Both the position numbers and the translations under genes were made by a program. DNA of 64,000 nucleotides. Source: Spirochaetia bacterium. Lineage in GTDB: Bacteria; Spirochaetota; Spirochaetia; DSM-2461. The stretch lies in contig OY764216.1 of the NCBI GenBank assembly GCA_963668315.1, positions 960,001 through 1,024,000 of the forward strand, read 5' to 3'. Positions 1-64,000 of the stretch are shown piece after piece (positions within the stretch are counted from its first letter, which is position 1; each line of letters begins with the position of its first letter). Under the pieces are notes generated by a model that saw only the letters and a program-made list of their open reading frames with translations, searched no databases and had not been told where the DNA came from.

Positions 1-2
1 AT

Positions 3-1028
3 CCTGTTGTTAAGGAAGGGGAGTTCGTATTCGCCGCTGTGGGACTCGATCACGGTCATATCTACGGCATGTCCAACGGTCTGGTGGAGGCGGGAGCCAC
101 CCTCAAATGGGTTTACGATCCCGATTCCGAGAAGGTTAAGGCCTTTATGAAGGCTTTTCCCCAGGTCAAGGCGGCCGACTCGGAAGAGCAGGTTCTTTCC
201 GATGATGAAGTGAAGCTCGTCGCCGGGGCATGCATAACCTCCGAACGGGCCGATCTGGGCGTGCGCGTTATGAAGGCGGGCAAGGACTATTTTACCGACA
301 AGGCTCCCCTGACGACCCTGGAGCAGCTGGATATAGTTAAGAAGGTCTGTGCCGAGACGGGTAAAAAATACGCCGTCAGCTACAGCGAGCGTCTTCAGGT
401 GGAAAGTGCCGTTTTCGCCGGCGAACTGATAGAGCAGGGCGCCATCGGTAAAGTCGTCCAGGTTCTGGGACTGGGGCCGCACCGGCTTTCCGCCGACAAG
501 AGACCGGCCTGGTTCTTCGAAAAGGAGAAATACGGCGGTATCCTGTGCGATATCGGAAGCCACCAGATAGAGCAGTTCCTCTTCTATACGGGAGCCACCG
601 ACGCCACGATCGTCTCCAGTCAGATCGCCAACTACAGCCATCCCGAATACCCCGAACTGGACGATTTCGGCGATTGTACCGTGGTGGGAAACAATGGGGC
701 CACCGGGTATTTCCGGGTCGACTGGTTCACCCCCGACGGTCTCTCCACCTGGGGTGACGGACGTATGTTCATCCTGGGAACCGAGGGTTATATCGAGCTC
801 AGAAAGTATGTGGATGTGGCCCGGTCGGAAGAGGAAAACCATGTTTTCCTCGTGAACGGGGAAGGCGAAAAATACATTAACGTCAACGGTAAAGTGGGAT
901 TTCCCTTCTTCGGACAGCTTGTCCTTGACTGTATCAACAGAACGGAAAACGCCATGACCCAGGAACACGCTTTCAAAGCGGCCGAGTTGTGTGTGAAAGC
1001 ACAGATGGCGGCGAAGAAGATTTCCTGA
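3..1028 (+). CDS. Gfo/Idh/MocA family oxidoreductase, 5' end cut by the window edge
   Basis: The frame is open back to position 3 (PVVKEGEFVFAAVGLDHGH). Family motifs DYFTDKAP and GGILCDIGSHQIE are present. Confidence 0.9.
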   Translation, partial: PVVKEGEFVFAAVGLDHGHIYGMSNGLVEAGATLKWVYDPDSEKVKAFMKAFPQVKAADSEEQVLSDDEVKLVAGACITSERADLGVRVMKAGKDYFTDKAPLTTLEQLDIVKKVCAETGKKYAVSYSERLQVESAVFAGELIEQGAIGKVVQVLGLGPHRLSADKRPAWFFEKEKYGGILCDIGSHQIEQFLFYTGATDATIVSSQIANYSHPEYPELDDFGDCTVVGNNGATGYFRVDWFTPDGLSTWGDGRMFILGTEGYIELRKYVDVARSEEENHVFLVNGEGEKYINVNGKVGFPFFGQLVLDCINRTENAMTQEHAFKAAELCVKAQMAAKKIS

Positions 1029-1046
1029 TTCCCCGTGTGTTGAGAG

Positions 1047-1081
1047 AAAGCTTCCGGTTTCTACCCGGAAGCTTTTTTTTT
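1047..1081 (+). terminator. Rho-independent terminator
   Basis: AAAGCTTCCGG-tttctac-CCGGAAGCTTT followed by a T run, directly after the oxidoreductase stop. Confidence 0.9.
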
Positions 1082-1121
1082 GCATTTTTCCGCAAATTTC
1101 TGAACTTTTTCCTGGGAAATC

Positions 1122-1155
1122 TAAAAAATGTCCAAGTCTTGATAAAATACGTACA
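1122..1155 (+). promoter_or_regulatory. Candidate activator site: 13-bp imperfect direct repeat at 21-bp spacing
   Basis: TAAAAAATGTCCA (1122-1134) and TAAAATACGTACA (1143-1155) lie just upstream of a poor -35 and a CATAAT -10 (1179-1184). Confidence 0.5.
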
Positions 1156-1208
1156 TCTCCTTATGGGAAAAACGGGCTCATAATTGAATCATCTTTAAGG
1201 AGGTGTTT

Positions 1209-2492
1209 GTGAAAAAACTATCCATTTTTTTGTTGATCCTGTCTCTTTGTGCTTTCAGCGCCATGGCTAACGGCCAGGGTGACGGAGCTTCTTCAGACGG
1301 TCCCGTTACTGTACAGTACGGCTTCTGGGGAAACCCCGACGGTATCGGAGTTGAGCAGGATATCATTGATGCATTCGAAGCATCCAATCCCACACTCAAG
1401 GTTGAACCGGTTGTTTCCGGCTACAACGAATACCATACGAAACTCCTGACCCTTCTGGCCGGCGGTAACGCCCCCGATGTCATGAGAATCGACTCCTACT
1501 TTTTCCAGGACTTCACTCAGATGAACGCCCTTCGCCCCCTCGGTGATCTCGTGGCCCGCGACGGTGTCGACCTGAGCGCCTACTACCAGCAGGGCGTTGC
1601 CGAGAACACCTACAAGGGTGAACTCTACGGTCTTCCCTGGGGAACTGCCGCCATCTATATGCTCATCAATCTGGATGTCATGGAGCAGGCCGGCGTTGAA
1701 CTTCCTTCCCTCGACTGGAACATGGATGATTTCGAAGAGATCGTCAGGGCTTTCGCCGGAATCGACGATACCTACGGTTACGCCTTCGAGCTGAACAACA
1801 TGTCCGCCATGCTGCCCTATATCTGGGCCAACGGCGCCGACGTTTTCAGTGCCGACAGAAGCAAGTTCACCATGAATGCCAGCGCCGCTACGGACGCTAT
1901 GCAGAGAATCGCCGACCTTTACCAGGAAGGACTTATGCCCCAGGACTGTGTCACCGCTGACGCCGATATCCTGACCCGCTGGTTCATCAACAACAAGGTC
2001 GCCATGAGAATGGGTTCCGCCGCAGAAATCCTGAGCCTTCAGAAGGTTGACGGTATCCGCTTCGAAGCTTTCCCCATGCCTACCGGTGTTGCCAAGGAAG
2101 CCACGATCTTCAAATCCAACATCATCGGTCTGAACAATCAGTCCAAAAAGACCGAAGACGCATGGACCTTCCTCAAGTTCCTCCGCGGACCGGAAGGACA
2201 GGGAGAAACTCTCTACATGAAAGCCAAGAGAATGCCCCCCACCATCGACGATGAGAAATACTGGAGCCTTTACGCCGATCCTACCAAATATCCCAAGATG
2301 ATCGAAAAGAACTCCCGTGAAATCGCTGCCAGCTACGGACACAACCTGCCCATCAGACCGGGCTGGTTGGAAGTACAGCAGCTGCTCTGCCCCGCTTACC
2401 AGCAGATTTTCCTCGGCGAGCTTAGCGCCCAGGAAGCCATGGACGGTATAGCACCCAAGGTTCAGGCCGTTCTGGACAGAACCGCCAAATAA
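1209..2492 (+). CDS. Sugar ABC transporter substrate-binding protein
   Basis: Signal peptide plus SBP_bac_1-like motifs (KLLTLLAGGNAPDVM, YGLPW). GTG 1209 chosen as start because AAGGAGG lies just upstream. Confidence 0.9.
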   Translation: MKKLSIFLLILSLCAFSAMANGQGDGASSDGPVTVQYGFWGNPDGIGVEQDIIDAFEASNPTLKVEPVVSGYNEYHTKLLTLLAGGNAPDVMRIDSYFFQDFTQMNALRPLGDLVARDGVDLSAYYQQGVAENTYKGELYGLPWGTAAIYMLINLDVMEQAGVELPSLDWNMDDFEEIVRAFAGIDDTYGYAFELNNMSAMLPYIWANGADVFSADRSKFTMNASAATDAMQRIADLYQEGLMPQDCVTADADILTRWFINNKVAMRMGSAAEILSLQKVDGIRFEAFPMPTGVAKEATIFKSNIIGLNNQSKKTEDAWTFLKFLRGPEGQGETLYMKAKRMPPTIDDEKYWSLYADPTKYPKMIEKNSREIAASYGHNLPIRPGWLEVQQLLCPAYQQIFLGELSAQEAMDGIAPKVQAVLDRTAK

Positions 2493-2518
2493 AAACGATA
2501 ACCCAAAACCAACTATAA

Positions 2519-2540
2519 CCCGGTCCCTTCTGGGGCCGGG
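2519..2540 (+). other. Intercistronic GC-rich hairpin after the binding-protein gene
   Basis: CCCGGTCCC-ttct-GGGGCCGGG, with no strong U tract. Confidence 0.6.
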
Positions 2541-2563
2541 ATTCTTAAGGATTTAATGACGTT

Positions 2564-3469
2564 ATGAGTAAAACTGCCCAAAACATCGTAACTCAGCGTA
2601 AAAAAAAGGAATATCTGGCGGCTTTTCTTTTCCTGCTGCCTAACCTGGTCGGATTTGTCCTTTTTATGCTGGTCCCCTCATTGGGATCTTTCATCATGGG
2701 ATTTACCGATTGGAATCTGCTCACATCCCCTACTTTTGTGGGACTGGCCAATTTCAAGGAACTCCTTGCTGACGATCTATTCTGGAAAACCCTGGTAAAT
2801 ACGGTATATTATACATTTATCAAGGTGCCTCTCAATTTGTTCCTTTCCCTGCTGCTGGCCATACTGTTAAATAGACAACTACGCGGGCGGGACCTTTTCA
2901 GGGTGATGACTTTTCTCCCCATGGTCTGTTCCTCCGTTTCCATAGCCCTTATCTGGAAGCCCCTCATGGAGTCCACCGATCAGGGTCTTCTCAACCATTT
3001 TCTCGGCTGGTTTCATCTGGGACCCTATCCGTGGATCAATTCCATACCCTGGGCCATGCCCAGTGTAATTCTCGTGGGTATCTGGAAAGAGCTGGGTTAC
3101 TTCATGGTCATTTTCCTCGCCGGGCTTCAGGGCATTTCCAAGTCCTATTACGAAGCGGCGGAAATCGACGGGGCAGGGCCGATAAGCGAGTTCGTCCATA
3201 TCACGCTCCCCCTGATTTCACCGACCACGTTCTTCGTCTTTGTCACGTCGATCATCGGATCCTTCCAGATCTTCGACCTGACATCGGTACTCACCGCAGG
3301 AGGACCGGGTAACGCGACGAATACCATGGTAATGTATATCTATCAGGCCGGTTTCCGGTTCTTCCGCATGGGATACGCCTCGGCACTCGCCTTAGTCCTG
3401 TTTATCGTGATCTTCATTTTCACCATGATTCAGGACCGCGCTTCCAAAAAATGGGTTCATTACGAATAG
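2564..3469 (+). CDS. Carbohydrate ABC transporter permease
   Basis: Multiple TM segments; EAA loop YYEAAEIDGAG. Confidence 0.95.
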   Translation: MSKTAQNIVTQRKKKEYLAAFLFLLPNLVGFVLFMLVPSLGSFIMGFTDWNLLTSPTFVGLANFKELLADDLFWKTLVNTVYYTFIKVPLNLFLSLLLAILLNRQLRGRDLFRVMTFLPMVCSSVSIALIWKPLMESTDQGLLNHFLGWFHLGPYPWINSIPWAMPSVILVGIWKELGYFMVIFLAGLQGISKSYYEAAEIDGAGPISEFVHITLPLISPTTFFVFVTSIIGSFQIFDLTSVLTAGGPGNATNTMVMYIYQAGFRFFRMGYASALALVLFIVIFIFTMIQDRASKKWVHYE

Positions 3470-3478
3470 GAGTCTGAC

Positions 3479-4309
3479 ATGATAGGAAAATCCAAACCCC
3501 AGACCATAGTTCTGAGTTATGTATTCTTAATATTTCTGTTTTTCGTCATGTTCGTCCCCTTCTGGTGGACCGTGGCGACATCGTTCAAAACCTTTGATGA
3601 GGTGTACACCCGTTCCTACTCGCTGATCCCGAACCAGTTCAAGCTGACGAACTACAAGGCGGTCTTCGCGAGTACCCCCTTCGGCATGTACTTCCTCAAT
3701 ACGGTCAAGGTTTCCGCCGCCGTCTGTCTCGGTACGCTCCTGACATCGGCCATGGCGGCTTACGCCTTCTCACGGCTGGAATTCCCCGGAAGGGACGGGC
3801 TGTTCTTCGTCTATCTCTCCACACTGATGATTCCCCGGCAGGTCGTGCTGGTTCCGGACTTCATCCTCTTCAAATGGATGGGCCTTCTGAACACCCACTG
3901 GACCCTTGTCTTTACGGGTATTTTCACCGCCTACGGAACCTTTCTGCTCAGGCAGTTTTTCTTCGGGATTCCCCGGGAACTGGAAGAAGCGGCCGTTATG
4001 GACGGATACGGCTATTTCAGCCGATTCACCAAAATCGTGCTTCCCCTGGCCAAACCGGCTCTGGCGACGCTGTTCATTTTCACCCTGCTCCAGATCTGGA
4101 ACGAGTACCTCTACGCTCTGGTATTCATCAATTCCGACGTGAAGAGAACCCTGACCCTGGGACTGTCCCTGCTAACGGGAGATATGGATGTTCAGTGGAA
4201 CCTCGTCATGGCGGCCACGACCATCTCCATACTGCCGATTGTGGCTGTCTACCTGAGCGCCCAGAGGTTTTTTATCGAAGGCATTGCCTTGACGGGTGTG
4301 AAGGGATAA
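3479..4309 (+). CDS. Carbohydrate ABC transporter permease
   Basis: Multiple TM segments; EAA loop ELEEAAVMDGYG. Confidence 0.95.
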   Translation: MIGKSKPQTIVLSYVFLIFLFFVMFVPFWWTVATSFKTFDEVYTRSYSLIPNQFKLTNYKAVFASTPFGMYFLNTVKVSAAVCLGTLLTSAMAAYAFSRLEFPGRDGLFFVYLSTLMIPRQVVLVPDFILFKWMGLLNTHWTLVFTGIFTAYGTFLLRQFFFGIPRELEEAAVMDGYGYFSRFTKIVLPLAKPALATLFIFTLLQIWNEYLYALVFINSDVKRTLTLGLSLLTGDMDVQWNLVMAATTISILPIVAVYLSAQRFFIEGIALTGVKG

Positions 4310-4312
4310 AAT
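4284..4312 (+). promoter_or_regulatory. Internal sigma70-type promoter, probably leaderless, for the two-component pair
   Basis: TTGCCT-N17-TAAAAT, then 6 nt, then ATG 4319; no SD sequence. Confidence 0.65.
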
Positions 4313-4318
4313 AGTAGT

Positions 4319-5062
4319 ATGCTGCGTGTCATGATAATAGAAGACGAGCCCTCTGCCATGGACCGGTTTTCCGGTTATGTGGAAAGCTACGGCGATTGTC
4401 TGAATGTCACGGCACGGGCCTATACTTCCGAAGAGGGCTGGGATCAGTTTCTTGTGGAAAAGCCGGATATCATCTTCACCGATATCCGGATTCCCGGCGA
4501 GAACGGCCTGGTCCTGGCCGACCGGTTCAGAAAAGCGGGCTGGAAGGGGGAGCTTGTCATCATCAGCGGTTATGACGACTTTTCCTACGCCCAGAAAGCG
4601 TTGAAGATCTCGGCGGCCGATTACCTTTTGAAACCTGTCTTCCAGGAGGATTTCAACCGCATTCTCGACCAGCTTATGGAGAGGATGCGGGAAGAGTCGG
4701 TCCTGGAAGAGGAAGACGACGACATGGTCTGTCCCGAACATATTCTGCGGGCGAAGCAGTATGTGGAGATACATCTGGAAGAGGATATCTCCCTGACCGA
4801 TGCGGCGGAGTACGCCTTTGTCTCCTCCTCCTACTTGAGTTCGAGTTTTCATAAATTTCTCGGCGTCACCTTTATCGAATATATCAGGAATCTGAGAATC
4901 GATAAGGCCAAGGAAATGCTCAAATCCTCCCGCCTCACCCTAAGGGAGATAGGGGAAAAATGCGGTCTGGCCGATCCATCCTATTTCCACAGGTCTTTCA
5001 AGAAGACGACGGGAGTCTCTCCGAGCCGCTTTCGGAAGGAGTTTCACAGGGGAACCGCTTGA
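4319..5062 (+). CDS. YesN-like response regulator (receiver domain + AraC HTH)
   Basis: Receiver motifs IIEDE, FTDIRIPG and YLLKP; AraC C-terminus SYFHRSFKKTTGVSPSRFR. Confidence 0.92.
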   Translation: MLRVMIIEDEPSAMDRFSGYVESYGDCLNVTARAYTSEEGWDQFLVEKPDIIFTDIRIPGENGLVLADRFRKAGWKGELVIISGYDDFSYAQKALKISAADYLLKPVFQEDFNRILDQLMERMREESVLEEEDDDMVCPEHILRAKQYVEIHLEEDISLTDAAEYAFVSSSYLSSSFHKFLGVTFIEYIRNLRIDKAKEMLKSSRLTLREIGEKCGLADPSYFHRSFKKTTGVSPSRFRKEFHRGTA

Positions 5063-6675
5063 GACGGACCCCGCCCTTTTTCCACCGCCTCCTGATCTTC
5101 AGCATCTGTCTCATTACGGCCTGCATTCTCCTTTTCAGTTTCATTACCTACCGCAGAATCTCCCGGGATCTTAACAGTCTCAGCAGGCAGATGATGCTTA
5201 ACCAGGTCCTTTCCGTTGAGAACAGCTATACCTCCCTGGTCGATGAGATGTCCGGCCGGCTGAATTCCCTCATGACTATGATCAAACGGGAGGCGATTGA
5301 GGGGGAGAGAGTCCGTGAGGTTCTGGACAGCATGATGGCCTCTTTCCCCGAATACAGGCATATCTGGATCATAAGAAGAAACGGGGAGCTCCTTAGCGAT
5401 TCCGGTACGAACGGGGACTATCTTTCCCAGACGGACTGGTGGAAGGAATTCAAGGACAGGGCGGCCATTGACGGAAACCCCGATTACCAGGGCCAGTACG
5501 TCGTCGCTCCCTTTCCCGGCGTTCCCTACAAGGACGCCATGGGGCTGAACACAATTCTCCCGGTCTCCTTTTTCCTGCTCTCCAGTATCAATACCGCCGG
5601 TGTGGCCTTTACCGAAATGGATGTCACGACGGTGCTGCAGAGAACTAAGCTCATCAGCGAACTGCTCAGCGGTACCAATTCCTATCCCATTAATATTTCT
5701 CTCTATGACAAATCGGGCCGTCTTCTGGAGACATCGGGCAATCTGTTTCCCGTGGTGGCCGATAATCCGGCCGGCGGCAGCGTCCCGCTCCTTGTGCCTT
5801 TCGAAGACTTGCGGTACTCCTCGGGAGCCGTGTTCGTCCAGGATGATGAGCGGGTATCCGTCTTTTCCCGCAATACGACGCTGGGCCTGGTATTCGCCGG
5901 CTCCCTGCCCAAGGATGCCATTAACAGCAATGCCCGCAGGGCCGCCCTCTACATACTCGTTATCGGGGTTTTCTGCCTGTTGTCCGTTCTGGGGCTGGGA
6001 CTGCTCCTGCTGGGGACCTATTACAGGATGAAGCACTACGAAAAGGAGCAGGCCTCGGCCCGGTTCCAAAGTCTTCAGAACAAAATGAATCCACACTTCC
6101 TGTTCAACACTCTGGACAGTCTGGTCGGAGTGGCGGAGCAGCGTGATTTCACCATGCTCATCAGCATGCTGCGCCATCTCTCCTATATCCTCCACATGAA
6201 TCTGAGGATAACCAGGGACATCATTCCCCTGTCCGATGAGATCCGCTATATAGAGAGCTATGTGGCTCTGCAGAAAATCCGATATAAAGAGGGCTTCTCC
6301 TTTGAGCTGAAGCTGCCGGAAAGCTGCGATGAACTGGAGATCCTCCGGTTCTGCCTGCAGCCCGTTGTGGAGAACTGCTTTGTTCACGGCGTCTCCCTGC
6401 ACAGAGGCTTTGTGGCAGTCAAAATGGCTCTGGAGAGAAGGGACAACTATCTCTGCTGCGACGTCACAAATACCTGTTCCTCCGCCACGGCTGAGACGTT
6501 GGAGAAGCTGCGGGCCCAGCTGTCCGGAGACGGGCAGGGGACGAAGGAGAACCGATTGGGGCTCTTAAGCATTCATAAAAGGCTGCGGATTCTTTACGGC
6601 GATGAATACGGCATCGAGTTACCCCCCCAGAGAGACGTCTTTCACGTTCGCATCTATATGCCCGTTCTCTGCTGA
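5059..6675 (+). CDS. YesM/LytS-type sensor histidine kinase
   Basis: Two TM segments; LQNKMNPHFLFNTLD and LQPVVENCFVHG motifs. TTG start inferred from a 4-nt overlap with the upstream stop (TTGA). Confidence 0.88.
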   Translation: MRRTPPFFHRLLIFSICLITACILLFSFITYRRISRDLNSLSRQMMLNQVLSVENSYTSLVDEMSGRLNSLMTMIKREAIEGERVREVLDSMMASFPEYRHIWIIRRNGELLSDSGTNGDYLSQTDWWKEFKDRAAIDGNPDYQGQYVVAPFPGVPYKDAMGLNTILPVSFFLLSSINTAGVAFTEMDVTTVLQRTKLISELLSGTNSYPINISLYDKSGRLLETSGNLFPVVADNPAGGSVPLLVPFEDLRYSSGAVFVQDDERVSVFSRNTTLGLVFAGSLPKDAINSNARRAALYILVIGVFCLLSVLGLGLLLLGTYYRMKHYEKEQASARFQSLQNKMNPHFLFNTLDSLVGVAEQRDFTMLISMLRHLSYILHMNLRITRDIIPLSDEIRYIESYVALQKIRYKEGFSFELKLPESCDELEILRFCLQPVVENCFVHGVSLHRGFVAVKMALERRDNYLCCDVTNTCSSATAETLEKLRAQLSGDGQGTKENRLGLLSIHKRLRILYGDEYGIELPPQRDVFHVRIYMPVLC

Positions 6676-6799
6676 TTTACCCCCCGGCCTTTCTCTGCGA
6701 TGACAATCCTTTTTTTACTTGGGCTATCCTGTGTCAGTTTGATGAACCGGCGCCCTTTCCTCTTAACGGGACATCCGTATTGATGTAATATTTGTAATT

Positions 6800-7426
6800 A
6801 TGAATAAACCGATTGAACAGGATTTACATATCCATACAAACTACTCCTACGGCGATTCCGCCATTGAGCCCCAGCAGACATTAGATCTGATCAAATCCCT
6901 GGATCATGCCCGGATAACCGGCATAAGCGATCATTTCGAATATGTGACAGAGAACTTTATTGAGTACCGTGACGATGTGCATGGCCATGGATTCTGGTGC
7001 GGATGCGAGATTAATCTCTCAAGCGACGTTCCCCGGGCCCTGGAGCTTCCCTTTGATTACTATATATTTCACTGCCGCAACGAAGAGTCCGAATACCGCG
7101 GTGCCGAGAAGCTTCTCGAATCGGGAAAACCCCTTATCATCTCCCACCCCATCGCCATAGGGGCGGATCTGGCCAAGGTTCCCACCGGATGCTTCATCGA
7201 AGTTAACAACCGCTATATCTGGAAGGCGGAGGACTACAGGAGCTACTATGCCCCCCATCTGGACCGGTTCCGTTTTGTCCTGGGGTCTGATGCGCATAAG
7301 CCCAACTGGCTTAACCATGTGGTCGCCCAGTACGCGGCGGAGCAGATGGGTATTGTTCCCGCTCTGGTTTTCAATGCTCCCTATGTCTCCGCCGAAAAGA
7401 GGGAACCCGCCGGGGTAAAGGCGTAA
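6800..7426 (+). CDS. PHP-domain phosphoesterase
   Basis: PHP metal motifs DLHIHT, ISDH and GSDAH. Confidence 0.85.
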   Translation: MNKPIEQDLHIHTNYSYGDSAIEPQQTLDLIKSLDHARITGISDHFEYVTENFIEYRDDVHGHGFWCGCEINLSSDVPRALELPFDYYIFHCRNEESEYRGAEKLLESGKPLIISHPIAIGADLAKVPTGCFIEVNNRYIWKAEDYRSYYAPHLDRFRFVLGSDAHKPNWLNHVVAQYAAEQMGIVPALVFNAPYVSAEKREPAGVKA

Positions 7427-7496
7427 ATCGGGAATCGATTACGGCCGGATGGCATTCTATGATGACGAAATGAGGAATTTCCGGGATACGAAACAC

Positions 7497-8795
7497 CTAG
7501 GGGGCCGCGGCGTCATTCCTGATGGGGCAGGTACGGCAGTACTCTTTGACAAAGGGTGTCAGATCTCCGCAGTTATTCTCGAACTCCCTGAAGTAGCGTT
7601 TGCTGAATACGATGTAGTATCCTGTGAATGACCGCTGGCAGTGGAGAGTCTTATAATGCTCGTAAAGGGGCTTATAATAATTCCTGTACCAGTGCAGGGT
7701 CAGCTCGCTGATAAAAGGAGCCCGGCGGTACTTCCTTTTTAAAAAGAGGGCGTACTGCAGATACACCTGGCGGTAAAGGTAGCGGATCAGCTTCTTGGAA
7801 CAGGAGGGCAGGGTGAATTCGGGGATAAATTCTTTCTGCCTCGTCATTTGCCGGAATCGGTCAAGGGCTGTTTCCTTGTCTTCGGTCAGTGTCCCCAGAG
7901 TTTTGGCTCCCAGCTGGAGAAAAACGAGAAGGAATTTTTTGCGGTGCAGGCGGGCGGAGTAGAGGCGGTAAATTTCCTCCAGCCAGAGATCTTCGGCTTT
8001 CGGCTGCTTTTCCCAGAACCGGCAGAAGTCAAGAAATACATCGGTTGAACCCCAGCCGGGAAGAAGGTAAAGAAGGGAATTCTGCCCAATATAAACCATG
8101 GTCGTATCATAGATATTTTTCTTCCAGTCTTCTATGAGTTCTTCCGCTGACTCGGGAGAGCGATTCTTTTCCCTTTTAAAACGGTGGGGATATTCGGAAT
8201 AAACCGTCTTTTCCAGGCCGGTCCATGTCCCGCAGCGTCTGACGTCGAACAGGGACGGATCTACATAATTGAAAAGGTCCCTTCTCCTGTGTACGGATAC
8301 CTGCTCTTTCCAGAGGGGCAGGCTGTCGTAACCGAAGGAATCGGGGAGATTGAGAGTGGTGGCCTGCCGGCGGATCCGGGCGCTTATGAAATCCCGTTTG
8401 AGGGCTTTGGCGATTGAGACACGATGGTTGCCGTCCCTGATGAAATAGTAGCCCCCGTACTCGATGAGCCTTACCGGATCAAAGCCTGTGGCCGACTGCA
8501 TATGGATAAGGACTTTGATCCACCGTTCTCTCATCCATTCCCTGCGGGGATAGAAGTCGCCGGTAAAATCTTCCGACCGGTTTTCGCTTCCAATTATCCG
8601 GGAGAGGGGCACATCCTGAAGTCCCCCGTCCGTTTCTCCCGTGGAAGGCAGAATCGCGTGCAGCTTTTCCAGAGAAAGCAGACGGTACTTGTGGGATTTC
8701 TTGGGCAGCAGTCCCAGTATGCGTCCTTTTTTCAGCTGTTTATAGAAGAGTTCCTCCCCCTGATAGTGAAGAACCTCATTCTGGTGTATATCCAT
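7497..8795 (-). CDS. ParB/Srx-like N-terminal domain protein (DUF4032-type architecture)
   Basis: VPLSRIIGSENRSEDF...RERW...YFIRDGNHRVSIA matches the ParB-like nucleotide-binding motif of this family. Confidence 0.65.
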   Translation of the reverse strand: MDIHQNEVLHYQGEELFYKQLKKGRILGLLPKKSHKYRLLSLEKLHAILPSTGETDGGLQDVPLSRIIGSENRSEDFTGDFYPRREWMRERWIKVLIHMQSATGFDPVRLIEYGGYYFIRDGNHRVSIAKALKRDFISARIRRQATTLNLPDSFGYDSLPLWKEQVSVHRRRDLFNYVDPSLFDVRRCGTWTGLEKTVYSEYPHRFKREKNRSPESAEELIEDWKKNIYDTTMVYIGQNSLLYLLPGWGSTDVFLDFCRFWEKQPKAEDLWLEEIYRLYSARLHRKKFLLVFLQLGAKTLGTLTEDKETALDRFRQMTRQKEFIPEFTLPSCSKKLIRYLYRQVYLQYALFLKRKYRRAPFISELTLHWYRNYYKPLYEHYKTLHCQRSFTGYYIVFSKRYFREFENNCGDLTPFVKEYCRTCPIRNDAAAP

Positions 8796-9010
8796 GGCTG
8801 ATCCTGTCTACGATTATACCCCATATAAGGGTTAACGCAAAGATAATCCTTTCCCATCGCCGGGGAATTTCCGCTTTACCCCATGAACAATGTTCGGAAT
8901 TTCTCAATAATGGACGGGAAATTGTAAAAAAAAGAACAATCTATTTCTTATTCCTTGAAAAATGAACTGCACTCTACTAGTATTTATTATCATTGTCAGG
9001 AGAAAAATCT

Positions 9011-10981
9011 ATGAGGTTTAAGGACTTGAAAATCGGGACGAAGCTGACGGGCAGTTTCATTATTGTCCTGTTGCTGATGGCGGTTCTCGGAGCTTTCTGC
9101 ATAAAAAGCATCTGGGATATCGAAACGGCCAATAGAGAAATTAACGGAATCACTATGGCCGAGTTAAGCCTGGCAAGAGGACGCCAGGACAGTTTGCGGT
9201 TGATCTATACGGGGATGAAGCAGTATGCGGAAGATGCGAGCGATGATCTGAATGCCGCCCGGGATTATGCGGCAGAGGTGGTCAGTATCAATGAGGAGTC
9301 CCGCATCTACAGCGAAGGAGTCACGAAGAACGGAAAATCTCTGGATGAAGCCCTGGTTCGGTATCTGGCCGCCTTGAGCCGCATAGAAGAGACAAATCTC
9401 ACCATGGAGCAGAGCCACGAGGAGAGCCATATAGCGTCGGAGCAGGTTGACCTGGTTTTTGACGGACTGGAGGATTTTGCCGTTGGCGTTACTTCCCGGA
9501 CCTTTGAAAGTAATAATATGGCCCTGGGGCAGCTTCTCTTGACGCAGAATCTGGTTCATATCTACAGCATGATTGACTGGTGGAAGCATATAGAACTGTT
9601 CCTTGCCGAATATGAAGCGGACAACAGCGACGATAACCGGTTTATTCTGGAAGACTCCCTGGTGGATATGATCGACTATTTTGATCGGGCCTCCGAAATC
9701 TTCACGACCGAGGAAGGGCGAGAGGCCATAAAGAATGTCCGCGTTCCCTTTGAGGTCTACGAGACGCAGATAAGAAACTATATCACAGCCATGGAAGAGC
9801 AGAAAAGCGCCATCGCAGAGGCTGTGGACGCCGGTGTCGTGACGGCCCGAGAGGCTGAGCAGGCCAAATTGCTCCTGGATGAGCTGGTGGAAGATACCAC
9901 CGGCAAAGCTGTCCGCTATACCCTAATCCTGTCCCTGGCCGCTCTTCTTATCAGTCTGGCCCTGGCCATTATCATTACCAGACAGATCACCGGTCCGATT
10001 GTGAAGAGCATGGACTATGCCAAGGCCCTTTCCGAGGGTGATTTCACCGTATCCCTTAATCTGGATCAGGGTGATGAAGTGGGAATTCTGGGGGAGGCCC
10101 TTGAAAATATGGTCGGTCGGGTGAGGGATGTCCTGGCCCATATTCAGGAGGCCTGCGGGCAGGTTACCGATGCGAGCGGCCAGATTTCCCAGGCGGCCCA
10201 GACCATATCGGTTGGGGCCACGGAACAGGCGTCGAGCATGGAAGAGGTCTCGGCTTCTCTTGAAGAACTGAGCAGCAGCATCCAGCAGAATGCGGCCAAT
10301 GCCGATCGGTCCAACGGAACGGCCAAAGGAACCGTGGGCGATTGCAAGAACGGTTTGCAGGCCGTACAGGATACGGTTGCCGCCATGCGGGAGATAGGTG
10401 AGAAGATCATTGTCATAGAGGAATTATCCAGAAATACGAACATGCTGGCCCTGAATGCCGCGATAGAAGCGGCCAGAGCCGGTGAAGCGGGTAAGGGATT
10501 TGCCGTAGTCGCCTCGGAAGTGCGCAAACTGGCGGAAAACAGCGGTTCCGCCGCTAAGAACATTACCGAGATAACCAGGGAGAACGTGGAGCGCGCCAAT
10601 AAAGCCCTTGAGCAGATAGAACATATCGTGCCCCGCATGGCGGAAACTTCGGAGCTTTCCGATGAGATCGCCGTCTCCTGTCAGGAACAGGCCAAGGGCG
10701 CCGAGCAGATCAGCACCGCGGTAACGACTCTGGACACGGTGGTTCAGCAGAATGCCAGTTCCAGTGAAGAGCTGGCTTCCATGTCGGAAGAGCTGGAAGC
10801 GCAGGCACGCAGCATGAACCAGGCGGTAAGTTTTTTCCATCTTGGAAATAACCCCCATGCCCGAAAGTCAAACTATAAGGACGATAAGGTGGAGATCGGC
10901 CGTCTTTCCCAGGAGGAGTCGCAGGGCGAGAGAATGCTGATCGCCGATGGAACGGACGGCGAATTCGAAGAGTTCGTTTAG
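9011..10981 (+). CDS. Methyl-accepting chemotaxis protein
   Basis: Two TM segments, HAMP domain, signalling hairpin [37 protein letters not shown] 9011 follows AGGAG. Confidence 0.95.
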
Positions 10982-11060
10982 GAAACCGGCATGGGACGGA
11001 AAAACATAATAGTGTAATGATATTCACTTATAGGGCCGATAACAGAGAAAGGAGTGTTAA

Positions 11061-11807
11061 ATGAAACGACTAGTTATTATTGCCATCACTTTGGCATCTC
11101 TTTTCTTTGCCGGCTGTTCCAGTTACAACCCCTTTGAAGATCTGAGTCTTGTAAGTCCCTTGGCCGTTGTCAGGGTCTCATCCAACACCGAGATTGACTG
11201 GTATGCCGAAGACGACGGGAATACCCTGGGGGGAAGCCTGCTGGGAGCCGTGGCCAACGCGGTCGTCAGTGAGGTGAAGGATGAGAAAGTCAGCAGTATC
11301 CTTTCGCGGGCCGACCTGCTGGTCGATCAGGCGGAAGCGACTCTCAGAGAGAGCCTTGCAGAGGTGGGTACCATTGAAGTCGCCGATAAGGAATCGGTTC
11401 TGACGTCCGATGCCTATGATAAGGTGGAGGACGTTCTTGATATTATGGATACCAATATTCTTCGAGCCGAAGGGTACAAGTATTTTAAAATCAATGACGA
11501 AAGGAATCTCGGACCCCGCCTTAAGAAGGAGATCGGTTCGAAAAGCTGGATTACCGCCGATTTTACCTTTGAGAAAATCATGGATTCCGGAGTCGATAAG
11601 AACGGAATGATGGGTGTATCCGTAGAAATGTGGATACAGTGGTTCAATGATGAGGGAGAAAGGATATACGCTCAGGGCTACTGGGAACAGAGTTCCAAAG
11701 CGATACCCGTCGTGGCCGGTATTTACAAGCCGGAAGACATGATGGCCCTTTATCCCGAAGTCATTGATAAGGTCTGCCGGGATTTCGCATCCGAATTCAT
11801 CCGCTAA
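11061..11807 (+). CDS. Hypothetical lipoprotein
   Basis: Signal peptide with lipobox FFAG-C; AAGGAG SD. Confidence 0.75.
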   Translation: MKRLVIIAITLASLFFAGCSSYNPFEDLSLVSPLAVVRVSSNTEIDWYAEDDGNTLGGSLLGAVANAVVSEVKDEKVSSILSRADLLVDQAEATLRESLAEVGTIEVADKESVLTSDAYDKVEDVLDIMDTNILRAEGYKYFKINDERNLGPRLKKEIGSKSWITADFTFEKIMDSGVDKNGMMGVSVEMWIQWFNDEGERIYAQGYWEQSSKAIPVVAGIYKPEDMMALYPEVIDKVCRDFASEFIR

Positions 11808-11860
11808 GATTTGTTTACCGTCCTGTCCCCGCCGCATCCTGACGACGGGGATCAGGCGGA

Positions 11861-12043
11861 TTATGCCTTAAGGCAGTCATCCCGCCAGAGACAATTGTCC
11901 TGACCGCAGTTTTTCCCGTTTGTTCCGAAGCAGGGAGTATTTCCCTCTACCTTCTGGATGGTCTGGATCAGTTCAACCTTCTTCATTTTCCCTGGATTGA
12001 TTCCCATTCCTTCTGCCCTTGTTTTGATTTCCTTAACAGTCAT
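11861..12043 (-). CDS. Small SAP/Rho-N-like domain protein with a Cys-rich tail
   Basis: EIKTRAEGMGINPGKMKKVELIQTIQKVEGNTPCF...C...CLWRDDC; GGAG SD. Confidence 0.75.
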   Translation of the reverse strand: MTVKEIKTRAEGMGINPGKMKKVELIQTIQKVEGNTPCFGTNGKNCGQDNCLWRDDCLKA

Positions 12044-12265
12044 AAAGTCTCCCCTTGCTTTGAAATGTTAAAAATTCACATTAACATCAATTTACTTTTA
12101 TTTTTATTCAAACCGCGGAAGAATGCAAATCCCTTTGCTGTTTTTTACATGAATTACACAAAACCAATCTTAAGTTAGGCAAAACGTATAATGTTAGGGG
12201 ATGCTTGATTTCGCGGAGTCAACGGATTATCTTTAAGGTAGAATAGTTGAGTTAAGGAGAAGGTA

Positions 12266-12487
12266 ATGAATAAGTTTTCCATAGAAAATACGACGAGAGA
12301 AGAGAGGGAAAGGATCGTTCAGAGAGCATTAAGCTGCGGAGGCGACGGATGTGAGAACTGTTCCGGATGCGGTGTTTTCGGAGCGGGGGATCCCTATGAG
12401 ATGTACAGCCCCTATATTGAGGGAAAAATGGAGCTGGCCGAAATTAATATGGCTTTTAATGAGCGCTACTCCGTAAAAGGCCGATGA
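12266..12487 (+). CDS. Small Cys-rich hypothetical protein
   Basis: AAGGAG SD; CGGDGCENCSGC motif. Confidence 0.7.
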   Translation: MNKFSIENTTREERERIVQRALSCGGDGCENCSGCGVFGAGDPYEMYSPYIEGKMELAEINMAFNERYSVKGR

Positions 12488-12625
12488 GGAGTTTTCCGAC
12501 CGGCGTTCGGCACCCCGTGAGGGAAGCGGCCCTTTCAGAGGAGAAAAAGGAACCCGGCCCTTATTTATCAAGTTCACAGGAAAGGGTATAATGGATTTCT
12601 ATTCTTTTGAACTGGAGAAAATATT

Positions 12626-13534
12626 ATGAAATATACCGTATTGGGAACGGGAGCCGTGGGCGGCTACTACGGCGCTATGCTGCAGAAAGGCGGAGCGGAG
12701 ACGGATTTTCTGGCCCGCAGCGACTATCAACATATAAAGGAAAAGGGTCTGAGGATCGATTCGTGGAAGGGTGATTTTGTTCTGGATAAGGTCAATGTCT
12801 ATCCCAGCGCCGAGGATCTGCCCGAAACGGATGTGGTTCTTATTACCATGAAGACCACTTCGAATGCCATGCTGGAAGGGCTCCTTAAGCCGATCGTGCG
12901 GGAAGGGACGGTTATTTTCATTCTGCAGAACGGTCTGGGAATGGAAAAGGAGATCAGCGATATGTTTCCCCAGGCTGTCGTTCTGGGCGGCATGTGTTTT
13001 ATCTGTTCACAGAAGAGGGGAGACGGCCATATCGTTCACCTGGACAAGGGCTCCATCTCTGCGGCCCCCCTCGAAAGGAAAGATCTGTCCCTGCTCCAGG
13101 AGATTCAGAAGGATTTTACCGCTGCCGGAGTGGAAATGACCCTGATGGAGGATCTGGAAGCCGCCCGGTGGAACAAACTATTGTGGAATATTCCCTATAA
13201 CGGGCTTTCCGTTGTTCTGAATGCCGATACGAAGCAGATTATGGCAAGCGATAGCGGCCGGGCCCTGGCCAGAAAGCTGATGGAAGAGGTCGTGGCAGGC
13301 GCGGAAGCATGCGGATGTCCCCTGGCCGACGGCTCCGTTGAAAACATGCTTGATTTTACAGCTGTTATGGAGCCCTACGAACCCAGCATGAAACTTGATT
13401 ATGATAATCACAGAAAAATGGAGCTGGAGTATATGTACCGCCGTCCTCTGGCTGAGGCGAAACGGCACGGGGCGGAACTCCCTTCCATCGCCATGCTGAC
13501 CGATCAGCTGGCGTTCATGGAAGAGATACACTAG
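12626..13534 (+). CDS. panE: Ketopantoate reductase family protein (ApbA/PanE)
   Basis: GTGAVGGYYG, LQNGLG, WNKLLWN and SMKLD motifs. Confidence 0.85.
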   Translation: MKYTVLGTGAVGGYYGAMLQKGGAETDFLARSDYQHIKEKGLRIDSWKGDFVLDKVNVYPSAEDLPETDVVLITMKTTSNAMLEGLLKPIVREGTVIFILQNGLGMEKEISDMFPQAVVLGGMCFICSQKRGDGHIVHLDKGSISAAPLERKDLSLLQEIQKDFTAAGVEMTLMEDLEAARWNKLLWNIPYNGLSVVLNADTKQIMASDSGRALARKLMEEVVAGAEACGCPLADGSVENMLDFTAVMEPYEPSMKLDYDNHRKMELEYMYRRPLAEAKRHGAELPSIAMLTDQLAFMEEIH

Positions 13535-13566
13535 ACAGGCCGGCCGGCTTCGGGCCGGTACCTGTC
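13534..13566. terminator. GC-rich hairpin between convergent panE and mgsA
   Basis: GACAGG-CCGGCC-ggcttcg-GGCCGG-ta-CCTGTC. Confidence 0.5.
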
Positions 13567-14044
13567 AGACCTTGCGGTTGATATAGTAGGAATAGTCCTT
13601 CAGCTGCGGTTCGTAATCGCTTTTAAAGAGGCTTGAGGAGATCATGAAATCCGCCGTGGACCTGTTGTTGGCGATGGGGACGTTGTAAAGAACCGCGATA
13701 CGGGTCAGGGCTTTTACGTCCACGTCGTGGGGCTGGGGTTCCATGGGATCCCAGAGAAAAATCATGATGTCTATGCCGCCCTCCGATACCAGAGCGCCCA
13801 GCTGCTGGTCTCCGCCCAGGGGACCGGATTTCATCTTCTTGATATGCAGGTCGGATTTGGTGAACTTGCCGTTACCATCGGCCTCAATTTTATTCAGGAT
13901 CGCTTCCTCCACCAGAGTACCGGTGGTTCCGGTGCAGAAAAGCTGGTGGGGAATGAGGGATTCCCAGTTGTATTCGACCCACTCGATAAGGTCTTTTTTT
14001 CTGTTATCATGTGCCACAAGGGCGATGTTTTTTTTCTTTTTCAT
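13565..14044 (-). CDS. mgsA: Methylglyoxal synthase
   Basis: IALVAHD, TGTTG, SGPLGGDQQ and PHDVDVKAL motifs. Confidence 0.97.
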   Translation of the reverse strand: MKKKKNIALVAHDNRKKDLIEWVEYNWESLIPHQLFCTGTTGTLVEEAILNKIEADGNGKFTKSDLHIKKMKSGPLGGDQQLGALVSEGGIDIMIFLWDPMEPQPHDVDVKALTRIAVLYNVPIANNRSTADFMISSSLFKSDYEPQLKDYSYYINRKV

Positions 14045-14050
14045 AGGGGA

Positions 14051-14079
14051 AATATAGAGTATCGTTCCGTGTTAGGCAA
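14051..14079 (-). promoter_or_regulatory. Sigma70-type promoter of mgsA, probably leaderless
   Basis: Minus strand TTGCCT-N17-TATATT-N6-ATG. Confidence 0.65.
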
Positions 14080-14099
14080 GCAGAAAAGAGTTGACCCTC

Positions 14100-15098
14100 T
14101 TAAACGGGAATGTGATGGCCCGGGGATTGGAAGGCCCTGAGCATTGGTTCCAGATACCAGGCTTCCCAGTTCCGGTTCATGATATAGCCGCAGTGGCCTC
14201 CCCGGGGATGGTGAATGAAACGCACCTGGGAACTCATTTCCGACGAGGCGATGTGTGAGATGGGAATTATCGGATCATCCTCGGCCGTGAGGAGTGTCAG
14301 CGGAACGGTCACCGAATCGAGGTAACCCTGCTTCAGGTTGTATCTTCCGAAGTAATCTTCCAGGGAACTGAAGGATGTGTACTCTTCCAGGAGCCTTTCG
14401 GTCATGGGGATGCAGCCGTTGAGGGAGAGGAGGGAGTCGAAGCGGTAAATCTCGGGGAAGGTCCTCTGTTTGATGGCCAGGGATCTTTTCCATTTCTTGA
14501 GAAAGTATGTTCTTATCAGGCCTATCTCATCCACTCTGCGGGTCGATTCGAGGGGATCAAAGGGAGGATTGACGGCAAATATATGCTTCAGACCGGCGTA
14601 ATTCCCGTCGGAAGCTTTTTTCGCCACTCTGATGCAGAAATTCGCTCCCATGGAAAAACCGGCGAGGCAGGCGCTTCCGTCCGGGGAGAAGCGCCGGATA
14701 ATCTCCTTGACACCGGTGTAGGCCTCATCAATAAGGGTCCCCAGAAAAAATCCGCGGTTCAACCCGTGGCTGCTGCCGTGGTCCCTCATGTTCAGGCGGA
14801 ATACGCTGAATCCGTTGTCATAGAAAAAACGTCCCGTGCTGATCATATAGGCCGACTTATCGCTGCCCTCCCAGCCGTGGAAGAGAATGAGGAGAGGCGC
14901 CGTCCTGTCCTGATGTGCGGAGAGGAATCCCTGAAGATTCACCCCGTCTCCCCCGTCTATGATTTTCTCCCTGCTGTTGTTTTCAAAATCGCCGATTCCT
15001 TTGTTCCGGAATTTGGCGCTGTTCAATAGGGTCTGGGCCATGGCTCCTTTCAGATACCAGGGGGGATTGAAGTTCGTTTCGGGGGAATTGTCTGCCAT
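14100..15098 (-). CDS. YheT-family alpha/beta hydrolase
   Basis: HGWEGS, nucleophile elbow GFSMG, DDPII and GGHCGY motifs. Start placed at MADNS, after AAGGA. Confidence 0.88.
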   Translation of the reverse strand: MADNSPETNFNPPWYLKGAMAQTLLNSAKFRNKGIGDFENNSREKIIDGGDGVNLQGFLSAHQDRTAPLLILFHGWEGSDKSAYMISTGRFFYDNGFSVFRLNMRDHGSSHGLNRGFFLGTLIDEAYTGVKEIIRRFSPDGSACLAGFSMGANFCIRVAKKASDGNYAGLKHIFAVNPPFDPLESTRRVDEIGLIRTYFLKKWKRSLAIKQRTFPEIYRFDSLLSLNGCIPMTERLLEEYTSFSSLEDYFGRYNLKQGYLDSVTVPLTLLTAEDDPIIPISHIASSEMSSQVRFIHHPRGGHCGYIMNRNWEAWYLEPMLRAFQSPGHHIPV

Positions 15099-15218
15099 GG
15101 GTGTTCCTTCTGAAGTAACTAAGCTTACCCATAATATCATGTATTCAGGGGTCTGTCTTCTGTGCTGCCCCGTTTAAATTCCCCCGATCCTGATGTATGA
15201 TGGGAAGGGGGGACGTGT

Positions 15219-15701
15219 ATGACCTTATTGTATATAACGCTGGCTCTTTGCCTTGTTTCCTTTCTCGTCGACAGAGAGAAGACCCTGGCCGGAATAAAAA
15301 AGGGTTTGAAGAAGTTCCTGCGGGTTCTTCCTGTTTTTCTCATCATGATAATCGTAACATCCCTGGTCCTGACTCTGCTCCCCCGTGAGGTCATATCCCG
15401 TTATCTTTCGGGGGAAAACCGGTTTCTGGCCGCTCTGGCGGGGCTGGCGTGCGGGTCCGTGGCCCTTCTGCCCGGTTTTATCGCCTTTCCCCTGGGGGGA
15501 ATGCTCAGAGAGCAGGGCGTGCCCTATTTCGTTATCGCCGCGTTTACCTCCAGTCTGATGATGGTGGGGGTTCTGACTTTTCCCGTGGAAAAGACCTTTT
15601 TCGGAACCCGTTTCGCCCTGCTCAGGAATCTGGCCGGGGTTGTCATTGCGGCGGCGGTGGCCCTGGTCGCGGGATTGTTTTTCGGGGAGATTCTGCCGTG
15701 A
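15219..15701 (+). CDS. Predicted permease subunit (DUF318/ArsP-like half)
   Basis: Hydrophobic protein with PGFIAFPL and FALLRN motifs. Confidence 0.7.
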   Translation: MTLLYITLALCLVSFLVDREKTLAGIKKGLKKFLRVLPVFLIMIIVTSLVLTLLPREVISRYLSGENRFLAALAGLACGSVALLPGFIAFPLGGMLREQGVPYFVIAAFTSSLMMVGVLTFPVEKTFFGTRFALLRNLAGVVIAAAVALVAGLFFGEILP

Positions 15702-16204
15702 AAAAGAAAAATGCGGCCTCCTGGATTTTTCTGGCGGCTTTTGGTCTGTTTGCCCTTCTCTCTTTCCTCTTTGACTGGAACTGGGGAATGGAGGCGTCCC
15801 GGTCATTCGCCGGTAATTTCAAGCAGATGGCGGCGCTTCTTCCCTGCGCCTTTATTCTGATCGGGCTCTTCGAGGTATGGGTAAAGAGGGAGACTATTGA
15901 GAAGCATCTGGGCGAAGGGGCGGGCTGGAAAAGTTATCTGTGGGTGATTCTTCTGGGCGGCCTGACCCTGGGACCCATGCTGACGGCCCTGCCCGTGGCG
16001 TCGGCCCTGTGGAAGAAGGGGGCCGCCCTGAGCGTGGTCATTACCTATCTGGGAGCGGCGGCGGTGTGCCGGATTCCCATGACGATTTTCGAAGCATCTT
16101 TTCTGGGAATTCCCTTTACGGTGATCCGTTATGCCACGGCCCTCCCTCTGGTCGTGGTCAGTTCCCTGGTGCTGAGCCGTTATCTGAAGGGGCGTCTTCC
16201 CTGA
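15698..16204 (+). CDS. Predicted permease subunit (DUF318/ArsP-like half)
   Basis: GTG start overlaps the upstream TGA; GLFEVWV, LPVASALWKKGA and IPMTIFEASFLG motifs. Confidence 0.7.
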   Translation: MKKKNAASWIFLAAFGLFALLSFLFDWNWGMEASRSFAGNFKQMAALLPCAFILIGLFEVWVKRETIEKHLGEGAGWKSYLWVILLGGLTLGPMLTALPVASALWKKGAALSVVITYLGAAAVCRIPMTIFEASFLGIPFTVIRYATALPLVVVSSLVLSRYLKGRLP

Positions 16205-16832
16205 GCTGTTTTCTCCAGGTTATCAGCCCCCGTACGGCCAGAATCAGAAGTATCACATAGAGAAGGGAGAGGAATTTCACTTCCTTGACCCAGTAAAGCC
16301 CTATGGCAATCACATCCACCACAATCCAGATCATCCAGTTTTCCGTCCGTTTGCGGGCCAGGAGGAACATGGCGGCGAAGCTGGAAATCGTTGTAAAGGC
16401 ATCCAGATAGGGAAAATCGGCGGCCAGGGGAAAAAGGGCGGGAAGGATGAGGTGAATCCGGGCCATGAGATAACCGCTCAGGGCCGATACGATAAGGATT
16501 CCCCCGAGCCAGCATAAATTGTTTCCCACGCTGCCCGCTTTAACGGTTATTTCCCTCTCTTCTCCCCGGTCACGCATCCAGTACCACCAGCCGTAGGCGC
16601 TGGCTCCCAGGTAGTAGATCTGCTCCAGGCAGTCCGAATAGAGCTGGATCTGATAAAAGAGCATCCCGTAGAGGATCACCGAAGCGATTCCCACGGGCCA
16701 GTTGAGCATTCTCTTCTGCGATATGAGCCACACCGACCAGAGGTAAAGAATCGTACCGACGAATTCGATATAGCTCATGGGGTACCCCATGAAGATGAAA
16801 AATATACTGTCTATGGAAAAGAAATTTACCAT
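16158..16832 (-). CDS. pnuC: Nicotinamide riboside transporter PnuC
   Basis: NWPVGI, EQIYY, YGWWYW, LDAFTT and ENWMIWIVVD motifs; adjacent to nadR. Confidence 0.9.
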   Translation of the reverse strand: MVNFFSIDSIFFIFMGYPMSYIEFVGTILYLWSVWLISQKRMLNWPVGIASVILYGMLFYQIQLYSDCLEQIYYLGASAYGWWYWMRDRGEEREITVKAGSVGNNLCWLGGILIVSALSGYLMARIHLILPALFPLAADFPYLDAFTTISSFAAMFLLARKRTENWMIWIVVDVIAIGLYWVKEVKFLSLLYVILLILAVRGLITWRKQLREDAPSDNGSAPGN

Positions 16833-17821
16833 GTGTGATTCTCCTTGTAATGATTCAGTTCCCGGGCGACCCGATCCATCCTTTCGCTCAGACTGCCTTC
16901 CAGAAGGACATAGGGGATTTCTCTCCTGTCCAGATCCCGGCGAAAACTCCTTTGGAACAGGCTCCTATGGACTTCTCCGGAACGGTCCTCCGTATCGTCA
17001 TAGGGAATATCGTCGCCGCAGAGAAAATGAAGGTCGTACCGGTCCCGGCAGTCATCGGCCAGAAGCTCCAGTTCCTTTACAGCCGATCCGTGATAATCCA
17101 GGGCGAAATGATAAGTAGACAGGGCTCCCGTGTCAACAAAGAAGTAATCCCCCCCTATATAGGCCTCTTCTACTTCCTTTTTCCGGTGAATCCGGGCGAT
17201 TTCCAGGAGCTGTTCACCGGTCAGGCGGCGATTCCTCTGGTGCTTTTCCCAATATTCCCGGCCGTACTCGGCCATCCAGGGACAGGTGTAATGTTCAGCC
17301 AGAGTCCGGGCCAGGGTGGTCTTCCCCGTACTGGGGGCTCCGTGAAATACGGCCTTGATTATATGGTCAAAGTAAACCGGCGGGGGTAGGAATTCCCGAA
17401 AAGCCGGGGGATTCTCCCGTATCAAGGTTGCCGAAACGGGGATATGGATTCTCCGGGGATCCACCTGGCGGTTTCGGCACTTAAGGGCGCGGCTCATATG
17501 TTCCCCGTAGGGTTCGGAGGAGTAGAAGCTGTGAATGGGGACTCCCCCCAGAAGCTTGAGAACGTACTCCTCCTGGCATTTCATTATCTCCGGTGAGTAG
17601 CCCGTCTCCTCCGGTCCGTCCGGGGCCGTAATTACCTCGACCCGATGGGGGAAGCACTCCCCTATCCAGGCCGCCCTTTTATGAAGCGGTATAGACGTAA
17701 GTCTGCTTTGGTAAATTATCACCTTAACCAGGTCCATCTCCCTAAGGGCCGTTTCGATGACATAGGCATGGCCCCGATGGAAGGGAGCGTATTTACCCAG
17801 GCATAATCCGATTTTTCTCAT
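16826..17821 (-). CDS. nadR: NadR-like bifunctional NMN adenylyltransferase / ribosylnicotinamide kinase, without HTH
   Basis: N-terminal GKYAPFHRGH (HxGH) and VSATLIR; C-terminal P-loop GAPSTGKTT and EYGREYW. Confidence 0.88.
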   Translation of the reverse strand: MRKIGLCLGKYAPFHRGHAYVIETALREMDLVKVIIYQSRLTSIPLHKRAAWIGECFPHRVEVITAPDGPEETGYSPEIMKCQEEYVLKLLGGVPIHSFYSSEPYGEHMSRALKCRNRQVDPRRIHIPVSATLIRENPPAFREFLPPPVYFDHIIKAVFHGAPSTGKTTLARTLAEHYTCPWMAEYGREYWEKHQRNRRLTGEQLLEIARIHRKKEVEEAYIGGDYFFVDTGALSTYHFALDYHGSAVKELELLADDCRDRYDLHFLCGDDIPYDDTEDRSGEVHRSLFQRSFRRDLDRREIPYVLLEGSLSERMDRVARELNHYKENHTW

Positions 17822-19173
17822 AAACTGTCGGGGACCTCCGTTTGGAAGGTTATGATTTTCCTCTCCCCGTCCAGGCCGATGTTATCGCCCCTCTTCAGGG
17901 GAAGGTTTTGGGCACCGTACCCCTTGAGTACAATCGCGAGAGAGGAGAGAACTTCCTCTTCCTTTCCCGTGTTTGCGGGCAGTCCTACTTCCAGTGAGTA
18001 ATCTACCCGCTGCACTATTCTATAGGCAGGGAGGGCCAGGGGCGCCAGGGCTCGGGAAAAATCCACCGTATTGATCCATCCCCCTTGGGGCAGGGGAAAA
18101 CGTACCGGCTTACGGCCCTGGAAATCTGCCAGATATAACCTGTCCCCATCCCTTCGAATCCGGCAGAAATCTCCCGTTCGGTAGCGGATAAGGGGTAGGT
18201 AGGGATTATTGCCCCCGCTCAGGGCCAGCTCACCCCACTCTCCGTCGGGAAGGGAGCGGTCCTCCTTGGGATCGAGGATTTCCAGGAAAAGGTCGGGGCG
18301 CATGGATTGGGTCATCCCTTTTCTTGTCCAGGCGATGTTGCGGCACTCGGTCATGGAATAGACGTCAAACAGGGGGCACTGAAAGTGGGCTTCCAGCCTA
18401 TCGGCCAGTCCGGAAGAGAGGGTCATGGCACTGGAGATCATGGCTTGGGGCCTCAGGGGGATTTCCCTTTCCATCAGGGCGGCGAAGGCCAGGGGATCCC
18501 CGGTCAGCAGGGAGGGATTGAGTTCTGTCAAATACTTCCGGCAGTCCTGGGGATCTCTCCACTGGCCGGGATGGAGGTTGACCTTTATAAAACCGGCCCC
18601 GTCCAGATAGGACGAAACAGAGGCGTATGTCAGTGTTTCCAGCTGGCTGCAGATCAGGGCTATGGCGGTTTTCCCCGGGCCTCTTGCCAGGCTGATCCCT
18701 TCGGTTGAGAGCATTTTCTCTACCTGCGGCAGCCAGGAGGAGGCTTCTTCCGGGCCGAAAATCACATCCAGCGGGGCTCCCGTTGTACCGGAGGTGGCGT
18801 AGCAGAGGATATCATCGAGGGGGGCACTGTCTCTTACGAAATTCCAAGGCGCCCTTCGCAGGTCCTCCCGGCTAAAGGAGGGGGCCCGGAAGAAATCCGA
18901 CGGATAATCCCGGTAAGCGGGAACGTCGGAAAGGACATCTTTGTAGAACCCTTCTATGAAGTCTTCCGCAGCAAAATTCCCCCTTCCGTCCATATCTTTC
19001 CTGTAGACATTCAGGTTTTCCAGATGTTTCCCGGTCAGCCGGTCTCCCGACTTGAAATTGTAACGGGGAGAGTTGGGATGCTGGCGCAGAGCGTTAAGCC
19101 AATTTAGATTTTCAGCAGCGGGGAACCGTTCCTCATCGGTGAGAACCGGCATAATCTCTTTACTCTCTGCCAT
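17818..19173 (-). CDS. Adenylate-forming enzyme (PaaK/CapK-like, ANL superfamily)
   Basis: TSGTTG, YSMTE and YRTGD...GR core adenylation motifs. Confidence 0.85.
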   Translation of the reverse strand: MAESKEIMPVLTDEERFPAAENLNWLNALRQHPNSPRYNFKSGDRLTGKHLENLNVYRKDMDGRGNFAAEDFIEGFYKDVLSDVPAYRDYPSDFFRAPSFSREDLRRAPWNFVRDSAPLDDILCYATSGTTGAPLDVIFGPEEASSWLPQVEKMLSTEGISLARGPGKTAIALICSQLETLTYASVSSYLDGAGFIKVNLHPGQWRDPQDCRKYLTELNPSLLTGDPLAFAALMEREIPLRPQAMISSAMTLSSGLADRLEAHFQCPLFDVYSMTECRNIAWTRKGMTQSMRPDLFLEILDPKEDRSLPDGEWGELALSGGNNPYLPLIRYRTGDFCRIRRDGDRLYLADFQGRKPVRFPLPQGGWINTVDFSRALAPLALPAYRIVQRVDYSLEVGLPANTGKEEEVLSSLAIVLKGYGAQNLPLKRGDNIGLDGERKIITFQTEVPDSL

Positions 19174-19744
19174 AGGTATTGGCCGCTTCCCGGGCTCTTT
19201 TTTCCCGCATCTTCCTTTTTATCTCCTCCGCCCGGCTGTGGGCCTGGCGGCTCTGCTCTTCCAGTTCGGCGCGATAGAGAGTATCCAGGGCCTTAAGCCT
19301 GTCTTCCCCTTCGCGGGGCGTTTCTCCCCGGGGGAACAGACCGCACCAGTGAAGGGCCAGGCGGCAAAGCTCTTCCCGGCGGGCCGGGTTTCCGATCATC
19401 TGGGGAGGAGAGACAAGGCGGACTAACCTGTCCATATGGTCGTACCCCCGGGAAAACCCCGGGCCCAGCTCTTCTCTTCCGTGAAACCAGGGGTGGGAGT
19501 AGAGGTAGGCCAGGACCTGCAGCCCCTGCCAGTGGCCGATCTCCCAGTTTTCCCAGCGTTTTTCCAGGCGGGATGCCAGTTCATCGGGTATTTCTACTTC
19601 CTGGAAAATAAAGAGGTCCTTTACTATCGCCAGGCTGTGAACTTTGGATAGGGAGTGGGAAGGGAAGGGGAGAGGGTTTTCCAGAAACAGTGCCGGGCAC
19701 TCGCTTAGGTAATTAAGCAACTCTTCAAGGGTCGGGCTGTTCAT
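19160..19744 (-). CDS. Hypothetical protein of the MoxR operon
   Basis: Overlaps both neighbours; ends in a charged coiled-coil (REAANTYGRE). Confidence 0.75.
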   Translation of the reverse strand: MNSPTLEELLNYLSECPALFLENPLPFPSHSLSKVHSLAIVKDLFIFQEVEIPDELASRLEKRWENWEIGHWQGLQVLAYLYSHPWFHGREELGPGFSRGYDHMDRLVRLVSPPQMIGNPARREELCRLALHWCGLFPRGETPREGEDRLKALDTLYRAELEEQSRQAHSRAEEIKRKMREKRAREAANTYGRE

Positions 19745-21489
19745 CCTTTTCCTCCAAATTTACCGGCGGCGAATTTTTTCGCGAACAGGGAAAGCTCTTC
19801 GTCATTGGAAACATAGTAAATCGTCCATCCCTCTTTTCGCAGAATATCCGCCTCCTTTTTATGATACTCCGGCCGGGAATAGAGGACCAGTGACCCGCCG
19901 CCCCCGCAATTCTCCATAGCCTTTTTGGCTACATCCCAGGTTTTCTCTCCCTCTCCATACCAACCGCCTCCCAGCATGGCGAAAATATCGTCATCGGTAA
20001 GGAGAAGGATATGGGTTTTTCTTTTGCGGGGGCGGGAGAAGTCCCTTCGCAGCCGGGGGATGCCAAAGGCGTATCCGGTCCCGAGATAGGATACAAGGAC
20101 ATCCATGATTTTCCGGGAGTCCCGTACAAAGCTCTCCGTTTCCATGAAAGAGCCCGGTTCCCCCGAAAGGGTTACTTTTACACGGGCTCCCCCGCGCAGG
20201 GCGGATTGGGCGATGATGGTCCCCGCCAATACGGGCCAGCTGAAGTTAATGGCCGGATTGCCCATAGAACCGGAACAGTCGATTCCTATGTAAAGATCCA
20301 AGGGGGTATAGGCCAGGGTATCTCCCTCGTCGGGGGCAAAGACCCGCTTTACCGTGGTCATCCCGGGAATGACCTCGGGGCTTCTTATGAGGGAGCCGAA
20401 CCAGTCTATTTCCCCCGGATTATCCCCCAGGTCCCACGATTCGAGCCCTTCGGGAATGACCCCTTCGGTCTGGGGAACCTTCTCTTTGGGGAAGGGAATG
20501 AGATAGGGGGCGGAAATTTGTTTGTAGTATCGGGCCAGGGCTTTGTGTATATCCAGTCCCGCCGGGTCGAGCTGCCGTAAATAGTCCAGATAGTCCCGGG
20601 GGGATTTGTATCTCTGCCGGGGCCCTTCCCCGGAGGATGACTTCTCCGGTATCCTACCGGCCAGGTCTTCTCCCTCAACAGGTCCAAGGGGCTCATCGTC
20701 AAGGTCTCCCGGGGGGGCTTCCAAGTCCGCCCCGACCCCGGAAGAGCCTTCGGAAGCTTTCAAGGCATCCATTATGAGAGTCCAGGTTTCGGCTTTACCC
20801 TCTTCCTCCCACAGATAGGGGTAGAACAGAATCGCATAGGAGTAGGCCCCTTCCAGCCAATCCCCCGAGTAGGAGCGTATAATATGAGCCCCCATTTCGC
20901 TGTCCCTATCCAGCTGTTCCCCCCTGTCCTCACCGGGGCGGACTCGGGTCAGTTCCCCCGGCTTAAGGGAGTAGAGCTTCTCGTAAATTCCCAGGTAAAG
21001 GTTCCAGACGGGGGAGGGATTCGCTCTTTTCTCCCTTTTCTGGATCTTTTTGTAGATATCGTCCATGCGAAGGCCCCGGCGGCTCTGGAGATGGTAGTTT
21101 ATCAGATGATCGGCAAAGAGATTCATAATTCGGGGGGCATGCTCCTCCTTTTCGGTCAAGGCTTTTCTTACCAGGGTGAGCATGCGCCCGTTATCGGTGA
21201 GATTGGCCGGCACATAAACGTGGTGGCCAATCTCATGGGCCAGAATCTCCAGGGCATAGTCGTCCAGGCCGTACTGCTTTATGAGCGAGCCATCCAGGAC
21301 GATGCGGTGATCCTTGAGCCTGATCATGGCAAAGCTGCCCTCCAGTCCCTGTTCCTTCGCTTCCTCCCGGGAAAAGCACCAGTGGGGAGGGCGCATCATT
21401 ACCAAGTGGCTCCACTGCCGCAGGGCCTCTTCCCATCGGTCGTCCCACATGCTGCGCATTTCATCCATCAGTTTATCACTTCTACCCAC
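19741..21489 (-). CDS. HEXXH metallopeptidase-like domain + C-terminal VWA domain protein
   Basis: ILAHEIGHH...NLFADHLIN, an acidic Pro/Gly linker, then MIDAS IDCSGSM...T...LLTDDD. The start may be ATG 21468. Confidence 0.85.
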   Translation of the reverse strand: MGRSDKLMDEMRSMWDDRWEEALRQWSHLVMMRPPHWCFSREEAKEQGLEGSFAMIRLKDHRIVLDGSLIKQYGLDDYALEILAHEIGHHVYVPANLTDNGRMLTLVRKALTEKEEHAPRIMNLFADHLINYHLQSRRGLRMDDIYKKIQKREKRANPSPVWNLYLGIYEKLYSLKPGELTRVRPGEDRGEQLDRDSEMGAHIIRSYSGDWLEGAYSYAILFYPYLWEEEGKAETWTLIMDALKASEGSSGVGADLEAPPGDLDDEPLGPVEGEDLAGRIPEKSSSGEGPRQRYKSPRDYLDYLRQLDPAGLDIHKALARYYKQISAPYLIPFPKEKVPQTEGVIPEGLESWDLGDNPGEIDWFGSLIRSPEVIPGMTTVKRVFAPDEGDTLAYTPLDLYIGIDCSGSMGNPAINFSWPVLAGTIIAQSALRGGARVKVTLSGEPGSFMETESFVRDSRKIMDVLVSYLGTGYAFGIPRLRRDFSRPRKRKTHILLLTDDDIFAMLGGGWYGEGEKTWDVAKKAMENCGGGGSLVLYSRPEYHKKEADILRKEGWTIYYVSNDEELSLFAKKFAAGKFGGKG

Positions 21490-22373
21490 AGGTAATGGCT
21501 ATCCTCCTTCAAATGGATTTTCAACTTTCCCTTCTCTTTTCCGCCGGGAAGGGTAAAGAGCCTGTCCTCATGGAAGGGAAAGGGAATAAGCCGGCTGCCG
21601 AAGGAGTCGGAAAAGAGCAGAAAAGCCCTCCTTTGATCATGGAGGATGAGTCCGGTGGAGCCCAGGGCGTCCGTCCCTTCCAGGCGGCGGCAGTGGGGAG
21701 GAAGGAGAAAAGGCCCGCCGTATCCGGCAAATCCGCCCAGCCGGCCCCCGGTATAGTCTCCGGGGATAGCCCAGGGATTTTCCCGGGCCGATTCCAATTG
21801 GCTGCGCCCATAGGGAAAAAGGGAGGCCAACTGCCTGTCGGAAAGCAGCTCGCATCCATCCAGAGCTGGAATGCGCCATTCGGCCATTCCCAATGTCCAG
21901 GCGGCCAATCGGCCCAGGGCAAAGGCCTCTTCCTTCCGTTCGCATACCATAAGGGGGGCTGCCATTTGATCGAGCCAGTCCCGCCGGGTCCGGGCATCGG
22001 GGAGAGAACGAATCGCACCGTCCCAGGAAGTAAGAAAGGAGCGTAATTCACCGGAAGGGAGGGCCTCTTTCCGGTTGAGAAAAGGGGCCAGGAGCAGCCA
22101 ACCCTTAAGAAAATCCCCATTAAGCATCATCTCTCCGCCCCGAACCAGAGGGGGGAGGGTCGTTTCAATACCGTGGATCATCAGGTTGAGCAGATGGTCC
22201 GATTCTCCGTAAGCTTCATAGAGAGCGGTGAGCAGAGGTGTCAGGTGCTTACCCAAATCGGCATCGGCCAAACGGGGATGGGAGAAAAGCAGCCCGTCCA
22301 GAACCGGCTGGATGTTCTCCTCTTCCCGGGCGAGAAAAGAGGCGAGGCCCCCCTCTATTTCCACTGGAGCCAC
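21468..22373 (-). CDS. Hypothetical protein of the MoxR operon
   Basis: Overlaps both neighbours; Gly-rich motif GGFAGYGGPFLLPP. Confidence 0.72.
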   Translation of the reverse strand: MAPVEIEGGLASFLAREEENIQPVLDGLLFSHPRLADADLGKHLTPLLTALYEAYGESDHLLNLMIHGIETTLPPLVRGGEMMLNGDFLKGWLLLAPFLNRKEALPSGELRSFLTSWDGAIRSLPDARTRRDWLDQMAAPLMVCERKEEAFALGRLAAWTLGMAEWRIPALDGCELLSDRQLASLFPYGRSQLESARENPWAIPGDYTGGRLGGFAGYGGPFLLPPHCRRLEGTDALGSTGLILHDQRRAFLLFSDSFGSRLIPFPFHEDRLFTLPGGKEKGKLKIHLKEDSHYLWVEVIN

Positions 22374-23932
22374 CTCTTGTAGTTCGTATAGCGCTGGTGG
22401 AAGTACTTCAATTTGAGAATATCGTCGGCCATATGGCCGTACAGTTTTCCGCTTCGGCTCATTTCGCTGAGGATCTGCTCAATCTGGAACATTCTCTTCT
22501 CCACTTCCGAGATGGAGAGACCCTCCATCCCTTTCTCAAAAAGTTCCTCCATCTTGGCCACCGGGTCGTATTCGTCCAGTTTCAACCGGGCGTACTCCTG
22601 GCAGGAGAGGTCGAAGCATTTTCGTATCCAGGTTATCCGGTCAACCCGGTAAGGGGCGTTCTCCTCCTTCTCGAAGAAGGGCGATTCAAGATGGGGAGAG
22701 AGGGCGTCGTGCAGGACGAAGGGCAGAATCTGCCGGATATCTTCCAATTCCACCTCATCCAGCCCTCTGAAGTAGGCCATGGCCTTGGCGTAGAGCAGCA
22801 GGGTCATGAGCTTTCTTACGGAAAGGCCGTTTTTGGCCTGGCTTCCCAGATCGCGGTTCATATCCTTGCCGCTTTCAAGTTCCATCAGTGATTGAAAGTC
22901 CAGGCCGGAAAGCTTGGCCGTGTCCTTTGTCATATAGTCCAGCTTCGTCGATGCCGGTTCGAAAAACTCAAACTGCCGGGCGAAAAATTCGATTTTGCGG
23001 CGGAGCGGGGCGGGAATGGCCACGGCCAGGATCTCCTTATAGAGGGTGTCCAGCTCCTCATCGGTAAAGATGATCTCCCGGGGAATGTTCTTTTCCGGCT
23101 TGTACCCCGTTTCTATTCTCCTTTGGAGATCCTCTACGAAGCGGGTGTTAAAGTGGAGAGCCCGGATAACCACATCGATTCTGTCTTTGAGCGCCTCAAT
23201 GACCTGATAGGTCCCGCCCCCGGCGTCATCGTTGGCCGTCAAATACCAGGCCGCTTCGGGGCACTCGTAGATCTGATCCATAATTTCCGCGTAGTTGTCC
23301 GCCAGAACGGTGAGCAGGGCCGATTGGGTCCTGGTGGGAATCCGGTTGTATTCGTCTATGATCTTCACTTTCATCTCCAGCCACTTTCTCCAGGAGATGC
23401 GTATCTGCGAAGGATCCTCCGATTTCATAAGATCCCCCGGGAAGGGATGGCCGAGCAGGTCGGCCACGGTCATCTGGGGCTGGCCGTGCTGAATGGCCCG
23501 CTTCATATCCTTGAGGTCGTATCCCGCCAGGAGCCCCATGAGAATGGAGGTGGCCGTTTTTCCCCTTCCCGGGCCTCCCACGATCAGGCAGCGCTTGCGC
23601 ACCGCCAGGGTCAGCAGGGGAATCAGGACAAAGCTGGAGTAGCACTGGCCGGTGGGAAGATCGACCTGAACCTTGGAGTCCCCGAAAAAGTAGGACTGGG
23701 GAGCCTTTTCGTTATACTCTATATCGTAGAAAGGGCTGATAATGGCCGTATTGGTAATCCAGAAGTAGGCCTGGCGGAGTTTTTCATCCAGGCCGGTTCT
23801 CTCCTCGCCTTTTTCGCTTTCCGAAGGATTTTCAAAAAGATCCTTTATTCGGAATGGGGTCCTCTTGGCGCCCCGGTCCACCGGGTTGGTGGGGGCTGCC
23901 GGAATATGGTGGGATTGGTCTGACCGCTGCAT
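22355..23932 (-). CDS. MoxR-like AAA+ ATPase
   Basis: Walker A GGPGRGKT, Walker B IIDEYNR, TQSALL, TAN and EALKDR; AAGGAG SD. Confidence 0.9.
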   Translation of the reverse strand: MQRSDQSHHIPAAPTNPVDRGAKRTPFRIKDLFENPSESEKGEERTGLDEKLRQAYFWITNTAIISPFYDIEYNEKAPQSYFFGDSKVQVDLPTGQCYSSFVLIPLLTLAVRKRCLIVGGPGRGKTATSILMGLLAGYDLKDMKRAIQHGQPQMTVADLLGHPFPGDLMKSEDPSQIRISWRKWLEMKVKIIDEYNRIPTRTQSALLTVLADNYAEIMDQIYECPEAAWYLTANDDAGGGTYQVIEALKDRIDVVIRALHFNTRFVEDLQRRIETGYKPEKNIPREIIFTDEELDTLYKEILAVAIPAPLRRKIEFFARQFEFFEPASTKLDYMTKDTAKLSGLDFQSLMELESGKDMNRDLGSQAKNGLSVRKLMTLLLYAKAMAYFRGLDEVELEDIRQILPFVLHDALSPHLESPFFEKEENAPYRVDRITWIRKCFDLSCQEYARLKLDEYDPVAKMEELFEKGMEGLSISEVEKRMFQIEQILSEMSRSGKLYGHMADDILKLKYFHQRYTNYKRWLQWK

Positions 23933-24104
23933 GGTAATCGCTCCTTAGGATGATGGCATAATATAGGACATTTGCCTTATTAATCAAACTTAAATACCGG
24001 TGATTCCTAAGGGGCAGGCAAGAATTTACTCTGATAGAAGAATTGAAAGGGTACGCTAAATAAGTTTTTCTTGACTATTATCAGGTATATTGTATCTTCA
24101 ATTG

Positions 24105-25049
24105 ATGAACGAATTTAATGACAGTAATTCTCAGGCACAGGGAATGACCTGTGATCTGGAAACAGGTAGCTGCGGCCACACAGATACCGCCGATACAATA
24201 GAAATTATCACCCCCCAAACTACCCGCACAAAAGTTCAGATCATGTATTTTACAGATCCCATCTGTTCTGCCTGCTGGGCCATTGAGCCGGAAATCAAAC
24301 GGTTTAAACGGGACTTCGGAAGCTATGTCGATGTTAACGTACGGATGGGGGGACTGCTCCCGGGGTGGAAGGGCTTCAGCGACGGGGGAAACGGAATAAA
24401 CAAGCCCTCCGATGTGGCAGGCCATTGGGATGAGGTGGGAAGGGCCAGCGGAATGAGCATTGACGGTGATATATGGCTGGAAGATCCTCTGGAATCCTCC
24501 TATCCGGCGTCGATAGCCTTTAAGGCGGTGGAAATAGCGGAACCCCGGGCTTCGGGGAGATTTTTACGTATATTGCGGGAGATGGTCTTTCTGGAAAAGA
24601 AAAATATTGCCCGAAAGGAGAATCTCGAGTTGGCCATGGGACGCGCCGGGGCAGACGTGGGGGAGGTGAACCTCCTTATTGAAAACGGAACGGCGGAGAA
24701 AGCCTTCGAAGCGGACCTGGAAGAGGGCCGCCGTCTGGGAGTGAGGGGATTTCCCGCTTTTATTGCTTTCGGAGCGGACGGAACCGGATACAGGGCTTCC
24801 GGAATTTACTCCAGCGATCAATTACGGGACTTGTTTTATAAGGCCCTTGGCAAGGCTGTGGAGCCGGAAGGGAAAGCGGTTGACATCAAAGAGCTTCTTT
24901 CCCGTCAGGAGCTGACGGCGACCAGAGAGATATCCCGATTGAGCGATCTGAGCGAGGAAGAGACCCGTTCGCAGCTGATGGGTTTGACCTCGGCCGGTTT
25001 TGCAGAACATGTGTCCCATAAATATGGAGATTTCTGGCGGCTGAAGTAG
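24105..25049 (+). CDS. DsbA-family thioredoxin-fold protein (SpxH/YjbH-like)
   Basis: YFTDPICSACWAIEP (CxxC) and GVRGFP (cis-Pro). The start codon is uncertain. Confidence 0.82.
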   Translation: MNEFNDSNSQAQGMTCDLETGSCGHTDTADTIEIITPQTTRTKVQIMYFTDPICSACWAIEPEIKRFKRDFGSYVDVNVRMGGLLPGWKGFSDGGNGINKPSDVAGHWDEVGRASGMSIDGDIWLEDPLESSYPASIAFKAVEIAEPRASGRFLRILREMVFLEKKNIARKENLELAMGRAGADVGEVNLLIENGTAEKAFEADLEEGRRLGVRGFPAFIAFGADGTGYRASGIYSSDQLRDLFYKALGKAVEPEGKAVDIKELLSRQELTATREISRLSDLSEEETRSQLMGLTSAGFAEHVSHKYGDFWRLK

Positions 25050-25167
25050 ATCGGGGAAATATCCCGGGGCCCCAAGGTGTGGACGTCAAGGAGCCTCCCC
25101 GGAAGCCCGTTGACAAAGGGGGGGAATTAGTCGAGTATGCTCAAAAAAATATAAAGGTACTCGATTA

Positions 25168-26010
25168 ATGCCCCCCTTCCTGAACGTCAAAGCATCCAAA
25201 CCCCTTTCCCCCATGGAGGAGCGCTACCTTAGGCGTATCGTTCGGGGGAATATTCTGGCAAAGGCTCTGACTTTGACAGTTATAGCGGGGGGAATGTCTT
25301 TGGTGGTTTTCCTTATTAAGAACTGGATTATTCCGGGTCTTACGGAGAGGTCCCCCTTTGCTCAGGTGAATTACATGGCAGTGATCCTCAATATTGCCAC
25401 TTTGATTATTTATTTCGTAACCCTTTTGACTGTGGGAGCGTTAATGCTGGCCTGGCATCCCTTGAAAGCGGGTTATCAGATAGATCAGGTGAGCGGTTCT
25501 GCCGAAAAGAAGGGCCGATCCCTGGGATATGCCCCCCTGATCGCTCCGCCGCCCTGGCGGCGGAAACTGCCCCTAAGAACGCCGGTACCCATGAGAGTGG
25601 CCTCCTTTAGGGGGCATATCAATATGGGGCGCCGGGGGGAAATCCTTCTAGGGGTTCCCCAGCTTGGACTGGATATGGAGGAGCATGCCCGCCTGGGATT
25701 GCTGAAATACCGCAATCCTTTGGTTTCGGCCATAGTATGCGCCGTCAGCCTTATGGGGGTATTGCTGCTATCCGTCTTTGCCGAAACGACCGTGGACCCC
25801 ACAAGCCTCCTGCCCTTTCTCCCCCGTGGCAATAGGCTGAAGGAGCTGTGCCTTTCGCCTGCTTCCACGGGCATCCTTCTACTCTATGTTCTGAGCTTTT
25901 CATCTGTACTGAGGTGTCTTTTTGTTCTGGTTCGAAACCCCGTTATAGGATTTCGGATCTCCAGGGCTCTGAAGAATCGACCAAAGAAGAAGATGACCTG
26001 GTATAAATAA
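25168..26010 (+). CDS. Hypothetical membrane protein
   Basis: About four hydrophobic segments; upstream TTGACA-N17-TATGCT. Confidence 0.6.
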   Translation: MPPFLNVKASKPLSPMEERYLRRIVRGNILAKALTLTVIAGGMSLVVFLIKNWIIPGLTERSPFAQVNYMAVILNIATLIIYFVTLLTVGALMLAWHPLKAGYQIDQVSGSAEKKGRSLGYAPLIAPPPWRRKLPLRTPVPMRVASFRGHINMGRRGEILLGVPQLGLDMEEHARLGLLKYRNPLVSAIVCAVSLMGVLLLSVFAETTVDPTSLLPFLPRGNRLKELCLSPASTGILLLYVLSFSSVLRCLFVLVRNPVIGFRISRALKNRPKKKMTWYK

Positions 26011-26013
26011 ACC

Positions 26014-26041
26014 CGGGAGGGGGAAGTGATTCCCCCTCCCG
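26014..26041. terminator. Hairpin between convergent genes
   Basis: CGGGAGGGGGAA-gtga-TTCCCCCTCCCG. Confidence 0.7.
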
Positions 26042-26081
26042 AATGGCATACTGACGGCATCTCCCGGGGATGGAATAGGTT

Positions 26082-27776
26082 TTACTTCTCCCGGGGGAAG
26101 GGCCAGGCGATGATGCCCCCTTCCATGACTTTCACGTTGGTGTAGCCCAGACCTTTGAGGATGAGCGCCCCTTCGTAGCCGCGCAGGGAGATCTTGCAGT
26201 AAGTGATGATCTCGGCGGATTTGTCGGCGGGGAGTTCGGCGGCTCGGGAGCGGAGGGCCCCCAGGGGGATGAGTGTTTCGCCGATGCCCAGGCGCATGGC
26301 TTCGAACTCGTCCGGTCCGCGTACGTCCAGGATGAAGGGATTCTCGCCGGCATCCACTTTGGCTTTCACCTCTACCGATGAGATGCCGGTCATGTTGCGG
26401 CGCCATTTGTTTTCGATGACGTGGACCGCCGTGATCAGGTTGTCGATGGCCGGGGAGAAGGGAGGGGCGTAGGGCAGGTCCAGGTTCACCATGTCGGAGA
26501 TGCACATTCTTCCGTGGAGGGCCATGGCACCCATGGCCAGCCGCTTGGAGACGTCACCCATGCCCACAGCCTGCATTCCCAGGAATTTGCCGGTAGTTTT
26601 GGCGGCTACCATTTTTATGATGACGGGAGCGGCGCCCATGAATCCGGGCTTGTCCGGAGCCGCGTGGATGGCGGTGATGATGTTCTGGAAGCCTTCCCGC
26701 TGGGCCATCTTTTCGGAGAGGCCCGTGCTGCCGGCGGTGAAGTCGAAGACTTTGCAGATGCCCGTGCCGATGACGCCGTCGTACTCTTCCACATTGCCGA
26801 GCACGGCGTTCTGGGCGACGACCCGTCCCTGGAGGTTGGCCGCGTCGCCCATGGGGAAGTGCTGTTTATTGCGGGTGATCAGGTTGGTCACTTCCACGCA
26901 GTCACCGGCGGCGTAGATATCCGGGTCATTGGTCTGCATAAAGCGGTTGACCGTGATGCCCCTGGATTTGCCCGTTTCCAGGCCGGCGTCGATGGCCAGC
27001 TGCGTGTTGGGACGTACGCCGATGGAGAAGACCACATGGTCGCAGGGGAGGATTTCTCCGCCGGATATCTCCACGCCGGTGACCCTGCCGTTCTCGCCGT
27101 GAAATTTCGTGACGCCCTGGCCGGTGATCACTTTCACCCCTTTGGTTTTCATGTGGTTTTCCACCAGTTTGGCCATCTCCCAGTCCAGGAAGGGGAGGAT
27201 CTGGTCCTGCATCTCCACCACGGTAATGTCGATGCCCGCCAGCTGGAAGGCTTCGCAGGTCTCAATGCCGATAAGTCCGCCGCCCACGACGACGGCTTTT
27301 TTCGCTTTTCTGTTTTTCGCCACATCCTTGAGGGTCATGGCGTCTTCCATGCTCTGGAGGGTATCGATGTTGTCCAGATCGATGCCGGGAATGGGCGGTC
27401 TGACGGGCGAGGCTCCCGTTGTCAGGATGAGTTTGTCATAGGGAAGGGCGGTCTCCTTTCCCGAGGGGAGGTCTTTTACCAGAACGGTTTTGGCTTCCCG
27501 GTCGATGGAGAGGGCTTCCGTTTCGATGATGGCCTTGATATCTTTGACTTTGGCGAAAAATCCCGGGTCCCGGGGAACGCCGGTGGGGGTGGAAATAAGG
27601 GAGTTGGGGTTGTCGAAAACGCCTCCCACGAAATAGGGGTAGCCGCAGGACGCCATACTCAGGTATTTTCCCTTCTGGATAATCGTCACTTCCGCTTCCT
27701 GGTCCAGTCTTCTGATTTTTGCGGCCACCTTGGGCCCTGCGGCAGAACCGCCGATGATCAAGTATTTCGCTCCCAT
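26082..27776 (-). CDS. CoA-disulfide/persulfide reductase with C-terminal rhodanese domain (Cdr-RHD/Npsr-like)
   Basis: GGSAAG FAD motif, redox Cys SMASCGYPY, GGGLIG and YAPPFS; rhodanese motifs LDVR and YCKISLRG. Confidence 0.9.
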   Translation of the reverse strand: MGAKYLIIGGSAAGPKVAAKIRRLDQEAEVTIIQKGKYLSMASCGYPYFVGGVFDNPNSLISTPTGVPRDPGFFAKVKDIKAIIETEALSIDREAKTVLVKDLPSGKETALPYDKLILTTGASPVRPPIPGIDLDNIDTLQSMEDAMTLKDVAKNRKAKKAVVVGGGLIGIETCEAFQLAGIDITVVEMQDQILPFLDWEMAKLVENHMKTKGVKVITGQGVTKFHGENGRVTGVEISGGEILPCDHVVFSIGVRPNTQLAIDAGLETGKSRGITVNRFMQTNDPDIYAAGDCVEVTNLITRNKQHFPMGDAANLQGRVVAQNAVLGNVEEYDGVIGTGICKVFDFTAGSTGLSEKMAQREGFQNIITAIHAAPDKPGFMGAAPVIIKMVAAKTTGKFLGMQAVGMGDVSKRLAMGAMALHGRMCISDMVNLDLPYAPPFSPAIDNLITAVHVIENKWRRNMTGISSVEVKAKVDAGENPFILDVRGPDEFEAMRLGIGETLIPLGALRSRAAELPADKSAEIITYCKISLRGYEGALILKGLGYTNVKVMEGGIIAWPFPREK

Positions 27777-27802
27777 CTATATCCTCCTTGTGGGGTTCAA
27801 AC

Positions 27803-27814
27803 GAACATATGTTC
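27803..27814. promoter_or_regulatory. Perfect 12-bp palindrome upstream of the reductase, candidate operator
   Basis: GAACATATGTTC, just upstream of the minus-strand SD. Confidence 0.5.
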
Positions 27815-27930
27815 ATAATAATTCAAGTAAGTTCCTTTGTAAAGGATGAAATAAATAAAAAGTTATCAATATAGAGAATCACCAATATAAACGTCTAGCA
27901 TTCCTGTGCCTTTGATGTTAGGTTAGCCCT

Positions 27931-29307
27931 ATGAAACCCTTTTCCCATGTGAATATTTCCCCGCCCATGCTGGCGAATCTCAAAAAGATCGGTTACGACA
28001 CCATGACTCCCATTCAGGAAGGGGCGATTCCCCCCATTCTCAAGGGAAAGGACGTTTTGGCCCAGGCGAAGACGGGAAGCGGCAAGACGGCGGCTTTCGG
28101 AATAGGACTCCTTGAGCGGATGGATACGGAGCGGTACAGGGTCCAGGCCCTCGTGCTCTGTCCCACCCGGGAACTGTCGGAGCAGGTTGCTTCGGAGATA
28201 CGCCGGCTGGCCGGGTTTCGCCACAACATCAAGGTTTTGAATATTACCGGGGGGCTCCCTCTGCGGAAGCAGGAGCACTCCCTTTCCCATCAGGCCCATA
28301 TCGTGGTGGGGACGCCCGGACGGATTAATAAGCTTTTGAAGCGCGGTTCCCTGGTACCCGACGAGATCAGAACCCTGGTGCTGGACGAGGCGGACCGGAT
28401 GCTGGATATGGGGTTCATAGATACTATTCGGGAGATCATCGCCCATGTCCCCGAAAATCGGCAGACCCTCTGTTTTTCCGCAACCTTCCCCGAGGATATC
28501 CGGGCGCTCACCCGGGACATCATGAAGGATCCCCGGGAGATTACGGTGGATGCCATTCATGCCGAGGGAGTGATTGAGCAGTCGTTCTTCCGGGTGAATG
28601 CCGAGGAGAGAGGCCGGGCGGTGGTAAATCTGATACGGGAGCACCGGCCGGAATCGACGGTCGTGTTCTGCAACACCAAAGATGCCTGCCGCCGGATTCA
28701 GGAGGAGCTGGAACGTTACGGGATGCACTCCCTGGCCCTTCACGGTGATCTGGAGCAGAAGGAGCGGAACGAAGTGCTGATCCGCTTTTCCAACGGGAGC
28801 AGCCCCGTGCTGGTGGCTACCGACGTGGCGGCCCGGGGGCTGGATATCGGGGACCTGGCCTGCGTTATCAACTACAATCTGCCCTTTGAGACGGAAACCT
28901 ACATCCACCGCATAGGCCGGACGGGAAGGGCGGGGAAGACGGGGCTGGCTTTTTCCCTTATGAAGCCGGATGAGCAGTTCCGCCTGGACCGTATCAATGA
29001 ACTGACCGGCGAAAACTATGCCGCCCTGCCCATGGACTGCACCGTCCCGGAGGATTTTCCCGGACTCAAGCCTGCCATGGTGACCCTGTCTATCAACGGG
29101 GGACGGAAGAATAAGATCAGCGCCGGGGATATTCTGGGAGCCCTGACCGCGGAGGGCGGTCTGAAAGGGAGCGACGTGGGGAAGATTGACCGGCTGGATT
29201 ACATTAGCTTTGTGGCGGTGAAGAGGGAGTTTTCCGATAGGGCCCTGAAGATGCTCTCAAAGGGAGCGGTCAAAGGGAAGACTTTCAGGGCGAGGACTCA
29301 CCGGTAG
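27931..29307 (+). CDS. dbpA: ATP-dependent RNA helicase DbpA
   Basis: AKTGSGKT, PTREL, DEAD, SAT and HRIGRTGR; C-terminal DbpA RNA-binding domain (GGRKNKISAGDILGAL). Confidence 0.93.
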   Translation: MKPFSHVNISPPMLANLKKIGYDTMTPIQEGAIPPILKGKDVLAQAKTGSGKTAAFGIGLLERMDTERYRVQALVLCPTRELSEQVASEIRRLAGFRHNIKVLNITGGLPLRKQEHSLSHQAHIVVGTPGRINKLLKRGSLVPDEIRTLVLDEADRMLDMGFIDTIREIIAHVPENRQTLCFSATFPEDIRALTRDIMKDPREITVDAIHAEGVIEQSFFRVNAEERGRAVVNLIREHRPESTVVFCNTKDACRRIQEELERYGMHSLALHGDLEQKERNEVLIRFSNGSSPVLVATDVAARGLDIGDLACVINYNLPFETETYIHRIGRTGRAGKTGLAFSLMKPDEQFRLDRINELTGENYAALPMDCTVPEDFPGLKPAMVTLSINGGRKNKISAGDILGALTAEGGLKGSDVGKIDRLDYISFVAVKREFSDRALKMLSKGAVKGKTFRARTHR

Positions 29308-30508
29308 GGTTTTTCTTCTTTTTCGGCTTTTTGATTTTGAAGGGCCGCGTATCGAGAACGGACGGAGGCAGTTCCTTTGCCGGGGCGAATCCTTCTTCTA
29401 TCCTGCGGGGTATGACCTGCTGCGTCAGCCGCTCGATTGTCTTCAGTTCGTCAAATTCCTCGGCGCACACGAGGGATATGGCCACGCCGGGGCGGTCCGC
29501 CCTTCCGGTACGGCCTATGCGGTGGATGTACTCCTCTTTCACCCGGGGCAGATCATAGTTGATGACCAGGGGAAGCCGGCTGATATCCAGGCCGCGGGAG
29601 GCCAGGTCAGTGGCTATGAGAATATTCGCATCCCCCGATTTAAACTCCTTCAGCGCTGTTGTTCGGGCTCCCTGGCTTTTGTCCCCATGGATGGCGTTCC
29701 CCTTGATCCCCTTTTTCTCAAGCCGCCGGACAAGATGATCCGCCCCGTTTTTCGTTCCCGTGAAGATAAGAATCTTTTGGTCGCCGTACCGGCGGATCAG
29801 CTCTATGAGTAGGGCCGCCTTTTTCTCCCGGTCCACCGGGTAAACCCACTGCTCCACGGGCTCCGCCGTTTTTCTTTCCGGCTCGATATGAATCTCCAGG
29901 GGGTCCGCCAGCAGCTTCGTGGCAAGGGCTTTTACTTCCGAAGGCAGGGTTGCGGAGAAGAGGAGAGTCTGGGGCTTTCCCGGGAGAAGGGAGAGAATAC
30001 GCTGTACTTCGCGGGTAAAGCCCATGCTGAGTATGCGGTCCATCTCATCCAGAATCAGCATCTCCAGATTCGGGAAAAGGACGCCGTTCTTGTCATAAAT
30101 ATCCAGAAGTCTGCCGGGGGTAGCCACGAGGATCTCCACGCCCCGGTGCAGTTTCTGGAGCTGGGGGTTGATTTTTACCCCGCCGAATACAGCTTCGGTC
30201 CGTAGGGGCAGGTATTTCCCGTAGGCGTTGAGGGCATCGGCCGTCTGGCAGGCCAGTTCCCGGGTGGGTACCAGGATAAGGGCTCTGATGCGGCGGGCTC
30301 CCGCCCGGGGGCGTTTACTGAGTTTCTGCAGCAGGGGCAGGGAGAAGGCCGCCGTTTTCCCCGTTCCCGTCTGGGATGTCGCCAGGATATCCCGGCCGGC
30401 GAGGATGGGGGGGATCGCCTGCTCCTGAATGGGAGTAGGAACGGCGTATCCCCTTTTATTCAAGGCTTTCTTCAGAGGCTCGCCCAGGGGCAGTTCGTTA
30501 AAGTACAT
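29285..30508 (-). CDS. DEAD-box RNA helicase (RhlE-like)
   Basis: QTGTGKT, PTRELA, motif II DEMD, SAT, HRIGRTGR and a basic tail. Confidence 0.9.
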   Translation of the reverse strand: MYFNELPLGEPLKKALNKRGYAVPTPIQEQAIPPILAGRDILATSQTGTGKTAAFSLPLLQKLSKRPRAGARRIRALILVPTRELACQTADALNAYGKYLPLRTEAVFGGVKINPQLQKLHRGVEILVATPGRLLDIYDKNGVLFPNLEMLILDEMDRILSMGFTREVQRILSLLPGKPQTLLFSATLPSEVKALATKLLADPLEIHIEPERKTAEPVEQWVYPVDREKKAALLIELIRRYGDQKILIFTGTKNGADHLVRRLEKKGIKGNAIHGDKSQGARTTALKEFKSGDANILIATDLASRGLDISRLPLVINYDLPRVKEEYIHRIGRTGRADRPGVAISLVCAEEFDELKTIERLTQQVIPRRIEEGFAPAKELPPSVLDTRPFKIKKPKKKKNPTGESSP

Positions 30509-30511
30509 AGC

Positions 30512-32041
30512 CTACCAGTCGATGGGGAAGTAATCCTTCAGAAATTTCCCGTACATATGGTGGCCCGTGTTTATCCCGTCGAAGATGGGATCGCACACCC
30601 GGGCCGCTCCGTCCACGATGTCCAGGGGTGGCTGGAAATCGTGGAGGTCCACCTTCTTTTTGGCCAGCTGGACCGGATCCTCGTCGGTCACCCATCCCGT
30701 ATCCACCGCATTCATGAAGATGCCCCATTTCGCCAGTTCGTCGGCGGAGGTGTGGGTGAGCATGTTCAGGGCCGCCTTGGCCATGTTTGTGTGGGGGTGG
30801 CGTTCGCCCTTCTTGAACCGCAGGAATTTCCCTTCCATGGCGGAGACGTTGACGATATGCTTCTGCCCGGTATTTTCTTTTTTCATAAGGGGAATGAGTT
30901 TGTTGCAGAGGACGAAGGGGGCCACCGCGTTGACCAGCTGGATTTCCAGCATTTCGGATGTCTGGATCTCCCCCAGTTTCAGACGCCAGCTGTTGGTGGT
31001 GCGCAGATCCACCTGCTGCAGGTCCACGTCCAGCCTGCCCGCGGGAAATACCGCTTCAACCGATTTCTCTTCGTCGAAGTCGTAGGGAATCTGGGAGAGC
31101 TTGGCCGACTCCCTTAAGCCGATGCCGGGAGCCTTTTCATGCCAGCTCACAGGCAGGGCTTCCGTATCGTTCTGTTCCAGGACAGGGCGGGAGAAGGCGC
31201 TCAGCCTTTCGGTAAATATATGGAAATTACGGAGCAGTCCCTGCACGGAGGGGCTCATGTCTTCCACATCCAGCAGTTCGTTTTCCATGAGATGGGCGTA
31301 GAACCCCGGCGGGCGCCTTACGGTCTGGGCCGCGTTGTTTATGAGAATATCCAGGCGGCTGTAGGTCTCGTTGATATGCTGGCAGAAAAGCTCCACGCTG
31401 GGGGTATGGCGCAGGTCGAGTCCGTAGACATGGAGGCGGCTTCCCCACCGGGAAAAATCCTCCTCCTTCGCATAGCGCTGGGCCGAGTCCACGGGAAAGC
31501 GGGTCGTGGCGATGACGGTGGCGCCGGCACGCAGCATCATAAGGGTGGCGTGATAGCCGATTTTCAGACGGGAGCCCGTAATCAGAGCCACCTGTCCTGT
31601 CAGGTCGGCGGTCTGGAAGCGCTTGCGGTAGTTCAGGTCGGCGCAGGAGGGGCACATGGTGTCGTAGAAAAAGTGAAGCCGGGTATATTCGGTCTTGCAT
31701 ACGTAGCAGTTCCGCGGGGAGGGAAGGAGGGGGAGGGACTCGGGGTCGGAGGTGCCGTCGGTCAGCTGGGCGGGAGCGGTGAATACGGCTTCGGTACGTG
31801 CCTGACGTATTCCCGTGGCCGCCCGGGCTTCGCGGGCCTTCTGGGCGGCTTCCTTTTTAATGAGTTTTCTCTTGGCCTTGTTTTTCTTGCGGATCGCCTC
31901 CGCATCTGGCCGGGACAGCCGTCCCGCCAGTTTCATTAGCTCTATCTGCTGTTCCCGGGAAAGGGAGGCGAAGCTTTCGCTGTTCTCGGTCAATTCGGTG
32001 AGAACGGAAAGACATTGCCGGATTTCATCGTTTGTCATCAT
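30512..32041 (-). CDS. Atypical SDR-family oxidoreductase with an N-terminal CxxC/CxxC module
   Basis: CYVC...[22 protein letters not shown] and [11 protein letters not shown] motifs. The start is approximate (MMTNDE). Confidence 0.82.
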
Positions 32042-32144
32042 GAAGTTCTTACCATTTCTAGGGTTCTTTTGCAATTCTCGGGGGGGATAATCCCGGGATG
32101 AATCGATTGCATTTCCCTTGAATTACGGTTAAGATGGGCAAAAT

Positions 32145-32597
32145 ATGGCCAGAACTGAAAAAATCCGATCCATTGAAGCTCCTCCCCTTAATCTCAGCTT
32201 TATGCCTGAGATGAAAGGGAAACGGGAACAGGAACCGGTTATTCTTCCCTTTGATGAGTTTGAGGCGATTCGTCTGGCCGATCAGCTGAAGCTGGATCAT
32301 AAGGAAGCCTCGGAGATCATGGGTATCTCCCGGCCTACCTTTACCCGCCTGCTTGAGAAAGCCCGGGGACATGTGGCAGATTTTCTGGTACAGGGAAGGC
32401 CGCTTTCCATCTCGGGCGGAAGCATCCGCTTTTCGGCGGATGTATACTGCTGCCGCCATTGCCGGGCCCCCTTCAAATGGTCGAAGGAAGGGACGCCCGT
32501 CTGTCCCCGCTGTCGTCAGAGCGACGCCCTTCATGCCCATGCGGCCTGCGGCGGAAGCTGTGTCTGCTGTGAAAAAGAAGAGGGCGGCCCGGTTTAG
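32145..32597 (+). CDS. DUF134/UPF0251 HTH protein with a Cys-rich C-terminus
   Basis: DEFEAIRLAD...MGISRPTF...AR motif; CRHC/CPRC and further Cys residues. Confidence 0.85.
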   Translation: MARTEKIRSIEAPPLNLSFMPEMKGKREQEPVILPFDEFEAIRLADQLKLDHKEASEIMGISRPTFTRLLEKARGHVADFLVQGRPLSISGGSIRFSADVYCCRHCRAPFKWSKEGTPVCPRCRQSDALHAHAACGGSCVCCEKEEGGPV

Positions 32598-34297
32598 CCT
32601 TTCCAGGCCACCCGGTCCTTTCCCCGGCCTTTGGCCATGTAGAGGGCTTCGTCGGCCCTCTTTATCATCTGGTCCAGACTGAGCTTCCGGTCATATTCGG
32701 TAAGCCCTATACTGATGGTCTTCCGGGCTCCCGAGAGGCATTCTATGGGTGTTCCCCCCATATTCACGCGAATTCTTTCGGCTACCTGTTTCGCTTCCTC
32801 CAGGTTCGTTTCCACGAAGAGGAAAAGGAACTCCTCTCCGCCCCAGCGGCTTATGAAGTCCGTCTCCCGGCAGGTCTCCCTGAAAACCCGGGACGCTTTA
32901 AGCAGAACTTCGTCGCCGCAGTCATGGCCGTAGGTGTCGTTAACGCTTTTGAAGTCATCCATATCGGCAATGGCCAGGGCAAAGGTTCGGTCGCTTCGCT
33001 CCATCCGCTTCATCTCTTCATGGAGAAGGTCTGTCATCTTCCTCCGGTTCATGAGACCGGTCAGGGCATCGGTGTGGGCCAGCTTTATGGTTTTGTTGAA
33101 CAGGGAGGCATTTCTCATGACGAGACCGACCAGCTCTCCCAGGTGATAAAAAAAGTTCCGGTCAAAAAGTCCCTTTTCCTCTGTCATGGTGACCGCGATC
33201 GTTATGGCGCCGAGGATCCCGTCGGAGGATTTGATCGGAGAGCTGTAGATCTTGTGAATGCCCTTTGCGCTGTAGGCGTCTGCGATGGCTTTGTTGGGAT
33301 GGGATTTTATATCGATTTCGATAACCCGGTCCTGGCTGACGGCATTTCCCGTTGCTCCTTCCCCCTTTTTGAAGACTCGTGCCTGGTCAAGGGGGAGACC
33401 GAGGTCGTTGTAATCATAGGTCAGACGGATCTCTTCGGTTTCTTCATCAATAAGGAAGATGGCGGCGTTATTGACTCCCAGTGTATTGCGGAGTGTCTTT
33501 TCTATACTTTCGTAAAGTTGGGAGATCTCCAGATACTTTGCCGTGTCACTGAGAAAGCCGAAGAGATATTTGAGCTGATTCCTTTCGGTCTGAATGGTTT
33601 CGTTTTTGTCCTTCAGAGCGTAGTTCAGAAGACTCATGGTAAAGGTTACGCATAGGATAATCACCTGAAGAAAGCTCAGGGAGGTCACCAGGTTTGTATC
33701 GAAAAGTGACCCGACCCGGCCCAGTCCGCTCAAGGTGGATAAAAACCTGAAAAGATGGAACATCCCGGAGAAAAGAAAGATATATAAAATTCCCCTGAGT
33801 CCTGCGGGTTGTACTTTCCAGGACTTTCTGTCTTTTCGGAGCATTCTGCTGCCGTATCCGTAGAGGAGAAACATCAAGGCCGAAAGAATTATTATGCGGA
33901 CGGACGTATTGAAGCGGAAGTAGGTGAAATAGAGAAAAGAAACGGCATGGGTGAGGATAAGAAAAAGAAACAATGCTCTGTTCCATTGCCTCTCTTTGTA
34001 CTTATACCCGACGGCCGTCTCCACCTGAAAGAAAAAGCCGGTGTAGATGACGCTGTTGCTCAGTATGATCGAAAAGGCGGGAGGAAGCTTTCCCTGGAAT
34101 ATCAGAAGAATAAATCCTGCCATGAGGCAGAGGGAGGAAATCCTCCAATAGCGGGCTGTTTTCCTGTCAACGCTGCCCGCCAGAGTGAAAGTGAAAACAG
34201 CATTGATCGTCACAATGATAGCGACAATGATAAGGAGGGTATAATTATCCACAGTATAATTATGGGGGAGAGGAGTGATTTTTTCAAATACTTTCAT
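32594..34297 (-). CDS. Membrane-bound GAF + GGDEF diguanylate cyclase
   Basis: About seven TM segments, a GAF-like region, DALTGLMNRR, RETD I-site and GGEEF. Confidence 0.92.
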   Translation of the reverse strand: MKVFEKITPLPHNYTVDNYTLLIIVAIIVTINAVFTFTLAGSVDRKTARYWRISSLCLMAGFILLIFQGKLPPAFSIILSNSVIYTGFFFQVETAVGYKYKERQWNRALFLFLILTHAVSFLYFTYFRFNTSVRIIILSALMFLLYGYGSRMLRKDRKSWKVQPAGLRGILYIFLFSGMFHLFRFLSTLSGLGRVGSLFDTNLVTSLSFLQVIILCVTFTMSLLNYALKDKNETIQTERNQLKYLFGFLSDTAKYLEISQLYESIEKTLRNTLGVNNAAIFLIDEETEEIRLTYDYNDLGLPLDQARVFKKGEGATGNAVSQDRVIEIDIKSHPNKAIADAYSAKGIHKIYSSPIKSSDGILGAITIAVTMTEEKGLFDRNFFYHLGELVGLVMRNASLFNKTIKLAHTDALTGLMNRRKMTDLLHEEMKRMERSDRTFALAIADMDDFKSVNDTYGHDCGDEVLLKASRVFRETCRETDFISRWGGEEFLFLFVETNLEEAKQVAERIRVNMGGTPIECLSGARKTISIGLTEYDRKLSLDQMIKRADEALYMAKGRGKDRVAWKG

Positions 34298-34523
34298 CCC
34301 GCGGAGAATATTTCTTTTTTTCTTGAATGATGGATAATACAGAAATGTCGGTTTTTATCTTTTATATAAATCGAGCAGAAGAGGGCGGAGCCGGGTGGAG
34401 AGTTTCTCTGGGGAAATTTCATGTACAAAAAAGTAAAAAGTATACCGCAGCCTACGGATATGTAGGGGAATGGGCGGGAGTATAAATTTTATATCATCGT
34501 TGACAAATGATTTAAATTAATAT

Positions 34524-34538
34524 ATTCATTGAATGAAT
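34524..34538. promoter_or_regulatory. Candidate ROK-repressor operator in the ABC operon promoter
   Basis: Palindrome ATTCATT-G-AATGAAT downstream of TTGACA (34500-34505), overlapping the -10/start region. Confidence 0.55.
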
Positions 34539-34600
34539 TAAATGTGTCGGCGAAGTTTCGCATAACGAAAACCAAACTTTCTGATACTTGGAGGTACAAA

Positions 34601-35908
34601 ATGAAAGCTATAGCTAAAGGCTCCGCTCTGTTCTTCAGCGCGGTATTGTTTCTGACCGGTTCGTTCCTTTTTGCGAACGGATCGGATGAGAGTTCCGACG
34701 GTGTCGTTCTGAAAACCTATTTCCAGATGGATCCTGCCGCGGAACAGTACAAAGGTCACGCCGCCGTAATGGAAGCCTTTGAGGCCGCCAGACCGGATGT
34801 TACCTTTGAGCATGAGTATGCCACCGGTGAAGCTTTTCACCAGAAGTTCCAGGCCATGGTTGCTTCCCGGAAGCTTCCCGATCTTTTCACCACCTATATC
34901 GGAAAAAGAACAGCCTACGTTACGGAAACGGGAAACGCCCTTGATCTGCGCGAATACCTGACCGATGATTTCATGTCAAATTTCTCTTCTTCCACATGGG
35001 ACGCTCAGGGTCCTAATGGAGAAATCTATACGATCGCCCCTAATATGGCCGTATGTCACGCCATGTATGTAAATACCGATCTTCTTGCCAAGCTCGGCCT
35101 GGAAATCCCCACTACCTACGAGGAGCTTCTTGCCCAGGTCGAACCTATCCGCGCCGCCGGCTACTATCCCGTCTCCATGGGTAACAAAGACCAGTGGGTT
35201 GTAAACTCCTGGCTGCTGAGCGCCTTCGTAGAGCGTCTCGGAGGAAAAGCCTGGTTCAACAAAGCCATGAGCGGAGACGCTTCCTTTACGGACGAGCCTT
35301 TCGTAAAATCTCTGGCTATCATCAATGAGATGGTTCAGAAGAACGTATTCTCTCCCGGTGTCAACCAGATGTCCAATACCGAGGCCGACCAGGAATTCTA
35401 TCAGCAGAAGTCGGTCTATTTGATCGATGCCGGCTGGAGAACTTCCGGTATGGTCAACGAACTGCCCCAGGAACAGCAGGACGCCATCAAAATGATCGTT
35501 TTCCCCGCCCTTCCCGGAGAAGTCAGCCCCAACTCCAGCGCCGCGGTTCTTTCCGAAGGATTCGGTATAAACGCCAAGCTGAGCGGTACCGCCCAGGGAC
35601 AGGCCGCCTATGACTTCATCGCTTTCAACGCCGGTGAAGAGGGTGCTTCCCTCAGGCTTGAGTATGGTGAGATCCCCACGTACAAGCTCGACTACTCCCA
35701 GTTCGATCTTCCCGGACTTCAGCTTGAATATGCTCAGTTCCAGCAGGATCATCCCATGGGCTACGTTATCGACTCCATGATGGACGGTGAGGGCATGGGT
35801 CTTCTGAATCCCGATATTCAGGCTATGATGTTCGGCAATCTGTCTCCCGAAGACGTGGCTTCCCGCTATGAAGCATGGGTTGCCGAGAACGACTCAAACA
35901 GAATGTAG
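34601..35908 (+). CDS. Sugar ABC transporter substrate-binding protein
   Basis: ATG 34601 after GGAGG; signal peptide (LFANG); KLPDLF and PTTYEELL motifs. Confidence 0.9.
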   Translation: MKAIAKGSALFFSAVLFLTGSFLFANGSDESSDGVVLKTYFQMDPAAEQYKGHAAVMEAFEAARPDVTFEHEYATGEAFHQKFQAMVASRKLPDLFTTYIGKRTAYVTETGNALDLREYLTDDFMSNFSSSTWDAQGPNGEIYTIAPNMAVCHAMYVNTDLLAKLGLEIPTTYEELLAQVEPIRAAGYYPVSMGNKDQWVVNSWLLSAFVERLGGKAWFNKAMSGDASFTDEPFVKSLAIINEMVQKNVFSPGVNQMSNTEADQEFYQQKSVYLIDAGWRTSGMVNELPQEQQDAIKMIVFPALPGEVSPNSSAAVLSEGFGINAKLSGTAQGQAAYDFIAFNAGEEGASLRLEYGEIPTYKLDYSQFDLPGLQLEYAQFQQDHPMGYVIDSMMDGEGMGLLNPDIQAMMFGNLSPEDVASRYEAWVAENDSNRM

Positions 35909-35920
35909 GAGGTTAGGATA

Positions 35921-36808
35921 ATGATGGATCAAACCAATAAGAAAGTCAGTTATTACATGTTTTTGCTGCCCGCGCTTCTCTTGTATCTCTCCATCATTAT
36001 CTTTCCTATAGGAATGAGCGGGGTCCTGTCTCTGACCAAATGGAAGAATTACCAGATGGTCGGATTTGTTGGACTGGAAAATTTTATCAAAATATTTACG
36101 GACCCCGCCTTTCATCGGGCTCTCTGGAATAATGTGCAGATCATGCTGATCTCCGTACTGGGGCAGATTCCCCTGGGAATCGTCCTAGCTTACATACTGT
36201 TCAGAAAACTGGTACGGGGCGGCAAGTTCTTCGAAGTCATGATCTTTCTTCCCATAACCATCTCCTCGGTAGTGGTAGCGCTGCTGTGGAACCGTATTTT
36301 CTCTCCTGTCGGGATTTATACCACGTTTATGAAGCAGATTCTCCATAATCCCGACTACGTCATGACGATTTCAGAGAGCCCCCATTTTGCCATGCTGCCC
36401 ATCCTTTTCGTTCTGCTGTGGATGCATACCAGCCTGTACATGGTCATGTTTCTGGCGAATATGCAGCGGGTGCCCAAATCATCCCTGGAAGCGGCGCGCA
36501 TCGACGGGGCTTCGGAATCCCGAATCCTCTGGAGCATTATCATGCCCGCCCTCTCCAACGTTATCTTCACCAGCTCGATCTTCGCGATCTCGGGCAGCCT
36601 GAAGAGTTTCGACCTGGTGTTCGCTATGACCGGTGGCGGACCGGTGGATTACACCAACGTAATGGCTATCTATCTGTATAAGCATACGTTCACCTATAAC
36701 AATTACGGATACGGTTCCGCCGTATCTCTGGTAATCGTCGTCTTGAGTGTGGGCCTGATTTCCCTGGGGCGTTACATTTACAGTCTGTTTCAGAAAAAAT
36801 TCGATTAG
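35921..36808 (+). CDS. Carbohydrate ABC transporter permease
   Basis: EAA loop LEAARIDGAS. Confidence 0.95.
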   Translation: MMDQTNKKVSYYMFLLPALLLYLSIIIFPIGMSGVLSLTKWKNYQMVGFVGLENFIKIFTDPAFHRALWNNVQIMLISVLGQIPLGIVLAYILFRKLVRGGKFFEVMIFLPITISSVVVALLWNRIFSPVGIYTTFMKQILHNPDYVMTISESPHFAMLPILFVLLWMHTSLYMVMFLANMQRVPKSSLEAARIDGASESRILWSIIMPALSNVIFTSSIFAISGSLKSFDLVFAMTGGGPVDYTNVMAIYLYKHTFTYNNYGYGSAVSLVIVVLSVGLISLGRYIYSLFQKKFD

Positions 36809-36822
36809 GAGGGGAATGAAAA

Positions 36823-37674
36823 ATGGATGATAATTCAAAACTTGACGGAAACATTCCCTTAGGCTGGAAGGTATTCTCCTATATCTTTCTGATCGCCTTT
36901 ACCATGATGACTCTTATGCCCCTCATCTGGATGTTTTATTCGTCCTTCAAGCTGCAGGGCGATATTATGCTCCATCCCCTTGGGCTTCCTTTGAAGCCCA
37001 CCTTCCGGAACTATCTGGAAGCCTGGTCCAGGGGGCATATGGGCATTACCTTTATCAACTCTATCATCTATTCGGGGGTAGCTACAGCCTTGACGATCGT
37101 ACTGGCTCTGACGGCTTCCTTCGCCATGACGAAATTCGGGTATAAAAGCTCAAAGATCTTTTACTCTCTCTTTTCCCTGGGACTCCTTATCACGGTGCAT
37201 TCCATTATCGCCCCCCTTTTTATGATGGAGACGAGAATCGGACTGTACAACACCCGCGTGGGGGTCATTATCCCCTATATCACTTTCGGCCTTCCCATGG
37301 CCATTCTCCTGGGATGTTCTTATATAAAGGGGATACCCGATTCCCTTATCGAAGCAGGAGTTATTGATGGCGCCAGTTATCAGCAGATTTTCTGGCATAT
37401 CATCTTTTTTCTGGCCACCCCTGTGATGGCAACAATCGGAATTCTCTCGTTTCTGAACAACTGGAATGAATTCCTTCTGGTTTTCATTCTGACTTCAGGA
37501 GACAACATGAGAAGTCTCCCCGTTTCAATCAACTCCTTCGCCGGACGATTGAATCAGGATTACGGGATGCAGTTCGCCGCGCTGACGCTGGGGACGCTGC
37601 CCATGATCGCCTTCTATTTGGGCGCACACAAAATGGTTATAAAAGGGTTTGGCGAAGGCGCCCTTAAGGAGTAG
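36823..37674 (+). CDS. Carbohydrate ABC transporter permease
   Basis: EAA-type loop LIEAGVIDGAS. Confidence 0.95.
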   Translation: MDDNSKLDGNIPLGWKVFSYIFLIAFTMMTLMPLIWMFYSSFKLQGDIMLHPLGLPLKPTFRNYLEAWSRGHMGITFINSIIYSGVATALTIVLALTASFAMTKFGYKSSKIFYSLFSLGLLITVHSIIAPLFMMETRIGLYNTRVGVIIPYITFGLPMAILLGCSYIKGIPDSLIEAGVIDGASYQQIFWHIIFFLATPVMATIGILSFLNNWNEFLLVFILTSGDNMRSLPVSINSFAGRLNQDYGMQFAALTLGTLPMIAFYLGAHKMVIKGFGEGALKE

Positions 37675-37677
37675 TTC

Positions 37678-38427
37678 ATGAAGTATAAACTGGAAGTATG
37701 TTTGGATTCGGCCGAATCGGCCATCGTCGCCGACAAAGCCGGCGCGGACAGGGTGGAACTCTGTGAGAACTTATTCGGCGGCGGGACCACACCCAGTGCG
37801 GGAACCATCAAAATCGCCCGGGAAAACGTCTCTCTGGGACTTCATGTCATTATTCGGCCCCGAAGCGGGGATTTTTGCTATTCGGACAATGAATTCGCCG
37901 TTATGAAAGAGGATATCCGCTACTGCCGGGAACTGGGCGTTGACGGTGTGGTCATCGGAATTCTGACTTCCGACGGTAAAGTGGACAAGGCCCGCTGCGC
38001 CGAACTGATCGCCGAAGCCGGTTCCATGAGCGTGACCTTTCACCGGGCCTTCGATGTGGCCGCCGATCCCTTCCAGGCCCTTGAAGATATTATTGATCTG
38101 GGATGCGACCGGATCCTCACCTCAGGCCAGGAGGCTTCCGTTCTCGAAGGAGCCGATCTTATCCGGGAGTTGATAGCAAAGGCGGGCGACCGGATTATCA
38201 TTATGCCCGGCGGGGATATCACAGAGAGAAAACTTGGCCGGGTGGTCGCCAAAACGGGAGCCAGCGAATATCATATCTATCTGGATGCCGAGAAGAAAAG
38301 CACCATGGACTACTGCCCCGACCACGTCTATATGGGCGGTCTCTTGAGGAAACCGGAATTCATGAACAGTTTTACCAGTTCCGACAGGGTTTCCCAGGTG
38401 CTGACTTCCTTGAATAAATTATCCTAG
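37678..38427 (+). CDS. cutC: CutC family TIM-barrel protein
   Basis: LEVC, RVELC, GGTTPS, IRPRSGDF, TFHRAFD and RILTSG motifs. Confidence 0.93.
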   Translation: MKYKLEVCLDSAESAIVADKAGADRVELCENLFGGGTTPSAGTIKIARENVSLGLHVIIRPRSGDFCYSDNEFAVMKEDIRYCRELGVDGVVIGILTSDGKVDKARCAELIAEAGSMSVTFHRAFDVAADPFQALEDIIDLGCDRILTSGQEASVLEGADLIRELIAKAGDRIIIMPGGDITERKLGRVVAKTGASEYHIYLDAEKKSTMDYCPDHVYMGGLLRKPEFMNSFTSSDRVSQVLTSLNKLS

Positions 38428-38469
38428 ATAATTTATTATTCTCAGGGTGAACAGAAGGTGGGAAGCAGT

Positions 38470-39651
38470 ATGAGAGCAGTCGGTAATAATCAGTTTCAGA
38501 AAGCGGCTAATATGCTGCTCGTATTGAATTATCTTCGGGAGAACAAATCCTGTTCCCGCCAGAAGATTGCCGAGGAACTGGGGCTGCAGCCCTCATCTGT
38601 GAGTTATATCGTCGGCCGGCTCATTAAAGAGGGGCTTGTCGAGGAGTACTCCGACCGCAACCGTGAGACGAAGAGCCTGGGGCGCCGTCCCATCATGATA
38701 CGCATTCTGGGCGATTACGGGTATGTTATCGGGCTGGATCTTCAGGTCGATTACTACTGCGTTGCCGTGTATGACATCGCCGGGACGCCGGTCCTTATGA
38801 AAAAGGTTGAATCACCCCTGGACGAGGGAGACTTCTTTAAGCGTTTCACCCATGCTGTTGAAGAAATCCGCAGGGAACTTAAAAGTGATATTCCCATACT
38901 CGGGCTGGGCCTGGCTATTCCCGGGATCGTTGACAGCGGGGAGAGCCATGTCGTGTCCAGTTGGACCCATAAACTGGCCGACGTCTCTCTGAAAGGTTTC
39001 CTGGGAGACAGCTTTCCCTTTCCCGTCGTTATAGACAATGATGCCAATTGCTGCGCTCTGAATATCCTTTGGAATAATCCTAAACGGGATCCGGATTCCT
39101 TTATCTATCTTCTCCCCCGCTTTCACAGGCGGGAGCTGCTTCCCGATAATCTTCCTTCCGTCGGAATCGGTATGGGACTTGTCATAAACGGTAAGTTGTT
39201 CAGCGGATATACCCATGAGGCTGGCGAATATCAGAGTATTCTTTTTTCACGGGAAAGAAGGATGAAATGGCAGCTGAGTCTGCCTGAAGAAGATATGGAC
39301 AGGGCCTCTTATGATAAGGATATCCAGAGGGAAATCATCACGGAACTTATGGAAAACATGTTCCTTATCCTCCAGGTCCTGAATCCCCGGTCTCTCATCA
39401 TCGGGGGGGATTTCTCCGGCACCGGGGACCTGATCATCCGTGTCGTCAGCGAAGTTTTTCCTGAGAAATGGGGTCTATTGAAAAAGAAAAAACTCTCCCT
39501 TGAAGTTCGGGATGAAGGAGTTTTCGATTCGGCTAAGGGAGCCGCCGCCTGCATACTGGAGAAGATTTATGCCATTCCTCAGGTGGGGCAGGTTTCGGTC
39601 GGTTCATTTCGTAATAATCTGCTTGAAAAGCTTATGGAAGAGAATGACTAA
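38470..39651 (+). CDS. ROK-family transcriptional regulator
   Basis: N-terminal wHTH, GRRP, AIPGIV, IDNDANC and GIGMG...AGE motifs. Confidence 0.88.
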   Translation: MRAVGNNQFQKAANMLLVLNYLRENKSCSRQKIAEELGLQPSSVSYIVGRLIKEGLVEEYSDRNRETKSLGRRPIMIRILGDYGYVIGLDLQVDYYCVAVYDIAGTPVLMKKVESPLDEGDFFKRFTHAVEEIRRELKSDIPILGLGLAIPGIVDSGESHVVSSWTHKLADVSLKGFLGDSFPFPVVIDNDANCCALNILWNNPKRDPDSFIYLLPRFHRRELLPDNLPSVGIGMGLVINGKLFSGYTHEAGEYQSILFSRERRMKWQLSLPEEDMDRASYDKDIQREIITELMENMFLILQVLNPRSLIIGGDFSGTGDLIIRVVSEVFPEKWGLLKKKKLSLEVRDEGVFDSAKGAAACILEKIYAIPQVGQVSVGSFRNNLLEKLMEEND

Positions 39652-41156
39652 TGAATGAGAAGAGTGTAACTAAAAGAGTTGTAACGGCCGGTATGCACCA
39701 CGAGTCCAATACATTTAATCCTATCGTGACAGGTCGGGAGGATTTTACTATTTATTACGGCGATGAGCTGTTTGATGTTCTTAACGACAGTGACAGCGTC
39801 AGCGGTGTCGTGAAGACGCTTAAGGAACAGGGATACGAGGTCGTTCCCACGGTTTTCGCCCGCGCCGTTCCCAACGGCGTCATCTCGAAAGACCTTTATC
39901 TGGAACTCAAACAGGAGATTCTCAAGCGGGCGAAAGAAGCTCTGGCGGCCGGCCCGGTCGATGCCCTGTGTCTCTCCCTGCACGGCTCCATGAGAATCGA
40001 GGAGATCGGAGAAGCGGAAGGGGATCTGCTGGAAGCCTTGAGGGAGATTTTCCCCACCCAGCCTCTCTTCTCCGCCCTCGATATGCATACCACCTACACG
40101 GAGCGGATGCATCGGTATTCCGACGGCTATGTCGGATATAAATGCGCTCCCCATACGGACTGCTTCGAGACGGGACGCCATGCCGCGGAACTGACGATAA
40201 AGACCCTGGAGGAAGGGGCGAAACCCGTTTCCGCCTGGGTGAGGATTCCCTTTCTCGTAGCGGGGGAGCAGTCCGAAACGACGACGGAACCCATGAAAAC
40301 ACTGATCTCCGCCCTTCGGGAGTGCGAGAAAAAAGAAGGCATCATGGCCGCCAACTACCTGATGGGTTTTCCCTGGGCCGATAACAGCGACAGCAGCGCC
40401 GCCGTTCTCATTGTGGCCGATTCGGATAAAGACCTGGCCGCCTCGGAAGCCCTTCGTCTGGCCGATCTCTTCTGGTCCTACCGGGAAAAATTTACTTTCC
40501 ATACCGAGACGTACACTCTGGATAAAGTTCTCGATGTTGTCTTTGACGCCGTGGAACAGGGGCCTACTCCGGTCTACCTTTCCGATTCGGGGGATAACCC
40601 CACCGCCGGTTCTTCGGCGGACTGCACCGGACTGCTGGCGCAGATCCTGGATGATTCCCGGACGGCCGGTCTGGCCCATCCCGTTATCTACGGCGGTATC
40701 TTTGATCCCAAAGCCGTGGCGGCCTGCAAGGGAAAAACCGGCGAGACGATAGAGCTTACCTTCGGGGCCTCCTTTGATACCGTAACCAGTTCCCCCCTGA
40801 CCGTGACGGGAAAGGTGAAGGAAATTGTGGAGCAGTGGAGCGCCTATAAGAGCGATCTGGTCCTTTTCTCTACGGGAAATGTCGATATTGTTCTGACGTC
40901 CAAACACATCGGATTTATCGATCCCAAGATGTTCAGAGACCTGGGCGCTGAACCGTCCGAGGCGGAGATTGTCGTCTGTAAGCTGGGCTATCTTACGGCC
41001 CCCCAGAGAACCGTGGCCAAGCGGTCCATCATGGCCCTGAGCAAGGGAAGCACGAATGAAGATCTTCCCACATTGCCCTATTCTCTCATCCCCCGGCCGA
41101 TTTTTCCCCTGGACAGGGATATGGAGTTTGATTCTAAGGCAAATCTTGTCCTATAG
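39651..41156 (+). CDS. MlrC/M81-family metallopeptidase or amidohydrolase
   Basis: HESNTF, LHGSM, LDMH, PHTD and DSGDNPTAG motifs; TAATG coupling to the ROK gene. Confidence 0.9.
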   Translation: MNEKSVTKRVVTAGMHHESNTFNPIVTGREDFTIYYGDELFDVLNDSDSVSGVVKTLKEQGYEVVPTVFARAVPNGVISKDLYLELKQEILKRAKEALAAGPVDALCLSLHGSMRIEEIGEAEGDLLEALREIFPTQPLFSALDMHTTYTERMHRYSDGYVGYKCAPHTDCFETGRHAAELTIKTLEEGAKPVSAWVRIPFLVAGEQSETTTEPMKTLISALRECEKKEGIMAANYLMGFPWADNSDSSAAVLIVADSDKDLAASEALRLADLFWSYREKFTFHTETYTLDKVLDVVFDAVEQGPTPVYLSDSGDNPTAGSSADCTGLLAQILDDSRTAGLAHPVIYGGIFDPKAVAACKGKTGETIELTFGASFDTVTSSPLTVTGKVKEIVEQWSAYKSDLVLFSTGNVDIVLTSKHIGFIDPKMFRDLGAEPSEAEIVVCKLGYLTAPQRTVAKRSIMALSKGSTNEDLPTLPYSLIPRPIFPLDRDMEFDSKANLVL

Positions 41157-41341
41157 GTGATCCTCTGAGCATGACGCTGCCATTGCGGACCGGGAATCGG
41201 GAGGATGTCCCGGCCGCGGCGTCCGTCTATACCGATTAGGAGCCTATTTCAAAGCTCTCAATGCCGGGGAAATTACAAAGTACCATTGAATATCATGAAG
41301 GGGAACGGTTATTCTGAATCTTGATAAGTGAGGTGAATAAA

Positions 41342-42109
41342 ATGGGATATCCGAAAGAGATGCTAACCACGAGAAGCGTGGTAAAAAGAGGACTCTACGC
41401 CGTCATTCCCCCGGAAGGCCTTGTAAAAAATGTCGTACCCGGACTGGAAGGGTGCGATGTCAGCATCATCGCGTCCCCCAAGCTGGGAGCCGGATTCGCC
41501 CAGTACATTTTAACTGTTTCCGATAAGCTGACTCATGATGCGAAAATCGCCGGTAAGGCCGGTGTGGAACTCTTCATGTACTGCATGCAGGGCAAGGGTT
41601 CCTGGTTCGTTGGCGGTGAAGAGAAGGAGATGACCGGCGGGGGATATATCTACGTGCCCTGCGGCAAGGACCTCTCCTTTAATGTCGACGGCAAAGAGAA
41701 GGCCGAACTCCTTCTCTATAAGCAGAAGTTCCTCTCCCTGGAAGGTCAGGACCTTCCTCCCGTAGTAACAGGTAATGTGAATGATATGGAATACGCCGTC
41801 TATGATGGCATGGAGAATGTCCACATCAAAGACCTTCTCCCCAAGGATCTGCGCTTTGACATGAACATGCACATCCTGAGCTTTATGCCCGGCGGATGCC
41901 ATCCCTTTGTGGAGACCCATGTTCAGGAACACGGCGCCTATATTCTGGAAGGAGAGGGCCTGTATCTTCTGGATAATGAATGGATGCCGATCAAGAAGAA
42001 CGACTTTGTCTGGTTCGGTCCCTATGTGACCCAGGGGGCCTACGGGGTAGGCCGGGACAGATTTACCTATATCTACTCGAAAGACTGCAACAGAGACGTT
42101 GAACTGTAG
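41342..42109 (+). CDS. allE: (S)-ureidoglycine aminohydrolase (bicupin)
   Basis: HPFVETHVQEHGAYILEGEG and YIYSKDCNRD motifs; ATG 41342 after GAGGTG. Confidence 0.92.
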   Translation: MGYPKEMLTTRSVVKRGLYAVIPPEGLVKNVVPGLEGCDVSIIASPKLGAGFAQYILTVSDKLTHDAKIAGKAGVELFMYCMQGKGSWFVGGEEKEMTGGGYIYVPCGKDLSFNVDGKEKAELLLYKQKFLSLEGQDLPPVVTGNVNDMEYAVYDGMENVHIKDLLPKDLRFDMNMHILSFMPGGCHPFVETHVQEHGAYILEGEGLYLLDNEWMPIKKNDFVWFGPYVTQGAYGVGRDRFTYIYSKDCNRDVEL

Positions 42110-42117
42110 GAGAGAAC

Positions 42118-43068
42118 ATGAAAATCGTATTAATTGAACCCCTGGGAATCGATAGGGATAAACTGGATGAGCTCAGCGCTCCCCTTAAAGCGGCGGGACA
42201 CGACTTCATCAGCTACGATAACCGTGTGGAAGACTCTCCCTCCCTGATCGAACGGGGCAGGGACGCGGATATTATTATCCTGACAAATCTGCCCTTTAAA
42301 AAAGAGGTCATGGAGGCCTGTCCCCATCTCAAAATGGTGACCATTGCCTTTACCGGCGTTGACCACGTGGATATGGCGTACTGCAGGGATAAGGGCATCC
42401 TGGTTTCCAATGCCGCCGGTTACTCCACCAGCGCCGTGGCCGAGCTGGCTGTCGGGATGATGGTCGGCCTCTCCCGCCGCATTCTTGCCTGTGATGGAGC
42501 CGCCCGTGGCGGGGGCACGAAAAACGGGCTGGTAGGCTTTGAGATGGCGGGGAAGACGGTCGGTGTGGTGGGAACCGGCGCCATCGGCGGCAAGGTCATG
42601 GAGATCGCCCTGGCCTTCGGCTGCAAAGTGGTCGCCTTTAGCCGGACGGAAAAGCAGGAGTGGATCGAAAAGGGCGTGAAATACCTGAGCCTCGAGGAAC
42701 TTCTGAAGGTCAGCGATATTGTCTCCCTTCACGTGCCCCTGACCGAGGCCAGCAAGAACCTCATAGGCAAGGAGCAGCTGGAGATGATGAAACCCTCCGC
42801 ATTGCTCATCAACACCGCCCGGGGACCGGTCGTCAACAGCGAGGCCCTCGCCTCAGCTCTTAAAACGAACCGAATCGCCGGAGCGGGAATCGACGTATTC
42901 GAAATGGAACCGCCTGTCCCCACCGATCATGTCCTCCTGGGAGTCCCCAATACGATCCTGACGCCCCACGTGGCTTTCGCTACCAAAGAATCCATGGTAA
43001 AGCGTGCCGTCATCACCTTTGATAACGTGGAATCCTGGCTGAAAGGCGAGCCCAGGAACGTCCGGTAG
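42118..43068 (+). CDS. D-2-hydroxyacid dehydrogenase (glyoxylate/hydroxypyruvate reductase-like)
   Basis: GTGAIG, INTARG, DVFEMEP and TPHVAF motifs. Confidence 0.9.
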   Translation: MKIVLIEPLGIDRDKLDELSAPLKAAGHDFISYDNRVEDSPSLIERGRDADIIILTNLPFKKEVMEACPHLKMVTIAFTGVDHVDMAYCRDKGILVSNAAGYSTSAVAELAVGMMVGLSRRILACDGAARGGGTKNGLVGFEMAGKTVGVVGTGAIGGKVMEIALAFGCKVVAFSRTEKQEWIEKGVKYLSLEELLKVSDIVSLHVPLTEASKNLIGKEQLEMMKPSALLINTARGPVVNSEALASALKTNRIAGAGIDVFEMEPPVPTDHVLLGVPNTILTPHVAFATKESMVKRAVITFDNVESWLKGEPRNVR

Positions 43069-43174
43069 GGAGAAATAACCCGAGACGGACCGCATTGAAA
43101 TCGCCTGCCTCGGGAAGTTCTGGCTTAGTGATTATTTATGATACGATGAGGTTCCTGCCGCATCGTTATCCATT

Positions 43175-45003
43175 TTAAATAAACAGACTGACGATCTCCG
43201 GCGGATTTCCGTCCTTGAGCCGGACCAGGCCCCGGTTTGACAGATGAAGCTCGGGCAGAACCACCAGCCCCAGCAGGCTTATGGTCATCTCCGCCGAATC
43301 GTGGGGGCAGCCCGCAGCTTTTAGGGCCTCCTCTACATCGGCAAGATTCGCCGCCACTTCGGAGACGGGCCTGGGACTCATGAGCCCGGCAAAGGGAAGA
43401 GGCAGGCTGGCCAGAACCTTACCGTCCTTTACTACGGCCAAACCGCCCCCCGATTCGATAAGGGTGTTGGCTGCCATTGTCATCGCCTTCCTGTCCGTCC
43501 CCAGAACCAGAAGATTATGGCAGTCGTGGGATACGGTGGAGGCATAGGCTGAGCCCGGAAGAAGGGACAGGCCCGAAATAAAAGCGTGGGACTTCCGGTT
43601 TTCCGGGGATACCTGCCGCTCGTGCCGGTAGATCATGGTCAGCTGAGCCAGATCCATGGAGGCATCGGGGGCGAGAACGCCCTCTTCTGGAATGAGCAAA
43701 GCGGATTTTTCCGGGTGAAAACCATCCCCGGGACCAGTTCTATCACACGGACTCCCACAGGCCTTCCGTCGTTTTCCCGGGGGGCCCCTACGGTAAAATC
43801 CTCTTCTTGCCGGGGAGAGATATGCATGGTCTTAAGCGCCCAGCCGGGATACTCCGCCGGGGGAATCTTTTCTGTCAGAAGCCCGTCCTCCGCCCGGAGC
43901 TTTCCGGCGGAAATGACCTTTTTCACATCGAAATCCTTCAGGTTGTCCACAAGAATCATATCCGCAGACCTTCCGGGAGCCAGAGAGCCTATCCAGCGGT
44001 CCATCCCCAGCAGCTGAGCGGCGTTGATGGTGGCCATCTGTATGGCTTTGAGGGAGGGTATCCCCTGGCGTACAGCTTCCCGGAGAACGCGGACCAGGTG
44101 CCCCTCCTCAAGGATCGTCCGGGACGTGACATCGTCGGTGACCAGGGTGAAGAACCGGCTGTCCAGTTCGGGATTATCCAGAAGGGCCGGTGCCAGGTTG
44201 GGCAGATCGAGCCAGGCCGAACCGTAGCGCATCTGAACATTCATGCCCCTGCCGGCCTTGGCCAGGGCTTCTTCGGCCGTAGTACTTTCGTGGCAGGCGG
44301 TCATTCCCGAGGCGATAAAGGCGTTAAGGCCGCCTGCCGTATCGGGGGAAGAGTAATGTCCTGTCATGACGACATCAGCCTTCAGCCCCTCCGCCCCAAT
44401 GGCGTGAGCGTGGGAGTCGCCGAAGATTACCCCGGGGAAATTCATCTGTTCTCCCTGCAGCGCGGCCCATCCCTTTTCATAGGCTTCCCGGACATTCTCC
44501 GCATTGATAAGGGCTCCTCCGTCCTCCAGTCCCGGAAGGGAGGGAACGCAGACCGGCATGGCCGTCAGTACATTAAGGGGGAGGTCCTTAGTCTTCTCGT
44601 GAAACAATTCTACCGCTTTGAGCCCCAGAACATTGGTCATTTCGTGGATGTCGGGACAAATCGTCGTCGTTCCCTGGGGCAGTACGGCAGCGGCGAAAGA
44701 GACTGGATCCACCATGGAGCTTTCCACATGCATATGACTGTCTATCAGGCCGGGAAGGAGGAAGAGTCCCCGGCCATCGATTATGACCGTTTCCTTATCC
44801 GTCGGATAGGAACCCGTGTCCCCGATGAAGGCGATGATCCCCTTATAGGCGACCAGACCGGTATTTGCTTCCACCGTTCCCAGATGGACATTGACCAGCT
44901 GGATATTCTTAATAACGAGATCGCCGGCTTTCCTGCCCATGGCAACGGCGGCCAGATCTGCCGTAACAGAGGCTTTATGGGTGAGAAATTCCCGATAGGT
45001 CAT
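43175..45003 (-). pseudogene. ade: Adenine deaminase interrupted by a one-base frameshift near 43706-43712 (pseudogene or sequence error)
   Basis: ORF 43639-45003 carries DSHMHVESS, HES and VTDD; overlapping ORF 43175-43699 carries the C-terminal ASTVSHDCHNL and LPLPFAGLMS. Adding one base joins them. Confidence 0.85.
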
Positions 45004-45147
45004 AGGACCCTCCTTATTAATTATTATAGCAGGTTGCCGGGGAGGTGCAAGGGGAGATTTTTACAGAGGATTTACTGTTTTTTGTTTTGACGCCGACAGT
45101 ATGATCGCTATATGATATAGGGATACACTTAAACCTTAGGATATTCT

Positions 45148-45693
45148 GTGCCCGAAAGAAAAAAACGCTATCTGAAAGAACGTTCTTCCTGTTTATATAA
45201 AGCCGTGGCCTATCATTTCTGGGCTTTGGCAGGTCTTGTCTTTTTCGCCTGCCTTGCTCTATTTTTCGCTTATCTGGCGATCCATCTGAAGTTTTATGTT
45301 TTTCTCAGTTTTCAGCTGGTGTGGATCCTTCTCGTTTATTTCGGCTATACCCTGGTGGAAAGTATCGCCTACTACTACGAGAAGAACCTTATCAGAAAAT
45401 TCGGTAAAAATATAAACGGGCAGGTCATTTCGAAGTACAAAGAGGAAAATGATCTGTACACCGATGACATTCCCGGCAGAAGAAGAAAATACGATAGGGA
45501 GATTTTCTATTTTATTGAGTATCAATACTCCTATGAAGGGGAAGACTATCAGAATGCCTTTGTTACCGAAAACCATCACCTCTATGATAAGCTGGAGGCG
45601 GGAGACGCCGTTCCGGTCAGGATTCTTAAGATTAAACCCTCCGCTTCGGATATCCGTCTGAGAAAGCTGAAAAAGGATCTGGCCGTAACCTAG
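45148..45693 (+). CDS. Membrane protein with a DUF3592-like OB domain
   Basis: Two TM segments, then GQVISK...YFIEYQY...GDAVPVR. Confidence 0.65.
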   Translation: MPERKKRYLKERSSCLYKAVAYHFWALAGLVFFACLALFFAYLAIHLKFYVFLSFQLVWILLVYFGYTLVESIAYYYEKNLIRKFGKNINGQVISKYKEENDLYTDDIPGRRRKYDREIFYFIEYQYSYEGEDYQNAFVTENHHLYDKLEAGDAVPVRILKIKPSASDIRLRKLKKDLAVT

Positions 45694-45716
45694 GTGTGAA
45701 TTGCCGGTCCCGATAG

Positions 45717-45743
45717 AAAAACCCGGAGCAAAAACTCCGGGTT
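45717..45743 (-). terminator. Terminator downstream of hcp, possibly bidirectional
   Basis: AACCCGGAG-caaaaa-CTCCGGGTT with a T tract on the minus strand. Confidence 0.75.
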
Positions 45744-45774
45744 GATTTTGGGATGTTTTTTTACATGGGGCCGT

Positions 45775-47394
45775 TTAGCCTACCATTTTCGCTATGTCCT
45801 CTTCCACTTCGCCGATACCGGCGATCCCGAATTTCTCGATGAGCACGCTGGCCACGGTAGGAGAAAGGAACGCCGGGAGAGTGGGGCCCAGGTGGATGTT
45901 CTTCACGCCCAGATGGAGAAGGGCCAGCAGAACGGTGACCGCCTTCTGTTCGTACCAGGCGATGTTGTAAACGATGGGGAGCTCGTTGATGTCCTCCAGC
46001 TCGAATACTTCCTTGAGCTTGAGGGCGATAAGGGCCAGGGAGAAGCTGTCGTTGCACTGCCCCGCATCGAGAACGCGGGGAATCCCGCCGATATCGCCCA
46101 GGTTCAGTTTGTTGTAGCGGTATTTGGCGCAGCCCGCGGTGAGGATGATCGTATCCTCAGGCAGGGCTTCGGCGAAATCTTTGTAGTAGTCCCGGCCCTT
46201 CTGGCGGCCGTCACATCCGCCCATGACGACGAACTTTTTCACTGCTCCCGATTTTACCGCGTCCACGACTTTATCGGCCAGGGCGAATACCTGTTCGTGG
46301 GCGAATCCGCCGACGATGGAGCCGGTCTCGATTTCCGTGGGGGAGGGGAGGGTTTTGGCCAGGGCGATGACTTCGGAGAAATCCTTGGCGCCGCCTTCGC
46401 TGCGGGGGGCAATGGCTTTCACGCCGGGAAAGGCCACGTTGCCCGTGTTGAACATCCGGTCGATGTAGGAGGCCTTGGGGGGAACCAGGCAGTTGGTGGT
46501 CATGACGATGGGACCGTTGAAGGTGGCGAATTCCTTATCCTGAAGCCACCAGGCATTACCGTAGTTACCGGCGAAGTGATCATACTTCTTGAAGGCGGGA
46601 TAGTAGTGGGCGGGGAGCATTTCCCCATGGGTGTAAACATCCACTCCGGTGCCTTCGGTCTGCTTGAGCAGCTCTTCCATGTCCTTGAGGTCGTGCCCTG
46701 AGATCAGGATGGCCGGATTGTTCCGCACGCCTATGTTCACCGCGGTGATTTCCGGGTTACCGTAGGTTTCGGTGTTGGCCTTGTCCAGGGTGGCCATGGC
46801 GGTGACGGCTACTTCGCCTGCTTTAAGGACCAGGGCGATCATTTCGTCCACGGGAAGATCCTTGAGGGTGGAGGCCAATCCTTCGGCCATGAAGTCGTAA
46901 ATGGATTGATCTTCGTAGCCTAGAACGGCGGCGTGATCCGTGTAGGCGGCGATGCCCTTGAGGCCGTACACCAGGAGTTCCCGCAGGGAGCGGACGTCTT
47001 CGTTTTCTGTGGAGAGCACGCCGACGGCCACGGCCTTGAGGAGCATTTTCTCCTTGCTGTCCGCCGTCCAGAGGGCCGCGTCGGGGAGATCGCCCGTGAC
47101 GGCGTAACGGGCTTTCAGATCCTCCCGCAGCTTGAGCCCCTGGCTGATGATGTCAGCCAGCTGATCGTCGTCGAAGCTGACGTTGGTGACCGTGGTAAAG
47201 AGGGCTTTGGTCATATAATCGGCCGCATCCTTTTCCACTTTGCCGGCTTTTTCGGTAAGGAAGGCGATGCCCTTGACCGTGTAGATCAGAAGGTCCTGCA
47301 GGTTGGCCGTATCGCCTTTCTTTCCGCAGATGCCGTTAACTGTACAACCGCTGTTCTTTGCCGTTTCCTGACACTGATAACAAAACATACTCAT
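45775..47394 (-). CDS. hcp: Hybrid cluster protein (hydroxylamine/NO reductase), strict-anaerobe type
   Basis: MFCYQCQET, with Cys spacing C-x2-C-x8-C-x5-C; SGHD, THGEM, TTNC, GCD, GQCND and WYEQKA motifs. Confidence 0.97.
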
Positions 47395-47413
47395 ATGAAA
47401 ACTCCCTGGTTAA

Positions 47414-47656
47414 TTAATATTCCTTACCTGCGGCCATGACATTGGCCGGATCGAAGGCATGGCAGGGGGTGACTCCGTATACCATGCCGCATTCGGGGCA
47501 TTTGTCTTCGAACGACGCCATTTCAAAACGGCCCCCGCACTCCACGCACTCTATTTCCATGGGCATGGGCATCGGCTGATCGGCGAATCCCATCATTCTT
47601 ACCTTATCTACTACCTGTTTTCCGTCGGTGAACGAACCGGAACATCCTTCGTGCAT
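47414..47656 (-). CDS. 80-aa metal-binding protein with HypA-like signatures
   Basis: AAGGAG SD before MHEGCSG; C-x2-C-x12-CP-x-C (CVEC...CPEC) plus TPCH. Confidence 0.8.
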   Translation of the reverse strand: MHEGCSGSFTDGKQVVDKVRMMGFADQPMPMPMEIECVECGGRFEMASFEDKCPECGMVYGVTPCHAFDPANVMAAGKEY

Positions 47657-47693
47657 TTTCTTTCTCCTTGAGAGCTGATTTTCGGGAAGGGGA

Positions 47694-47725
47694 GGTGTGT
47701 TAAATTGAAAACTATTTAACACACC
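47694..47725. repeat. Perfect 12-bp inverted repeat inside the hcp cluster
   Basis: GGTGTGTTAAAT-tgaaaact-ATTTAACACACC. Confidence 0.85.
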
Positions 47726-47763
47726 CTATTCCCGGTGTTATGCCGTTTTCAACCTAACGGCTC

Positions 47764-48774
47764 TTATTGAATTTCCTCTAAGATCTCGCCGTTCCGCAGT
47801 TTGGTCCGGTAAGCCAGCAGTCTTCTATCCATCTCCTCCAGAGTCGTGAGGATTTCCCTCTCCTCGGCGGTGGTTTCGATGATTTTGTTAATCCCCCCGT
47901 TCTTGATGACGATTCTCTTGTCGCCCATAAGGGCCAGAATGGGATCGTGGGTGGCCATGAGGACCACTTTCTCTTCGCTCAGAAGCAGATCCAGGGCCTG
48001 TTTCCTGTCTATCCCCGCATTCTCAATCTCGTCGATCAGAATGATGGGGGACTTGCTCAGAATGGCCGTGTCGGCGATCATCAATGCCCGGGACTGACCG
48101 CCTGAAAGACTGGTAATGGGCGTATCCCGGCTGAACCGTTCCCCGGCCAGCTTGTTGGCGTTCTCGATGATCCGTCCAATGACTTCTTCACGGTTCTCCA
48201 CCATGCGGCTCTCGGCATGGAGTTCCACGAACTCGTAGACGGTCAGGTCCATGACGAAGTTCATGTTCTGGGAGATCTGGGCCACCAGCTTGTCCTTGGT
48301 GGAAAAGCGCCACTTCTTATCGGGCTCCGCACCGTTGATCAGCACCGTCCGGGAAGTGGGAGTGTCGTGCTGGGCAACCCACTCTATGTCTCCCAGAAGG
48401 CGGCTCTTCCCCGAGCCGGTGGGGCCCACGATGCAGATGATCTCTCCCTGCCGGATGGTCAATTCCTCAAAGTTTTCCCTATCTCCCGACTTATCCGTAC
48501 CGGGGAGGATGGTGATATGCTGAACCTTGTCCTCCTCGCGGCCCAGAAAGGCGTTCATCTGCTTGATGAATTCCTCCAGCTGCCGGTAATGGTGCTCCAC
48601 GTCAATCGCCATCTCTTCCCGGGTCTCTTCGTCGAAGCGGCCGAAGTACTCCTCCAGGGTGATCTCCCTATCCCCCTCCAGGGGCAGATTGTTATCGGCG
48701 AAGTAGGATGTTACGAAGGGATAGCGCTCCAGAATATCATTCAGTTTTTTCAGCCTGATGGTTTGAGCATTCAT
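47764..48774 (-). CDS. ABC-type ATPase with an extra N-terminal domain
   Basis: GPTGSGKS, LSGGQ, ILIDE and ATHD; N-terminus LNDILERYPFVTSYF resembles DUF1858. Confidence 0.88.
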   Translation of the reverse strand: MNAQTIRLKKLNDILERYPFVTSYFADNNLPLEGDREITLEEYFGRFDEETREEMAIDVEHHYRQLEEFIKQMNAFLGREEDKVQHITILPGTDKSGDRENFEELTIRQGEIICIVGPTGSGKSRLLGDIEWVAQHDTPTSRTVLINGAEPDKKWRFSTKDKLVAQISQNMNFVMDLTVYEFVELHAESRMVENREEVIGRIIENANKLAGERFSRDTPITSLSGGQSRALMIADTAILSKSPIILIDEIENAGIDRKQALDLLLSEEKVVLMATHDPILALMGDKRIVIKNGGINKIIETTAEEREILTTLEEMDRRLLAYRTKLRNGEILEEIQ

Positions 48775-49469
48775 TGGCCTTCCTCCATTTTCATCTTTCT
48801 CACGTTGCCCATCTGGTACTTCTCGCCGATACGGGTTTCGCCCAGGCAGTAGGAGCAGAGGGCCGAGGGCATGGGAAAGCGCAGTTCCCTGCCCACCAGG
48901 GTCTCTATGTCTTCCGCTTCATCGAAGAGCAGAGTACTCAGCTCGTAGCTGCCCTGTCCGGTCAGGCCGTTCACGTGAATGATCACCGCCCCCGGATTGA
49001 CCGTGTTCACCCGGCTGGCGAAAACTTCCCGTTCCGCCTGGGAGACGATGTCCCCCTTGGTGATTACCACGATGTCGGCGCTCTTGAGCATGGGGCCTAT
49101 TTTCTTAGGCGTGTTGATGCCGCTCAGATTGTCGATGACGCAGACCGCCTTGATGCCTTTCACGTAGGGGGAACAGCGGTTGCAGAGCCCGGCCGATTCG
49201 CTGACGAGCAGATCGAACCCTTCATCCACGCCCCATTTGGTCACTTCCTCTATATTGCTGATGAAGTAGTGATCCGGACAGAGGGCGCCGGAGAGCCCCT
49301 TCTTGACGGGAATGCCCGCCTTTTCGTAAAGCTTGTCGTCGTCCGTGTAGAGGCAGTCGAACTTGGCCACCGCCGTCTTCACGTTCCTCTGTTTAAGCGA
49401 TTCAATCGTTTTCAATATAACGGCGGTTTTTCCTGAAGAGGGAGGGCCCGATATGGTTACCAGATTCAC
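48771..49469 (-). CDS. G3E-family (HypB/UreG-like) P-loop GTPase, Cys-rich
   Basis: GPPSSGKT, KFDCL, LCPDH, ESAGLCNRC, TKGD and CSYC motifs. Confidence 0.88.
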   Translation of the reverse strand: MNLVTISGPPSSGKTAVILKTIESLKQRNVKTAVAKFDCLYTDDDKLYEKAGIPVKKGLSGALCPDHYFISNIEEVTKWGVDEGFDLLVSESAGLCNRCSPYVKGIKAVCVIDNLSGINTPKKIGPMLKSADIVVITKGDIVSQAEREVFASRVNTVNPGAVIIHVNGLTGQGSYELSTLLFDEAEDIETLVGRELRFPMPSALCSYCLGETRIGEKYQMGNVRKMKMEEGQ

Positions 49470-50705
49470 TTACGCCTCCTGAGCCGCGGCCTGTTCGAAG
49501 ACCGATTCGCAGTGGGAAATCAGCTTGCTGATATCCTGTGAGTAGATATAATCCCAGCCGAGCCACATGAAGGGGGCCTTCGCCGGAAGCCGATTGTCCA
49601 CGTCGGGGTGGACCGTGGGAAAAAGACCGTTGTGGGCCAGCACCGTTCCCACTTCTTCGGAAGCGAAAAAATCGATAACCGGCTGGAGCTTCTCCCTTTT
49701 CTCCTTCTTCGCGAGCAGGAAGATAGGGCTGATGATCGCGCCGTCCTCGGGCCAGACCGCCTCCATGTCTCCCTCGGGGCGGACCATTTTGGTAAAGAAG
49801 TAGGGCATGATGGTGACTGCCGGTTTGTTATCCTTCTTCCGGTCGCTTTTCACCATCTGCGAGGGGTGGAGCGATTCGAGCAGATTCCTCCCCAGCCGGG
49901 CCACTCCTTCGTCTCCGTACTTCTTGTGGATATTCAGGAGGATGCCGTTGAAAAGGTCAAAGTCGCCCACCGGCAGGGAGATGCGGTTTTCGAAGACCGG
50001 ATCCATAATGTCTTCCCAGGTACGGGGTACGGGTACATTCCCGGGCAGGGTTCCCAGCTCCTTCTTATTGATGAGAAAGACAGCCGGCACCACGCTGATG
50101 ATCGAGTAGTGGCCCTGGGGATCCTTCAGGTCCAGGCTGTCGAAGGAGGAGTTGAATCTCTCCCGGCCGGAGAAATCGCCGAAGGTTCCCTGCTTTTTGA
50201 ACCGGCCGATCATCTGCTCGTCGAAGAACATATCGAAGCCGGCGGAGATAAACAGGTCGGGCAGTTCCGCCGCGTCATCGATTCCCTTGATATTGTTTTC
50301 TACCCAGTCGAGCCCCATGGACGCCGCCTTGAGTTCGTGGCTGACGTTCAGGCCGGGGGTTTCCTCGAGGAATCGGTTGAACTCTTCCAGCAGGGGTATG
50401 CGGACGGGACAGGGGAGCAGGCCGACCACTTTCACTTCGGCCGCGCTGTTTTCCCCGTTTTCCGCCAGGGTCAGGTCGGTCTTGTCTTCGGCCTTTTCTA
50501 TGGCTTCGGTCAGTAAGCGGGCGAAGCTGTCGTAATCCAGCTGTTTGAGGGTCAGGGCCATCTCCAGGCTTACCGATTTACCGAACTGCTCCCGTTTGGC
50601 GGGATCGGCCATATGGGCGAAGCCGTTGGAGGTAAACACGGGAATCGTCCGGGGATATTTCTCGGCGATTTCCAGTAACGTGTCGGCTTTGGTGAAATAC
50701 TCCAT
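49470..50705 (-). CDS. ABC substrate-binding-fold protein with a DUF1858-like N-terminus and no signal peptide
   Basis: N-terminus LLEIAEKYPRTIPVF; LPCPVR; PRTWED and VWPEDGAIISP as in iron/polyamine SBP folds. No hydrophobic leader. Confidence 0.78.
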   Translation of the reverse strand: MEYFTKADTLLEIAEKYPRTIPVFTSNGFAHMADPAKREQFGKSVSLEMALTLKQLDYDSFARLLTEAIEKAEDKTDLTLAENGENSAAEVKVVGLLPCPVRIPLLEEFNRFLEETPGLNVSHELKAASMGLDWVENNIKGIDDAAELPDLFISAGFDMFFDEQMIGRFKKQGTFGDFSGRERFNSSFDSLDLKDPQGHYSIISVVPAVFLINKKELGTLPGNVPVPRTWEDIMDPVFENRISLPVGDFDLFNGILLNIHKKYGDEGVARLGRNLLESLHPSQMVKSDRKKDNKPAVTIMPYFFTKMVRPEGDMEAVWPEDGAIISPIFLLAKKEKREKLQPVIDFFASEEVGTVLAHNGLFPTVHPDVDNRLPAKAPFMWLGWDYIYSQDISKLISHCESVFEQAAAQEA

Positions 50706-50725
50706 ATTGCTTATACTCCTAAAGT

Positions 50726-50746
50726 GGTACCGTAATACCTAAATAA
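50726..50746. promoter_or_regulatory. Putative Rrf2 operator, copy 2
   Basis: GGTACCGTAATACCTAAATAA, identical to 51185-51205 at 20 of 21 positions. Confidence 0.75.
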
Positions 50747-50760
50747 ATCGAAATAAAAAA

Positions 50761-51156
50761 TCAGAAATCGGAAAGTTTGATTTCCCTGTACGTTTCGTAG
50801 ATATCCTTGGAAATCCGATGGATGTTTCTGGTGAAGATGCAGTGGTGGAAGGCGCATTTATCCTTGCCGAAGGGGCAGGCGCCCGTGGATACCGGGCCTT
50901 CCATGGCTTCCAGAATATCGAGGAAACTTATCTCGTCGGCGGGCTTGCTCAGAATGAATCCTCCCGAAGGCCCTCGGACCGATTTGACGAATCCCGCCTT
51001 GCTCAGTTTCTGAAAAACCTTGGCCAGGTGGGCCTGGGAAGCATCAAGTTCTTCGGCCAGATGTTTGACGGTGAGCCGTTCCGGCTGTTCTTTGGCGATA
51101 AGAGCCAGGCTGTGCATGGCCAGATAGGCGCCTTCTGACAGATTGACCAGATTCAT
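50761..51156 (-). CDS. Rrf2-family transcriptional regulator with three C-terminal Cys
   Basis: HLAKVFQKL and SVRGPSGGF motifs; CPFGKDKCAFHHC. Confidence 0.93.
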   Translation of the reverse strand: MNLVNLSEGAYLAMHSLALIAKEQPERLTVKHLAEELDASQAHLAKVFQKLSKAGFVKSVRGPSGGFILSKPADEISFLDILEAMEGPVSTGACPFGKDKCAFHHCIFTRNIHRISKDIYETYREIKLSDF

Positions 51157-51182
51157 GATTCCTCCCTGTTTAATTTGTTATA

Positions 51183-51205
51183 TAGGTACTGTAATACCTA
51201 AATAA
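51183..51205. promoter_or_regulatory. Putative Rrf2 operator, copy 1, overlapping the rrf2 promoter
   Basis: Palindrome TAGGTA-N6-TACCTA over the -10 region of a minus-strand TTGACA (51212-51217) promoter. Confidence 0.78.
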
Positions 51206-51271
51206 GGGCTTTGTCAATACAAACTGAGAATTTTGTTGAACTATCCGCTAAAACGACCTATTCTATTTTCC

Positions 51272-52372
51272 ATGGTTAAAGGCATCCTGGGGGCTTTTCT
51301 TTTCCCGGTTATTCTCCTTTTCTCCTGCGCGGGCCAGGAGACTTTGGAAATAAGAAGTTCTTCTGTTTACGGCAAATTGGAAATCCTCGCGGGAATCTCC
51401 TTTCCCCCCTATTCCGGCCGGAGAGAGATCGGTTTTACGATCCGCAAGATGCAGGAGCTCTCCCTGGACCGGATGCGCCTGGACGTAGACTGGCGGTACA
51501 GGGAACCGGAAAAGGGTGTATTTTACTGGAAACCCATGGATCTGCGCATGGAGAAAGCCCATGAGAATCATATTGCCCTGTTTCTGACGATTCCCAGCCA
51601 GGCTCCCCCCTGGGCCGCCCTGCCGCCCGGAAAGGACGGATCGAGCCGATTCGACGAGGAAGCCCTGAAGCATTTCATCGAAGAACTGCTGCTCCGATAC
51701 GACAACATTGAAAAAATCCAGTTCGGGAACGAGTGGGAGACCGATCATCCCGACAGTCCGGCCTACGGGGATTACGATTCGATCAAGCAATTTGTCCTGT
51801 ACAATAATATCCTCTACGATTCGGTGAAAAGGCTTTCCCCTGAGACGCAAGTCGTTCTGGGCGGATTGACCAGGACCTATCCCATGATGGAGGCGTTTGT
51901 CCAAGAAGGCCGTTATCCCGATTTTTCCGGGCTGGAACTGGCTAAGGGGGCCACCGAAGAGTATCTGAGAGGGCGAATCGATAAAATCGCCGGAGACTAT
52001 AAAGCCCGCGACGTAAAGGGGAACGTGGAGTACGTTCTGAAGAACGCCCGCTATGACATGATCGACATCCATCTGTATGACGATCCGGAGAATTGGAGCG
52101 AATATCTTTCTGTATTACCCGAGGACAAACCGGTTGTGGTATCCGAATTCGGAGGGCCCAATTCGGAATTTGAAAGCACGGCTCCCTCCTACCAGGCAAA
52201 GCGGATGGCGGATTACATCGCGGCTATCGAGGGGCTTCCCATTGTGGAAGCGTACTATTTCAAGCTGGTAGATTCCGATCTGTCCTACCACAGGGATTCG
52301 GGTCTCTACCGGGCTAATTTGCGGCCCAAGCCGGCCAAAGACGTTTTTTCGGCATTATTATCCGCCCCGTAA
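51272..52372 (+). CDS. Clan GH-A-like glycoside hydrolase lipoprotein
   Basis: Lipobox LLFS-C; W..REPEKGVFYW, acid/base GNE, DIHLY and nucleophile VSEFG. Start follows TTGAAC-N17-TATTCT-N7. Confidence 0.75.
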   Translation: MVKGILGAFLFPVILLFSCAGQETLEIRSSSVYGKLEILAGISFPPYSGRREIGFTIRKMQELSLDRMRLDVDWRYREPEKGVFYWKPMDLRMEKAHENHIALFLTIPSQAPPWAALPPGKDGSSRFDEEALKHFIEELLLRYDNIEKIQFGNEWETDHPDSPAYGDYDSIKQFVLYNNILYDSVKRLSPETQVVLGGLTRTYPMMEAFVQEGRYPDFSGLELAKGATEEYLRGRIDKIAGDYKARDVKGNVEYVLKNARYDMIDIHLYDDPENWSEYLSVLPEDKPVVVSEFGGPNSEFESTAPSYQAKRMADYIAAIEGLPIVEAYYFKLVDSDLSYHRDSGLYRANLRPKPAKDVFSALLSAP

Positions 52373-52423
52373 TATCCCTTCCCGAGGGATTGGCAGAGCG
52401 GTTTGAGGAATAAGGAGAATAGA

Positions 52424-53269
52424 ATGATCAGGAAAATCCAAGTTGATATTGAGCGATCCGGGCTGTGGATGGACGGGGACGTCACCTATGCCCGGGTGGA
52501 CAGCTGGTACGGGCACACCACGAAAGATCTGAAGATGGATATCATCTATCCCCACGAAGGACGGGAAAAACCCTGGCCCTGCCTGGTCTGGATCTGCGGC
52601 GGCGCCTGGCTGAGGATGGACCAGCATGCCCATGTGCCCAACTTAATGGAACTGGCGAGGGAAGGGTTCGTCATCGCAAGCGTCCAGTACAGGCTGACCA
52701 ACGAAGTTCCCTTCCCCGGGCCTCTGGAGGACGTAAAGGCCGCCATCCGTTTTCTGCGTAAAAATGCGGACAGATATAATATCGATGCGGACCGTTTCGG
52801 CGTCATGGGGGAATCGGCGGGAGGCCATCTGGCCGGCATGACGGCTGTGACGGGGCACATACGTGATTTTGATAAGGGGGAGCATCTGGAATACAGCAGC
52901 GCGGTGCAGGCCGCCAGCCCCTGGTATATGGTTTCCGACCTGCTCTCCTTCCCCCCTCTCGCCGACCCGGGGTTTTCCCCCGAGGCCCGTCTGATCGAGG
53001 CCCTGCCCGAAAAGAATCCCGGGCTGGCCAAAGCCGCCAGCCCCGTCACCTATGTCTCTTCGGACTGCCCGCCCTGTCTGCTGTTCCACGGCACGGAGGA
53101 TAAAACCGTTCCCCATGATCAGAGTGTTCTTTTTCACGACGCTCTGGAAAAGGCCGGGGTTCCCGTCACCCTTTACAGCGTGGAAGGGGCTGACCACGGG
53201 GATCGAGAATTCTATCAGAAACCGGTGTTGGATCTGATGGCCGCATTTTTTAAAGAGCAGCTTTCCTGA
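52424..53269 (+). CDS. Alpha/beta hydrolase (HSL-like esterase), copy 1
   Basis: CGGAW, GESAG, HGTED and GADH motifs; ATG 52424 after AAGGAG. Confidence 0.9.
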   Translation: MIRKIQVDIERSGLWMDGDVTYARVDSWYGHTTKDLKMDIIYPHEGREKPWPCLVWICGGAWLRMDQHAHVPNLMELAREGFVIASVQYRLTNEVPFPGPLEDVKAAIRFLRKNADRYNIDADRFGVMGESAGGHLAGMTAVTGHIRDFDKGEHLEYSSAVQAASPWYMVSDLLSFPPLADPGFSPEARLIEALPEKNPGLAKAASPVTYVSSDCPPCLLFHGTEDKTVPHDQSVLFHDALEKAGVPVTLYSVEGADHGDREFYQKPVLDLMAAFFKEQLS

Positions 53270-53346
53270 AAATATCCGGATGAATAGTGGTCCCCCCGAT
53301 TTCTCATCCTGTGTTACAATGGTAATGCATAATCAAGGGGGATCTT

Positions 53347-54192
53347 ATGATCAGGAATATTAAAATGGAATGGGAAAGGCCCGGACTGTGGATGGACGGA
53401 GACGTGACTTACGGTCAGGCCGACGCCTGGTTCGGCCATACGTCGCAGGATCTGAAGCTGGATATAATCTATCCCCATGAAGGACAGGACAAGCCCTGGC
53501 CCTGCATCGTCTGGATATGCGGAGGCGGATGGCTGCAGATGGATCATCACGCCCATGTGCCCAATTTAGCCGATCTGGCGAGGGAGGGCTTTGTCGTGGC
53601 GAGCGTTCAATACCGCCTCTCCAACGATATCCCCTTTCCCGGCCCCCTGGAGGATGTCAAAGCCGCCATACGGTATTTGAGGAAAAACGCCTCCCGGTAT
53701 AATATCGATCCCGACAAATTCGGCGTCAGCGGAGAATCGGCCGGCGGCCAGCTGGCGGGCATGGTGGCCGTGACAGGGACACATAGGGAATTTGATAAGG
53801 GAGAGCATCTGGAATACAGCAGCGCCGTTCAGGCCGCCTGCCCCTGGTATATGGTTTCCGATTTGAGCGCCTTTCCCCCCGGGGACAAGCCCGGTCTCTC
53901 TCCGGAGGCCCGGATGATCGGCGACTTGCCCTCGGACAGCCCGGATCTGGTGAAAAGGGCCAGCCCCGTCAGCTATGTTTCGGCCAACTGCCCGCCCTGT
54001 CTTCTTTTTCACGGAACCGACGATCATGTCGTGCCCTACGACCAGAGCATCCGTTTTCATGACGCCCTGGAAAAGGCGGGGGTCCCGGTAACTCTGTACA
54101 GCGTGGAAGGAGCCGACCATGCGGATGAGAACTTCTTCCAGAAGCCGGTGATGGATATTATGACGGCGTTCTTCAAGGAACAGCTTCAGTAG
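53347..54192 (+). CDS. Alpha/beta hydrolase (HSL-like esterase), copy 2
   Basis: CGGGW, GESAG, HGTDD and GADH motifs; same length as copy 1. Confidence 0.9.
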   Translation: MIRNIKMEWERPGLWMDGDVTYGQADAWFGHTSQDLKLDIIYPHEGQDKPWPCIVWICGGGWLQMDHHAHVPNLADLAREGFVVASVQYRLSNDIPFPGPLEDVKAAIRYLRKNASRYNIDPDKFGVSGESAGGQLAGMVAVTGTHREFDKGEHLEYSSAVQAACPWYMVSDLSAFPPGDKPGLSPEARMIGDLPSDSPDLVKRASPVSYVSANCPPCLLFHGTDDHVVPYDQSIRFHDALEKAGVPVTLYSVEGADHADENFFQKPVMDIMTAFFKEQLQ

Positions 54193-54216
54193 TCTTTTCG
54201 GCTTAATCGGTAAAAT

Positions 54217-54252
54217 AAAGCCCTTCTTCCGAGCATCCGGAGGAAGGGCTTT
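54217..54252. terminator. Bidirectional terminator
   Basis: AAAGCCCTTCTTCCG-agcatc-CGGAGGAAGGGCTTT between convergent genes. Confidence 0.85.
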
Positions 54253-54277
54253 CTCTTTATCGTTTGAACATAGTCCG

Positions 54278-55708
54278 TCAGGCCTGGTCGAACTGGGCCA
54301 GGGTCTCTTCCGAGGGAGCCTTGGTCGCAAGGCTTACCGCTACGACGGCGATGAATGCCAGAATGAATCCGGGAAGGAGTTCATAGAAGTATTCCCCTTC
54401 GATGGAAATGAAATTCTTGACGATAACCACGGTCACCGCGCCGACGATCATTCCGGCCAGGGCGCCCCATTTGGTCGTCCTTCTCCAGCAGACAGAGAGA
54501 ATGACAACCGGGCCGAAGGCGGCGCCGAATCCGCCCCAGGCGTAACCGACCATGTTCAGAATATTGCCGTTGTCCTGAAAGGCGATAATAAAGGCAAGGA
54601 GGGCGAAGCCGATGATTCCCAGACGGCTGATCAGCTCTTTTCTTTTATCGTTCTGTTTGGCGATAAAGGGAATATCCTCGGTCAGGGAGGACGTGAGGAC
54701 CAGCAGCTGGGAGTCCGCCGTGGACATGACCGCCGCCAGGACCGCCGCCAGGACAAATCCCCCGAAGAGGGGATGGAAGAGGGCGCTGGCCATGGCCAGG
54801 AATACCCGCTCGCTGTTCTCCGATACTCCCTCCAGGGGGGTCACCCCGTTCAGTCCGATACCGATCAGCCCGATTCCGGTGGCCATGGCAAGGGAGAGTA
54901 TCATCCAGATGGTTCCCACCCGGCGGGCCCGGGGTACCGATTCCACGTCTTTAATCCCGATGAATCGTGCCAGGATATGGGGCTGCCCGAAATATCCGAA
55001 TCCCCAGGCGATCAGGGAGACGGCCGTGATCCAGCCGGTGGAGAAGTGAAACGCCTCGGGATTGATGGAACTGATCTCCACTCCCGAGCCGGTAATGGCG
55101 AAAAAGCCGAAGAGGGCGCAGAAGATCAGAGCCGTGAGCATGAGCAGGCCCTGGATAAGGTCTGTCCAGCATACGGCCATGTATCCTCCCAGGAACGTAT
55201 AGGATACCACGACCAGTGTCGTGATGATCAGGCCGGCCCTTTCGCTGGCGCCGAAGGAGTGGGCGAACAGGAGGGTTCCCCCCTTCAATCCGGAAGCCAC
55301 GTAAAGCGTAAAAAAGAGAAGGATGATCACCGTGGATATGACTTTGAGGATATGGGTGTTGTCCTCGAATCTTTTGGCAAAGTAGGAAGGCAGGGTGACG
55401 GCATCCAGTTTTTCCGTGAGAAAACGCAGCTTTCCGGCGACGATAAGCCAGTTGATATAAGCCCCTACGGTCAGTCCCAGGGAGATCCAGATCCCTTCTA
55501 CAAGACCGCTGGCAAAGACCGCGCCGGGCAGTCCCAGAAGCAGCCAGCTGGACATGTCGGAAGCTCCGGCCGAAATGGCCGAAGGAATGGCTCCGAGTTT
55601 ACGTCCGCCGATGATGAAGTCCTCGTTGGTTTCGGTTTTCCTCATGGAATAGTATCCGATGCCCAGCATCAGAAACAGATAAAGTCCGAATTGAATAAAA
55701 ATGAGCAT
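54278..55708 (-). CDS. putP: Sodium/proline symporter
   Basis: SAGASDMSSWLLLGLPG, GYFGQPHILARF and AWGGFGAAFGP motifs. Confidence 0.92.
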   Translation of the reverse strand: MLIFIQFGLYLFLMLGIGYYSMRKTETNEDFIIGGRKLGAIPSAISAGASDMSSWLLLGLPGAVFASGLVEGIWISLGLTVGAYINWLIVAGKLRFLTEKLDAVTLPSYFAKRFEDNTHILKVISTVIILLFFTLYVASGLKGGTLLFAHSFGASERAGLIITTLVVVSYTFLGGYMAVCWTDLIQGLLMLTALIFCALFGFFAITGSGVEISSINPEAFHFSTGWITAVSLIAWGFGYFGQPHILARFIGIKDVESVPRARRVGTIWMILSLAMATGIGLIGIGLNGVTPLEGVSENSERVFLAMASALFHPLFGGFVLAAVLAAVMSTADSQLLVLTSSLTEDIPFIAKQNDKRKELISRLGIIGFALLAFIIAFQDNGNILNMVGYAWGGFGAAFGPVVILSVCWRRTTKWGALAGMIVGAVTVVIVKNFISIEGEYFYELLPGFILAFIAVVAVSLATKAPSEETLAQFDQA

Positions 55709-55875
55709 TGTTCTCTCCTGAAATTAGTTTATCCCGGTTAGAGGATAGGGGAGACGCAAAAATATGTCAATATAATGAAAAAATATACCAACGGAAGAAA
55801 ACCGGACATTTACGGGGTTTCCTTGAATTGCTCTATTACGTGAATTACAATTTAATGATAGGTGCTGTTCATGTC

Positions 55876-57531
55876 ATGAAGTGCATGGAAAAAAAACCAT
55901 CAGCTAAGGAATTCTCAGAACGAGAGGTCATCCGGAGACGCGGCGTCGGCAGATGGTTCATTATCTTTTTTTCGTGCATGATCGGCGCAATTTCTCTATT
56001 GGGAATATTTATCTATCATCGGCAGCTGAGCTACCTTGAAGAGAAAATCATTCTGACCGAAAAGCTTCATCAGGAATTTATTCCCGATCTCATATCGGCG
56101 AATCTCAGGGATACGGGGAAGCAGACCCTGATTTTGAGTGAGTATGTAGCCTCCCGGCTGGAGGGGGAAGATCGGGGATCTGAAAACTGGGGGGATCTTG
56201 AACGGATGTTCAGAAGTGTGGCGGAAATCTCAGGGAATTACGATCAGATCCGATTTCTGGATATCCGGGGGCGGGAGAGGGTCAGGATTAAGTATAACGG
56301 GAAAACGGCCCGCATCGTTGAGGAAGAGGAGCTGCGGAATTTAGCGGACCGCTACTATTTTCATGATGCTCTGGTGCTTGATAAGGGGCAGATCTTCGTT
56401 TCTCAGCTTGATCTCAACGTGGAAAGGGGTGAAATAGAGATCCCCTATAAGCCGGTTATCCGGTTCTCCACTCCCGTATTCAATAGTGGGGGGCAGCGTA
56501 TAGGCGTCGTTGTCATGAATTCCCTCTCCTCAGAACTGTACCATTATATTCAATATGAACTGGAGCAGCATCTGGGACAGCACATGTTCCTCCTCAACCG
56601 CGGGGGGTATTATCTGGTCAACTCTGAAGATGGGGAAAAGGAATTCGGATTTATGTTCCCCGGGAAGGATGAAATCTCCCTGAGAAGGGATAACCCGGAT
56701 CTCTGGGATCTCATCCGTGAGAAGAGTATCGGTGAAGCGGTCCTTCACCATGAGGTTTACGTCTTCAGAAAAGTGAGCCCTCTGGAAAAGACATGGGTTT
56801 CGAGCCGGAATGAGGGATTCTGCTGCGAGGAAGGCTCCCTTTCCAGTGAAGAGTATGAGTGGTATCTTGTCTCCCATATTCCTGCCGCGGTAGTCATATC
56901 CCAGCTGAATAGGGAGCTTCTGCCCTTCTATCAGGTCTATGCCGCTCTTATTCTTCTATTTCTGATACTCTCCTTTTTTCTCGGGAAATATAAAACATCC
57001 CTGGAATTGAAGAAGGAAACCATTAGGCACATGGCCTTTCATGATGAGCTTACCGGTCTTAAGAGCCGTGTCTTCGGGCTGGAGCGGTTGAATGTCAGCA
57101 TAACGCGGGGCAATACTTTCGGCGAAAGGTTCGCCGTCCTTTATTGCGATGTAAATAAATTCAAACCCATAAATGATGAGTTCGGTCACGCGGCGGGGGA
57201 TTTTGTTCTCCGGGAAGTGGCGGTGAGGCTGGAGAAATCGGTCCGGCCCGATGATTCGGTCATCAGGATGGGAGGGGATGAATTCGTACTGATTCTTGAG
57301 AGAATTCCCAACGAAAACGAAACAGCCCTGGTCGCCCGGCGGATCATCGAAAACATGGAAAGCCCCATTCCCTATAGAAACGATAACTTTACCGTGGGAA
57401 TCAGCATCGGAATCGTCTTTTTTCCCGAGGACGGGAAAACCGTTCCGGAACTGCTTAAAAAGAGCGATGAAGCCATGTATGCCGCCAAAAAGAAGGGATG
57501 GAGTCTGCAGTTTTATCGAGAGCTGGTTTAG
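55876..57531 (+). CDS. dCache-sensor diguanylate cyclase
   Basis: Two TM segments around a Cache-like domain (YDQIRFLD, SQLDLNVE, YKPVIRFSTP); RPDD I-site and GGDEF. Start uncertain (55876 or 55885). Confidence 0.9.
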   Translation: MKCMEKKPSAKEFSEREVIRRRGVGRWFIIFFSCMIGAISLLGIFIYHRQLSYLEEKIILTEKLHQEFIPDLISANLRDTGKQTLILSEYVASRLEGEDRGSENWGDLERMFRSVAEISGNYDQIRFLDIRGRERVRIKYNGKTARIVEEEELRNLADRYYFHDALVLDKGQIFVSQLDLNVERGEIEIPYKPVIRFSTPVFNSGGQRIGVVVMNSLSSELYHYIQYELEQHLGQHMFLLNRGGYYLVNSEDGEKEFGFMFPGKDEISLRRDNPDLWDLIREKSIGEAVLHHEVYVFRKVSPLEKTWVSSRNEGFCCEEGSLSSEEYEWYLVSHIPAAVVISQLNRELLPFYQVYAALILLFLILSFFLGKYKTSLELKKETIRHMAFHDELTGLKSRVFGLERLNVSITRGNTFGERFAVLYCDVNKFKPINDEFGHAAGDFVLREVAVRLEKSVRPDDSVIRMGGDEFVLILERIPNENETALVARRIIENMESPIPYRNDNFTVGISIGIVFFPEDGKTVPELLKKSDEAMYAAKKKGWSLQFYRELV

Positions 57532-57575
57532 AGAGAAAATTTGCATTTTCCCGTCGGTGATCCTAAAATCGTAAT

Positions 57576-58103
57576 ATGGATAAAGATTCAGACAGACAGA
57601 GTCAGATGGTCGATATGGCCATAAAGGGGCAGATCGCCTTCGGTCTTATCATTACGGGGGCGGTTCTCTACGATTTTTTCAGCAGTTCTTCCCTGTTCGG
57701 GGCATCCCTCGCCGGGGGGGAGCTGTCAGGTCAGGTTTCTCCCATCCTCTGGGGATTTTCCGGGCTGCTTCTCCTTTTGTATGCGTTCATCCAGAATGCC
57801 TTTCGTCATGTGGACGAAAGTAAAGAGATGGCTTTTCTGAAATTCTGGGTTCGCCAGATTCACAGAAGCAGAGAGGGGTCCGTTATGGCCTTATCCCTTG
57901 TTCCTTCCTCCCTGGGGGAAGGGACAATTGTGCTGTCTCTCATTATTTACCTCATGGGCGGAAAAGCGCCTCTCCAGTTTCTTCCGGGAATAGTGCTGGG
58001 GCTGGGAGAAATCATCCTGTCCGTACCCGACGGAAAAGTCAGGGCTAATCTGGCCCTTTTGGATGAAATCGTCCGTTCGCAGGACAATCGGCATAGATTA
58101 TAA
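57576..58103 (+). CDS. Hypothetical membrane protein
   Basis: About four hydrophobic segments; preceded by TTGCAT-N17-TAAAAT-N6-ATG. Confidence 0.65.
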   Translation: MDKDSDRQSQMVDMAIKGQIAFGLIITGAVLYDFFSSSSLFGASLAGGELSGQVSPILWGFSGLLLLLYAFIQNAFRHVDESKEMAFLKFWVRQIHRSREGSVMALSLVPSSLGEGTIVLSLIIYLMGGKAPLQFLPGIVLGLGEIILSVPDGKVRANLALLDEIVRSQDNRHRL

Positions 58104-58172
58104 CCGTTATTAATCCCCGCCTGGCCGACGTAGCTCTTGTCTTCTTTTGTATACGGTTTTATAGTAAATGGT

Positions 58173-59336
58173 ATGAGTGATAATAATGACATGAATGAAG
58201 AGAGCTTTGCAGAACTCTTCGAGAAGAGCGTAGTCGAAAATGACTATCTTGAACCGGGACAGGCGGTTGATACGGAAATCGTCGCCATTTCGGGAGATTC
58301 CATCTTTCTGCACCTGAACGGCAAGAGTGAAGGTGTTCTTGATGCGGAAGAGATGAAGGATGAAGAGGGAAACCTGACCGTAAAGGAAGGGGATAAGATA
58401 AAAGTCTTTTTTTTGAAAGCCGATAAAGGCGAAATGCGCTTTACCACGCGCATAAGCTCCAGCGAAGCGGGACTGGCCGTATTGCAGAATGCCTTTGATG
58501 AAGGGGCTCCCGTGGAGGGAGTGGTCGGAAAGGAAGTCAAAGGGGGGTTCGAAGTAAAAATCGGTGAATCCCGGGCTTTCTGTCCCTTCTCCCAGATGGG
58601 CGAAAGGCGCGTGGAAGACAGCTCCGAATGGGTGGGTCGTAAATTAACCTTCAAGATTACCGAGATAGGGGAGAAGGGTCGGAACATTATCGTTTCCAAC
58701 CGGGCTCTTATCGAGGAAGAAAAAGAGAAAATACGGGAAGGACTCATGAAAACCCTGAAAGAGGGCATGACCGTAACCGGCCAGGTTGTCTCCCTTCGCG
58801 ATTTCGGTGCTTTTGTCGATCTGGGCGGAGTTCAGGCCCTTCTTCCCATTTCCGAAATCAGCCATGAACGGGTTAAGGATGTGGAAAGCGTTCTCGCCGC
58901 CGGGCAGGAAATTGAAGTGAAGATCATCAGTCTGGACTGGGGGAAGAACCGCCTCTCCGTCAGTATGAAGGCGCTTCTCGGCGACCCCTGGGACGATGCG
59001 GCATCCAAGTACCCGGAGGGTTCCCTCCATAAGGGGAAGATTGTCCGCATTACCGATTTCGGGGCGTTTGTCTCCCTCGAGCCCGGATTGGACGGCCTTA
59101 TCCATGTTTCCGAACTGGCGGGAAGCGGAAGAGACGTACGTCCCCGTGATGTCGTCAAAAAGGGTGAGGAAGTGCAGGTACGGATCCTTTCCGTGGATAC
59201 GGCGAATAAACGACTTTCTCTTAAACAGATAGGTGAGGGCGAAGACGATACGGACTATACCGCCTACTCCGGCAGTTCTTCCGGCGAGACGTACAACCCC
59301 TTCGCCGCGTTGCTCAAGGACAGAAACAAAAAGTAA
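58173..59336 (+). CDS. rpsA: Four-domain ribosomal protein S1-like RNA-binding protein
   Basis: ESFAELFE, four S1 repeats (AFCPFSQM, DFGAFVDLGG, DFGAFVSLEPGLDGLIHVSEL) and a NPFAALL tail. Confidence 0.85.
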   Translation: MSDNNDMNEESFAELFEKSVVENDYLEPGQAVDTEIVAISGDSIFLHLNGKSEGVLDAEEMKDEEGNLTVKEGDKIKVFFLKADKGEMRFTTRISSSEAGLAVLQNAFDEGAPVEGVVGKEVKGGFEVKIGESRAFCPFSQMGERRVEDSSEWVGRKLTFKITEIGEKGRNIIVSNRALIEEEKEKIREGLMKTLKEGMTVTGQVVSLRDFGAFVDLGGVQALLPISEISHERVKDVESVLAAGQEIEVKIISLDWGKNRLSVSMKALLGDPWDDAASKYPEGSLHKGKIVRITDFGAFVSLEPGLDGLIHVSELAGSGRDVRPRDVVKKGEEVQVRILSVDTANKRLSLKQIGEGEDDTDYTAYSGSSSGETYNPFAALLKDRNKK

Positions 59337-59340
59337 CCGG

Positions 59341-59420
59341 AAAAACGGGACGGACCTTTCGGCCCGATTCGTTATCAGCACCCCGCCTGTTCGCATTACT
59401 TGGGCGGGGTGCCCGTTTTT
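59341..59420 (+). terminator. Structured 3' region or terminator after the S1 gene
   Basis: GCACCCCGCC.../GGCGGGGTGC stem followed by CCGTTTTT; outer pairing AAAAACGG/CCGTTTTT. Confidence 0.6.
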
Positions 59421-59500
59421 ATAAACGCCCGGCACGTTTTCAAGCATCTTTCGGGCCGCCTCTACTCTGAAATCCGATGACACCTATTATTCCCGTACTC

Positions 59501-60868
59501 CTAAGCGGTTTGCCTGATTCTGCCATCAGGAGCGATGGCCCGTCGGGCAGAACCGGCCAGGACCGTAACCAGGATGAGGGAGCAGAGATCGGCTACCGGC
59601 TGGGCGGCGATAATCCCGTTGAGCTTGAAAAGGCCGGAGAGGAGGAAGAGCAGGGGGATGAAGAAGAGCCCCTGCCTGCCAATTCCGATCAATCCCCCTT
59701 CCCGGGCTTTCCCCAGGGCGATGAAGAGGTTTGAATATACGGCCTGGAATCCGAACCCCGTGAATGTCAGAGCGTTGAGGATGAGCGAGAGTCTCCCTAT
59801 GCGAATCAGAGTCATATCTCCCCGGGAGAAAGCAGAGACCAGGGGCCGGGAGAAGGCAATCATCGCCGCCGCTGTCAGAGTGCAGTAGGCGAAGGACCAG
59901 ATCGTCGTTATCCGGGTCGCCTGTCTCACTCTTTCCAGTTTCCCCGCTCCGAAGTTGAAGGCGGCGAAAGGGACATAGCCCTTGAGAAAACCGAAAATGG
60001 CCATGGACCAGAGGCTCATAATTCTTGTCGTCACAGCCAGAGCGGCTATCGCCGAATCCCCGTAGGGAGCGGTAAGCCCGTTTGTCAGAGACAGGGCGAG
60101 ACCCGTAAGAAGCTGATACATGAGTACAGGGGCTCCCAGCTTGAAAATATCCGCAAGGACAGAGGCTTTCAGGCATACATGGCGAAGGCGGAACTCAAGT
60201 ACACTTTGTCTACGGAAAAGGTAGGCAAGGTAGACGGAGAATGTGATGATGCGGGATATCACCGTCGCCAGTGCGGCACCCCTTACTCCCAGGGAAAGGG
60301 TAAAAATAAGAATCGGGTCCAGAATAATATTGGTTAAACAGCCGGCAAACAGGGCCGTCATGCTTGTCCTGGCAGCGCCTTCGGCCACGATGATATTGTT
60401 GAAGGTAATATTGAACAGGTTGAATATCAGGCCGGAGATAAAAAGGACGGCGTATTTTTTCGCGTAAGCCATCATGGTGGCTGTCGCTCCCAGAGCGCTG
60501 AGGAGAGGCGTCAGGAATATAAGCATGAGCGACAGCAGTACCAGGCCGACGGCCAGGCCTCCGAATAGGGCTGTTGACGCATAACGGCTGGCCCCGTCGC
60601 GGTCGTCTTTACCCAGGAACCGCGACACATGGGAGGAAGCGCCCGAACCGAAGAGCAGGCCCGTCCCCAGGATCACAAGGCCGAGGGGGTAGACGATTGA
60701 TACGGCCCCCATCTGGGACGTCCCGAGCTTCCCGACGAAATAGGTGTCGATCAGATTGTACAGGGCTGATATAACCAGACCCGCCATAGATGGAAGGCCC
60801 AGTTTGAGCAGGGCCCGGCTGACATTTCCGGTGCGCAGCGTTTCGATTCTTTCCCGTGATTTTTCCAT
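59501..60868 (-). CDS. MATE-family efflux transporter
   Basis: LYNLIDTYFVG, NIILDPILIF and GAALAT motifs; about 12 TM segments. Confidence 0.95.
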   Translation of the reverse strand: MEKSRERIETLRTGNVSRALLKLGLPSMAGLVISALYNLIDTYFVGKLGTSQMGAVSIVYPLGLVILGTGLLFGSGASSHVSRFLGKDDRDGASRYASTALFGGLAVGLVLLSLMLIFLTPLLSALGATATMMAYAKKYAVLFISGLIFNLFNITFNNIIVAEGAARTSMTALFAGCLTNIILDPILIFTLSLGVRGAALATVISRIITFSVYLAYLFRRQSVLEFRLRHVCLKASVLADIFKLGAPVLMYQLLTGLALSLTNGLTAPYGDSAIAALAVTTRIMSLWSMAIFGFLKGYVPFAAFNFGAGKLERVRQATRITTIWSFAYCTLTAAAMIAFSRPLVSAFSRGDMTLIRIGRLSLILNALTFTGFGFQAVYSNLFIALGKAREGGLIGIGRQGLFFIPLLFLLSGLFKLNGIIAAQPVADLCSLILVTVLAGSARRAIAPDGRIRQTA

Positions 60869-60890
60869 TGATTCGTTCTCCTTTCTAGGT

Positions 60891-60921
60891 GTTTATTATC
60901 TATACAGTATAGGAGCTAAAC
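60891..60921. promoter_or_regulatory. Two tandem degenerate MarR operators upstream of the MATE gene
   Basis: GTTTATtatCTATAC and GTATAGgagCTAAAC, variants of GTTTAG-N3-CTAAAC. Confidence 0.6.
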
Positions 60922-60970
60922 AGGTGGGTGCCAAGCTTCTTACTTCTCCGTCTATGGGGCAATTATACTA

Positions 60971-61426
60971 TTACCGGTAATTCCTTTTTCTATCGAGCAT
61001 CTTCTCAAAATGGTCCATGAAATCCAGAAGAAGGGCAAAAGATTCGGGAGGGAGTTCTTCAAGGTAACGGAAGAAATCGTCCTGAACTTCCCGGTGGTAT
61101 TGGCGGTGTTTTTCGAACGCGGTTTTTCCCTCTTCCGTCAGGCGGAGCAGAACTTCCGCCTCCGACGAAGGCGAGGGTGCTTTTTCCACAAGACCCTTCG
61201 CCGCAAGTCTGCTTATCATCTGCGAGACGGCTCCCTTGGTGATTCCCTGAAGTTCGGCAAGGGATGTGACGTTTATATCTCGGTTCTCTCCTATGGCATT
61301 GATTGTATGGATTTCTCGCCGTGTAAAACTTAATCCGTCTCCGTATGAGAAATTCCTGTTTTCCGTCTCTGCGTACTTATGAATGAGCTTTTCAAACTGA
61401 ATTCCATACTTATGGTAATCCTTCAT
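60971..61426 (-). CDS. MarR-family regulator
   Basis: EIHTINAIG, ITKGAVSQMISRL and LTEEG motifs; ATG 61426 after AGGAG. Confidence 0.92.
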   Translation of the reverse strand: MKDYHKYGIQFEKLIHKYAETENRNFSYGDGLSFTRREIHTINAIGENRDINVTSLAELQGITKGAVSQMISRLAAKGLVEKAPSPSSEAEVLLRLTEEGKTAFEKHRQYHREVQDDFFRYLEELPPESFALLLDFMDHFEKMLDRKRNYR

Positions 61427-61465
61427 GGGATGGCTTCTCCTTCGTTTCTGTATTATAACACAGGT

Positions 61466-61480
61466 GTTTAGCATCTAAAC
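61466..61480. promoter_or_regulatory. Putative MarR autoregulatory operator
   Basis: Perfect GTTTAG-cat-CTAAAC upstream of an extended -10 TGtTATAAT on the minus strand. Confidence 0.7.
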
Positions 61481-61655
61481 TAATACTTCCAATTCCGATT
61501 TATGTCAACAGGGGCGTATACGCCATTCGAGCGTCCATGCAAGCGAAAACGGAAGGGAGAACATGGGCAGCATGGAGAAACACCACGGGATCGTAAAACA
61601 GTTTACCCCATAGGGCTCCCGGTCGTCGTTGCTTCCCCTCCGGTCCGGAACGTTT

Positions 61656-62285
61656 TCAGAGCTCCATTTTATCAAGTTCCCCGTCCAGCCAGCGCAACTC
61701 GTCGGGGGTACCTCTCTTCTGGCGGTAACCATTCAGGAGGTTCGCTTTCATACGGGCCTCTTCAGTTTCCCCCTGCCTTACCAGAGAGTATATGAGGTTG
61801 AACATAAGCTCTTCATAGACAGGCGGGGTCAAATCCCGGTCGGAGTCAAGAATCTCGCGTGCCTTTATTTCCGCCTCCGCCCAGTTTCCCGACCTGTTAA
61901 GTTCCTGAACTTCCCTTTCCGGAGTGTAGAGAACGTCCTCCTCCAGTTCTGCTCTGAGCTTTTTCAGTTCCCGTTCAAGCCAGACCGGCTCTCCCTCAGG
62001 AGCCTGCTCCGCCCGGAATCGATCCATTTCCCTCATTAGTTCACGGGCATGGGTAAAATTTTCCTGTCGGGCCATGGCGTAAATGACCTGGAAGTAGGTT
62101 TCGCTCAGTTCCTCCTCTTTAAAATTTCTACGATTTTCAAGCATTTCGTATCCCACGTTTTCGGCTTGCCGCCATTTTCCTTTCCTGTTAAGTTCCATGA
62201 GGTAGGAATTGTCCGGAAAAAGGCAGCCGACGGCCAGGGCGGCAAGGGCCGGAATCAGCAGAAATCGAATGGGATTTGTTTTCAT
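61656..62285 (-). CDS. Lipoprotein with two internal TPR-like repeats
   Basis: Lipobox LAVG-C; the unit ELNRxGxW...IY...RQ...AR...WLxxELxK occurs twice. Confidence 0.75.
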   Translation of the reverse strand: MKTNPIRFLLIPALAALAVGCLFPDNSYLMELNRKGKWRQAENVGYEMLENRRNFKEEELSETYFQVIYAMARQENFTHARELMREMDRFRAEQAPEGEPVWLERELKKLRAELEEDVLYTPEREVQELNRSGNWAEAEIKAREILDSDRDLTPPVYEELMFNLIYSLVRQGETEEARMKANLLNGYRQKRGTPDELRWLDGELDKMEL

Positions 62286-62374
62286 TGTATTCTCCTATAA
62301 AGGTCTGTTTTCTACAGGATAGGCCGTTATGGAAAATTAGCTATGGAACTTTGGGTGAATTCGGCCCGCCGGAA

Positions 62375-63244
62375 CTACTCCTTGGGATGAATTCTTCCGG
62401 AAATCCTCAATAATTCCCACCGGCTTTTTATCTGAAGTTTGCGGAATATGTTATTGATATGCTTTTTCACCGTGGATTCGGAAATAAAGAGCCTTTCCGC
62501 AATAGAGGAATTCGTTTCGCCGGCCAGGATCATATTGATGACCTCCTCTTCCCGTGGGGAGACGGGGAGCCCCATCTTCATCAATGGTACGGGGGCTTTT
62601 TGCTCCCTCAGCCATAAGGTGACTATGGCGCCCGTGCAGATGGTAAAGAGGGGCGTGAAATCGACAAGCAGTAGGGTAAGATATATTCTCGTCTGGGGTA
62701 TCTCTTCCAGTAATTCGAGAATAATTCCCAGCAGGAAGAAGCCGGTGCAGAAAAGGAGCCTGCCTACGAGAATGCCGATGGACGGCATAAGCCGCAGGGA
62801 ACGGCCTGTCAGGTGAAGGTAGAGAACATGTCCGGCAAAATAGAGAAAAAAGGCGATTCGGATGAGGGAGGGGATAAGGGAATAAACGGCGAAGGGCAAA
62901 ATATAGGCCGTCAGAATCAGGCCTGTCCAGAGTGCCGTGAGCAAGGGAGTCATGCTGAATCTGCCGAGGGATTGGAGAAAGAAAAGAAGAAAAAGCAGGC
63001 CGAGCTCTTCCAGGGTATGGCTAACTATCCAGAGGGAAAGGGGATGGTTATTTGCTATAAAGGCCAGATTCTGAAGAAACCCGATAAGATCATGGCAGAG
63101 GAAGGATAGGTAGAATCCCATGAAAAAGGACATGTCCTTCCTATTGTGTGACTCCCTTGTCCTGATAAGAAGCATGAATATCAGAAATCCCAGGATGTAT
63201 AGAAGAAAGTAAAACATGGTCCTCAGGGCCTCAATATCGGTCAT
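62375..63244 (-). CDS. Membrane-anchored LuxR-HTH regulator
   Basis: About seven TM segments, then SPREEEVI...IAERLFISESTVKKHINNIFRKL. Confidence 0.88.
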   Translation of the reverse strand: MTDIEALRTMFYFLLYILGFLIFMLLIRTRESHNRKDMSFFMGFYLSFLCHDLIGFLQNLAFIANNHPLSLWIVSHTLEELGLLFLLFFLQSLGRFSMTPLLTALWTGLILTAYILPFAVYSLIPSLIRIAFFLYFAGHVLYLHLTGRSLRLMPSIGILVGRLLFCTGFFLLGIILELLEEIPQTRIYLTLLLVDFTPLFTICTGAIVTLWLREQKAPVPLMKMGLPVSPREEEVINMILAGETNSSIAERLFISESTVKKHINNIFRKLQIKSRWELLRISGRIHPKE

Positions 63245-63264
63245 GGGTTTATTTTATCATGGGA

Positions 63265-63759
63265 TCAGGGAATCAGGAAGCCCAATAGGCGGGCGAGCTC
63301 CCTCAGCCTCCTGTCCGGCGTGAGAAAGCCGTCGAAGCCCAGATGTCGGGCCGTGGCCAGATGGAGAAGTTCCCGCAGGTTCCAGCTCCGGGCATAGACC
63401 GCCGTGAGCGTGTATTCTCTGGTCAGGGACATCACCGCTTCCCAGTCGCAATCGATACTCACCAGTTTGCCCCGGATTTTGTCCTTATGAATCTGCAGAC
63501 GGACACCTTCCAGTTCCTCCCGGCTTATCTCGTCCAGGCCGTGCCTTTGGGCCAGCTCGTTCTGAAGATCCGTTTCCTGAAGTGTGGTCATGAGAATCGG
63601 CAGTTTTCTATCCACCGTCAGGTTGATGATGGACATGCTGTCCACCTGGGGCAGGTAGAGTTTTTCCAGGGCGTCCGGATGGTAGTAAAGCTTGCGCGAT
63701 GTCCGAAGGGAATACTCGTCATCCTCCTGCCGCGGATGCCCGGATGCTTTAGAAGTCAT
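63265..63759 (-). CDS. Degenerate PIN-domain (VapC-like) protein
   Basis: YYHPDALEKLY and LLHLATA...FLTPDRRL resemble PIN termini; lies directly downstream of an antitoxin gene. Confidence 0.6.
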   Translation of the reverse strand: MTSKASGHPRQEDDEYSLRTSRKLYYHPDALEKLYLPQVDSMSIINLTVDRKLPILMTTLQETDLQNELAQRHGLDEISREELEGVRLQIHKDKIRGKLVSIDCDWEAVMSLTREYTLTAVYARSWNLRELLHLATARHLGFDGFLTPDRRLRELARLLGFLIP

Positions 63760-63994
63760 ACCGGGTCTCGCTGATGATGCCGGGATTCTCCTGGGGGCGC
63801 AGGGTTCTGCCCCGGAAGATTGTCATGATCTCCTTCTCGTGGTTCTCCCAGTTCACTTCCGGCGGCGTATCCAGGGGAAGAAGCCGCGCCACGGGGGTTT
63901 TCCGGCGGCAGATGAGGATTTCCTGACCGGATGTAACTTTTTGGATTACCGCGGCAAGATTGTGTTGAATTTCGCGAATACTGATTCTCTGCAT
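63749..63994 (-). CDS. Phd/YefM-family antitoxin
   Basis: ISIREIQHNLAAVIQKVTSGQEILICRRKTPVARLLP. Confidence 0.85.
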   Translation of the reverse strand: MQRISIREIQHNLAAVIQKVTSGQEILICRRKTPVARLLPLDTPPEVNWENHEKEIMTIFRGRTLRPQENPGIISETRYDF

Positions 63995-64000
63995 AGATAC

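Follow-up and report, generated by a model that had tools for sequence, protein, structure and literature searches.

Seven overlapping genes on the minus strand of the window, by which we mean the whole 64,000-nucleotide stretch of Spirochaetia DNA analysed here, are supported as one conserved functional unit encoding a MoxR-type AAA+ ATPase, a protein designated U2, a protein that joins an HEXXH domain to a MIDAS VWA domain (HEXXH-VWA), a second protein designated U4, a PaaK-like adenylate-forming (ANL) ligase, a NadR and a PnuC. Of 20 other spirochaete carriers, 18 keep the order of the first five, as do most long metagenome loci, and since the same order recurs in other genomes the arrangement is not due to chance. 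The initial annotation had proposed such a unit and had named an unconserved core order, or attachment of nadR and pnuC in this genome alone, as grounds for abandoning it; because the order and the nadR/pnuC linkage recur far beyond the window's genome, these genomic tests fail to refute it and that part of the proposal stands, whereas the accompanying idea that NAD is replenished under phage attack is not supported. All seven open reading frames lie where they had been annotated and overlap at the six junctions by 19, 22, 4, 14, 4 and 7 bases when the longest starts are taken, and the Walker, HEXXH, MIDAS, ANL, HxGH and P-loop motifs can be read in the translations, with one caveat at the MIDAS described below. 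As to what the unit does, the reading that we favour, at roughly one chance in three, is that the ligase loads an acyl group of pyridine-nucleotide type on U4, or on an acceptor held by U4, and that the MoxR-VWA motor grips the U4 glutamate and remodels or releases the complex. No description of the system was found in a literature search whose scope stopped short of subscription journals, older MoxR classification papers and supplements.

Within one family, 43 of 114 genomes carry the system; U4 and the ligase occur in the identical 43, and NadR in 43 of 43 carriers and 2 of 71 non-carriers, with PnuC looser (37 of 43). Being related, these genomes are not independent observations: a single genus, with nadR inside the cassette, accounts for 28 of the 43 carriers. 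NadR is also retained where it is unlinked (for example G290, G369, G373, G422, G423, G241, G276 and G018), and elsewhere it joins the core in four arrangements, upstream, downstream, divergent and convergent. In G373 the genes are dispersed over five separate sites (motor genes; U4; ligase; NadR; PnuC), yet MoxR, HEXXH-VWA, U4, the ligase, NadR and PnuC are each still present. Given this near-exclusive association with carriers, which extends to such scattered loci, NadR is a tight partner of the core rather than a passenger. That nadR and pnuC might be ordinary salvage genes hitchhiking beside an unrelated five-gene chaperone operon would fit the finding that, of 24 metagenome loci with good flanks, only 11 have either gene nearby, as well as the occurrence of the pair without the core in 26 genomes of family f22 and in G023 and G175, but the retention of unlinked NadR, its absence from 69 of the 71 same-family non-carriers and its varied placement largely refute this explanation, to which we attach very little probability. 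No core was found in G023, which is masked, or in G175, and the NadR relatives there are 51–52% identical, one of them sitting behind an NrtR regulator. A dedicated clade of system-linked NadRs was also considered; a tree that left out 13 near-duplicate loci gave no single supported clade.

The NadR (331 aa, 16826..17821, minus strand) has the order of a NadR-type NMN adenylyltransferase and ribosylnicotinamide kinase as judged from its translation, an HxGH domain (HRGH, 15–18) followed by a P-loop kinase (GAPSTGKT, 161–168), and no HTH. It scores 107.9 bits with Pfam AAA_28 and 24.6 with CTP_transf_like and matches NadR structures in the PDB (E 7.8e-27 to 2.1e-11); because its equivalog score is under the cut-off (TIGR01526, 141 against 341 bits), its substrate is assumed. 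That it resembles an ordinary salvage enzyme, the usual products of which, NMN and NAD, lack a carboxylate, is a point against our preferred reading. The PnuC-family transporter (224 aa, 16158..16832, minus strand) scores 173.2 bits with PF04973 and 103.2 with TIGR01528 (cut-off 42.45). The two families and their domain order are shared with NadR-PnuC salvage and the phage NARP3 pathway, the difference being that here they are tied to a chromosomal five-gene core, and that the window's genome, the one checked for them, has de novo NAD genes; it gave no match to NAPRTase.

At the other end of the operon, the ATPase (525 aa, 22355..23932, minus strand) is by its Walker A (GPGRGKT, 119–126), Walker B (DE, 193–194), sensor and lid a MoxR-type AAA+ protein with conserved N- and C-terminal extensions, scoring 30 bits with Pfam AAA_3 (cut-off 27) and 26.2 with AAA_lid_2 (cut-off 22.7); its profile matches 2r44 (E 1.8e-8). 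Its relatives number 3143 at E<=1e-30 among 8000 scored, its motifs are invariant across 31 sequences, and it evolves slowly (57–65% identity among the 120 best matches). Of 52 metagenome loci with room for it, 47 have U2 (301 aa, 21468..22373, minus strand) after MoxR; the protein carries conserved W-x-x-G and GF-x-GFGG motifs. Sequence searches of Pfam, NCBIfam and the PDB gave no match to it, and the ESM Atlas gave one lead, at 0.76. On a reading by eye its motifs recur N-terminal to HEXXH-VWA in the 927-aa protein P0018, and U2 is likely to be an adaptor of the VWA protein.

The HEXXH-VWA protein (582 aa, 19741..21489, minus strand) consists of a zincin/M48-like domain, an acidic linker and the VWA domain, and adjoins MoxR in 31 of 35 loci with room. 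Met8 is the more likely start, since a 94% relative, P0012, begins there, and the overlap with the upstream stop is retained. The predicted structure (pLDDT 88.1) places HEIGH (85–89) on a helix spanning 76–91, with D127 as third ligand, and these residues are almost invariant among 70 members (H85 69, E86 68, H89 69, D127 70); Peptidase_M48 is matched by 10 of the 70, below cut-off only, and a profile of the N-domain has no PDB match. The VWA domain has a fold match (Z 15.3, rmsd 3.0, 165 aligned), and the best Foldseek hit is the NorD VWA (E 7.9e-5). The MIDAS residues (DCSGS, 404–408, and D499) are kept in 68–70 of 70 members at D404, S406, S408 and D499. At the threonine position 54 of 70 have Thr and 11 have Tyr, the latter with a Thr two residues earlier; the window has Tyr473, with Thr471 nearby, and this too stands against the preferred reading.

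In the model, then, the protein has a CobT/NorD-like layout. The system shares with CobS-CobT(-CobN) the pairing of a MoxR-type ATPase and a neighbour composed of an M48-like N-domain, a long linker and a MIDAS VWA (10.64898/2026.07.21.739949, in which the CobT N-domain is M48C-like and the last helices of CobN lie beside the CobT MIDAS). The system here differs in lacking CobN, a cobalamin context and, in all 70 members, any match to the CobT Pfam, in keeping HEXXH-D and in adding four to five partner genes; phage CobT-like proteins align with the full-length model at low TM-scores (0.15–0.29). With NorQ-NorD, CbbQ-CbbO and RavA-ViaA it shares a MoxR and a VWA with a MIDAS, and in such pairs the sixth ligand of the MIDAS metal comes from the target and is acidic in NorQ-NorD (PMC13036017). 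The present loci differ from these in the 525-aa ATPase with its extensions and in a peptidase motif, U2, U4, ligase and NadR that have no counterpart there, and no known client (NorB, CobN or Rubisco) was seen among the scanned neighbours. A jumbo-phage MoxR and metallopeptidase-vWA pair has the identical two-protein layout and is proposed to act in virion assembly (PMC7824862); the ATPase family here was found in neither the plasmids nor the viral contigs searched, and the VWA profile gave one partial match in viral contigs.

To our knowledge, clients have been identified for only a minority of MoxR-VWA pairs, and the operon offers a candidate in its own locus, U4 (194 aa, 19160..19744, minus strand), with a single testable residue. 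U4 is helical and confidently modelled (pLDDT 94.9), ending in a 39-residue helix (155–193) and an acidic C-terminus (YGRE in the window). Fold searches gave no match (best Z 4.8, which is not proof of a new fold), and neither a PDB sequence match nor anything usable from the ESM Atlas was obtained. Among 47 aligned rows the last residues are Glu in 44, Glu-Trp in two and Asp in one, with an acid at the last or next-to-last position in all 47; tails include TGE, SGE and YGE. A ribosome-binding site or gene overlap was rejected as the origin of the RE tail, since the full set of Arg (six), Glu (two) and stop (three) codons is in use, and since the tail persists where no ligase follows; judged on its codons, the tail is conserved as protein. 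Because Glu/Asp exchange and Trp extension occur, recognition of a side chain would fit. A correspondence between tail variants and the two MIDAS-loop classes was broken by L157 and L158, where TGE tails accompany the other class.

A complex of U4 with HEXXH-VWA (Mg, Zn) is weakly predicted. The score was 0.35 (runs 0.01, 0.51 and 0.35), against 0.00 for the best of three controls, with at least 40% of contacts shared between runs and a partner pLDDT of at least 78; of 157 solved pairs 116 attain this mark, and of 215 mismatched pairs 2, but the passes at scores of 0.60 or below comprise just 18 of the solved pairs and both mismatched ones; weak passes of this kind are wrong more often than right unless the pair was likely beforehand, and the prediction returned no interface. 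Partial tree-distance correlations over 31 loci are 0.49 for U4 and VWA, 0.54 for U4 and U2, and 0.07 for U4 and the ligase. In the mechanism that we prefer, NadR, fed by PnuC, would supply a pyridine nucleotide, the carboxylate of which the ligase would probably activate with ATP and link to U4 or to an acceptor that U4 holds; the motor would then grip the terminal glutamate through the VWA metal site and remodel the complex, so that the product would be released or trimmed at the HEXXH site. More broadly, and tentatively, U4 may be a folded, Glu-tailed modifier or carrier that the ligase couples covalently to a NadR-made pyridine nucleotide or to target proteins, the MoxR/zincin-VWA motor then recognising, pulling and uncoupling it. 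U4 moves with the ligase and apart from the motor in G018 and G359 and is duplicated alongside the ligase in L076, and both count against the best reading.

The ligase (451 aa, 17818..19173, minus strand; TSGTTG, 127–132) scores 38.5 bits with Pfam AMP-binding (PF00501, cut-off 29.9) and below every NCBIfam cut-off, TIGR02155 (PaaK) giving 40.9 of the 646 bits needed. By family score it is not a PaaK phenylacetate-CoA ligase and forms its own PaaK-like ANL subfamily. Its nearest solved relatives are PaaK and the CoA-independent NatL2/AjiA1 (NatL2 functions without CoA), bearing aryl-acid names; compared with these it falls far below family cut-offs, has its own N-terminal extension and lies in loci without nearby genes for phenylacetate or benzoxazole. 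It is too distant in sequence from characterised enzymes for a substrate to be assigned.

A tag-and-process system, with the U4 terminal glutamate as candidate tag, is possible, and its Pup-like form is the main rival: the ligase would adenylate that glutamate and join U4 to targets or to a nucleotide, MoxR would recognise the conjugate and HEXXH remove the tag, with NadR providing an acceptor or recycling NMN. The resemblance to pupylation (Pup, PafA, Dop, Mpa) lies in a small Glu-ended protein, its tail following a long charged helix, with a ligase, an AAA+ ATPase and a candidate deconjugase, the HEXXH and D127 of which hardly vary; Pup ends in GGE and is conjugated to lysines. U4 also adjoins the ligase, moves with it in G018 and G359 and is duplicated with it in L076, and no longer or fused U4 was found among 8000 scored candidates, which is weak evidence. 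Yet U4 is a folded domain and not a short disordered tag, three of the tails end in Trp or Asp, the nearest ligases use small aryl acids, U4 and the ligase hardly covary and are far apart in G373, and the ligase is of the ANL and not the GS fold. No part is homologous: none of the seven proteins matches Pup, PafA/Dop or proteasome families in Pfam or NCBIfam, and the examined loci are without proteasome or PafA-like genes. We consider this reading rather unlikely.

Somewhat less probable still is a small-molecule pathway in which a modified nucleoside or cofactor would be the joint product of PnuC, NadR, the ligase and optional tailoring enzymes, the MoxR-VWA pair only maturing or reactivating ligase-U4, as in NorQD/CobST, with no covalent protein product. 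The CobT/NorD-like architecture would suit it, as would NMNAT-only genes after the ligase in three loci and accessory enzymes that come and go as tailoring steps would: 8 of 80 metagenome loci have one radical SAM family and 2 have a second, and a PhyH-like oxygenase (no PDB sequence match) is present or absent together with the cassette in genus g80. Against it, most loci and the window's genome are without these enzymes, a pure scaffold would not need an almost invariant HEXXH-D, and we know of no PaaK-like ligase or NadR that requires such a motor. Returning to the coupling of U4 that we prefer, a covalent product would be a new protein modification or an NAD-derived cofactor, and a true conjugation cycle would be of a new bacterial kind, the first in which a MoxR system brings its own ligase and eraser, and would put NAD precursors to a new use. 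The motor's tie to ligase and NadR is found in many lineages, cultured saprophytic Leptospira species among them, which opens two questions to direct tests: what is gripped by a VWA adaptor that bears a peptidase domain, and why a host that makes NAD de novo should retain NadR.

An anti-phage or conflict system in which NadR-PnuC refills NAD during attack, as the initial annotation suggested, appears improbable. The spread is patchy (2 of 61 close relatives, none of three same-genus genomes) and behaves as a clean present/absent cassette. Predicted vWA-MoxR ternary conflict systems (VMAP, iSTAND, FtsH, beta-propeller) likewise combine MoxR, vWA and peptidase domains in one operon (PMC7159879), and phages use PnuC and NadR against NAD-depleting defence (PMC13464706). 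However, NARP3 benefits the phage and not the host, and here the neighbours are housekeeping genes, the site is fixed in one genus, sequences are highly conserved and no NAD-consuming domain was recognised, besides the slowly evolving ATPase, not found in the plasmids or viral contigs searched, and a host genome with de novo NAD genes. No third component (VMAP, STAND, FtsH, propeller) or variable effector is a conserved neighbour in 100 loci, with a remote likeness of U2 possible, and the terms NadR, AMP-binding and adenylat- are absent from the main text of PMC7159879. PADLOC, one of the checks put forward with the defence idea, gave no convincing match, only three weak P-loop matches (E 0.0048–0.075). 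Masked bases were rejected as the cause of absences, all four non-carriers checked having an empty site and no N, with G023 and other masked genomes outside that check; a single-sequence scan of species genomes yielded one locus only.

The intergenic region upstream of the MoxR gene (23933..24089, minus strand) contains a ribosome-binding-like AAGGAG and weak promoter-like matches, the one at 23987–23958 agreeing with the consensus at 9 of 12 positions; such matches are at chance level (8 found, 4.5 +/- 1.8 expected). Another promoter-like site, matching at 11 of 12 positions, lies within the operon at 17136–17108, in conserved coding sequence.

The seven open reading frames at 16158-23932 are present where the initial annotation put them, on the minus strand, each overlapping the next. 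In family scans the ATPase came out as MoxR-type and the adenylating enzyme as PaaK-like, NadR showed its two domains and PnuC was recognized; the HEXXH-VWA protein of gene 3 gave at most a weak match to peptidase M48, and the products of genes 2 and 4 (U2 and U4) matched no family. The operon, with a GC content of 0.54-0.58 that is inside the window's own range, is flanked by a DsbA-like gene, divergently transcribed, and by two convergent ArsP-like permease halves (15219-16204), the second of which overlaps, on the other strand, with the end of pnuC. A TTGACA-17-TATCAT sequence on the minus strand (17136-17108) falls within nadR, some 280 bases ahead of pnuC; it lies in conserved coding sequence and is also found in L001, the closest relative of the locus. 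Two DEAD-box helicase-like genes, by motif, stand in tandem at 27931-30508. L001, an Oceanispirochaeta sp. record, has all seven genes at 83-94% identity, and several ankyrin-repeat genes flank its operon (L001:1-6958 and 16223-21683), as does a small gene pair that by eye resembles CcdA/CcdB.

The system is real, widespread and of the MoxR-VWA kind, with a tight link to NadR. In a sample of 301 genomes from the phylum, 21 have an ATPase match (the window's own included), and the five-gene core keeps the order seen in the window, MoxR-U2-HEXXH/VWA-U4-ligase, contiguously in 18 of the 20 other carriers, 13 of these 18 being of one genus; the two exceptions are a contig that ends early and genome G018, where the core is split into MoxR-U2-VWA and U4-ligase-pnuC. 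Among the best 80 of 591 metagenome loci, counting those long enough, U2 is present in 47/52, the VWA gene in 31/35, U4 in 27/32 and the ligase in 24/30, and source names of relatives include saprophytic Leptospira species, Blastocatellia, Riflebacteria, Desulfobacterales and Anaerolineales. The spread is patchy, with the system in 2 of 61 close relatives and none of three same-genus genomes, although any single absence is uncertain because many genomes contain masked bases; in genus g80 all four non-carriers checked have a clean, empty site. Individual loci vary: at L068:10001-13337 a truncated MoxR leads directly into a truncated ligase, either because the genes between them were deleted or because the assembly is wrong; in genus g125 (L036, L152, L153, L155, L160, L161) the gene immediately upstream of MoxR encodes another VWA protein, which carries a CsgG-like domain; and the extended locus at L076:10423-19732 holds the core, nadR, a radical SAM gene, a second U4-ligase pair and after these pnuC.

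Our literature search found no paper on the seven-gene set; supplements and subscription journals, outside its scope, may list the neighbourhood. The closest texts, as far as the available portions go, describe jumbo phages in which MoxR accompanies metallopeptidase-vWA (PMC7824862) and the pairing of MoxR-vWA with transglutaminase-like peptidases (PMC3495828), with further background in excerpts of PMC7221760 and 10.64898/2026.10.09.757910. That the operon is a defence system, its NAD salvage replenishing NAD under phage attack as first suggested, was not borne out and seems improbable: PADLOC gave no convincing match for the operon proteins, the neighbours of the loci are housekeeping genes, the ATPase was not found in the plasmids or viral contigs searched, and it retains 57-65% identity among distant relatives (120 best matches, self and one near-identical record aside). 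NadR and adenylating enzymes are likewise missing from the main text, in the portions available, of a paper on conflict systems (PMC7159879), and in NARP3, according to the accessible part of its description, PnuC and NadR serve the phage side (PMC13464706).

The linkage of nadR and pnuC to the core extends beyond the window's genome. In the phylum sample all 21 carriers have NadR, against 51/301 genomes overall, and all 21 have PnuC, against 75/301; 26 of the 30 NadR-bearing non-carriers belong to one family. In a second, partly overlapping sample, the 114 genomes of family f17, U4 and the ligase were found in an identical 43 genomes, the NadR kinase domain in 43/43 carriers versus 2/71 non-carriers, and PnuC, counted by genome handle, in 37/43 versus 13/71. 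The 28 of these 43 carriers that hold nadR within the cassette were counted as one event, and NadR is retained also where nadR is unlinked; in genome G373 the parts sit at five separate places. The NAD link goes beyond gene adjacency, and it is very improbable that nadR and pnuC are hitchhikers. Their placement varies: of the 80 metagenome loci counted above, 22 have nadR near and 15 have pnuC, in varied orders and orientations, and 24 well-flanked loci have either gene in 11 and both in 6. By sequence the NadR enzyme itself looks ordinary, in that it aligns with solved NadRs, has a 52% identical relative behind an NrtR regulator in genome G175, and forms with other system-linked NadRs no single supported clade in our tree. 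An NrtR-nadR-pnuC operon at L125:6802-9187, the contig of which ends after pnuC, encodes a NadR with 52% identity to that of the window. As NadA and NadD are present in the window's genome, NAD there does not come from salvage alone. In three loci the ligase is followed by the NMNAT half of nadR alone (L053:17550-18053, L077:17175-17639, L104:17956-18420), and elsewhere in the window's genome (G000:C1:104234-104680) there is another PnuC-like match, a weak one of 36 bits.

What the data show is the set of genes, the protein folds and the U4 tail; beyond these we infer a chemistry to which, taken whole, we give a probability of about one in three. NadR would make a pyridine nucleotide, the ligase would activate its carboxylate and load U4 or an acceptor held by U4, and MoxR with its HEXXH-VWA adaptor would grip the U4 glutamate and release or trim the product; since the usual NadR products lack a carboxylate, deamidated forms would be required. 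U4, a candidate client without known match, is predicted (pLDDT 94.9) as a helical domain with a terminal helix of 39 residues, and fold searches with the model returned no match. The last residue is Glu in 44/47 U4 proteins, with Glu-Trp in 2/47 and Asp in 1/47 (a set from which 14 near-duplicates of other loci and a fragment with a frameshift were left out), whereas the commonest last residue in each of the other six genes reaches 14-38%. The U4 genes draw on every one of the six Arg codons, on both Glu codons and on all stops, and the tail is kept without a downstream ligase, so that selection acts on the U4 protein. A Pup-like tag system is a somewhat unlikely alternative reading of the operon. 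By tree distance over 31 loci, a crude measure, U4 appears tied more closely to the VWA protein and U2 (partial r 0.49 and 0.54) than to the ligase (0.07); gene movement points the opposite way, as U4 and the ligase move together in genomes G018 and G359 and are duplicated together in L076.

The structures nearest to the ligase are PaaK enzymes and NatL2/AjiA1, of which NatL2, in the text available, is an ester-forming enzyme that adenylates an aryl acid and does not use CoA (PMC7204872); such likeness does not tell what the window's ligase acts on. A small-molecule pathway with its own activase is an unlikely alternative. A dedicated radical SAM gene accompanies 8 of the best 80 metagenome loci (L053, L066, L076, L093, L097, L108, L112, L117) and is absent from the window's genome; a second radical SAM family stands beside the core in L071 and L072, and both fall under every NCBIfam cut-off tested. 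In genus g80 a PhyH-like 2OG-Fe(II) oxygenase gene (L025:14680-15534), convergent with nadR and overlapping its end, is there when the cassette is and missing when it is missing. The ligases of L108, L119 and L120 have a shortened C-terminus, apparently without the usual terminal lysine motif, and the paired U4 tails read YGE.

For the NadR-ligase-U4 mechanism the adaptor would have to meet U4, and such binding is weakly predicted: the complex of HEXXH-VWA, U4, Mg and Zn scored 0.35 (runs 0.01/0.51/0.35; best control 0.00), with at least 40% of contacts shared between runs and partner pLDDT of at least 78; its output contained no interface. The prediction mark was reached by 116/157 solved and 2/215 mismatched pairs, a calibration that fits this job only roughly, and at scores of 0.60 or below by only 18/157 solved pairs and both mismatched passes. 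The HEXXH-VWA model (pLDDT 88.1) runs from a helix and three strands through an HEXXH-bearing helical domain and a disordered acidic linker (residues 268-290) to the VWA domain, a predicted layout the same as that of CobT, whose N-domain, in the portion of the report available, resembles M48C peptidases and whose client places its last helices near the MIDAS (10.64898/2026.07.21.739949). Phage CobT-like models align with it end to end, with low TM-scores. Of 70 family members, 68-70 retain the zinc and MIDAS ligands, the MIDAS Thr excepted, which is Tyr in the window's protein and in 11/70 members; in NorQD, according to the part of the account accessible, the sixth MIDAS ligand comes from the target (PMC13036017). 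In P0061 (1114 aa), a single sequence that may come from a large phage or be chimeric, a domain of the T4 Rnl1-type RNA ligase kind (Pfam E 1.1e-37) is fused to a complete HEXXH-VWA protein.

Follow-up and report, generated by a model that had tools for sequence, protein, structure and literature searches.

On the minus strand of the window, the 64,000-nucleotide stretch of Spirochaetia bacterium DNA analyzed here, six co-oriented ORFs lie within positions 45775 to 51205 in the order rrf2, a gene for a substrate-binding protein (SBP)-fold protein, a GTPase gene, an ABC ATPase gene, a gene for a CxxC protein, and hcp (Table 1). The intergenic gaps from rrf2 to hcp are 55, 0, -4, 107, and 19 bp, and the genes for the SBP-fold protein, the GTPase, and the ATPase (here the trio) therefore abut or overlap, as the initial annotation had stated. 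All of the ORFs that it described are present, no permease gene is found among the six, and the six-gene operon from rrf2 to hcp is real. Not covered by that annotation were a DUF1858 domain on the SBP-fold protein, a DUF1858-like N terminus of the ATPase, two copies of a palindromic operator, and another copy of the trio elsewhere in the genome, not linked to hcp. The 126-nt ATPase-CxxC spacer region has a folding energy of -36.2 kcal/mol (z = -4.7; 0/200 shuffles equally stable), and its hairpin is possibly an mRNA stability or processing element. The total count in the scan for terminator-like hairpins was at chance level, and the argument for the one after hcp is its position.

Table 1. 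Features of the rrf2-hcp locus (positions in the window)
Feature	Positions	Strand	Description
Palindromic operator 1	51183..51200	.	Core GGTA-N6-TACC at 51185-51198
rrf2	50761..51156	-	Rrf2-family regulator, 131 aa, PF02082
Operator 2	50724..50741	.	Core 50726-50739, directly upstream of SBP gene
SBP-fold gene	49470..50705	-	DUF1858 + SBP_bac_6, 411 aa
GTPase gene	48771..49469	-	CobW/HypB/UreG domain, G3E-type, 232 aa, GTG start
ABC ATPase gene	47764..48774	-	336 aa
RNA hairpin	47683..47734	-	Within ATPase-CxxC spacer
CxxC-protein gene	47414..47656	-	Zinc-ribbon/rubredoxin-like, 80 aa
hcp	45775..47394	-	Hybrid cluster protein, 539 aa, full-length
Intrinsic-terminator-like hairpin	45720..45743	-	After hcp; 10-bp stem then T run

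The three cysteines ascribed to Rrf2 are present (Cys94, Cys101, and Cys106) and are conserved in 23/23, 22/23, and 23/23 homologues, respectively, together with Glu8 (23/23) and His15 (22/23). Rrf2 is likely an Fe-S-bearing stress sensor. It scored below the family cut-offs for NsrR (45.1 versus 182 bits), IscR (64.9 versus 207.6 bits), and CymR. Operator 1 overlaps the -10 hexamer of the sole sigma70-like promoter found in the region and is predicted from its sequence to be an Rrf2 autorepression site; the palindrome precedes rrf2 in 20 of 21 homologous loci. A genome-wide scan with a matrix from 18 homologous sites ranked operator 1 first and operator 2 fifth. Of the three matches ranking between them, one precedes an unrelated gene and two have no clear target, and we therefore do not claim a wider Rrf2 regulon.

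The GTPase carries a P-loop (GPPSSGKT) and an ExxG motif (ESAG), both invariant in 71 sequences, and a TKGD variant of the NKxD G4 motif (T137 and D140 invariant; K138 in at least 90%). Also invariant are Cys64-Pro-Asp-His67, Cys96-x-Arg-Cys99, and Cys205-x-x-Cys208; the five cysteines are kept in all branches of the family (see below). The G3E superfamily and its metal-site residues have been defined previously (PMC11672702). In alignment with the HypB of the same genome, C64-P-D-H67 coincides with the Cys-His pair of HypB, and C96 and C99 flank the HypB G3 cysteine. HypB is the nearest named family, although the score is far below its cut-off (TIGR00073, 51.8 versus 121.2 bits). UreG was rejected on score (TIGR00101, 25.2 versus 204.2) and motif (CPDH, not CPH), and COG0523/CobW was rejected because neither the CxCC motif nor the C-terminal CobW_C domain is present. 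In the ABC ATPase, the Walker A, Q-loop, LSGGQ, Walker B, and H-loop motifs are all intact, the D-loop is atypical (ENAG), and there is no membrane segment. The match of its N-terminal helical domain to DUF1858 is weak (probability, 38%; E value, 3e-4).

The SBP-fold protein has the fold of SBPs binding pyridoxal phosphate (PLP), Fe3+, or polyamines (predicted structure, pLDDT 90.5) and a conserved cysteine, Cys99, where the SBP domain begins; as read by eye, this residue is absent from several branch-II homologues. Ferric-binding SBPs (FbpA/FutA) share the fold (Foldseek E values, 3e-13 to 5e-10; 12 to 17% identity). However, the Tyr-Tyr pair of the Campylobacter jejuni ferric-binding protein aligns to Tyr302-Phe303, and the classical Fe3+ site is thus not retained. 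The absence of a signal peptide, noted initially, was borne out by a hydropathy test (not SignalP): the best 12-residue hydropathy is 0.65, compared to 2.56 to 3.48 in 13 exported SBP controls, and the maxima for 69 branch-I and 16 branch-II SBPs (1.44 and 1.66) also lie below the minimum of the controls.

In the CxxC protein, His2 (42/42 sequences), Cys5, Cys37, Cys53, Cys56, and Cys65 are invariant, Cys40 is present in 41/42, and position 3 is Asp in 28 and Glu in 13. The N-terminal Met-His-Glu of HypA is a nickel-site motif, to which Cys5 is an addition here. The likeness to HypA is faint and restricted to the zinc ribbon, and the protein is not a true HypA by its PF01155 score (18.6 versus 28.9), its length (80 versus about 113 aa), or the family model (14.4 bits versus a cut-off of 88.1). 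Searching PDB sequences with the CxxC-protein profile gave zinc-finger noise only, and the atlas search found the protein's own clusters alone, with no named family at ≥0.9. The hcp gene is the sole one in the genome (TIGR01703, 742 bits versus a cut-off of 361).

Among 80 related loci, the SBP gene lies ahead of the GTPase gene in 79 and the ATPase gene behind it in 79, the order being complete in 78; the two misses are contig ends. Since this order is kept in nearly all loci, the arrangement is not due to chance, and with no membrane component in the set, the view of the trio as a soluble unit holds. The module is highly conserved, GTPase identity being 77 to 95% across Spirochaetota, Bacteroidota, Bacillota, Fusobacteriota, Cloacimonadota, and others. 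In a wider set of 209 loci (branch I, 91; branch II, 17; branch III, 101), the SBP and an Fe-S partner are mutually exclusive: the GTPase and the ATPase make up the invariant core, to which a locus adds a cytoplasmic SBP-fold protein or an Fe-S protein as third subunit, but not both. Branch II neighbors include FecCD, TonB, ECF, Nramp, DUF364, and NifU-like genes. Branch III has the order ATPase-GTPase-(NifS)-Fe-S protein, with a NifS-type desulfurase in 42/101 loci and a PF04060 Fe-S protein in 82/101, and its neighbors (cysK, metY/metA, cysDN, and a CymR-like Rrf2 gene) point to sulfur rather than iron. A 7-TM gene recurs in nine related Marinifilaceae loci but, lying on the opposite strand at a distance of ~3.6 kb, was left out of the partner count.

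The initial annotation held that the "ABC" pair is not a transporter, and our data agree. A co-oriented multi-TM neighbor occurs in 6 of 46 loci, five of these belonging to other Pfam families and one to none, and an ABC permease was identified by Pfam in none, so that a transporter with an adjacent permease was rejected, the SBP likewise not being exported. An ordinary ABC importer with its permease encoded elsewhere would fit the intact nucleotide-binding motifs, the closest solved structures (transporter ATPases), and the many branch-II loci that adjoin complete importers. However, those neighboring permeases are accompanied by an exported SBP of their own and, at L108, L242, L243, L245, L248, and L272 (the loci checked), also by a separate ATPase; the trio SBP is never exported; two GTPase-ATPase fusion proteins were found (P0128 and P0130); and the same ATPase serves branch III without any SBP. 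A transporter role for the pair is very unlikely.

The link between the trio and stress is predicted to be regulatory, through HcpR2 in many genomes and through its own Rrf2 in rrf2-led loci. Of 66 homologous loci, 25 have an HcpR2 site (GTAAC-N4-GTTAC) upstream of the trio, against 0.2 expected, with the Rrf2 palindrome taking its place in the window; regulator genes in related loci are of the Rrf2 (22/80) or Crp (14/80) type. The shared sites suggest that the trio would be switched on together with Hcp. In the available part of the HcpR2 regulon study (PMC1274295), hcp only is listed for Treponema and a Fusobacterium site is assigned to FN0127; the trio was not found in the regulon text or Table S1. 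The published FN0127 site of Fusobacterium nucleatum, where the trio appears to be FN0128 to FN0130, is identical at every base to the one located, in F. vincentii, between a gene resembling FN0127 and the trio. The sole expression data found run opposite to stress induction: FN0128 to FN0130 are jointly lowered (log2, -0.76 to -1.10) in 50% serum, a condition interpreted by those authors as nitrosative stress, although F. nucleatum hcp is absent from the same table (PMC13140499, Table S8). Among sequencing runs, none from RNA was listed as containing the locus. Fur-like boxes precede four loci, of which three are related and belong to branch II, a lead only (four mismatches to the consensus, scan without a control).

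The initial annotation went further, proposing a dedicated system for maturation or repair of Hcp. Linkage to hcp stood up in the neighborhood survey: hcp lies within 27 of 80 related loci and 33 of 91 branch-I loci, elsewhere in 39 of the 50 genomes lacking adjacency, and in 53 of 57 genomes with the GTPase versus 369 of 696 without it (29/29 in Bacillota). This co-occurrence is overstated, because many genomes of these phyla have hcp anyway (77% and 68% in two phylum samples) and related genomes are not independent. The CxxC gene, confined to the hcp-linked branch I and 19 bp from hcp here, and the operators common to the trio and hcp would also suit a module that builds or restores the hybrid cluster in the lineages that carry it. 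Dedication to Hcp, however, was not upheld. Of the 422 genomes with hcp in three phylum samples, 53 have the GTPase and 369 do not; the archaeal Hcp of Methanothermobacter marburgensis was produced in Escherichia coli with an ISC plasmid alone (PMC10502027), and a DNA search of E. coli genomes for the GTPase-ATPase genes came back empty (a weak test); one genome (G125, 99% complete) has the trio without hcp; the window's genome has two trios, the second not linked to hcp, and one hcp; and hcp adjoins none of the 17 branch-II or 101 branch-III loci. The trio is probably not dedicated to Hcp, and we assign the maturase explanation only a small share of the probability.

The best reading of the trio is an uncharacterized metal or Fe-S delivery or repair module recruited into a nitrosative-stress regulon. 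For the four middle genes, we favor, at about even chances, a soluble nucleotide-driven machine that would hand iron or an Fe-S unit to stress-damaged or new metalloproteins, with Hcp as a likely but optional client; we infer the cargo from context only. Under NO or redox stress, Rrf2 would lose its cluster and release both operators. The SBP-fold protein could hold the cargo via Cys99, the ATPase would drive its opening or release, as at a transporter, and the GTPase might receive metal on its Cys/His motifs and let go upon GTP hydrolysis, like HypB and UreG; the CxxC protein may be the last carrier or an electron shuttle. One conserved genetic unit without a membrane part, the GTPase-ATPase fusions, the mutual exclusion of SBP and Fe-S partner, the HypB-aligned metal-site residues, the operator motifs, the co-occurrence with hcp, the scarcity of the [NiFe]-hydrogenase family, and the iron and Fe-S gene context of branches II and III argue for such a machine, and the serum expression data, Tyr302-Phe303, the branch-II losses of Cys99, and the sulfur-leaning branch III argue against it. 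A broader proposal, which we hold tentatively, is a membrane-less "transporter" in which a G3E GTPase coupled to an ABC ATPase works a cytoplasmic SBP and the cargo subunits can be exchanged; NO-damaged Fe-S centers, including the Hcp hybrid cluster, would be rebuilt by one branch, and another would supply sulfur for the synthesis of coenzyme M, Cys, and Met, which would make this a fourth kind of metallocluster-handling machine in anaerobes.

The core could instead traffic sulfur, the Cys-rich GTPase carrying a persulfide or sulfur-loaded cluster that in this branch supplies clusters of Hcp and others or removes S-nitroso thiol damage. The branch III gene order and neighbors, the five cysteines kept in every branch, the second trio of the window's genome, which comes after mnmA, and a trio of like description that adjoins coenzyme M genes of methanogens would all fit; but the mnmA adjacency is one case only, branch II sits among metal and cofactor importers, and no desulfurase lies beside any of the 91 branch-I or 17 branch-II loci, which makes this explanation unlikely. 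The HypB affinity of the GTPase and the Met-His-Glu/Asp start and HypA-like ribbon of the CxxC protein would suit a pair of nickel chaperones, similar to HypA and HypB, that has an ATP-driven feeder and serves a nickel enzyme. We consider it improbable, since both proteins score far below their cut-offs, a separate hypB-hypA pair exists in the same genome, the [NiFe]-hydrogenase family, the nickel enzyme surveyed, occurs in 12 of 52 trio genomes and is absent from the window's own, and no nickel enzyme recurs among the neighbors. SBP folds also act as intracellular sensor domains, and an HTH-PBP regulator follows the trio in one locus (L107). The module might accordingly act in the cytoplasm as a sensor or an energy-dependent switch, using the SBP fold to read a metabolite or metal and signaling stress without insertion, but it has no output domain and the loci already contain the dedicated Rrf2 or Crp-type regulators counted above, so we regard this as distinctly improbable.

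Several known systems resemble the favored machine in part. HypA/HypB and UreE/UreG likewise combine a G3E GTPase (ExxG, Cys-His between G2 and G3, and a G3 Cys) with a small His2/zinc-ribbon partner. Unlike HypB and UreG, this GTPase has an extra C-terminal CxxC, scores under the family cut-offs, and has obligatory ABC ATPase and SBP-fold partners, and no nickel client co-occurs. SufBCD, with the soluble ABC ATPase SufC, and AtwA (component A2) are examples of permease-less ABC ATPases in metallocofactor assembly, a trait shared with the module; neither is known to employ a G3E GTPase or an SBP fold. Neither the 60 PDB relatives nor the 25 NCBIfam families listed for the ATPase include SufC, no SufB/SufD-like gene was among the recurrent neighbors of the trio, and branch-I units contained no SUF/ISC scaffold (SufB/IscU) or desulfurase, the latter being found in branch III only. 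Ni-CODH, a homologue of Hcp, is matured by CooC, CooT, and CooJ, CooC being a MinD-type ATPase for nickel. This NTPase-assisted cluster loading within the Hcp/CODH superfamily is comparable to the role proposed here, but Hcp, unlike Ni-CODH, lacks nickel and matures heterologously without such factors. The HcpR2 regulon (hcp, frdX, and RIC/YtfE-type repair proteins) shares its operator motif and stress context with the trio, whereas YtfE is a single di-iron protein without NTPases.

We found no description of the trio, no experiment on its part in cluster loading, and no accessory factor for Hcp in the literature searched. The trio was not found in the accessible parts of PMC12915319, PMC5701242, and PMC3543383, its terms are absent from the part of PMC9012536 covered, and FN0130 is merely listed among ABC transporters in the section seen of PMC4234264. 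The database labels of the module, polyamine transporter and UreG, are wrong, and Fe-S enzyme repair under NO in strict anaerobes is poorly known. In methanogens, a trio of an ATPase, a "Ni2+-binding GTPase," and a COG2000 Fe-S protein adjoins coenzyme M genes, its role being stated as unknown in the Fig. 2 legend of PMC12068725. It resembles branch III (ATPase, GTPase, and PF04060 Fe-S protein) by description only and, unlike the trio of the window, has an Fe-S protein as the third subunit and a sulfur-metabolism context. The favored machine would connect the stress module with this unexplained trio, and a single biochemical study would then inform both. The module is directly testable in F. 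nucleatum, since the trio appears to be present there as FN0128 to FN0130. A plasmid collection gave one match, an unannotated 2.1-Mb Fusobacterium record.

Six co-oriented genes, all on the minus strand, make up the operon, as described in the initial annotation. By Pfam and NCBIfam, the products were assigned to Rrf2, DUF1858 plus SBP_bac_6 (the SBP), the CobW/HypB/UreG nucleotide-binding domain (the GTPase), ABC_tran (the ATPase), and Hcp, while the 80-aa CxxC protein matched no Pfam or NCBIfam family above the cut-off. The intergenic gaps from rrf2 to hcp are 55, 0, -4, 107, and 19 bp, and sequence scans placed one sigma70-like promoter 5' of rrf2 and a terminator-like hairpin 3' of hcp. 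Two further hairpins (z = -4.7) lie in the 107-bp spacer that separates ATPase from CxxC and may cause CxxC-hcp transcripts to differ in abundance from those of the genes farther 5'. The 5.62-Mb single-contig genome has one hcp and two copies of the SBP-GTPase-ATPase trio. The second trio (group II, see below; identities to the first, 31, 57, and 51%) is immediately 3' of mnmA, distant from hcp, and its locus has no hcp, CxxC gene, or recognizable operator.

At E <= 1e-20, 6483 of 7236 candidates were relatives of the GTPase. Among the loci of the closest 80 of 288 confirmed matches, which span many phyla and often lie on short contigs, the SBP gene preceded and the ATPase gene followed the GTPase gene in 79 loci each; CxxC (64/80), hcp (27/80), rrf2 (22/80), Crp/Fnr-type (14/80), and cupin (10/80) genes were also found. 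A FastTree phylogeny of 157 GTPases, with HypB of this genome as the root and without the short duplicate loci and two thirds of the metagenome loci, separated a branch with an Fe-S protein partner (group III) from the SBP-partner branch (supports, 0.76 and 0.92). Within the latter, the hcp-linked group I is weakly supported (0.50), with group II forming a grade beneath. The neighbors were (i) in group I (n = 91), SBP (89), ATPase (90), CxxC (63), and hcp (33); (ii) in group II (n = 17), SBP (16) and ATPase (17) but neither CxxC nor hcp; and (iii) in group III (n = 101, with metagenome loci placed by query), ATPase (86), the Fe-S protein (82), and a NifS-type desulfurase (42) but neither SBP nor hcp. 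Group II is surrounded by FecCD/TonB, NMT1-type, ECF, and Nramp importers and by DUF364, DUF1847, methyltransferase, and radical SAM genes; each importer checked had its own ATPase and exported SBP. Some group III loci adjoin cysK, metY, metA, cysDN, or CymR-like regulators. The group III Fe-S protein joins a PF04060 N terminus to a highly conserved, unnamed C-terminal domain that has a Cys-Gly-Cys-Pro-x-Thr-His motif and no NCBIfam match. A trio matching group III by description adjoins methanogen coenzyme M genes, and its role is called unknown in PMC12068725.

The initial annotation took the SBP and ATPase for parts of a soluble machine rather than a transporter, and this reading held up. 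The best N-terminal hydropathy was <=1.44 in 69 close and <=1.66 in 16 distant SBPs, whereas 13 exported SBPs encoded at these loci scored >=2.56. Among 46 loci with enough flank, six had a co-oriented multi-TM neighbor (MFS, FTR1, two PepSY-TM, a chromate transporter, and one unnamed), none matching an ABC permease family. Two representatives (P0128 and P0130) are GTPase-ATPase fusions, and the GTPase P0164 has a Cys-rich C-terminal extension that by eye resembles the N terminus of the Fe-S partner. The SBP was modeled with a pLDDT of 90.5, and its fold is the one seen in proteins that bind PLP, Fe3+, or polyamines (identity, 12 to 17%). In this SBP, Tyr-Phe replaces the ferric-ligand Tyr-Tyr pair; Cys99 is conserved in 63/64 aligned sequences. 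One TonB/FecCD cluster contains a GTPase gene preceded by a tandem pair of cytoplasmic SBP-fold genes.

The HcpR2 motif (GTAAC-N4-GTTAC; PMC1274295) occurs within 200 bp 5' of the SBP gene in 25/66 loci, against 0.2 expected from shuffles, including loci without hcp nearby. A different palindrome (core GGTA-N6-TACC in the window), the predicted Rrf2 site, precedes rrf2 in 20 of 21 rrf2-led loci; its shuffle control, covering SBP upstream regions only, gave 1.7/66. The window has two copies, one over the promoter and the other 5' of the SBP gene; a matrix from homologous sites places them first and fifth genome-wide. Three other strong matches have no obvious stress gene downstream. In F. vincentii, a radical SAM gene and the trio are divergent, and the HcpR2 site lying between them is identical to that published for F. 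nucleatum FN0127 (PMC1274295). FN0128 to FN0130 are annotated as spermidine/putrescine-binding protein, UreG, and ABC ATPase and are therefore very probably the trio. They drop together in 50% serum, a condition that the authors call nitrosative (PMC13140499, Table S8); these data show co-regulation without induction under that condition. Three group II loci combine the trio with a divergent Crp/Fnr gene, HcpR2-like and Fur-like sites, and a complete importer (L245 and L246 also with a DUF454-YgbA_NO fusion); this combination independently hints at regulation by NO and iron.

The initial annotation further proposed that the machine builds or repairs Hcp clusters. Its soluble nature and link to nitrosative stress stood, and so did linkage to hcp within group I; dedication to Hcp did not, as groups II and III lack that linkage and 369 of 422 hcp genomes in three phylum samples had no GTPase match. 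GTPase, hcp, and both were found in 20, 93, and 17 of 301 Spirochaetota genomes, 29, 193, and 29 of 251 sampled Bacillota genomes, and 8, 136, and 7 of 201 sampled Desulfobacterota genomes (Fisher P = 3e-7, 3e-4, and 0.2; these values overstate the association, since related genomes are not independent). Pooled, hcp was present in 53/57 GTPase genomes versus 369/696 others. It was encoded elsewhere in 39 of 50 further trio genomes (of 53 loci without adjacent hcp), many being incomplete MAGs. M. marburgensis Hcp was also obtained from E. coli carrying an ISC plasmid, and it was crystallized (PMC10502027). Thus, the module accompanies Hcp, which does not appear to depend on it.

In the GTPase, the Cys-His and G3 Cys positions typical of HypB are kept (PMC11672702), and a C-terminal CxxC is added. 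Nickel is disfavored as cargo, because a [NiFe]-hydrogenase family was matched in only 12/52 trio genomes, a large-subunit search found none here, and this genome has its own hypB/hypA pair. Iron or Fe-S would fit best, matching the three branch contexts, with sulfur as the main alternative. Membership in HypAB, UreG, CobW, or SUF was rejected, and we file the module, from sequence, as a putative variant among nucleotide-driven metallocofactor chaperones. No description of the SBP-containing module was found in searches of open-access papers. The hypB-hypA run possibly serves an unusual nickel client, and the apparent break in the amidohydrolase frame is a possible frameshift or sequencing error.

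Coordinates of the features discussed (L, homologous locus; G000, genome of the window)
Feature	Position
Second trio	G000:C1:5206984-5209891 (L001:8982-11892)
Spacer hairpins	window 47683-47734 and 47742-47761
Other Rrf2-palindrome matches	G000:C1:3625755, 4529284, 4538871
Group III Fe-S protein	L103:6874-7521; L113-L192
Tandem SBP-fold genes and GTPase	L108:7980-10113
Group II trio with importer	L245:583-8117; L246; L247
hypB, 929-aa protein, hypA in one run	G000:C1:3165861-3169689
Amidohydrolase frame (adenine-deaminase-like by eye), apparently broken into overlapping 454-aa and 174-aa ORFs	window 43175-45003
Tandem pair of similar alpha/beta-hydrolase-like genes (288 and 281 aa)	window 52403-54192
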